From Nitrospinota bacterium (GTDB taxonomy: Bacteria > Nitrospinota > Nitrospinia > Nitrospinales > VA-1): 37,341 nt of DNA. Both the position numbers and the translations under genes were made by a program. The notes under the pieces were generated by a model. It saw only the letters and a program-made list of their open reading frames with translations. It did no database searches and was not told the DNA's origin. Positions 1 through 37,341 of the stretch are shown piece by piece. Location of the stretch: positions 33,809-71,149 of the forward strand of contig JAYNIA010000009.1 in the NCBI GenBank assembly GCA_038108555.1. Reading direction: 5' to 3'. Positions within the stretch are counted from its first letter, which is position 1. Each line of letters begins with the position of its first letter.

Positions 1-108
1 GTCAAAGTGGTTGCACAAACATCCTTGAGACGAAGAAAGACGGATCGATAAGATATTTTCCGTCGAGACAATTAAACATTCTCCATTAATATTCACACCC
101 GGTTCAAA

Positions 109-873
109 TTGGATTCCAATAATCCCTCCTCAAATTATGAAGAGAAAGTCATCGAAAGTTTTTCGAATTACGCCCGTTCATATGATCGATATGCACATCT
201 ACAAAAATCCATGGCAGAAAGGCTGGCCTCCTATTTACCTGAAAAAAAATCCTCACATATCCTGGAATTAGGTTGCGGCACGGGTGTATTTACCCGGCAT
301 TTATTGACTCTTCCCATTAAGAAGTTAACGCTCAATGACATTTCCCCAGCCATGATAGATATCCTTAAGTCCCGTTTGGAAATTCCATCAAACACAAATT
401 TTCTTATCGGTAATGCTGAGAATATCCCTTTAGGAAAGGCTGATTTAATTTGTGCAAATGCTGTATTCCAATGGTTCCAGGAACCGGAAAAATCCCTTTT
501 TCATTTAAAAAAAACACTAGCTAAAAATGGGACCCTTCTTTTCAGCACATTTGGATTGGAAACACTCAAAGAATTCCGACAGGCCGCAAATTTAAAAAGT
601 CCTATTAATCTGCATTCGCTCAAGCAGTGGAAAACTTATATAAAAAAAACGGGCTTTACATTGAACCGGTTTGATGAAGAAAAAAGAAAAATATTTTCTC
701 CAAACACGATGAATCTTATAAAAAATTTACAACAAATTGGAGCGGCACCGATTAAAATGTTAAAGGTAGGAGGTTTGAGAAAACTAATAAGGGATTACGA
801 CAAGCATTTCTCTACAAATCAGGGAGTATATGCAACCTGGGAGCTTTTTTATTTCTCGATATCCAACAAATAG
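109..873 (+). CDS. bioC: Malonyl-ACP O-methyltransferase (biotin synthesis)
   Basis: N-terminal FS..ARSYDRYAHLQKSMAERL, SAM motif ILELGCGTG, ANAVFQW and FSTFG..TLKE, as in BioC. Confidence 0.85.
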   Translation: MDSNNPSSNYEEKVIESFSNYARSYDRYAHLQKSMAERLASYLPEKKSSHILELGCGTGVFTRHLLTLPIKKLTLNDISPAMIDILKSRLEIPSNTNFLIGNAENIPLGKADLICANAVFQWFQEPEKSLFHLKKTLAKNGTLLFSTFGLETLKEFRQAANLKSPINLHSLKQWKTYIKKTGFTLNRFDEEKRKIFSPNTMNLIKNLQQIGAAPIKMLKVGGLRKLIRDYDKHFSTNQGVYATWELFYFSISNK

Positions 874-905
874 ATTAAATATTCATACAACCTTCCCTGC
901 GGTAT

Positions 906-2789
906 ATGACCTCAGAAACTTTTGAAAAAAACCTGGCTCTCCTAAAGAAACACCATCCTTTAGCCTTTGAAAGACTCCAGGATTCTGAGGCAATCTCGGG
1001 TTTTGAAATTTCTCCTTCAAATATTGGAGCCCCCACCCTCTCTTACACAAAAGGCGATAAAAGTAAAATCTATCTGCTAAGCAAATACGATCCCCTTAGG
1101 GAAGCAAAACGATTTATTGAATCTCTCAATGTTAACCATTGCACAAATTTTGTAGTTCTTGGCATGGGCTTGGGTTATCAAATTGAAAAATTAATTGATT
1201 CCGTTCCCGAACATTCCAAAATTTTTGTAATTGAAAGTAACCGAAGTATGGCCAGGTTGGCAATGGAATCAAACGACCTGGTAAAAATTCTAAATTATTC
1301 AGGACTAACCCTGATTTTCCCAGAAAACAGGAAAGAAATAATCTCTTGTCTTGAGGCTGAAAAATATAATTTTTGTTTAAATGGTTACCAATTGATCCAT
1401 CAAAACTCTCTGACTGAAGTAGATCGGATTGAATACGGTAAAATCCAAAAAGAGTTGAAATCATTTTTTCAAGCCACAAATATCGAATTAAAAACTCAAG
1501 CTGTAAAATCGAAACAGTTTTACAAAAACATATCTCAGAACTTTAAGAATTTAATTTCAAGTCCGGGAATAAATCATTTAAATAATTTATTTCAAAATGT
1601 TCCAGCAATAATTTGTTCTGCGGGCCCTTCCCTTGATAAAAACATCCATTATCTAAAGGCAAAAAGGGATAATTATTTATTAATTTCCGTAGCAACTGCC
1701 CTAAACTGCCTGATTAAAAATAATATTTATCCTGATTTTGTGCTTGCCGTTGATCCTCACGAAGTATCCACACACTTTTTTGTTCCCGGAAATCATCTAA
1801 GGGATATTAGATTAGTTTACGATCCGGTAATTCCACCTGGGATTCCGGAGTTTTTTAAGAACAAATCTTTTACTTATGATTCTTCTATTAATTTGGCTCG
1901 ATGGTTTCAAAAGCAAAGCGGCGGTAATGGTTCCCTGGGAAATGTAATGTCAGTGGCCCACGCGGCTCACCAACTCTCCATTTCCCTTGGGTGCTCACCC
2001 ATCATTTTTATAGGACAAGACCTTTCTTTTGAGAATAAAAGACTTCATTCCAAAAACACATATTTTCATCAACGTAGGGAGAATAAGATTGAAAGGTTTA
2101 ACACCATGGATATTTTGGATGGTTTGAAATTTAAAAAATATTCAGATCATATACTTGAACGGATGGATATTTTTAACAATTCAATAAAAACCACAGTGGC
2201 AATGGATACTTATTCTCAAATGTTTTCGGCAGACATTAGAAACCCCTCCAAGACTTTTAATTCGACAGAAGGTGGCTTGGGTATTAAAGGAGTCGGCAAC
2301 CATTTACTCAGGGAAATTATTTATAAAATTTGCCCCAAAAATGTTGCTTCCATTAAAGCGAAAGCATTTAACTCCATTACCCCCAAATCCATTCCCAAAA
2401 CGAAACTCGTTGAGGCCGCAAAACATCAATACGGTTTATTAAATCAAATTCATTCCCACCTCAGTACTGTAGAGGAAAAATATCTTAATGAAACCTTGCC
2501 TACAGAAAAAACTAAAGAAAGCTTTACCCAAGAAATGAACAAGACCATTAAAAATTTATTAAAAAATGAAGAAACAACATTGCTTCTCCAAGGATATGAT
2601 TTTTCCGGGTTTTCTTTATGGAATCAGAAAACCAATGAAATTTTGAGAAGGAAAAGTTTGGCCCCTTCTAAAAACCTGATAAACGAAGAGTTTCAGAGGG
2701 ACCAGGAGTTTTTTGGGGTATTAAAAAACTCTGTTGAATTTAATAAGAACGCCTTTAAAAAATTGATGGCTACTTGTGATTCACTTTAA
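906..2789 (+). CDS. Motility-associated factor (Maf/DUF115) family glycosyltransferase-like protein
   Basis: SKYDPLREA, VLGMGLGY, IICSAGPSLDKNI, VLAVDP, IIFIGQDLSF and NSTEGG motifs; 627 aa. Confidence 0.8.
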   Translation: MTSETFEKNLALLKKHHPLAFERLQDSEAISGFEISPSNIGAPTLSYTKGDKSKIYLLSKYDPLREAKRFIESLNVNHCTNFVVLGMGLGYQIEKLIDSVPEHSKIFVIESNRSMARLAMESNDLVKILNYSGLTLIFPENRKEIISCLEAEKYNFCLNGYQLIHQNSLTEVDRIEYGKIQKELKSFFQATNIELKTQAVKSKQFYKNISQNFKNLISSPGINHLNNLFQNVPAIICSAGPSLDKNIHYLKAKRDNYLLISVATALNCLIKNNIYPDFVLAVDPHEVSTHFFVPGNHLRDIRLVYDPVIPPGIPEFFKNKSFTYDSSINLARWFQKQSGGNGSLGNVMSVAHAAHQLSISLGCSPIIFIGQDLSFENKRLHSKNTYFHQRRENKIERFNTMDILDGLKFKKYSDHILERMDIFNNSIKTTVAMDTYSQMFSADIRNPSKTFNSTEGGLGIKGVGNHLLREIIYKICPKNVASIKAKAFNSITPKSIPKTKLVEAAKHQYGLLNQIHSHLSTVEEKYLNETLPTEKTKESFTQEMNKTIKNLLKNEETTLLLQGYDFSGFSLWNQKTNEILRRKSLAPSKNLINEEFQRDQEFFGVLKNSVEFNKNAFKKLMATCDSL

Positions 2790-3771
2790 ATTTTCTCACA
2801 TTCAATAACACTCGATCCCCGAACCAATTCAAAAGTCTTAAAATTGGAAAATCCCATTTTACTTAATAATGCCTTTGTTTCTTTCTCACCATAAGTTCTA
2901 CCCGTTTTGGTATACATCAACATCGTTATTGAAAACATAGCGGCATCATAGGGTTGAGTTCGCGCCTCATTTAAAAACAAATCAACGATTATCAGCCTTC
3001 CTCCAGGTTTTAAACAAGAGTGTATTTTTTCTAATAGGACTAAATTTTCTTTTTCACTATAAATATGCAGAATATTTGAATATAAGACAGTATCATTTTC
3101 AGATTCAAAATTTACTTCAAACAAATCTCCCGGACAAAAGGTAAACCTTTTATAGCTTGATTTGGATTTCAGCAAGTTCTTTGCAACCTTCAAGCTATGA
3201 GGCCTATCTACAATTGTAACTTTCGATTTTTTGTCCAATTTTAAAATCTCTGCGGAATACGTCCCAGGCCCCCCCCAACGTCCAAAAGTTTACCCACAGA
3301 TTTTCGTGCAACTATTTTTGCAAGGGGCTTTGAATAGTTTTCACTTCGTTCATGCATTGCATGTGTAAATAATTCCCTGTAATTTGCATCATCCTCCCCT
3401 TCAAATTCTTCCAGGTTTCGGCCATTTTTCAGAACCTCCAGCAACCCTGACCATTCTTCCCTCATATCCTGCTTTAAAAATACTGTACCTTTTTTAAAAT
3501 CTTTGCTTGATTCACAAAGGTATTTGAAAGATTCAGAACTGTTTTTATATTTATTATTTTTCTTGATCAATACTTTCATAGCACATAAGGCATCTAACAA
3601 AGCTGAAGCTCCTTCAGGATCTAATTTAGCCTTGTTCGCAATAAATTTGCTGGTCCTTGGGGTCTTACCTAAATGAGTGAAAATTTTAAATTTTAAGGCG
3701 GCAGCACGAAGGTTGGCCTCTTCCAGCTTTTCAATCCTATCCATGATTTCAGAAAAATTAAGCAATCTCAT
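2786..3771 (-). pseudogene. Methyltransf_2-type O-methyltransferase with dimerisation domain, frameshifted in a G8 tract (or sequencing error)
   Basis: ORFs 3241-3789 and 2786-3238 join into LLDVGGGPGTYSAEILKLDKKSKVTIVD if the C8 run at 3269-3276 is C9. C-half has GDLF, SNILH, LKPGGRLIIVD. Likely start ATG 3771 after AAGGAG. Confidence 0.85.
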
Positions 3772-3861
3772 CAGGAACTCCTTTGCCATAAATGGCTTAT
3801 AGAAATAAGAGCCTATTTATTAAAAATATTCTCTAAAGTTTTATTTTACAATCATTTAGGA

Positions 3862-3890
3862 TTGACAATTCCCTTAAAATGGGTTAACAT
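3862..3890 (+). promoter_or_regulatory. Sigma70-type promoter for the 62-aa ORF
   Basis: TTGACA (3862-3867), 17 bp, TAACAT (3885-3890). Confidence 0.6.
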
Positions 3891-3926
3891 AAATAATATC
3901 ATTAAAAACACAATACGGAGGCTGGC

Positions 3927-4115
3927 ATGGAAGCTATGCACGAAAGGCGAATGCCTTCTCCCGAAGAAAATCGTTCGAAGTCCGAAGAAAACTCCTTTGA
4001 TGCCTTCGAAAAAAAACTTCGGGATGAAAATTTGCGCCTATTTAGAAACCTGCGGTTGCAGGAAATGATGGGTAAAATTAAATCAGACGAACCCAATAAA
4101 TGGCCTTTTAAATAA
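3927..4115 (+). CDS. Small hypothetical protein, 62 aa
   Basis: GGAGG RBS at 3917-3921, ATG, upstream consensus promoter; fills the intergenic gap. Confidence 0.7.
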   Translation: MEAMHERRMPSPEENRSKSEENSFDAFEKKLRDENLRLFRNLRLQEMMGKIKSDEPNKWPFK

Positions 4116-4134
4116 ATTGGATGGGTCTTTGGAA

Positions 4135-4806
4135 TTAATCTGCCAACAGGTTTTCTATTTCTCTATCAAGTCCAAACCCACTTCCAAACCATTTTCCACG
4201 CAGTCTTCCCTTTTTATCTATCAAGATGGTTGATGGAGTCCCACGTAACTGGTAATTCTCGAAAGTTTCTGCAGTGAATTCCTTCTTTTTTTGATAACTC
4301 AGCACCTGATCAAACAACTTTTTTTGAGTTGATTCCGGCATTTGCGAATACTCGGGAAAATCTCTATCAATCATTTTTCGGGTATTTTCTTCAGCATTTG
4401 CAGGGTCAGCAGGAATAATGCTATCCATTGCAACAGGAAATGGAATTGAATAGGAAAGCCGATTATTTTCCAACAAACCCTGGCTTCCCAAGGCGTATAA
4501 TGTTTCCCCTACCACCTCTCCATTACCAATTAACTTTTTTAAATTTTCAATATTATTGAATTGATAATCCTCAAAAGCCGTGGATAATCCCCAGAAAATG
4601 ACCGATTCCCCTGAGAATTTTTCATACGCACCAAGGATTTCTGGAAATCCTACACTAAAACATCCTGGGCAATTGACCTGAAAGACCTTAATGACAATAA
4701 TTTTACCAGGTTGCTGGCTGATATTTGAAGGTTGCCCCTGAACCCATTCGGCAATATTTAAATCAGGAGCCGGGTCATTAATTTGAGGCATAACCCGAAT
4801 TTTCAT
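4135..4806 (-). CDS. Redoxin/TlpA-like thioredoxin-fold protein
   Basis: APDLNIAEWVQG, FQVNCPGC (CxxC), GTPSTILIDKKG. Alternative start ATG 4791. Confidence 0.8.
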   Translation of the reverse strand: MKIRVMPQINDPAPDLNIAEWVQGQPSNISQQPGKIIVIKVFQVNCPGCFSVGFPEILGAYEKFSGESVIFWGLSTAFEDYQFNNIENLKKLIGNGEVVGETLYALGSQGLLENNRLSYSIPFPVAMDSIIPADPANAEENTRKMIDRDFPEYSQMPESTQKKLFDQVLSYQKKKEFTAETFENYQLRGTPSTILIDKKGRLRGKWFGSGFGLDREIENLLAD

Positions 4807-5596
4807 TAATACTATTTCTCATTCGCTTAAGTAAGGGTTCGATCTTTTGAGGAGGATGGCTGTTTAAGGCTTCATCAAGCAAATAAAGGGCTCGGCTTTT
4901 TTCGCCTTTTAAATTGTGAATGATACCGAGCATCGCATAAGCATTGAATTTTTTATCACCCATTTTAAACTCATCAATAATTTTTTGGAAATGCACTTTG
5001 GCATTATCATATCTCTTCAATCTGAAATAAGATGAACCGAGTCCAAACTGGATATTATCTTCTAAAAATTTGGGAGGGTCTTGTTTCAATAATCTTTTAA
5101 AAATACCAATGCTGACAGAATACTTTCCATTGCTAAAAGCCTTCATTGCGGCGTTATAATCGTCAGTTGAAAAAATAACTGGAGGCTCCACCTTAGAGAG
5201 CTTTATTAACATTTCTTTCTGGGCTAAATACCTGGTTCGTGCCTCTTCTAAATCGGCTCGCATTTTTTTAAGCCGATCAAGTTCATTCTTCATTTGGTTA
5301 GAGTTTTCGCGATCGATCCTGTCGATTTTTGCATCTGTTTTTCGGATTAACTCATCCATGGTAGATTCTTGCTGAGCCAACGATGCATGATTTACGAAAA
5401 GCCGTTCAATCTCTCCTGTTAGATTATCCAAATGTTGTTGGCGTTCTCTTCTTTGTGCAAGAGTTTCCTCGTCGGGCGGATCCCAGACATGCCTTTCAGA
5501 TGGGTTTGCCGACAAGTTTTTAGGCGCCGATGGGAGGTAACCACCGCACCCCATCAAAATGGTGGAAAAAATTAATGCTAGAAAAATACTTTTCAT
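4778..5596 (-). CDS. TPR lipoprotein, CpoB/YbgF-like
   Basis: Lipobox LMGC after hydrophobic stretch, coiled-coil middle, C-terminal TPRs (YNAAMKAF..., FGLGSSYF...). Confidence 0.65.
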   Translation of the reverse strand: MKSIFLALIFSTILMGCGGYLPSAPKNLSANPSERHVWDPPDEETLAQRRERQQHLDNLTGEIERLFVNHASLAQQESTMDELIRKTDAKIDRIDRENSNQMKNELDRLKKMRADLEEARTRYLAQKEMLIKLSKVEPPVIFSTDDYNAAMKAFSNGKYSVSIGIFKRLLKQDPPKFLEDNIQFGLGSSYFRLKRYDNAKVHFQKIIDEFKMGDKKFNAYAMLGIIHNLKGEKSRALYLLDEALNSHPPQKIEPLLKRMRNSINENSGYASN

Positions 5597-5678
5597 ATGA
5601 CAGCAAAGTAATATAATTTATAATAAAACCTGCTTTCAGTTTAGACAAAATCCCCTTAATTTTCAACCCTTTACAGAA

Positions 5679-6569
5679 ATGAAAGATTATTACTCGGTTC
5701 TAGGATTAAAAAAAGGTGTTTCCGATGATGAGATAAAAAAGGCCTACCGGAAACTTGCCATGAAGTATCACCCTGATAGAAATGAGGGCGACTCGAATGC
5801 TGAAAATAAATTCAAAGAAATAAGTGAAGCATACGCCGTACTAAGCGATAAAAAGAAACGAAGGGAATATGACCAGTTCGGATCAGAAGGTTTTCACCAA
5901 AAGTTTTCTCAGGAAGATATTTTTCGTGACTTTGACATAAACGAGATTTTAAGAGGATTTGGTTTTGGGTCAGGCTCAGGTAATCCATTTCAGGGAGGTT
6001 TTCCAGGAGGAGGATTTGGAAATCCATTCAACCAACAACCCCGACGAGAACCACCGCCACCGCCTCTTATTAAAGAATTATCCATTAGTTTTGAAGAAGC
6101 TGCATTAGGAGCTCAAAGAAATATATCCATTTCGAGAAATGGAAAAGTTGAAGAAACAAGTGTTAAAATTCCGGCGGGAATAACCGATGCAAAAATTTTA
6201 AGATTAAAGGGAAAAGGCCATGCCAACCCCAGTGGCAAGAACCAGGGGGATTTACATTTAAAAGTCCGTGTCCAACCACATCCTCTGTTTCGTAGGGAGG
6301 CAAATAATGTCGTGGTTGATGTGGATATCAAATTAACGGATGCCATTTTAGGAACCACCATCGAGGTTCAAACTTTAAACGGCATTAAGGCCGTGAAGGT
6401 TCCACCGGGCACTCAAAATAATGCCAAGTTAAGGTTGAAGGGTGTGGGAATTAAATCCGCCTCAGGTAGTCAGGGGGATCAATTCCTAAATATAAAGGTT
6501 GCTATTCCCAAAAACCTGACAGATGAACAATTGCAGCATATCCAGTTTTTAAAAGACACGGGTATTTAA
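5679..6569 (+). CDS. cbpA: DnaJ class II co-chaperone (CbpA-like, no Zn finger)
   Basis: J-domain with HPD, G/F-rich linker, DnaJ_C domain, no CxxCxGxG repeats. Confidence 0.85.
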
Positions 6570-6655
6570 AAACTGGAAATAAATTAAGTATATAAATATA
6601 TAATCCTAATAATCCATTTTCCTTCCTATGGAAAATTACTTTTTTGGAGTAAAAA

Positions 6656-6949
6656 GTGGCTAAAGTATTTTTTAAAACCGACAATGTTACCCATGAAGTG
6701 GAGGACGGAACACCATTGATTGATTTATGTGACGAAATTGGCGTTTCCCTTTCTTTTGGTTGTACAGAAGGTACTTGTGGTGTTTGTGAAGTTACGGTTG
6801 TAAAAGGTATGGAAAATCTTTCTCGAGTTACTGATGAGGAAAAGGACTATTTACTGGAAGAGGACCTTGAGGGGGGGATGCGCCTGGGTTGCCAGGTCAG
6901 AATCCGAAAAGGAGATGTAACCCTGCAATGGAAAAAAGTTAAAGGATAG
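6656..6949 (+). CDS. 2Fe-2S ferredoxin
   Basis: CTEGTCGVC...RLGCQ ligand pattern; GGAG RBS and GTG start. Confidence 0.9.
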   Translation: MAKVFFKTDNVTHEVEDGTPLIDLCDEIGVSLSFGCTEGTCGVCEVTVVKGMENLSRVTDEEKDYLLEEDLEGGMRLGCQVRIRKGDVTLQWKKVKG

Positions 6950-6951
6950 AA

Positions 6952-9513
6952 CTACAAGCCACTGTCTTTAATATCTTCTTCGACCTTTTTAACCATCCAT
7001 TCTTTGATTTCTTCAGCAAGCTTTTTTGCTTCGTCTTTAGGATTATCGGGCAAGGCTTGACTGGCTAAATCTGCGAAACTCATAGCCTCTTCAGCAGGGC
7101 CCGACTTCTGGTAAACCAGAGACATTTTCCACAAAGCCTGCGCTTCCAGAAATCTTTCCCCATTTTTACGCCCAATAGATTTTGCATGACGAAAACAAAT
7201 CAAAGCTTTTTCATCATTAGCCAATTCCCAATAGACTTCTCCCAGGCTTTTTAACAAACTGTATTCAACTTTAAAGTGGGTACCTTTGCGAATCTTTGGC
7301 CAGCCTTTTTCATAAAACTCTGCTGCCTTTTCATACTCTTTAATTTGTTGGTAAAAATCCCCAGTTTTCTTGAGAATAAATCCCTGATTTCTTTTATCAC
7401 CGATTTTTTTAGCTAAAGTCAGAGCGGCATCCAGATTTTCTATAGCCTTTTTGTGTTTACCCATTTTCATATTGGCGTTAGCCATATTTTCCATGACCCC
7501 CATCTCACGAATCCGGTCATCGCATTGTCTGGCAGCTGTTTTTGCTTGTTTGAAAAAATTTACTGCTCCGGAAAATTTTTTCATTTGGGTATTTACTACC
7601 CCTAAATCATCAAGGTTTTTGGCCACTTGTTTTTTATCGTTCAGTTTTTGGGCCATATCCAAAGACTTTTTAAAGTTAATTTCAGCCTGTTCCAGTTCGT
7701 CCGATTTTTGGTAAGCCTGTGCTAAAAAATCAACAACCTCCATTTCTTTTTTCTTATTTCCTTCGAGTTTTACAAACTCCAAAACCTTCTCAAAACATTC
7801 ACAGGCACGATCATATTGTTTGATCTCCAGACAAGCTTGTCCCAGCAAATTCAGGGCATCCTTTTCATCTTTTGAATGTCCCAGCTGATTCGCCAAAATT
7901 TGTGCATCTTCCAAATACTCCGCTGCCTTTTCATAATGCCCCATATCATTCAACTGCATTCCGAGAGTGAGCAGATTATTTTTTTCGGATTCGATATTTT
8001 CAGATTCCCGAGAAGCGGCAAGAGCCGATTCATTCCATTGGATACATTCTTCCGGGGGGTGCCGCATCGGCATAAGAGTTCTGGCCTGAGTACAATAGTC
8101 CCCGCATAATTTTGCTATGGTTGCGTCTTCCGTACTTTTGTTGGCCGACCATGCCTGCCCTGCTTGAATATTGGGCCAATTAAGGTCGAACATATTCAGG
8201 GCACTTTCAGCACCCTCTTCGTCTTTTTCATAAAGCTCATTGGCTTCAGACAATACTTCATAATAATAAAGGGCAAGATTCCTATGGGTTAGAATTTTCT
8301 CTGATGGTCTGACATTTTTAGAAACTAGTTTTCTAATAATTTCATGAAAGCTGTATCTTTGATTCAAAGGATCATAATTAATCAGTTTTAAAGCAACCAA
8401 CCTTTTTAAATGTTCGTTTTCCCGGTCTCCACATATATTTTCTTCGGCCTTTTCATCAAATGAATCTGCAAACAAAGCTAGTTTACGAAGAACCGTTGCT
8501 GTTTCTTTTTTTAATTCCCTGTTAACGATATTAAAAATAGCCTGAACATCCCGATCAATTATTTCAATGTCCGGTTTTTCCTTTTTTAAAAATTCATCAC
8601 CTTCCGGTTTCATTATCATTCGTTCTTCACGAAGCTGATTGATTATATTATTTAAAGGATAATCGGGGTTTGCTTTTATAAAGGACCCTGCCAGTGCTAC
8701 GGCTAAAGGGTTATTTCCACATAACTCTGATATTTCCCCTGCATCTCTTTTGGCGTTTGAAGCGAGAAAAAACAATAAAAGTTCACCTTCATCGGGGTGT
8801 AATTCTTTTACCTGTCTGGAAAAAGATCCCGGGGGTGCTATTTTTGTTTCTGATGTAACAATTAACAATCCCGATTTGGGAGGCATCAACTGCTTCACCT
8901 GGCTTAGTTTTTTCACATTTTCCAGGGCAATCAGAATTCTTTTCCCCCGGAAGCATGCTCCATACCTTTCAGATAGTTCGTAAGGATCGGAAGGAATTGG
9001 ATCTGTGGGATAAAAGGCTCGCAAGACATACCCCATGGCCTTACTAACTGACAAAGGTTTTTCACCATCTCCTTTTAGATCAATATAAAATTGTGCATCC
9101 GGATATTTGGGTGCCAACTGATGTGCTAATTCAAGTGCCAATGATGTTTATCCAATACCTTTTTTCCCATAAAGAACTATGGGACCACTTCCTCCCCAAT
9201 TTTTACTATTGACTTCATTCAGGATATCTTTTCTTCCAAAGAAAGCTTCCAGCTTATCCGGTAACTGTTTGGTAGATAATGCTGGAAAGCTTCTTGAATT
9301 GATCATCGATAATTGATTCAATAGACTGGAACTTGAGCCGGTGGACCCGGAATTCCCTGAGGCAGTTTGAGGGCTGGAGATTTCAACGTTTGGATTTCCT
9401 GAGGAAGGCTCTTCCGAAGATGTGTTTGGATTTTGTCCTGAGGAATCGGAAAAAATAAACTTTAAACCGATAAAAACTACCAACAAAATTATTATAATCA
9501 GGGATAAATCCAT
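6952..9513 (-). pseudogene. Membrane-anchored STAND (NB-ARC) NTPase with C-terminal TPRs, interrupted by an in-frame TAA
   Basis: ORFs 9148-9513 and 6952-9141 are in one frame: LPDKLEAFFGR...LYGKKGIG*TSLALELAH. Walker B-like LIALENV, GNNPLA, FHE motif, then a long TPR array. Confidence 0.8.
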
Positions 9514-9762
9514 AAGGATTTCGGACCAAATAAGGTTGAATAAAATGCCCTAAAATTCACATTCAATTGAAAAGGCATTAAATTGTAATTATTTTGCTTT
9601 GTAATTTTGTCATTATCCCACTTTTAATCGAAAACTGAATGTTTTCAATTATAAATTCTCCCCCTCAAATGGGGGAGTTCCATGAGATATTAAGAAATTT
9701 TTAGCTCAATTTGGCAAGTTAATTAAAATTATAATGGAAAAATATCGGGAATCATCGAGATC

Positions 9763-9790
9763 TTGACAAAAACTAAAACTTTGATAGGAT
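9763..9790 (+). promoter_or_regulatory. pyr operon promoter
   Basis: TTGACA (9763-9768), 16 bp, TAGGAT (9785-9790) with extended -10 TG, directly upstream of the PyrR leader. Confidence 0.6.
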
Positions 9791-9805
9791 CGGTTTTGTT
9801 ACTAA

Positions 9806-9840
9806 CTCTTTTAAACAGTCCTGTGAGGCTGTAAAGGGAA
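9806..9840 (+). promoter_or_regulatory. PyrR-binding loop (anti-antiterminator RNA element)
   Basis: AGTCCTGTGAGGCT (9817-9830) matches ARUCCNGNGAGGYU, preceded by TTTTAA and enclosed by ACAG/CTGT and CTCTTT/AAAGGG pairing. Confidence 0.9.
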
Positions 9841-9863
9841 TAAAATGAAAGACTCTCCATTTC

Positions 9864-9907
9864 GACCTTCTTATACCCAAATTCCGGGTTCGGGAAGGTT
9901 TTTTTTT
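9864..9907 (+). terminator. Attenuator intrinsic terminator of the pyr leader
   Basis: ACCTTC...GAAGGT stem with inner ACCC/GGGT pairing, then a T9 tract, about 30 nt before the pyrR start. Confidence 0.8.
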
Positions 9908-9936
9908 GACCAACGCTTTTCCTTCCAAAGGTCAAA

Positions 9937-10473
9937 ATGAATACCGAAATATTAAACGAAAAAGATATATCTCGGGCAATCACCCGTATTTCCCACGAAA
10001 TTATAGAGCGAAATAAGGGGGCAGAAAACATTGCTCTCGTAGGAATTCGCACACGGGGAGTCACCCTTTCCGACAGGCTTCAATCCAAAATAAATTCGAT
10101 TGAAAATACCGAAGTCGCAAATGGAGCATTGGACATTACCCTCTACCGTGATGATCTGGGAGCGGGCCTTCAAAAACCCGAACTAAAAAAAACCGAAATC
10201 ACATTTCCCTTAGAGGGCAAGCATGTAATTCTCTGTGATGATGTTTTATTCACAGGAAGAACCATTCGAGCAGCTATTGATGCTCTAATTGATTTTGGCC
10301 GACCGGCTTCTGTGCAATTGGCGGTATTGATAGATAGGGGCCATCGTGAACTACCTATTAGGCCGGATTATGTTGGGAAAAATATTCCTACTCCAAAATC
10401 CAAACGCGTTCAGGTGCTTTTAAAAGAAATTGATAAGGAAGATAAGGTCATAATTCAGGAGCAGGCAAATTGA
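9937..10473 (+). CDS. pyrR: Pyr operon attenuation regulator / uracil phosphoribosyltransferase
   Basis: [49 protein letters not shown]. Confidence 0.97.
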
Positions 10474-11417
10474 CACAAATAGCCACGCTTTCTCAGAGAA
10501 ACATTATAACCACAGAAGACCTTACTGCTAATGACATTGAAACTATTCTAGATACTGCGGATTCTTTTAAAGAGATTTCCACCCGCGCTATTAAAAAGGT
10601 CCCCACACTTAGAGGTCGAACAATAATTAATTTGTTTTTCGAAGCCAGCACCCGTACCCGGACCTCCTTTGAAATTGCCGGAAAAAGGTTGAGTGCAGAT
10701 GTCATCAACATTTCAGGTGCGGCAAGTAGTACGGTTAAGGGAGAAAGCCTGATTGATACGGCGAGAAACCTTGAAGCCATGAATCCCGATATTCTCGTGA
10801 TTCGCCACAACTGCTCTGGAGCGCCTGACCTGATTTCCCGGTTTATAAATTGTCCCGTTATAAATGCAGGGGATGGGGCCCATCAGCATCCAAGCCAATC
10901 TTTACTTGACCTTTTTACCATTCGAGAACGTAAGGGAACTTTAAAGGGATTAAAAGTCACCATTGTTGGCGACATTACTCATAGTCGGGTTGCAAGATCC
11001 AATATTCGAGCCATGCAAACTATGGGAATGACGGTAAAGGTGGTGGGGCCCCCAACCCTTATTCCCACAGGAATAAAAAACCTTGGAGTCGAGGTAGGTT
11101 ATGACCTCGAAAAGGGTATTGAAGATGCAGATGTAATTATGGTGTTACGTATACAACTGGAAAGGCAAAACCAGGGCTTGCTCTCCAGTTTAAGGGAATA
11201 TTCAAATTATTTCTGCCTTACCAAAAATCACTTATCTAAGGTCAAGAAAGACGTCTTAATCATTCATCCTGGCCCCGTCAATCGCGGAATAGAAATCTCT
11301 CTAGATGTAATGGAAGGACCTCATTCCCTTATTTTGGATCAGGTAACGAATGGAGTCGCCATCCGCATGGCTCTTTTTTATTTATTATTAGGAGAAAGTG
11401 ATGCAAACCCTAATTAA
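10470..11417 (+). CDS. pyrB: Aspartate carbamoyltransferase catalytic subunit
   Basis: [43 protein letters not shown]. Confidence 0.97.
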
Positions 11418-12684
11418 AAACGGCCATCTCATAGACCCGGCAAATGATAAAAACGGCGATTTTGATTTACTGATCAAAGACGGAAAGATAGATGCTGTTG
11501 AGCCCAAGGGCAGGTTGGACAATATTTCTGAATCAGAAATAATAGATGCTAAAGGACTTATTGTTTCACCGGGGTTTTGCGATATGCACGTGCATTTCAG
11601 AGAACCGGGTCACGAATACAAAGAAACCATAGAAACCGGGAGCCAATCTGCTGCCGCTGGTGGATTCACCACGGTCGCCGTCATGCCGAACACATCCCCT
11701 GTTAATGACAATCGCTCAATAACAGAACTTATTTTGTCCCAGGCCAAACAAACGGCCATAGTCAATATTTTACCCATTGGAGCCATTACCAAAGGATTGA
11801 AGGGAGAGTCTCTCTCAGATATGGGCGAACTTAAAGAAGCTGGTTGTATCGGATATTCCGATGACGGGATGCCTGTAAGCAACAGTGAATTAATGCGGCG
11901 CGCCCTGGAATACAGCAAAATGTTTGACCTCCCTTGCATTCAACATAGTGAAGTTCTTGAACTGACTCGTGGTGGAAGCATGAACGAAGGAACCGTATGC
12001 ACAGAGATGGGTCTTAAAGGAATGCCAACTGAAGCAGAAGACATCATGGTTCACAGGGATATATGCCTTTTACCTAAGACAGGTGGAAGACTTCATGTTG
12101 CACATATCAGCAGCGGGGGTTCGGTCGAACTCGTCCGGCAGGCAAAAGCCAAGGGATTACCGGTTACGTGCGAAGTGGCTCCTCATCATTTCACATTAAC
12201 CCACGAAGCCTGCCGGGGTTATGATACCAACGCTAAAATGAGTCCTCCACTTAGAACAGACTCTGATCTGGAAATGATCAAGGAAGGCATGAAAGATGGC
12301 ACTATAGATATCATTGCAACAGACCATGCCCCTCATGACGTGGTTGACAAACAAGTTGAGTTCAGCAAAGCCTGCTTTGGGATTGTGGGGCTTGAAACGG
12401 CGCTTCCTTTAACCTTAAAGATGGTCGATGAAGGTGTTATATCCCTTGAGAGAGCAATAGATATGCTTACTTCACAAACCAATAAAATTTTTGATATAGA
12501 TAAAGGGACCCTGGGCGTAGGAAAAGATGCCGACATTACCCTGTTTGATCCAAACACAAAATATTCCATTGACCCCAGCAAGTTTAAATCGCGCAGCAAA
12601 AACTCTCCATACAAAGGTTGGAAAGTAAGAGGGAAAGTAATTCGCACCCTCGTAAATGGTAAAACCGTTTTTGAAAATCAATAA
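11401..12684 (+). CDS. pyrC: Dihydroorotase
   Basis: [35 protein letters not shown] before ATG 11401. Confidence 0.95.
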
Positions 12685-12717
12685 CCTTGATTAACTTCTT
12701 AAAATTTAACAAATAGT

Positions 12718-13842
12718 ATGAAAGCTCTTTTAGCTCTTGCCGACGGGAAAATATATGAAGGTGAACACTTTGGATCGAAAAAAGAAGTCGAAGCTGAAAT
12801 AGTTTTTAATACCAGCATGTCTGGATATCAGGAAATTATAACGGACCCTTCCTATTGTGGCCAAATGGTGGTCATGACTTATCCTTTAATTGGAAACTAC
12901 GGAATCAATCCTGAAGATTTTGAGTCTGATCGCCCTCACCTGTCCGGGTTCATTATAAAAGAACTCAGCAATGTTCAGAGCAATTGGCGATCGAGAGGAA
13001 GCCTTGATGATTTTCTTTTGGAAAATAACATTTTTGGAATTCAGGGGATTGATACCCGATCCTTGACCCGTCGGATTCGCGAAAAAGGAGCCCAGCAAGC
13101 GATTCTGTCTACGGATCTCTCTGATCCTCAAGGATTGGTTGAAAAGGCCCGCAATTCTCCAGGACTGGTTGGCAGGGATTTGGTAAAGGAGGTCACCTGC
13201 AAAAAAGCTTATGACTGGAATGAAGGTGAATGGGCAATCAAAAATGGTCAAACGCTATTGGAAGAAATCCAGGACCGGCCCTATAAAGTTTTGGTTTATG
13301 ATTTTGGAGTAAAAAGAAATATTTTAAGAAAGTTAACCCAGGCAGGTTGCAAAGTAAAAGTGGTTCCAGCAAATACCCCGGCAAACGAAGTCCTCGCGAC
13401 TCAACCCGATGGAGTTTTTCTATCCAATGGACCTGGGGACCCTGCAGCAGTTCCCTATGCAATCGAAAACGTAAAAGCCATATTAGGAAAAGTTCCCATT
13501 TTTGGAATTTGCCTGGGGCATCAGATATTGAGTCTCGCCCTGAATGGAACCACCTATAAATTAAGATTTGGACATCATGGAGGAAACCAGCCTGTTCTTG
13601 ATTCAAACTCACGAAAGGTTGAAATAACTTCCCAAAACCATGGATTTGCTGTAAAAGAAAATTCCCTAAAGGACGATGTCGATATAACTTTTTTAAATTT
13701 AAATGATAATACTGTTGAAGGAATTCAACACAAAAAGTGGCCCATATTCTCGGTTCAATATCATCCTGAAGCATCCCCGGGGCCTCAGGATTCGGAATAT
13801 TTGTTTCACAAATTTACAGGTCTTATGAAAGCAGGAAATTGA
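12718..13842 (+). CDS. carA: Carbamoyl-phosphate synthase small subunit
   Basis: [34 protein letters not shown]. Confidence 0.98.
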
Positions 13843-14717
13843 TGCTCCAGGAAATTTTAGAGCAGTTATTTGAGTTCGCCGCTAAGTCGATTCCCTCCGA
13901 ACAGATTCTAGAAGCAAAAAAATCTTATCAAAAGGAAACAGGCGAAATTTATGAAGATGATCAGTCCTATAACACGAGAATGGCCCTGTTCCTTGAATGG
14001 TACCTTTTCGACAATTATATCGATGACTCCTCAACCACCATTCTTGATTCTTTATTGCAGGAAAATCCTGAAGACTGGGATGCCGATCAAATAGAAAAAT
14101 ATAAAAAAATCAAAGAAACCTTTCAGGCCTTGTATCTGGTGAAAAAAGTCAAAGACGACAGTGTAAAAGTATTGAATCTATTTACTGATGAAATTTTTCT
14201 AGTACAGGACAAAGATTCAAAATTGATCTTCAGGAAAAATGATATTTTCCAGGGGCGAATTGTTTTATTTGAGGATCAATATTATTTTACCGGCAATTTT
14301 TGTTTCCACCCCGAAAAAACTCACCGGTTTATAAAACCGGAAATAAAAAATGTTTCAAAAATCCTTATCCAGCATAAAAAGGATCTAGCCAAACTTGAAA
14401 AAGTGATTTTTAAAGCAAATAAAGTTTTGAATAATCTTGAATCAAAGATTGAAAGCTTTGAAACTAAAATCAGCCAGAGCGAATCAGAAGGTAAAACCGA
14501 AAGGCTACAGCAAAAGTTAGCTGTTTTGGTGGAGGATAAAGAAAAACAAGTCAAGCAAATTCAGGATTTGGAAACAAAAGCTTTTGTCATTAAAAACGAT
14601 AAAATAAAAATCGAAGGAAATAAACAAATCAACGCCTTGATCAACCGATTTGCCTATATGAATTTGAAATGGGAACGTTCCCGCCAAATCGAAATCTCCG
14701 ATATTTATAAAAATTAA
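13842..14717 (+). CDS. Hypothetical protein with C-terminal coiled coil between carA and carB
   Basis: Long ORF; ATG overlaps the carA stop (TGATG) and its stop overlaps the carB start (TAATG). Confidence 0.85.
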
Positions 14718-17700
14718 TGCCTAAACGAACCGATATTAAAAAAATCCTTCTGATAGGGTCTGGTCCCATCATCATTGGCCAGGCATGTGAGTTTGACTAT
14801 TCGGGAACACAAGCCTGTAAATCTTTAAAAGAAGAAGGATATGAGGTCGTTCTTGTGAACAGCAACCCTGCCACCATTATGACCGATCCCGAGTTTGCGG
14901 ATAGAACCTATATTGAGCCAGTCACTCCCGAAGTAGTAGAGAAAATAATTATCAGAGACCGTCCCGACGCTTTACTACCCACCATGGGAGGCCAAACAGC
15001 ATTAAACACAGCTCTTGCTGTTGCGGAAAAAGGAATTCTTGAAAAATATAATGTGGAGCTGATTGGGGCCAAGGTCGATTCGATTCAAAAGGCAGAAGAC
15101 AGACAACTTTTTAAAGAGGCTATGATTCGGATAGGTCAAAAAGTTCCACCCAGTGGCGAAGCGGTGACCATGGAGGAAGCATGGAAAATTGTGGAAGAAA
15201 CCGGTTTCCCGGCAATTATCCGTCCCTCTTTTACTCTTGGAGGCACCGGTGGAAGTATTGCCTATAGCAAAGAGGAGTTTGTGCCTCTGGTTGAGCATGC
15301 CCTGGCCGCCAGCCCCATTCATCAGGTATTGATAGAAAAATCACTTTTGGGATGGAAAGAATATGAATTGGAGGTAATGCGCGACCTTAACGACAATGTT
15401 GTAATAATTTGTTCCATTGAAAATTTTGATCCCATGGGGGTTCATACCGGCGACAGTATTACGGTGGCTCCGGCTCAGACACTTTCGGACAAGGAATATC
15501 AAATCATGCGCAATGCAGCGATTGATATCATCCGCGAAATTGGTGTTGATACAGGAGGCTCGAATATACAATTTGCTACAAACCCTGAAAATGGAGAAAT
15601 GATTGTCATTGAAATGAATCCGCGGGTATCTCGAAGTTCCGCCCTGGCTTCAAAGGCGACAGGATTTCCTATTGCAAAAATTGCCGCAAAACTCGCTATT
15701 GGGTATTCGCTGGACGAAATTCGGAACGATATTACCCGTGTAACACCGGCCTCTTTTGAACCGACTTTGGATTACTGTGTCGTAAAAATACCCCGGTTTA
15801 CTTTTGAAAAATTCCAACAAACGGAGCCTGTACTTACCACCCAAATGAAATCCGTCGGGGAGGTAATGTCGATTGGTCGAACTTTCAAAGAAGCCCTACA
15901 AAAATCCATTCGCTCCATGGAGATTGGGAATTATGGGTTTGAAGAAGCCTTTCGTTTTAAATTAAACAATGTCGGATTATCAGAAGATGCGCAAAAAGAA
16001 AAACTGATAGCTGCATTGACCATTCCCTTTTCGGACCGGCTCTGGCATGTTGCGGCTGCCTTGCGTCGTGGAATCTCCATTGAAGAGATAAATAAGATTA
16101 CCGGAATGGATCTTTGGTTTCTGGACAATATTAAAAGTATTATGAACCTTGAAGGTGAATTGAAGCACTTAAACTCGCCTGAGTCTTTTGAAAAAAATAC
16201 TTTATTAAAAGCAAAACAATACGGATTTTCAGACAAGTATCTAGCCGACCTATTGAGTTGCTCAGAAAATGAGATTCGTGACAAAAGAAAAAATCTGGAG
16301 GTTACCCCCGTTTTTAAAAGAGTAGACACCTGTGGTGCTGAATTCGAAGCTTTTACCCCCTATTTATATTCTACCTATGAAGAGGAATGCGAAGCTGATC
16401 CCTCACACAAGAAAAAAATTATGATATTGGGCGGTGGCCCAAACCGAATCGGCCAGGGTATTGAATTTGATTATTGCTGTGTCCACGCTTCCTTTGCCCT
16501 CAAAGAAGATGGGTTCGAAACCATTATGGTTAATTGCAATCCGGAAACAGTAAGCACGGATTATGACACTTCCGACCGGCTTTATTTCGAACCGGTAACT
16601 CTGGAAGATGTGCTTCATATTATCCAGGTGGAAAAACCCACCGGAATAATAGTTCAATTAGGCGGGCAAACTCCCCTAAAGCTCGCCCTGTCACTGTTAG
16701 AAGCGGGAGCTCCCATTATAGGAACAAGTCCCCTGGACATTGATAGAGCCGAGGACCGCAAACTATTCAAAGAAGTCCTCGAAAAACTGGGTCTGAAACA
16801 ACCTGAGAATGGAACCGCAACGTCATATCCGGAAGCTAAAGAAATTGCCTCAAGCATAGGGTATCCCGTAGTCGTGCGTCCATCCTATGTATTGGGAGGA
16901 CGTGCAATGGAAATTGTCTATAACCAGGACCGGTTGGAACATTATATGCAACATGCCGTGAAAGCCTCCCCCGAACACCCTGTCCTGATAGATGATTTTC
17001 TCGAAGATGCAACCGAGATTGACGTTGATGCTATATCAGATGGAACTGATGTAGTGATTGGTGGAGTTATGGAGCATATTGAGGAAGCGGGCATTCATTC
17101 TGGTGATAGTGCCTGTTCCCTGCCTGCTTTTTCTTTGCCCGATGAAATCATTGAAGAAATAAAAAAGCAGACCCGCGCCTTGGCGAAAGAGCTTAATGTT
17201 ATTGGACTGATCAATATCCAGTTTGCAGTTCAAAATGATGAAATTTTCATTATTGAGGTAAACCCGAGGGCTTCCCGAACCATTCCTTTTGTAAGCAAAT
17301 CAATTGGAGTCCCCCTGGCAAAAATAGCAGCGCGTGTTATGGCAGGAAAAACCTTGAAGGAAATCGGTTTTACAGAGGAAATCAGACCGGCCCATATATC
17401 TGTCAAAGAATCGGTTTTTCCCTTTAACAAGTTTATCGATGTTGATGTTTTACTCGGACCAGAAATGAAATCAACCGGTGAGGTCATGGGTATAGATAAA
17501 TCCTTTGGTCGTGCTTTTGCTAAATCTCAACTGGCAACAGGAGTAAAGCTACCTGACCGGGGAACGGCTTTTATCAGCATAAAAGATTCAGACAAACCAA
17601 AGTCCATTGGTATTGCCAAAGGTCTGATTGAACTGGGTTATAAAATTTTAGCGACTAAGGGAACGGCTGAATTTTTAAACAAGGAAGGAATTGAAGTAGA

Positions 17701-17953
17701 ATTGATAAAAAAATTTCAGGATGGTTCCCCCAATTGTGTTGAGGCTATTGAATCTGGAAAGGTTGATTTGGTTATCAACACCACTTTCGGTGAAAAAGCC
17801 ATTGAAGATTCTTTTTCTTTAAGAAGAAGTTCCTTGAATCAAAATTTGCCTTATTGCACTACCATTGCTGGAGCTTCCGCTCTATTGGGTGGATTAAAAG
17901 CCATTAGGGAGCAAGATTTAGGGATAACCGCGATTCAGGAATACAATACTTGA
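14717..17953 (+). CDS. carB: Carbamoyl-phosphate synthase large subunit
   Basis: [30 protein letters not shown], duplicated ATP-grasp, C-terminal MGS domain. Confidence 0.99.
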
Positions 17954-17991
17954 AAAAATTAATGGACGGATTTAATTCCCCTGAAATCCCA

Positions 17992-19344
17992 TTAGGGAAT
18001 AATCTCTTCTTCCTCTAAAGGAGATGGGCCGGAACTAAACTTTTGACTGCCAAGAAGGGTCTTCTTCAAAGATTGGACGAGGTTACCAGGCATGAAATCC
18101 TTTCCAACAATGATGGCTGCTTTTGAAAAACCTTTCATTACGTCCAACACCTGAATGAGTCCCATTTTTACATAGATATCACCCAGGTCCATTTCAGTTA
18201 AAGGGTCACCCAGTTCCAATCCTACAGCATATACGTGGAATTTATCTCCAACACGGACTCCATTCTGGGTCCCAACATTGATTAGCACTTCTTCGTCTTG
18301 CATGGAAATTATTTCACCTTCAAGCGCAGATGGCCTGATTGTTTCTTTCAAAAACCCAACCATTTCTTTTGTTAGAAAGGTTAAAGCCAAACCCATTGAA
18401 CTGGAAGAAAGCTTAGAGTTATCAGTAGGCGCTAGATCTATATCCTCAGCAAAAGGACGTCTGCCAGAGTTCGAAAATGCCCGGAAGGTTCTTTTTTTAA
18501 CCACCCTTCCCGTTTTATTTTGTACCAACTGAAGTTTCACCTCCAACTCAGCATTTTCAGAGTTCTGAGAAGCCAGTTTATCGGAATCATCCGTTTCCGA
18601 AGTAAGCGCACCGGGATCAAACTTTACAACTTGCCCTTTTATCTTATACAGAGAAGCTTTTACCGGCATCTTACCAAGTTTGGCAGGCCAAGGATCAGGA
18701 TCGCTTTTGTCCATCATTGAGCCCTTGCCCATAGAACCTTTCTTTTTCATCATGGCATTCGAGGGGTTCTGAACAGGTATTAATTCAAATTGGGGTTCAT
18801 CGTATATTGTATGGACCGCAGGTTCCAGATTCCATTGATTCTCATAGCTCGCATGAGACCCTTCTGATCGGTAAGTCGGAGTGGGACGTTTTCTTCTAAA
18901 CGAATTTTCCCTTTTAAATGAATTTTTGAAAGGCTTTTGAGAAAGTCTTTTATTACCCATCATTTTGGCCTTCGGCTCATCCATAGCCTTGTTCATAGCA
19001 CCAGGTTTATTCATTTTCATCATATTCCCGGCTTTGTCTCTCTTGTTTGAGTTTTCGGGCATTGCTTTATGAGGTAATTCCATCATCTCCGGTTGAGGCA
19101 TTTCATGTGGGGCCATTTCCTTGATTTCGTTGGTAGAAATCATTTGAAATACGTTTGACCGAATCAGTTCATTTTCCAGACGCTCAGAGAGCACTTTACC
19201 AGGGCTGAAATGCCTGTTCCAAACAGGTGGATCATCAAACTCAGTTACAATGACCTTGTGTTTATAATTGGCAAAGGCCAGACCACTGAATAGTGAGGAA
19301 AATATGAAAATTAGAAGTAGTTTCTGGGGAATATTTTTATGCAT
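17992..19344 (-). CDS. Exported CsgG/HfaB-like protein with FlgT-C-like domain and Met-rich insertion
   Basis: Signal peptide ending AFA; KVIVTEFDD...LSERLENELIRSNVFQMI; C-terminal EGEII...VLINVGTQNGVRVGDKFHVY. Family assignment by recollection only. Confidence 0.55.
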   Translation of the reverse strand: MHKNIPQKLLLIFIFSSLFSGLAFANYKHKVIVTEFDDPPVWNRHFSPGKVLSERLENELIRSNVFQMISTNEIKEMAPHEMPQPEMMELPHKAMPENSNKRDKAGNMMKMNKPGAMNKAMDEPKAKMMGNKRLSQKPFKNSFKRENSFRRKRPTPTYRSEGSHASYENQWNLEPAVHTIYDEPQFELIPVQNPSNAMMKKKGSMGKGSMMDKSDPDPWPAKLGKMPVKASLYKIKGQVVKFDPGALTSETDDSDKLASQNSENAELEVKLQLVQNKTGRVVKKRTFRAFSNSGRRPFAEDIDLAPTDNSKLSSSSMGLALTFLTKEMVGFLKETIRPSALEGEIISMQDEEVLINVGTQNGVRVGDKFHVYAVGLELGDPLTEMDLGDIYVKMGLIQVLDVMKGFSKAAIIVGKDFMPGNLVQSLKKTLLGSQKFSSGPSPLEEEEIIP

Positions 19345-19380
19345 AAATCGGTAACGCTTCAAAGGACCAGATATATTACT

Positions 19381-19407
19381 TTATCGTCATATTTGCAGGA
19401 ATCTTCA
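19381..19407 (-). promoter_or_regulatory. Putative sigma28 (FliA) promoter
   Basis: Minus strand TGAA-N15-GACGATAA versus consensus TAAA-N15-GCCGATAA. Confidence 0.5.
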
Positions 19408-19462
19408 CGGAAAAACGTATAATTGTAGAGAAATTCGCCCCAATAATAATCATTTTGTCCCC

Positions 19463-19491
19463 TTGACCGATTTGGGTTCAACCAGTACAAT
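19463..19491 (+). promoter_or_regulatory. Sigma70-type promoter for the FGE-nth-M14 unit
   Basis: TTGACC (19463-19468), 17 bp, TACAAT (19486-19491). Confidence 0.55.
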
Positions 19492-19498
19492 TCACCGC

Positions 19499-20230
19499 AT
19501 GAAAAAATCCGCCTTATTTATAATACTGTTTTTTATGTTGTTTCCGGGTCAACTATATGCCCAGGAAGCAGGAATGACCCTGATAAAGTCTGGCTGCTTT
19601 CTTATGGGAACCAACTCTGATTATATTTATGAAGACGATGATGACAATTATCGTGAAAAACCTGCCCATAAAGTATGCCTGGATAGTTTTTATCTGGACA
19701 CCTACGAGGTAACCCAAAAAAAATGGGATGCTGTAATGGACTTTAATCGGTCCGTATTTCGAAAACCCAATCAGCCTATTACCCATATCGATTGGCACGA
19801 GGCCCGAGCTTATTGTAAAAAAGTGGATAAAAGACTTCCCTCTGAAGCTGAATGGGAATATGCAGCCAGAGCGGGAAGCCAGGCTCGCTTTCCCTGGGGC
19901 GACGAAGTCGACGACGATAAGGTGTGGTATTCAGGAAATTCTCCCCGAGAAGTTCCTGAAGTTGGTAAAAAGCTGCCAAATGCTTGGGGCCTATACGATA
20001 TGATGGGCAATGTCTGGGAATGGGTGGAAGACTGGTTTTCTCTCGAATATTATAAGAATAGTCCGGTCAAAAATCCTAAAGGGCCCAAAAGGCAGAGTTT
20101 TAGGGTTATCCGTGGCGGATCTTGGATGATTGACGAAAAATATTTAAGAGTTACCTCTCGTCACAGAGGCATGTCAGATCCCACCGAAAGTTATTGGGTG
20201 GGTGTCCGTTGTGCTAAATCTACTAAATGA
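19499..20230 (+). CDS. Exported formylglycine-generating enzyme (FGE-sulfatase/SUMF1) family protein
   Basis: Signal peptide, FLMG, YEVT, RLPSEAEWEYAARAG, NAWGLYDMMGNVWEWV, RGGSW, GVRC. Confidence 0.9.
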   Translation: MKKSALFIILFFMLFPGQLYAQEAGMTLIKSGCFLMGTNSDYIYEDDDDNYREKPAHKVCLDSFYLDTYEVTQKKWDAVMDFNRSVFRKPNQPITHIDWHEARAYCKKVDKRLPSEAEWEYAARAGSQARFPWGDEVDDDKVWYSGNSPREVPEVGKKLPNAWGLYDMMGNVWEWVEDWFSLEYYKNSPVKNPKGPKRQSFRVIRGGSWMIDEKYLRVTSRHRGMSDPTESYWVGVRCAKSTK

Positions 20231-20242
20231 TTTCCAATCATC

Positions 20243-20875
20243 TTGGATAGCAAAGTAGTTAATAAGCTCTATAAGAAACTTTCGGAAAAGCTTGGAGCAG
20301 CAGAATCTGAGCTCGATTATAAAAATCACTTTGAACTATTAGTGGCGGTAATTTTAAGCGCCCAATCCACGGACAAAACCGTTAATTCGGTTACCAAAAA
20401 ACTCTTTAGCACCTCCCCCAATCCCGAATCTGTAATATCGCTGGGACAGAAAAAATTACAGGAAATCATTCGTCCTGTTGGCCTTTCTCCTACCAAATCC
20501 AAAAATATTACTGCCACATGTAAAATCCTAATGGAAAAATATGGTGGAAATATTCCAGAAAACAGGGAAGAACTGGAAGGGTTACCAGGAGTAGGAAGAA
20601 AAACAGCAAATGTAGTCTTAAATGAAGGTTTTGGGCATCCCACAATCGCTGTAGACACACATGTTTTTAGAGTATCAAACCGGACGGGACTGGCTATGGC
20701 CAAAAATGTTCTCGACACCGAAAAGGAACTGCTTAGGATAACACCTAAAAAATGGCTGGCGGACGCTCACCGGTACTTGATCCTTCATGGGAGATACGTT
20801 TGCAAAGCAAAAAACTTTGATTGCAGGGAATGCGTCATAAATAAAGAATGTGAATATCCGGATAAAAATATTTAA
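20243..20875 (+). CDS. nth: Endonuclease III
   Basis: LLVAVILSAQSTD, HhH LPGVGRKTANVVL, VDTHV, C-x6-C-x2-C-x5-C FeS motif. Confidence 0.97.
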   Translation: MDSKVVNKLYKKLSEKLGAAESELDYKNHFELLVAVILSAQSTDKTVNSVTKKLFSTSPNPESVISLGQKKLQEIIRPVGLSPTKSKNITATCKILMEKYGGNIPENREELEGLPGVGRKTANVVLNEGFGHPTIAVDTHVFRVSNRTGLAMAKNVLDTEKELLRITPKKWLADAHRYLILHGRYVCKAKNFDCRECVINKECEYPDKNI

Positions 20876-21633
20876 TGGTTTCAGTTAACAAAAAAAATAA
20901 TTTCGATTCGGTAGTCCAACGCATTGAAAAATGTTTGCTGGATAAAACCACTATTGAGTTCTCCACAACTTATAAAACCTCTACAGCTGTTTATCCCCTT
21001 ATAAAAATAGTATTGGGTCGGGGAAACTCGCCTCGGGTCCTTATTTCAGCAGGAATTCATGGCGATGAACCCGGTGGTGTGGAAACAATACTAAAGTTTT
21101 TGGAGGCCCAGGAATATTCCCATTATATAAATGATTGGGAAATCAATTTGCTCCCCTGCTTGAATCCTCATGGATTCGAATATGGCATCCGTGAAAACCA
21201 TCAGGAAATAGATTTAAACCGGGTGTTTAAAATTGATAATCCTCCTAAAGAGGTAACCTTTGCAAAATCAATTCTTGATACAGGATTTGAGCTTACCTTG
21301 GAACTGCACGAGGACACTGATAGCCATGGTTATTATCTGTACCAAAATGGAACAGGAAATCGATTTGAAAGAATCGGGCAGGATGTACTTGATTCCGTTA
21401 AAAGTATAATGCCAATAAATTTGGACCCGGAAATTGATGGTTCCCCTGCCAATCAAGGAATTATCGATAAGGGTAAAGATAATTCGAAAATGGATTGGTG
21501 GCCCATGGCCCTTTATGGCCTGTCCCAGGGAACTCAAAGTTGTCTCACGTTGGAAGCATCAAGCCAATTTGATCTACCAACAAGAGTGGAAGCTCATTTG
21601 AAAGCCATTCAAACGGCTCTAACTTTTACTTAG
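20875..21633 (+). CDS. M14 zinc metallocarboxypeptidase / AstE-AspA family protein
   Basis: AGIHGDE, NPHG, DLNR, LELHED, LTLE motifs. Confidence 0.85.
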   Translation: MVSVNKKNNFDSVVQRIEKCLLDKTTIEFSTTYKTSTAVYPLIKIVLGRGNSPRVLISAGIHGDEPGGVETILKFLEAQEYSHYINDWEINLLPCLNPHGFEYGIRENHQEIDLNRVFKIDNPPKEVTFAKSILDTGFELTLELHEDTDSHGYYLYQNGTGNRFERIGQDVLDSVKSIMPINLDPEIDGSPANQGIIDKGKDNSKMDWWPMALYGLSQGTQSCLTLEASSQFDLPTRVEAHLKAIQTALTFT

Positions 21634-21657
21634 TATTGTTCTTGGTTTAACTATTTA

Positions 21658-24024
21658 TTAACCGGTTTTGGGAGAGATAACGGGTATTACAATGGGCTCA
21701 CCCACATTTAAGGAGTGGATATCTTTATCAGAGTTATAACTGCTTAGCAGCCAAAGGGGAATGGTATATAAATCATGGCAGATTTCCCACAAGGTTTCGC
21801 CCTTTTCAACATTCCTCACAGTCAATTTACTTATATCGTAGTTGTTGAAAAAGTCTTCCTGAATGGCCTTGTGGTATTCCTGTCTTCTTTCTTCAAATTT
21901 ATCCGGATCCGTTTTTTTAAAACTAACCTTAAGCTCATCGTGAACCGTGATTTTTCCTTTACCGGGAATTTTATTGATCTTTTTTAATTCCCTGACTGAT
22001 AGTAGCGCCCATTCCGCATAATGGCTGAGTGTCTCATCAAAATCTACCGTTATCGTTCCCACCTGTTGTTGGCTAGAACTGGAAAATGCCACAGGCATAA
22101 ATGCAGGTCTGTTTTTATTCAAACGCTCATTTGATTTAGAATTGACTGCCACCTTTAATGTTCCTTCAGGAACAGCACGTTCGATTTTTATTTCCTTATT
22201 TTTATTTGCAGCTTTTTCCGTTTTCTGGGAACGGTCTACAGAAAGACTGAAGTTTTTTATTTTTTGTTTTTTCTTGTCCGGTTTTTCAACGGCATTCGAA
22301 ACACGAATTTTCTGACCTGGATATAATGAGTTGGGATCCCTCATTCGATTCAAACTTGTCAGATGGATAACATCGGTATCAAATCGCTTAGCAATTTTAG
22401 ATAAGTTATCGTTTTTCTTAACCCAATAATAGTCGCTCTCCATCAATTTTCGTTTGTTTTCCATTTTGGCAAGTTGAATGGAGGGCATAGATTGTGGAAC
22501 TTTTATCCTTTGACCCGGAAAAAGTGAATTTGGATTTTTAATGTGGTTTACTTCTGCAAGATAACGAGCATCTGTTCGATATTTTTTTGCAATTTTAGAA
22601 AGATTGTCGTTTCTGCGCACACGGTAGGTGACTAAAGCACGGTCCTCAGGAGTGTAGTTTGCAAGCCGAACTGAAGGTTGCGAGCTCCTTCCTTTAGGTA
22701 ATTGAAGCACCTGCCCAATATAAATTCTGTTTCGCCGCCCAATATTATTGTAGGCTTTTAATGAACTAACACTGGTCCTAAACCTCAAAGCAATCCCTGA
22801 CAAGGTATCCCCTCTTCTAACAGTATAAAATTTAGACCGCAGTTGCCTTGAAAAAAGTACCTGTTTGGGAATCTTATTGTATCGCGATTGCAAGTTGGTA
22901 ATTTTTGATGCCGGGGCTTGAAAAACGTATCCCTTGGGTATTCTTTTCTCTCCATTGAGTACCGGCCGCCTTAAAGAGGGATTTGCCTCTGCAATTTCAT
23001 CACGCGACATTCCAAAATAATTCATGGCCGTTTTGATATGGATATAATCCGGCAATCGAATCGATACCCGCTGTAGGGGTTCTTTTATCTTTAAATTTGG
23101 AAAATATTTATTTTGATTTTTTACAACATGAAGCGCTGCCAGAAATTCAGCGTAAAAGTTCCTGGAGGCAAAACCAAAAGTTCGACTTTTATAATCTTTA
23201 ATTATTTTTACAATATCCGAACCGTGTCTTTTTTGAGCACGCTTCATACCCTGCAAACCATGATTGTATGCTGTAATAGCTAAAGGCCAGAAGTTAACAA
23301 CTTCAAAATTCTTTTTTAAAAGCTTTGCCGCCCCATGGGTAGCAAGAATGGGATCTCTTCTTTCATCGATATCGTATCCCACTCTCATAAATAGTCTTCC
23401 CGTTCCACGAGTAAATTGCCATATCCCGGCAGCACCGGCACTTGAGTAGGCCCCTATCTGAAAAGAAGATTCGACATGGGGTAACACACGTAATTCTTCA
23501 GGAAGGTTATGTTTCTTTAGGATTCGTTTAATTTCATCCATATAGAGGCCGGACCGTTCTATGCCTTCCTTAAACCTGTCCTTAAGCCCCAATTGGGTTC
23601 TAATCCTGCGTGCCTTTTTATAAAAATCTTTCTTTGCAAGTTTATAAACTCGCAGGTCTTCGCCTTTCAGGCTGGATTTATTTTTTGTTTCCGCAATTTT
23701 TCTCAGGATTTTTTTGTACTTTGACTTTACTTTGTCCAGCTTTCTTTCTTTGGCTCGGCGGGATAAGGGTTTTTCGCCCAGATAAACTACTTCATAGGTT
23801 ATCGACAGATCATTCATGTCATGGACAACCGCATGTTGGGTCGTATATTCGGAATAAATCTTTTTCCAGAAATCGACCTGGTCAGATAAACCTGGCGGAG
23901 TGGTGAAATGGTAATCGCTTAAGGTATGTGTTTCGTAAGAGAAGCTTGCATGCGCGACAGGCAAGCAAAAGGAGGTCAGAAACAATACGAAAACCAACCC
24001 TATTCTTCGAATCGTCTGGATCAA
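21658..24024 (-). CDS. MltD-like lytic murein transglycosylase with multiple LysM domains
   Basis: Signal peptide; SLT motifs VESSF, AAGIWQF, AITAYNHG; three clear LysM repeats plus degenerate ones. Confidence 0.9.
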   Translation of the reverse strand: MIQTIRRIGLVFVLFLTSFCLPVAHASFSYETHTLSDYHFTTPPGLSDQVDFWKKIYSEYTTQHAVVHDMNDLSITYEVVYLGEKPLSRRAKERKLDKVKSKYKKILRKIAETKNKSSLKGEDLRVYKLAKKDFYKKARRIRTQLGLKDRFKEGIERSGLYMDEIKRILKKHNLPEELRVLPHVESSFQIGAYSSAGAAGIWQFTRGTGRLFMRVGYDIDERRDPILATHGAAKLLKKNFEVVNFWPLAITAYNHGLQGMKRAQKRHGSDIVKIIKDYKSRTFGFASRNFYAEFLAALHVVKNQNKYFPNLKIKEPLQRVSIRLPDYIHIKTAMNYFGMSRDEIAEANPSLRRPVLNGEKRIPKGYVFQAPASKITNLQSRYNKIPKQVLFSRQLRSKFYTVRRGDTLSGIALRFRTSVSSLKAYNNIGRRNRIYIGQVLQLPKGRSSQPSVRLANYTPEDRALVTYRVRRNDNLSKIAKKYRTDARYLAEVNHIKNPNSLFPGQRIKVPQSMPSIQLAKMENKRKLMESDYYWVKKNDNLSKIAKRFDTDVIHLTSLNRMRDPNSLYPGQKIRVSNAVEKPDKKKQKIKNFSLSVDRSQKTEKAANKNKEIKIERAVPEGTLKVAVNSKSNERLNKNRPAFMPVAFSSSSQQQVGTITVDFDETLSHYAEWALLSVRELKKINKIPGKGKITVHDELKVSFKKTDPDKFEERRQEYHKAIQEDFFNNYDISKLTVRNVEKGETLWEICHDLYTIPLWLLSSYNSDKDIHSLNVGEPIVIPVISPKTG

Positions 24025-24119
24025 ATTAAAACTTTCTATTCAAAAATTACGAATAATAATTTTATGGTGTCTCCGAAAAATCAATATCCTTCCCCAAAGG
24101 GGTAACATATTGTTTTCTA

Positions 24120-24148
24120 AGGATATCAGAGGCCAACTTTCAGGTCAA
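24120..24148 (-). promoter_or_regulatory. Sigma70-type promoter for the transglycosylase
   Basis: Minus strand TTGACC, 17 bp, TATCCT with extended -10 TG. Confidence 0.45.
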
Positions 24149-24201
24149 GGTGAATTCATTTGAATTTATTGCGCTTAATCAATCCGTTTTAAAAATTACA
24201 T

Positions 24202-24492
24202 TTATGCCCTTTTTGATCCGGAATAATTTTTGTTAAGTTGATATACCCATGCCAACAGTTCTGCAACCACTTTATACAAAGATTCGGGGACTTCCTGCCC
24301 TACATCCACTTCCGATAATAGATTGAGCAGGTCTTTATCTTCACGGATCGGGATATTGTTTTCTCTCGCCATTTTGATTATTTTTTCCGCAACCCACCCC
24401 TGACCTTTTGCGGTAACTTTCGGTGCAGAACTGATCCCTTTATCGTATTTAAGAGAAAGAGCAGATTTTTTTGATGAAAGATTTTCTTCCAT
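24202..24492 (-). CDS. Stand-alone FlhB C-terminal-like (EscU/YscU/HrcU family) protein
   Basis: ALSLKY...APKVTAKGQG..AEKII..ARENNIPI...EVPESLYKVVAELLAWVY. Confidence 0.9.
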   Translation of the reverse strand: MEENLSSKKSALSLKYDKGISSAPKVTAKGQGWVAEKIIKMARENNIPIREDKDLLNLLSEVDVGQEVPESLYKVVAELLAWVYQLNKNYSGSKRA

Positions 24493-25991
24493 TATGTTTT
24501 TACACTTAAAAGAGAAGTGTTTTGACTCACAAACAGTTCAATCAAATTATCTTTAATGGGACTCACCTTTTCTTCAACAAAACATTCCACAGTTGCATTC
24601 ATTTCGTTATCCTTCATTCTGGATTCGAACTCTTCGGTATTTTCAAGGATATATTTGGCAATATTGTTTTGTTCCACATCCATTCGCACCGCTAAATTTT
24701 CAGGACCTACTTGGGCATTTATCTTCACATTCCCCAATTCTGAGAGGTCCAGAAAAAAAGCCAGATTATAGATTTCCTTTTTAGCTTTACCTCCTTCATT
24801 TCCATCTTCGGATTCTCCACGAAAAAAGAGGCTTATTGTTTTTTCATTAGGATTCAAAGGATTCGGAATTTGCAGAACCAACGGCTGATTTTCCTGTGTC
24901 GAAACGCGGGACGAAAGTTGATTCAATTCTATGCTATCCAGAGAAACTTTTATTCTCTGTTGAAATTCTGTGACCTGCCGCTTTTGATTGAGTTCGGGAG
25001 AATTCTTAATTGCCTTTTCCGTTGCTTGCTTTAAGTCCAACAATTGGCCTTTCAAGTCACGGGTCAAATCAGATTTAATGTTTTTGCTCTCTGATTCAGA
25101 AAAAAATTGTCGTACCTTTGCCTCATACCGAACACCCGATTTATCCACCTGCTCTTCAATTTCAACTTCGTTTGGAATATTCCCAGTTTTGGGAGTTAAA
25201 GCCTGGATAGTTTCTTTCAATATGCCGATAAGCTCCGGCTTTATCGATAGTTCTTTAAGCACCTGAGAACCCAGAACATCACGGTTCAGCTCTCCAACCA
25301 ACTGCACCAAAGGTCTGCGTGAAGGCAAATAGGGTTTTATCAGATCCAGGTTTACTTTTTCTGGGATTGCTGGTTGATCCAATAATACAGGCTTAAAACC
25401 ATTTTCAATTTTTTGAAATTGAATCCTTACCTTTTCCCCAACCCGGTACAAATTGGCATTCTCCGTTTTTACCTGGAATTCCTGACCCTCAAATTTCACC
25501 AGCAAGGAATTAGAATTCACAATACGATCGATTTTTACTGGAACAATTTTCTCCGGAGGAAGTTTTAGCTGACAAAAGTTGTCATGTTTGATAATTTCAG
25601 GTTTGATTTTTCGTGACAGATTTGTGGTATAGCCCTCTTCTTGGATTTTTTGCTCAGGAGCCGGAACCAGTTTCAGAACGGGTTCGGGATTAACCTTTTC
25701 CACTTGTACATTAATTTTTTGCCCCGCTTTGAAGGCAGACTCCGTTTTCACTAAACGACGGTTGTTCTGGGGTTTCACATCTAAATCGGGCAATTCAGCG
25801 ACGACCTTTTGGCCTTCAATGGAAATGGTAGCTTTGTTATTGGGAAGAATCTTTACAATTTCTCCCTGCATAAGTTTTCCCTGATGCAGTTGATTTTTCA
25901 AACCGGACAAAATTAAAGGCGAACTTTCCCCCGATAATATCTTTAAAACCTTGTTCACCAGTTTTTCCAGTGGAATAGATGGGATGGTCAA
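24492..25991 (-). CDS. Flagellar hook-length control FliK-like protein
   Basis: SGVRYEAK, DLKGQLL and C-terminal LDLSELGNVKI motif; coupled to the FlhB-C-like gene, a known pairing. Confidence 0.65.
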   Translation of the reverse strand: MTIPSIPLEKLVNKVLKILSGESSPLILSGLKNQLHQGKLMQGEIVKILPNNKATISIEGQKVVAELPDLDVKPQNNRRLVKTESAFKAGQKINVQVEKVNPEPVLKLVPAPEQKIQEEGYTTNLSRKIKPEIIKHDNFCQLKLPPEKIVPVKIDRIVNSNSLLVKFEGQEFQVKTENANLYRVGEKVRIQFQKIENGFKPVLLDQPAIPEKVNLDLIKPYLPSRRPLVQLVGELNRDVLGSQVLKELSIKPELIGILKETIQALTPKTGNIPNEVEIEEQVDKSGVRYEAKVRQFFSESESKNIKSDLTRDLKGQLLDLKQATEKAIKNSPELNQKRQVTEFQQRIKVSLDSIELNQLSSRVSTQENQPLVLQIPNPLNPNEKTISLFFRGESEDGNEGGKAKKEIYNLAFFLDLSELGNVKINAQVGPENLAVRMDVEQNNIAKYILENTEEFESRMKDNEMNATVECFVEEKVSPIKDNLIELFVSQNTSLLSVKT

Positions 25992-26074
25992 GGTGGATCC
26001 TTTCTAATGCAAAATAATTTTTCATTCAAAAATCAGGGAAAAACCTTACTAAATAAGGCTTGACTTAATTTTAC

Positions 26075-26102
26075 TTATCGGCGAATTAGCAACAGTCCAT
26101 TA
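26075..26102 (-). promoter_or_regulatory. Putative sigma28 promoter for the fliK-like/flhB-like pair
   Basis: Perfect GCCGATAA -10 box (26075-26082, minus strand), TAAT 16 bp upstream. Confidence 0.5.
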
Positions 26103-26145
26103 TGGCTGTTTCATGTAATTTTACTAAATTAAGGCAGGTAATGCT

Positions 26146-26475
26146 TCAGGCTTGGATATTAATTTTGCCCCCATGGTGGCTTTCTGGTGGGGTGCTTTCT
26201 TCAGCTTCCAGTTTTTCCTCCTCTTCCTGTTCATTGCTCTTTTTGAGGACCCGAACCCTTTTCTTTGCCCCAGTTTTTGGGTCTGTTTCTTCAATAAAAT
26301 AGGTATTGTCCAATTCCTGGACCTGGGTTCGCTTTAATTCGTCAGTCACCTCTCGTTCTTTATTTAACTGCTGGGCAGTCACATTAGGCAAAGACTGAAT
26401 TGTTTGCTGAAGTTTTTCGGTATGTGTACCCATTTGTAATACTTGCTGGGTATTGACTTGTAGGGTCGTAGGCAT
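26146..26475 (-). CDS. Hypothetical protein, 109 aa, flagellar context
   Basis: Q/E-rich ORF ending GGKINIQA, between fliL and the fliK-like gene; upstream TTGACA-16-TATATT. Confidence 0.7.
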   Translation of the reverse strand: MPTTLQVNTQQVLQMGTHTEKLQQTIQSLPNVTAQQLNKEREVTDELKRTQVQELDNTYFIEETDPKTGAKKRVRVLKKSNEQEEEEKLEAEESTPPESHHGGKINIQA

Positions 26476-26551
26476 TGGATTGGATCCAAAAGTTATGGAT
26501 TTTTTACTAATATAACCTTTTGGAATTCAATGTCAATTAAGAAGGAACAAC

Positions 26552-27178
26552 TTATTTGATCATAAAACTAGAGAAAAACACATCCGTTACTGTTCCCGTT
26601 CCGCTTAACAGCAAGGCATTTGAGGCTGTAAGTATTTCCTTTTTGATTCTCTCTTCTGTATTAGATCTTTGGAGGGTAAAATCGCTGGGTCTTTTTCTTC
26701 GTAAAATTGCGTAAATATTTTTTCGAACCAAGGGCAGGACCTTATCAAGGTCCTTATTTAATACACTATTGCTCAACAATAAATTAGCTGAAAGCGAAAT
26801 AAATCGCCCGGTTTCCTTTCCATCTTCTCGAATGGGGAGAAAAAAAGGATCCAGTTTATAAATATTAACCTTTTCAATTGCACTGGTTTCTTCATCTTCT
26901 TTAATCTCTTCTTCAGTTGCCTGTTCTTCTTCAACAGGGACGGCTTCCTCCTCAGGCGCTGCCATCATAAAATAAACACCGGCTCCTATGGCAATGAGCA
27001 AAACCAGAGCCCCGCCCCCAAAAATCATCAGAAGCTTTTTATTGGAGAGAATTTTTTGAATTTTCCCCTTTAAACCAGGAGCGGTTGCACCCTCTCCTGC
27101 TCCCGCCTCTTCCAGTAGCGCCTCTAACTCCGCTGCTTCATCTGTCGATAACTCTTCTTTACTCTCTTCTTCAGCCAT
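26552..27178 (-). CDS. fliL: Flagellar basal body-associated protein FliL
   Basis: KKLLMI + TM helix + acidic linker, YKLDPF, C-terminal VTDVFFSSFMIK. Confidence 0.8.
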   Translation of the reverse strand: MAEEESKEELSTDEAAELEALLEEAGAGEGATAPGLKGKIQKILSNKKLLMIFGGGALVLLIAIGAGVYFMMAAPEEEAVPVEEEQATEEEIKEDEETSAIEKVNIYKLDPFFLPIREDGKETGRFISLSANLLLSNSVLNKDLDKVLPLVRKNIYAILRRKRPSDFTLQRSNTEERIKKEILTASNALLLSGTGTVTDVFFSSFMIK

Positions 27179-27261
27179 AGATTCATTCCATCGAAAAACA
27201 CATTTCTTCTAGTATTTATTCGGAATTTCTTGATGGGAACTCAATACTAAGCTTTTGTTTT

Positions 27262-27891
27262 TTAACTATTTTCTCCAGAAATAGTCGATAATTCCTTATA
27301 AATATCCTTTACCTTTTGTCTCAAATGGGGTTTATCTGATGAATTTTCTATAACAAAATCGGCAAATTTGATTTTTTCACTGCTGGGCATTTGATTTCGG
27401 ATTCTGGCAATCACTTCCTCCCGGGTCCATTCACTTCGGTCTAACACCCGTTCAATTTGATTTTGTTCATCTGTATTTACGACAATGACCCGATCCATCG
27501 CTTTATAGTTTCCCGATTCGATCAATAAGGCAGCATCGACAATCACCAGGGCATTTGGATCTTTTTCACATATCCTCAAATATTCTTCTTTTTCACTTTC
27601 GAAAACTCTGGGGTGGAGGATGTTTTCCAACTCTTTTTTTTTATCAGGATTATTAAAAACAATTTCGGCTAGCTTTTTTCTGTCCAACCTTCCAGAGTCA
27701 TCAATAACTGATTCACCAAACATATCTGAAATTTCTTTTAGTGCCGGCTGTCCGGGTTCTACCAACTTGCGGCAAATTTGGTCGGCATCTAGAACCTTGG
27801 CTCCAAATTCCCGAAAATAGGAGGCAGCCAAAGTTTTGCCCGATCCCATTCCACCTGTAAGTCCCACCCTTAGTCCCAAACCGCACTCCAA
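27262..27891 (-). CDS. coaE: Dephospho-CoA kinase
   Basis: VGLTGGMGSGKT, LDAD, LDRKKLAEIVF, ILHP, LLIE, ADFVIEN. Confidence 0.95.
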   Translation of the reverse strand: MECGLGLRVGLTGGMGSGKTLAASYFREFGAKVLDADQICRKLVEPGQPALKEISDMFGESVIDDSGRLDRKKLAEIVFNNPDKKKELENILHPRVFESEKEEYLRICEKDPNALVIVDAALLIESGNYKAMDRVIVVNTDEQNQIERVLDRSEWTREEVIARIRNQMPSSEKIKFADFVIENSSDKPHLRQKVKDIYKELSTISGENS

Positions 27892-27895
27892 TCGA

Positions 27896-28759
27896 TCAAG
27901 CTAAAATAAGGTTATCCAATAGTTCGGTAAACAGCTTCATAACTTTTCGGGTAATAGGTCCCGGCTTTCCATCACCTACAGGACGACTATCAAGCTTTGA
28001 GACAGGCATCACTTTTTTCACCGTTCCCGTTAAAAAGATTTCATCTGCTTTAAACAACTCCTCCCCGGGCCATTTCCCTTCCTCCAAAGCCATACCATTC
28101 TCATTCGCCAATTGGATTATCTTGTCGCGAGTAATCCCAGAAAGAATCCCGCATTCCTTGCTGGGGGTTAATAAACGACCTTCTCTTACGAAAAACAGGT
28201 TGCTGGTGGTACTTTCAGTTAGCAAGCCCCAAGGATTCACCATAATTGCATCTTCCGCCCCCATTTTTTGGGATTCGACCCGCGCTAAAACATTATTTAG
28301 ATAATTACCCGTTTTTACAGCGGGGTTTAATGAATCACGGGAGTTCCTTTTAATAGAGACGAGCGCAACGGAAATTCCTTTTTCGTAACTTTCATCAGAA
28401 ATCTGGGGAGTGCTTTTGACAAAGATAATCACATTGGGTTTAAAACAGGAGGAAGGATCAATATCCATTTCCCCTTCTCCCCTTGTAATTATAATTCGGA
28501 TATAGGAGTCCGCATTATTGGCGTGCTTTAAAGTAGTTTGAATTTGCTCCTTAATCTCATCGGGTGTGAGAGGAATATTTAAAGAAATTCCGGCAGCAGA
28601 TGCATACAGCCTTTTCAAATGATCATCCAGGAAACACGGTTTTCCCTGATGCGTGCAAACAACTTCATAAATGCTGTCTCCAAACAAAAAACCATGATCC
28701 ATAATAGAGATGAAAGCTTCATCCTGAATTTCACCATTAATATTTATTTTTGTTGTCAT
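27896..28759 (-). CDS. Class IV PLP aminotransferase (IlvE/Dat/PabC family)
   Basis: DHGFLFGDSIYE, HLKRL, VKTGNYL, ESTTSNLF, LSGITR. Confidence 0.9.
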   Translation of the reverse strand: MTTKININGEIQDEAFISIMDHGFLFGDSIYEVVCTHQGKPCFLDDHLKRLYASAAGISLNIPLTPDEIKEQIQTTLKHANNADSYIRIIITRGEGEMDIDPSSCFKPNVIIFVKSTPQISDESYEKGISVALVSIKRNSRDSLNPAVKTGNYLNNVLARVESQKMGAEDAIMVNPWGLLTESTTSNLFFVREGRLLTPSKECGILSGITRDKIIQLANENGMALEEGKWPGEELFKADEIFLTGTVKKVMPVSKLDSRPVGDGKPGPITRKVMKLFTELLDNLILA

Positions 28760-28784
28760 AAGATTTCAGGAAAGGTTTTTCACT

Positions 28785-29489
28785 CTATTTTTTTTCTACA
28801 GATTTTAAAATATCGTTTAGTTTTTCCAGATCTTCGTTCGAAAATTCATCCAGGGGTTTGTCATCTGATTTTGAATTTTTGTTCGAATTCGGAAGATTTT
28901 TCTTTAAATTATCTATTTGATCTGCCATGTTCTTGAGGTTTTTAAGCTCCTCAAGTTTTTTCTTGGCGCTATCTACAGCGCCCCCCATATCAATACTATC
29001 CACCAGCTTCTTCCTGAAATTAAGAGCGTCAGGGTTTTTATTCACATAAGCATGAGCTTCAGCGATATAAGGGGCCGCTAGAGAGTCTTTAGTCATTTTT
29101 TCAGCCACCTTGGGTAAAAACTGCAAGGGAAACGTCAATGCAACGACAATTACCGCACCTCTTGCCAAACCCACAACTCCCCCCCCTATTCGATTCACTA
29201 CAGAAAGGGGGTTGCCTGTAAAAAGCATTCCACTGGCGACTTTTCCCATTAGGGAAATGATGATTGCCGTAATGATATAAATTGCGACAAAAGCAATAAT
29301 CTTTGCAATATTTTTGCTGGAGATACTTTCCATCAAAACCGGCGCAAAAGACCCGTGATACTTCATGGCCATCAGGAAACCACCCAGATAGGAAAGAAGA
29401 GAAAAAACCTCTTTGATGAATCCCTTAAACAGGGAAATAACCATACTCAAACCTAATATGGAACAGACGATAATATCAAAGGTAGTCAT
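28785..29489 (-). CDS. cvpA: CvpA family membrane protein
   Basis: FDII...KGFIKEVFSL, four hydrophobic segments, NRIGGGVVGLARG. Confidence 0.85.
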   Translation of the reverse strand: MTTFDIIVCSILGLSMVISLFKGFIKEVFSLLSYLGGFLMAMKYHGSFAPVLMESISSKNIAKIIAFVAIYIITAIIISLMGKVASGMLFTGNPLSVVNRIGGGVVGLARGAVIVVALTFPLQFLPKVAEKMTKDSLAAPYIAEAHAYVNKNPDALNFRKKLVDSIDMGGAVDSAKKKLEELKNLKNMADQIDNLKKNLPNSNKNSKSDDKPLDEFSNEDLEKLNDILKSVEKK

Positions 29490-30013
29490 AATAATTTTTG
29501 GATATCACTTAAAATTTTTCCGCTGTAATCCCGCAAAATCAACTTTAATGAAGAGGTATAAATATCCGGATTCATCTGGATTTCTTTTTGCAAACTATCC
29601 CAATCGAAATATTTTCCTTCACTGATTTCTTCCGGGTTTATTTTAATTGTCGCATCCGTCTTGCAGATATAAACTTGTACATGTTCCTGGTAAGTTTCCG
29701 GACAGGCTTTAATTTTAACAACAGGTTTTAAATCACAACGAATCCCCAGCTCTTCCATCAATTCCCTATGAGCACATTGGTCATAGGTTTCATCAGCATC
29801 TACATGACCGGCGGAAGAGGTATCCCACAGTCCGGGATTCTCATCTTTTAATAAAGATCTTTTCTGCAAAAATATTCGTTTTTTTGAATCAAATACCAGC
29901 ACATGGATGGAGCGATGACACAAATTCTGTTGATGAATTTCCCGACGGGTGGCTTTTCCAATGACCCGATCATTTATATCAACCACATCATAGATTTCGT
30001 TTTGATCGCTGAT
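29486..30013 (-). CDS. Nudix hydrolase, IPP isomerase-like
   Basis: HRSIHVLVF, LQKRS..K...PGLWD.S.AGHV, AHRELMEELG. Frame is open upstream of the called GTG (EIYDVVD), so the start is uncertain. Confidence 0.85.
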   Translation of the reverse strand: MSDQNEIYDVVDINDRVIGKATRREIHQQNLCHRSIHVLVFDSKKRIFLQKRSLLKDENPGLWDTSSAGHVDADETYDQCAHRELMEELGIRCDLKPVVKIKACPETYQEHVQVYICKTDATIKINPEEISEGKYFDWDSLQKEIQMNPDIYTSSLKLILRDYSGKILSDIQKLL

Positions 30014-30046
30014 TGAACCTATCCTCTTTCATAAGCAATGATTGAT

Positions 30047-31363
30047 TTAATTCCCATCAGGTCTTAAATAACTCAGTTTTCGGGGAAACTCACCTTTTTC
30101 ACAATAATTGTGTTGGGCCAGGACTTTTACATCCTCGATTGCTTGTTTCGACCCCTCGAACTCAACGGTTTTATATCCTTTATCAGCTATAGCCCCCCCT
30201 GCCTGCAAAAGGCTCATGACCGATTTTGCGTTGTATTTCTCGCCATCCACCAGCATATTAAGTTCCCCGTCATACTGACGGGCAATAAGTGAGATATAGG
30301 TCGAAGGTCTGGCATGGAAACCCAAGGGTTGAGGGATATTTACCTCGGCACGAACGTTTTCAATCAACTTCCCAAGAATAGCGAGTGCAATTTTGTCTCC
30401 CTCACGCAAATAATGTTTGCTGAAATGGAAACCGAAATTCACCACATGTCCCAGCAACTCATCTTTGTTGACCAACCTTGAAATGCTTTGTTTGCACTCT
30501 CCGTGGCGAATATCATCTTCATGCCTTTCGTAAAAGTGGCAAAGCCAAAGGACAACTTCGAGCAAGTGAAGAGGCATAGACACATACCCTCTGAAATTTC
30601 CAAGCTCTTCATATTCCTTTTCCAGAGAGGTATTTTTCACATAAGTGTCATATTCTGATTGCACACTATGGATATGTTCTTTATACATTCGAACTATTTT
30701 TTCATCTAATTTAGATGAAACCAAAGTCCTGAATGTAGTTACGTCATCAGATTTTTCTATATTTGTATCTTGAATTAACTTCGCAATTTTTCGATATTTT
30801 TGACAAAGGTCGATCACCCTCTCCCGTTCTTCTTTAACTTCATCATCAAGAATATTTTTGGGCAGCCTCTTATTGGATTCAACCTTGAAAAAATCGTCCT
30901 CAGAGCCTTTATCTAAAATACAAACCAAGCCATTTGCTTCCCCCGCGCGAATAACTTCGCCTTTTAAGTTTAAAATGGACCGGTTAATAAATTCCAGGGA
31001 CTGGTTGGCAGCTTCATGAAACTCATCATCGATTTCCTTTGATTCTTTCAATTTATAGTAAGGATAGCGATCGAGAATATGCTTTATGAAAAAAGCGGCT
31101 ATAGCCAGGTTGCGAATACAGGCAATATATTCCGAGAAAAAAGACCATGCCTTATTTTCCCGGGCCCCATGCTCATCAAGAACACTTTCCAAATACTCCG
31201 ACTCTTGCATTAAGCGAGAGTATATTTTTCTGGAAACGTCATTTTTGCCTTCAACAATTTTTTCAAAATCATTACTGACCATGAAAAAATGCTCGGAAGG
31301 TTCCTGAACTATACGAAGAAACTCATCTTCAGAAATTATTTGGATAAGGGATTTCGGTTCCAT
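30047..31363 (-). CDS. HPr-family phosphocarrier domain fused to a large N-terminal domain
   Basis: C-terminal GFHARPS and YNAKSVMSLL motifs; about 340-aa unknown N-terminal region. Confidence 0.8.
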   Translation of the reverse strand: MEPKSLIQIISEDEFLRIVQEPSEHFFMVSNDFEKIVEGKNDVSRKIYSRLMQESEYLESVLDEHGARENKAWSFFSEYIACIRNLAIAAFFIKHILDRYPYYKLKESKEIDDEFHEAANQSLEFINRSILNLKGEVIRAGEANGLVCILDKGSEDDFFKVESNKRLPKNILDDEVKEERERVIDLCQKYRKIAKLIQDTNIEKSDDVTTFRTLVSSKLDEKIVRMYKEHIHSVQSEYDTYVKNTSLEKEYEELGNFRGYVSMPLHLLEVVLWLCHFYERHEDDIRHGECKQSISRLVNKDELLGHVVNFGFHFSKHYLREGDKIALAILGKLIENVRAEVNIPQPLGFHARPSTYISLIARQYDGELNMLVDGEKYNAKSVMSLLQAGGAIADKGYKTVEFEGSKQAIEDVKVLAQHNYCEKGEFPRKLSYLRPDGN

Positions 31364-31437
31364 ATTTTCTGCTCAACCTAGGTATGAAAACACTTCAATA
31401 CTAATTACAACCTTAACATAATAACAACTAAAGGTTG

Positions 31438-31977
31438 CTAAAAGCTCGAAGATTTTGCCAGGATTTTTTTAGGAAGGTATTTAAGCCAGGTTTCAAGGTG
31501 TGAGTCGGGACCAGCAGGGATAACGAAAGGCACGAATTGATAATCTGGCTTGACAGGTTTTCTTTTCAACTTCATGTCGATTTCAAAAGGCGTTCTATTT
31601 CCTTTTTTCAAATTGCAACTTTTACAAGCCACTACAACATTCGTCCAATTGGTTCCACCACCTCTTGATTTAGGCACAACGTGGTCCACAGTCAAATGTT
31701 TGGTTGCTCCGCAATACTGACAAGTATAATCATCACGTCTTAAAATGTTTTTCTTGCTGAACGCAACACTATTTTTTCTGTTTCGTTGAACCATCTTCAA
31801 AACACGAATTACGGTAGGAATGGAAAAACTTGCAGAGGGGGTTCGAACACAATAATCTGAGTTATCAAGTTCCTCCGCCCGACCTCCGAAAACCATAATC
31901 AAGGCATGGCGGGCACTACAGAATTGCAGAGGCTCATAGGAATAGTTTAAGACTAGGCTTTTAAATGAATCCAGCAT
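31438..31977 (-). CDS. HNH endonuclease
   Basis: LVLNYSYEPL, RDDYTCQYCG, TVDHVVPKSRGG, ACKSCNLKKG; GAGAGG RBS before ATG 31977. Confidence 0.9.
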   Translation of the reverse strand: MLDSFKSLVLNYSYEPLQFCSARHALIMVFGGRAEELDNSDYCVRTPSASFSIPTVIRVLKMVQRNRKNSVAFSKKNILRRDDYTCQYCGATKHLTVDHVVPKSRGGGTNWTNVVVACKSCNLKKGNRTPFEIDMKLKRKPVKPDYQFVPFVIPAGPDSHLETWLKYLPKKILAKSSSF

Positions 31978-32044
31978 AACTTCAAACCTCTCGGGGCTGA
32001 ACTGCATGAATTAATTTTGAAACCGCTCAAGCACAATTCTGAAA

Positions 32045-32074
32045 AGTTTACTCTTTCTCACATAAAAGTGTCAA
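32045..32074 (-). promoter_or_regulatory. Sigma70-type promoter for the HNH gene
   Basis: Minus strand TTGACA, 18 bp, TAAACT. Confidence 0.45.
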
Positions 32075-32086
32075 TAGAAAGCAAAC

Positions 32087-33508
32087 CTAGTCCATTAAAA
32101 AGATATTTCCTTTTCCAAGTTTTACCTGGGGATCTAAAACTCTCTTTATTTTTTTTAATTCCTTTATATTTTTTTCCCCTACCATTTCATAAAAATATTT
32201 CCTCTTTTTCTTTCCAATCCCGTGCTCGGCTGACACGGTTCCATTCCATGAAATAATTTTTTTGACAAACTCGTTATAGATTAAACCCGCCTCTTCCATC
32301 TGATTAGAATCCGGAAGTAAATTTATATGTAAATGGTTATCCCCCAGATGACCAAAAATCACATAGGGAACCTCTGCCTCGGAAAGAGTTTTTTCATAGA
32401 ATTCCATCATTTCCATAAAATGATCATCCGAAACAGCCATATCGGTTCCAATTTTCTCTCGTCCCGCCCGGGAGTTCTTCTCATTCACTAATGCAGGCAC
32501 TGAATGTCTGAACTCGTGGAAGGTCCTGTTGTCTTTTTCATTTTCAGAAAACCAGGAATCGTCTAAAAGAATTTCTTTGTCGGATAAAAACTCAAACCAA
32601 TCTTCTAGCTTTTGGTCATAACTCTCTTTTTTAGCAATGTCTTCCTCGAAAAATAATGCCGCTTGCGCCTGGCCCGGGATATTTGGGTATTTCTCCCTCA
32701 ATAGTTCCAATGAGAAACGATCGAAATATTCCAGAGAACAGGGAGAAACAACCGAATTGGATTGAATTTCACTTTTTAACTCCCAACAGCTCTTTTCCTT
32801 TTCAAAGAACAACACACCACTCAAAAATGCCTCTGGTTCGGGAATAAGTTTCAAACAAATTCTGGTAAAAATACCTAGCGTACCATCAGAACCAATGAAC
32901 AAATCCAACCAATCCATTTCGGGTTGAACAAAATAACCTGCGGTATTTTTACAGTTTGGGCTGGTATAGGAAATCTCAGGAAACTCAATTTTGCTCCCAT
33001 CATCAAAACATAAGGGTTCACTTGTTTTATGGTCGCGCTTTATAAGAGCTTTTCTTCCATCGGCAAGGATCAAATCAGCAGCATAAATGAAATCACGTGT
33101 CACACCGTATTTGAAGCTTCTTGATCCTGAGGCGTTAGTGGCTAATGTGCCACCAATAGATGCGTTTGTTTCGGTAGGATTGGGCGGATAAAACCAACCC
33201 GAGTGATTTAAATGGGCCTGCAATTCTGTCAGGGTTACAGCGGGGCCTACCCAAATTTTATCTTCTTTAATAGATTCAATTTCATTAAATTTCTCCAGTG
33301 AAATGATAATACCTCCCGCTGGAATTCTTGATGCGGTTAAACCGGTTCCGGCCCCAGCAATAGTAACCGACCTGGAATCATTTTTCAGAATATCAATGAG
33401 CTCATCAATGTCTTCAGGAATGAAAACCTCCTCCGCTTTTCCTCCTGAGTAATTTGAAGCATCCTGTAAATAAGAAGCAATTGTTTCCGGGCTGGATTTA
33501 CGTATCAT
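32087..33508 (-). CDS. FAD-linked oxidoreductase (GlcD/D-2-hydroxyacid dehydrogenase family)
   Basis: GAGTGL, IGGTLATNASG, GSDGTLG, FGHLGDNHLH, SAEHGIG. Confidence 0.9.
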   Translation of the reverse strand: MIRKSSPETIASYLQDASNYSGGKAEEVFIPEDIDELIDILKNDSRSVTIAGAGTGLTASRIPAGGIIISLEKFNEIESIKEDKIWVGPAVTLTELQAHLNHSGWFYPPNPTETNASIGGTLATNASGSRSFKYGVTRDFIYAADLILADGRKALIKRDHKTSEPLCFDDGSKIEFPEISYTSPNCKNTAGYFVQPEMDWLDLFIGSDGTLGIFTRICLKLIPEPEAFLSGVLFFEKEKSCWELKSEIQSNSVVSPCSLEYFDRFSLELLREKYPNIPGQAQAALFFEEDIAKKESYDQKLEDWFEFLSDKEILLDDSWFSENEKDNRTFHEFRHSVPALVNEKNSRAGREKIGTDMAVSDDHFMEMMEFYEKTLSEAEVPYVIFGHLGDNHLHINLLPDSNQMEEAGLIYNEFVKKIISWNGTVSAEHGIGKKKRKYFYEMVGEKNIKELKKIKRVLDPQVKLGKGNIFLMD

Positions 33509-33528
33509 GAAAAAGCCATCAGAAAAAA

Positions 33529-33699
33529 TTATGGATTGTTACCGGAGTCTTCCTCCAGATTAGAAGCACCAACATCTTGTTCTTTCCTGCGCTCCGCCTC
33601 AACTTTGGGCTGGGTGTGAATAAATTTTGCATATTTCACCATTAAAACCATCATGATAATTGCAAAAAGCACTGCCATTCCTAAAATCAAATCTTCCAC
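33529..33699 (-). CDS. Small single-pass membrane protein, 56 aa (not in ORF track)
   Basis: AAGGGGGA RBS, GTG start, MEDLILGMAVLFAIIMMVLMVKYAKFIHTQPKVEAERRKEQDVGASNLEEDSGNNP*, ending 20 nt before the FAD oxidase start. Confidence 0.7.
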   Translation of the reverse strand: MEDLILGMAVLFAIIMMVLMVKYAKFIHTQPKVEAERRKEQDVGASNLEEDSGNNP

Positions 33700-33792
33700 T
33701 AATTAATCCCCCTTAATTAAATATAAACATTATATCATTTCCAGGGTGGTCCAAGAAGTGCAGGAAAATAATGTTAGACCAAATTACATTGC

Positions 33793-33822
33793 TTGACATC
33801 GGCTACCGCCAATAAGTATGCT
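33793..33822 (+). promoter_or_regulatory. Sigma70-type promoter for the AAA+ operon
   Basis: TTGACA (33793-33798), 18 bp, TATGCT (33817-33822). Confidence 0.45.
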
Positions 33823-33860
33823 TTTGAAATTATAAATCGTTTTGATTTAAGGAATTAATT

Positions 33861-34814
33861 TTGAAAAACGAAGAAAACTTAAAGCAAAAAACAATCATAG
33901 ATGGGGTAACACTCAATTTAAGCAAACCCGATACGACCCAACCTACATGGATCGGTCAGGATGAAATATTAAAACAAATTCATGCCTGCTGGATGGTTGT
34001 CTCGGACAAAGACCACCCTCTTTCTCCAAGGATTACCGGAATGCCCGGAACGGGGAAAACTACTCTGGCCATGGTGGCAGCTCAACAGCGAAAACAACCT
34101 CTATATATCTTTCAATGCACCAGCGATACCCGGCCCGAAGATTTACTTGTCACTCCCGTTCTATCTGAGAAGGGTTCCATTTCCTACCATGCATCTCCCC
34201 TGGTTTGCGCTATGATTACCGGGGGAATTTGCATCCTTGATGAAGGAAACCGGATGAATGAAAAAAGCTGGGCATCGTTGGCTCCTCTTTTGGATCATAG
34301 ACGATATGTGGAATCCATCATCGCCGGAATACAAATTCATGCACACAAGGATTTCAGAGCCTGTGTGACCATGAACAATGATGAGTCCACATTTGAAATT
34401 CCAGACTACATCCTGTCTCGACTTCAGCCGACGTTGCAAATGAGCATGCCAAGTTATGCAGATGAGCTCGAAATTCTCCGTTATCATCTCCCCTTTTCTG
34501 AAGAAGAACTTTTGAACATGACTGTGGAGTTCCTGCAAAAATCCCATCAACTGGATTTGGAGTTTTCTCCAAGAGATGGAATCCATATCCTGCAATATGC
34601 TTTGAAACGTTTGAGTCAGGAAAAGGAGCATCCCTTATCAAAAGATCAGGTCTGGAAGGAGGCCGTCAGCAAAGTATTGGGTGAGGATGCCCTGGATCTG
34701 GACGGTCTTGCCGCGAAAAACAGGCGGTCTTTGCAAGATGAGCATCTCCCCATGGGATTGGGCGATTTCTTTTTCAGTGACGATAACCCCCTTCATCCTG
34801 ATAGCGACAAATAA
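33861..34814 (+). CDS. MoxR/CbbQ-clade AAA+ ATPase (AAA_5)
   Basis: Walker A GMPGTGKT, Walker [10 protein letters not shown], sensor VTMN, LSRL arginine finger, FSPRD sensor II. Confidence 0.9.
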
Positions 34815-36641
34815 ATGGATGATATTTTAAAACTCAGTGACCGCATCCATTTTCTCCCGGTGATTCATGGAAGCGGGAGCTTTGCAAGGGAAATCAGGAA
34901 TCGGATTCTTTCTGAAAAATGTGATTGCCTTGCAGTGGCCCTGCCTCCAGAGTTCCAATCCTCTATTGAGGAAGGTATCGATCTTCTGCCGCAAATAACC
35001 CTGAGCACCCAACAAGAAGAAGGTGGCTCTTTAAATTATGTTCCGATAGATCCCAGCCAGCCAATAATTTCAGGATTGCGTATTGCCAAACAAGAGGGAA
35101 TCTCACGCCGTTTTATCGACTGGAGTACGGAAAATTATGAAACAAGGAACTTCAATTTTCCAGATACGTTCTCACTCCAAAAAGTTTCTTATGAAAAACT
35201 GCTCAGCACTTTGCTTTTGACATTAAAGCCACCTAAGGAAGACAGCCAACATTATTGGCGGGTTCGCTGGATGGCCTACCAACTGCATTGCCTGGAACTG
35301 GATTTTTCAAATATTTTATTTATTTGCTCCGTTGTCGACTGGCCCTGGATCAAGGAAGCCTTTGATGAACGCAGGGAATATAAAAACCCAACAGCAAATC
35401 CCATCAACCCGAACCTGAATCAGGTCGACAAAAAAACCCTCTTCTTCGCTTTAAGTGAATTTCCGTATATCACTTATTTATATGAAAAAAAGCGCCAGCA
35501 AATGCGCACAGACAGTTCAGCACCGCTGGACGGGGTTAAGGAAATTTTACTTCGCGCCCGTGATCTTTTTCAAAAGAAGCACAAAATTCGTTACCACAAT
35601 TTGACTTCGCAAACTTTCCAGATACTCCTGCAATATGTGAGGAATCTCACTTTAATGGAATCCAGATTGCTTCCCGATCTCTATACTTTGGTCAACTCCG
35701 CCAAACAATTCGGAGGCGACCCTTTTGCTATTGCGGTTCTTGAAGCAGCCCGGGAATATCCCTTTGAAGAATCAGAGTCGACCACAAATACAATCTCACT
35801 GGGAATTGACCAGGGAATCATGGACGATGCTTCCCCGGTCCAGATGAAAAACAGGCTATCCGAAACGCAGTTCGAATGGCGAACTTTAAACTTAAAGCCG
35901 GACCCAGATATTCAGCAAAAGGAAAACTGGAAACATCGATGGGACCCTTACGGGCAATGTTCCTGGCCCCCAGAAGATGAAAAAATAGAGAATCTGAATA
36001 CTCATGTTCGAGAGCAAACAAGGCTCCTTTTAAGTCATGACCTGGCACGAACCGAAAAGTTTACTTCGTCAGTGAAGGATGGAATCGATATTCGTGACAC
36101 GCTCCGACATTGGTATACCGGCGACATCTATGTGAAAGAAATACCACCCTCACGTGGAGAAGTTGAGATCATCGTTTTTCTTTTCGACCCGGAACCCGAT
36201 CCCAATCAATATCGCTGGCGGCAAACCTGGTATGCGGAACATAAGGAAGAATCCACTCTCTGTTTTTTTGCCACCGAATATATGGAGAACCTGATAGGCC
36301 CGGGTATTGGCCAGGCTACCTATGGAGGATGCATGATGCTTTTTCCTCCACGTCCGATCCTTGATATCTGGCAAGATCCGCGATTGCGGTTTTCCCAAAC
36401 TTTGGAGGAAAAACTTTTAGAAGCCGCCTTTTTCCATTCCCGTGAAAAACATGTGACGGTGGTTTCAACCTGCTCCCCTCAATTGACATGGCGGCGTCTG
36501 GCACGGCGCTATGGCAAAAAAATAATTCACCTTCCGCTCAAACGGTTTTCCAATCAGACCATAGAAAAAGTCAGGCGTTTCCATGTCCTAAATGGGAAAG
36601 ATATCCGCTCATACGCCAAACGATTTATTCAGGAATTATAA
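34815..36641 (+). CDS. Hypothetical protein, 608 aa, probable AAA+ partner
   Basis: ATG immediately follows the ATPase stop (TAAATG); long uninterrupted, W/P/R-rich ORF. Confidence 0.85.
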   Translation: MDDILKLSDRIHFLPVIHGSGSFAREIRNRILSEKCDCLAVALPPEFQSSIEEGIDLLPQITLSTQQEEGGSLNYVPIDPSQPIISGLRIAKQEGISRRFIDWSTENYETRNFNFPDTFSLQKVSYEKLLSTLLLTLKPPKEDSQHYWRVRWMAYQLHCLELDFSNILFICSVVDWPWIKEAFDERREYKNPTANPINPNLNQVDKKTLFFALSEFPYITYLYEKKRQQMRTDSSAPLDGVKEILLRARDLFQKKHKIRYHNLTSQTFQILLQYVRNLTLMESRLLPDLYTLVNSAKQFGGDPFAIAVLEAAREYPFEESESTTNTISLGIDQGIMDDASPVQMKNRLSETQFEWRTLNLKPDPDIQQKENWKHRWDPYGQCSWPPEDEKIENLNTHVREQTRLLLSHDLARTEKFTSSVKDGIDIRDTLRHWYTGDIYVKEIPPSRGEVEIIVFLFDPEPDPNQYRWRQTWYAEHKEESTLCFFATEYMENLIGPGIGQATYGGCMMLFPPRPILDIWQDPRLRFSQTLEEKLLEAAFFHSREKHVTVVSTCSPQLTWRRLARRYGKKIIHLPLKRFSNQTIEKVRRFHVLNGKDIRSYAKRFIQEL

Positions 36642-36653
36642 TTTTCATTTAAT

Positions 36654-37121
36654 ATGGCTTTAGAATTTACAATCCGGGAAGCAGTTTCTTCTGATATTCC
36701 AGTATTGGCAAAAAACAACCAGGCCCTTGCCAACGAAACTGAAGACATTCAGCTTGATTCGGAAACACTCTTATCCGGAGTGACCCATGCTTTGGAAAGG
36801 GAGGATTGTCATTATTTCGTGGCAGAATCAAAGGGAAAAATCTTAGGCCAAACCATGGTCACTTATGAATGGAGTGACTGGAGAGATGGTGTCATGTGGT
36901 GGCTACAGAGTGTATACATCCTACCGGACTATAGAAACCAGGGAGTTTTTCGAGCCATTTTTAATCATATAGAAAAACTGGCAAGAAATCGCCCAGATGT
37001 GAAAGCGTTGCGGCTTTATGTGATGCAGGACAACCAATCTGGTAAAAGCACCTACTCCTCCCTCGGCATGAACGACTCAGGTTATTTAGTATATGAAAAA
37101 GTGGGGTTGAACGACCTTTAG
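36654..37121 (+). CDS. GNAT family N-acetyltransferase
   Basis: YEWSDWRDG..WWLQSVYILPDYRNQGVF, LRLYV..DN, Y..LGM. Confidence 0.9.
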   Translation: MALEFTIREAVSSDIPVLAKNNQALANETEDIQLDSETLLSGVTHALEREDCHYFVAESKGKILGQTMVTYEWSDWRDGVMWWLQSVYILPDYRNQGVFRAIFNHIEKLARNRPDVKALRLYVMQDNQSGKSTYSSLGMNDSGYLVYEKVGLNDL

Positions 37122-37122
37122 A

Positions 37123-37341
37123 TTAATTCAATCGTCTTGAGGAAGGTCCTCTTTGGCCTAATGAGTAATTCTTATTTGAAGACCGCCCCATAAAAGCCTG
37201 CTGTACCGGATCGGGAAAGTTCTGGTCACATTCGTTTAGATATCTCATTACAGAAATCATCCAATCCGTTTCGTGGGGTGAGCGAATAATAGCGATGTTT
37301 GCACTTTCATATTCCCTGCAAATTTTATCAGAAGCTTTTTT
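37123..37341 (-). CDS. 3' end of an unidentified gene running in from beyond the window
   Basis: Open frame of 72 codons (KKASDKICREYESANIAIIRSPHETDW...SSRRLN*) stopping 1 nt from the GNAT stop. Confidence 0.55.
   Translation of the reverse strand, partial: KKASDKICREYESANIAIIRSPHETDWMISVMRYLNECDQNFPDPVQQAFMGRSSNKNYSLGQRGPSSRRLN

Follow-up and report, generated by a model that had tools for sequence, protein, structure and literature searches.

The window analysed here, a 37,341-nucleotide stretch of a Nitrospinota genome, contains a gene whose reading frame is interrupted exactly at the Walker A lysine. Is this stop an error, a functional boundary or a null allele, and what would the intact protein do? 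The gene (window 6952..9513, minus strand), a clade A TM-STAND-TPR gene, is a single frame of 853 codons, and its orthologs of 851-854 aa have no stop. The sole internal stop is a TAA at codon 122 (9148-9150, minus strand), which occupies the Walker A lysine site in the context GKKGIG*TS. The ORF pieces called are 121 aa (9148-9513) and 729 aa (6952..9141, minus strand, from TTG 9141); the latter is a gene-caller product that lacks both the anchor and the P-loop lysine. A preliminary description had claimed two in-frame ORFs with a stop exactly at the Walker A lysine, and the 853-codon frame bears this out.

Seven sequencing runs contained words of the stretch; none of the run matches listed was an RNA run. 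Four estuary runs of one study (X1-X4) contained most of the stretch and were compared, and X5-X7 contained small shares of it. The allele data are assembled contigs from this one study and hence carry no frequencies; X1 is possibly the source sample. TAA was read in the contigs of two runs, X1 (depth 11.3) and X3 (depth 3). X2 (depth 7.25) and X4 (depth 4.8) differed from the window at 9150 and 9151 and read GGG AAA ACA, i.e., Gly-Lys-Thr; the X2 contig spans 7086-9290 and is free of any further stop. The stop allele and the intact allele were each found in two of these four runs, all from one study; the stop is therefore a natural allele beside an intact allele, and it segregates together with 9151. 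Close orthologs have AAA at codon 122, preceded by GGA, GGG, or GGT, so that the two alleles may differ by one double change or by two single changes from GGA AAA. Four further listed variants in the gene were all nonsynonymous (small numbers), and two of them restore the ortholog residue. The stop is a real allele segregating in the wild population, and we consider it very probable that it is a recent pseudogene allele. As a null allele it is likely unremarkable, one case of ordinary gene loss of recent date, and it would yield just a 121-aa anchored stub.

Two other explanations of the stop are hard to credit. Read-through of the TAA, by recoding or a suppressor tRNA, or a sequencing or assembly error would accord with the in-frame TAA found in both family copies of this genome; however, TAA terminates 619 of 1144 long ORFs, none of the 36 tRNAs reads a stop, and the genome's internal stops include all three stop codons and fall at K, E, W, Q, and R positions. 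The preliminary description had asked whether 9150 is an assembly error; TAA is present in contigs of two separately assembled runs (X1 and X3), and the nearest N run is 9 kb off. This explanation is already largely refuted and is very improbable. The second, also raised in the preliminary description, is a functional split gene that restarts at TTG 9141 and gives a soluble 729-aa protein with or without the 121-aa anchored piece. The in-frame TTG lies 6 bases past the stop with GGA upstream, and in the paralog the stop is directly followed by ATG. However, one ortholog (L004) has CTA at that codon, the cut takes off the first strand of the core together with its P-loop, intact relatives show no split at this point, and intact alleles occur in the same population. 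Comparison of orthologs and loci revealed nothing indicating production of the 729-aa ORF, and we give a functional split hardly any credence. The stop is best annotated as a segregating pseudogene allele rather than as a split gene.

The intact frame encodes a multidomain protein (all features on the minus strand). It begins with a single N-terminal hydrophobic helix, a predicted membrane anchor (residues 2-21; 9451..9510; Kyte-Doolittle hydropathy 3.04), which is also a helix (2-21) in the AlphaFold model of ortholog P0002. A disordered linker of lowest conservation follows (residues 22-62; 9328..9450), as judged from the model, conservation, and composition (S/N/P = 59%). The next segment, a conserved pre-NBD helix (residues 63-84; 9262..9327), had the highest conservation in clade A (mean column 0.91 vs. 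0.77-0.88 for folded domains; 25 clade A homologs) and is a candidate partner-binding or assembly element. The STAND core, consisting of NBD, helical domain, and winged helix (residues 85-398; 8320..9261), was assigned by homology, model, and fold search; an arm-like helical domain with approximate boundaries (~residues 399-485; 8059..8319) by model and fold search; and a C-terminal TPR sensor array (~residues 486-820; 7054..8058) by Pfam (TPR_12, E 1.6e-32) and model.

The P0002 model (51 sequences; pLDDT 85.8) has the order helix, disordered tether, NBD, helical domain, winged helix, arm, TPR. When this model was used for a Foldseek search, the top match was PH0952 (6mfv; E 9.6e-17), and Apaf-1 (1z6t; E 1.7e-10) was one of the leading STAND matches. 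The P-loop NBD is followed by helical (GxP) and winged-helix domains, and GxxPLA is present in the motif alignment. Pfam NB-ARC (PF00931) gave no match to the window protein at E<=0.1, nor to P0002. The NB-ARC gathering score (23.5 bits) was exceeded by 6 of 14 family members scanned; clade A is missed by PF00931, yet is homologous at E<1e-50 to members exceeding that score. Because homologs and predicted fold point to STAND, the absent Pfam match leaves this assignment standing: the window protein is, as homologs and the predicted fold confirm, an AP-ATPase-type STAND with a TPR sensor. The NB-ARC claim of the preliminary description holds for the STAND core, by homologs and fold (PH0952, Apaf-1), with the correction that the Pfam NB-ARC model does not match this protein. 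Its other structural claims were sound: the N-terminal TM helix, the S/N/P-rich linker, the motifs LENV, TSE, and FHE, and the TPR array are all present, and hydropathy and the P0002 model agree with a membrane-tethered protein that has a single hydrophobic helix and no enzyme domain. The best NCBIfam matches over core and TPR were HaaT (E 1.8e-59), AfsR (E 2.8e-39), and FxSxx (E 2.6e-24), with scores far under the cut-offs (202/1125, 135/1430, and 86/300 bits, respectively). An ESM Atlas feature search returned NB-ARC-type clusters only, none of them named Nitrospinota.

A motif census was performed on 113 loci, of which 95 had an ORF covering the core and 18 were dropped; the rows comprised 44 from Nitrospinota (4 being the same gene fetched twice) and 51 from outside. 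The Walker A lysine was present in 43/44 Nitrospinota rows and 51/51 outside rows; the window allele has the stop and the X2/X4 allele has lysine. The Walker B aspartate and the sensor-1 arginine are canonical features of STAND proteins. Both are absent from the window protein, which has E198 in the Walker B region (8917..8937, minus strand) and E222 in the sensor-1 motif TSE (8848..8865, minus strand). The aspartate was found in 31/44 Nitrospinota vs. 50/51 outside rows, and 12 clade A rows besides the window copy have glutamate. The arginine was found in 5/44 vs. 51/51 rows. The MHD-equivalent is SFHE (8341..8352, minus strand); the MHD histidine was present in 40/44 Nitrospinota rows, and HD in 15/44 vs. 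48/51 outside. An N-terminal hydrophobic window was found in 43/44 Nitrospinota rows, the exception being a broken paralog's downstream piece, vs. 16/51 outside.

In a quick tree with SH-aLRT only, from which duplicates and every second outside row were omitted, a branch with SH-aLRT 99 set the 41 Nitrospinota rows apart from the rest; of the five rows that keep the arginine, four branched beside the outside group, with weak support. The drift in these motifs was thus inherited from the ancestor of the clade and does not reflect decay of the window copy. The preliminary description had left it to homologs to show whether the gene is intact elsewhere, keeps its TM helix and shares the degenerate motifs: four same-genus orthologs are unbroken, the helix is kept in 43/44 rows, and the arginine is lacking in 39/44.

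The intact protein could be a pure pseudo-NTPase scaffold, in which the nucleotide is structural, no switching occurs, and the TPR merely docks partners at the membrane. The clade A change of Walker B D to E in 12 rows, the loss of the sensor-1 arginine, and the frequent HE for HD would fit, and inactive bacterial STANDs are on record in the available text of PMC8195603. However, GK[T/S] is retained in 42/44 rows and the MHD histidine in 40/44, every switch domain is present in the P0002 model, and TTE-type NLRs still activate (PMC8559963, available text). That text describes the sensor-1 arginine as contacting ATP, and RPP1-type NLRs with TTE/Q as ADP-bound when active; arginine loss need not kill the switch. 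We regard a pure pseudo-NTPase as possible but rather unlikely.

A long match (E<=1e-55) was found in 30 of 61 genomes searched. The four same-genus orthologs are 77-80% identical and syntenic; homologs at 56-63% identity are annotated as Nitrospina or Nitrospinaceae TPR proteins, which points to a Nitrospinota genome, and the next relatives, at 26-35% identity, are effector-NB-ARC-TPR proteins of Acidobacteriota, Chloroflexota, KSB1, and methanogens. The names ferredoxin, glyQ, glyS, dnaJ, and fab are what we take the respective genes to be, by recognition of their sequences. The locus has two fixed flanks: a convergent 2Fe-2S ferredoxin-like gene (6656..6949, plus strand) and a divergent pyrR-like phosphoribosyltransferase gene (9937..10473, plus strand; Pfam Pribosyltran on the G013 ortholog). 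Clade A sits between these two in 4/4 close orthologs. In the best 10 GTDB loci, inspected by eye, the pyrR side was conserved in 10/10 and the ferredoxin side in 8/10, with two contigs ending. A 37% relative in G020 is located elsewhere. Three paralog groups were seen in the family. Other order-wide copies adjoin glyQ or glyS in 19/20 loci. In four genomes of the same genus (L051:3830-6352, L177, L178, L179), the third paralog, clade C (~840 aa), and a fatty-acid synthesis cluster are convergent; clade C was not found in this genome, which is 92% complete. One paralog (L013:1492-3984), with GKL for GKT and LVFNH at Walker B, lies away from glyQ/glyS and is more degenerate and relocated. Two loci labelled Neomarinimicrobiota and Mucilaginibacter (L187 and L193) carry clade A at 57-66% and are probably misbinned contigs; L187 has Nitrospina-type synteny, with the gene in pieces.

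We found no account of the family in the literature, where supplements without taxon names could hide one. The available text of PMC10839748 does not mention TPR or STAND proteins, and "Nitrospin" is absent from seven supplement files of PMC13581612, which may give accessions without taxon names. The family appears to be undescribed, old, order-wide, vertically inherited, membrane-anchored, and devoid of the sensor-1 arginine.

Purifying selection acts on the intact copies of clade A, TPR included. For G016/G010, the only clean dS pair (most other pairwise dS values were saturated), dN/dS of clade A was 0.066, with 0.047 for the core and 0.068 for the TPR; values for the dnaJ-like gene and pyrR were 0.084 and 0.081. 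At near-invariant columns, the window copy had 8 changes vs. 8-16 in five intact relatives; since there is no excess at conserved columns, the break is recent. Eight other same-genus genomes contained the ferredoxin gene: four have an intact copy, G008 has remnants, G004 and G009 are cleanly without it, and in G002 the contig ends. Clade A is decayed in G008, G026, and G033 and deleted in G004 and G009, and the clade B copy of G026 is broken too. The clade A gene is dispensable, being decayed or deleted in these five relatives. In G026 (L173:2311-4040) and G033 (L175:2310-3880), the decayed gene is interrupted by a short-repeat stretch that contains a repetitive ~300-aa ORF on the opposite strand. 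A functional N-terminal stub was considered and found no support: in both G026 and G033 the 117-aa ORF no longer has the hydrophobic start, and dN/dS for these ORFs was 0.54 on 14 changes.

We examined breakage across this genome using the 830 of 1190 G013 ORFs that have orthologs here (1.77 of about 3.1 Mb). Seventeen genes looked broken; removal of two shadow/repetitive ORFs and of the FlhF scaffold gap left 14/830, of which one or two are possibly start over-calls. The broken set includes the only pyruvate kinase found (in-frame stop at G000:C6:87677), one of two nirK copies (G000:C15:21646), a MotB paralog (G000:C50:16494), the MshL secretin (G000:C1:11916, frameshifted as well), a PhoB-like regulator (G000:C67:3555), HDOD, HD-GYP, a cNMP-binding protein, and both family copies. 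The second family copy lies between glyQ and glyS (L026:1486-3894 on G000:C4); its linker contains a TAA, in frame, at a site that is Glu in orthologs, and ATG comes directly after this stop. The chance of this copy being hit at the background rate is about 0.03, which suggests relaxed selection on the entire family in this genome. The reciprocal test gave 7 raw breaks/850 for G013, most resembling shadows; the higher break load of this genome had p 0.13 on raw counts and p 0.007 if 3/7 G013 breaks are real, i.e., it was significant only after the shadow discount. Genes of signalling, pilus, and motor classes made up 6/12 of the other broken genes vs. 10/80 random intact genes (Fisher p 0.005; 80 of 120 drawn intact genes were scanned, and the category was set after the list was seen). 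This excess may reflect dispensability only. Within the window, two methyltransferase-like ORFs (3241-3789 and 2786-3238, minus strand; entry 3786-4135) that meet near 3240 are seemingly one gene and possibly another break.

Co-decay with flagella, which the split FlhF had raised, was withdrawn: at the split (G000:C17:41353-41452) the scaffold has a gap of 100 N and an overlap of 55 bases, an artefact of assembly by which annotation could be misled. This genome has 47 N runs. With the FlhF frameshift explained in this way, the motility link is weaker. Also against co-decay, FlhA is intact here, G008 keeps FlhA and FlhF intact with a decayed family gene, and many flagellated genomes have no long match to the family. 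In G026, where family copies are decayed, FlhA and FlhF are broken or truncated (G026:C5:292118-293951); in the closed genome G033, where the family copy is decayed, neither FlhA nor FlhF was found. The tie to motility is a lead only.

What would the intact protein do? We favour, at a probability of roughly 55%, a membrane signalling scaffold rather than a phage alarm. The single helix would hold the protein in the inner membrane, with the remainder cytoplasmic. With ADP or ATP bound at the P-loop, the core would be kept closed by the arm and TPR; the models for this are PH0952 and MalT, which the available text of PMC6468293 describes as nucleotide-bound and clamped at rest. A conserved cellular protein would bind the TPR array and open the core. 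Because no enzyme or DNA-binding domain is attached, the output would be partners recruited to, or clustered at, the membrane, with the pre-NBD segment as the probable means. Without the sensor-1 arginine, the switch is likely not reading the ATP gamma-phosphate in the usual way, for which RPP1 (TTE) is a precedent. The same module serves non-immune regulation in AfsR (PMC10936776, available text), and STAND clades with and without defence roles are intermingled (PMC13581612, section 5). Among the options of the preliminary description, the intact family is best matched by a non-catalytic membrane scaffold, although, with 43/44 family rows retaining the P-loop lysine, the word "non-catalytic" is unproven. 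Counted against a signalling role, patchy presence (30/61 genomes) and repeated loss also fit costly immune genes.

The preliminary description also proposed a TM-effector NLR silenced by a nonsense mutation. In the immune form of this alternative, the single N-terminal helix of an anti-phage NLR would damage membranes as its effector, and the stop would have removed a costly immune gene. Among outside relatives, the nearest have TIR, alpha/beta-hydrolase, or DUF4062 domains, which are typical of conflict systems, and the ancestry is therefore immune-like. N-terminal hydrophobic helices of HeLo/MLKL/Rx-type domains kill cells, according to the available text of 10.1101/2020.01.06.895854, and repeated loss with a segregating null allele would suit such a gene. 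However, the housekeeping loci are fixed across the order, the TPR is under purifying selection, and the helix, set on a disordered tether, is simply a hydrophobic anchor. PADLOC gave a generic TPR model only for 6/6 family members scanned. Of the two marks used in PMC13581612 (section 5), defence neighbourhood and defence effector, the flanks of 1.5-3 kb did not show the former, and for the latter the protein has no enzyme domain. A silenced immune NLR with a TM effector thus finds little support, and we consider it unlikely.

Membrane signalling by the intact protein could be taken further. Nitrospinota may have turned an immune-type NLR into up to three effector-less, arginine-less, membrane-tethered receptors, which would be ADP-bound, would possibly form mixed paralog oligomers that recruit via the pre-NBD helix, and would govern surface behaviour (pili, motor, c-di-GMP). 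This extension is speculative, and we think it quite improbable as a whole. If it is true, the paralogs would be lost together as the surface network decays (this genome, G026), and the estuary population would have been caught midway. The family itself, NLR-like with an anchor in place of an effector, would offer a natural test of the move of a STAND protein from defence to housekeeping signalling, and of ADP-bound function. A null and an intact allele both exist in the wild, and two cultured carriers are known (Ca. Nitronauta litoralis, QPJ61346.1; Ca. Nitrohelix vancouverensis, QPJ64386.1).

Several known systems resemble the family in part. AfsR (a Streptomyces SARP-NOD-TPR regulator; PMC10936776, available text), HaaT, and FxSxx TPR proteins share the core and TPR module and have non-immune uses. 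Membership in these groups is not indicated: scores lie under the NCBIfam cut-offs, the family effector is absent with no SARP domain, and no peptide-biosynthesis cluster was seen in the flanks examined. The nearest relatives, effector-NB-ARC-TPR proteins of Acidobacteriota, Chloroflexota, and Methanotrichaceae, are 26-35% identical over core and TPR; they have variable N-termini with TIR, alpha/beta-hydrolase, and DUF4062 fusions, and lie on the opposite side of the 99-supported branch from Nitrospinota.

Avs/bNACHT anti-phage STANDs share with the family the effector position, the STAND core, and a TPR-like sensor (PMC13581612, available text). In the window family, the N-terminal effector position has no enzyme domain and one predicted hydrophobic helix. 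No Avs or NACHT defence profile was matched by six family members in PADLOC 2023, a library that predates the Avs families described in 2026, and no defence-gene neighbours were seen at any of the three paralog loci (1.5-3 kb flanks, housekeeping names mostly by eye). In contrast to Avs/bNACHT, the Nitrospinota family occupies vertical, fixed loci. RPP1-type plant NLRs (TTE/Q for TT/SR) have an acidic residue at the ATP-contacting arginine site, as does TSE in the window protein (PMC8559963, available text). This likeness is convergent: RPP1-type proteins are plant TIR-NB-LRR immune receptors without a membrane anchor, and ADP binding in the Nitrospinota family is putative. PH0952 of Pyrococcus horikoshii (6mfv; Foldseek TMq 0.36, 16% identity) and MalT are STAND ATPases with a TPR sensor that have the same order of NBD, helical, winged-helix, arm, and TPR domains (PMC6468293, available text). 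Both are soluble and have DNA-binding effector domains, whereas the Nitrospinota family has no such domain and begins with a hydrophobic helix.
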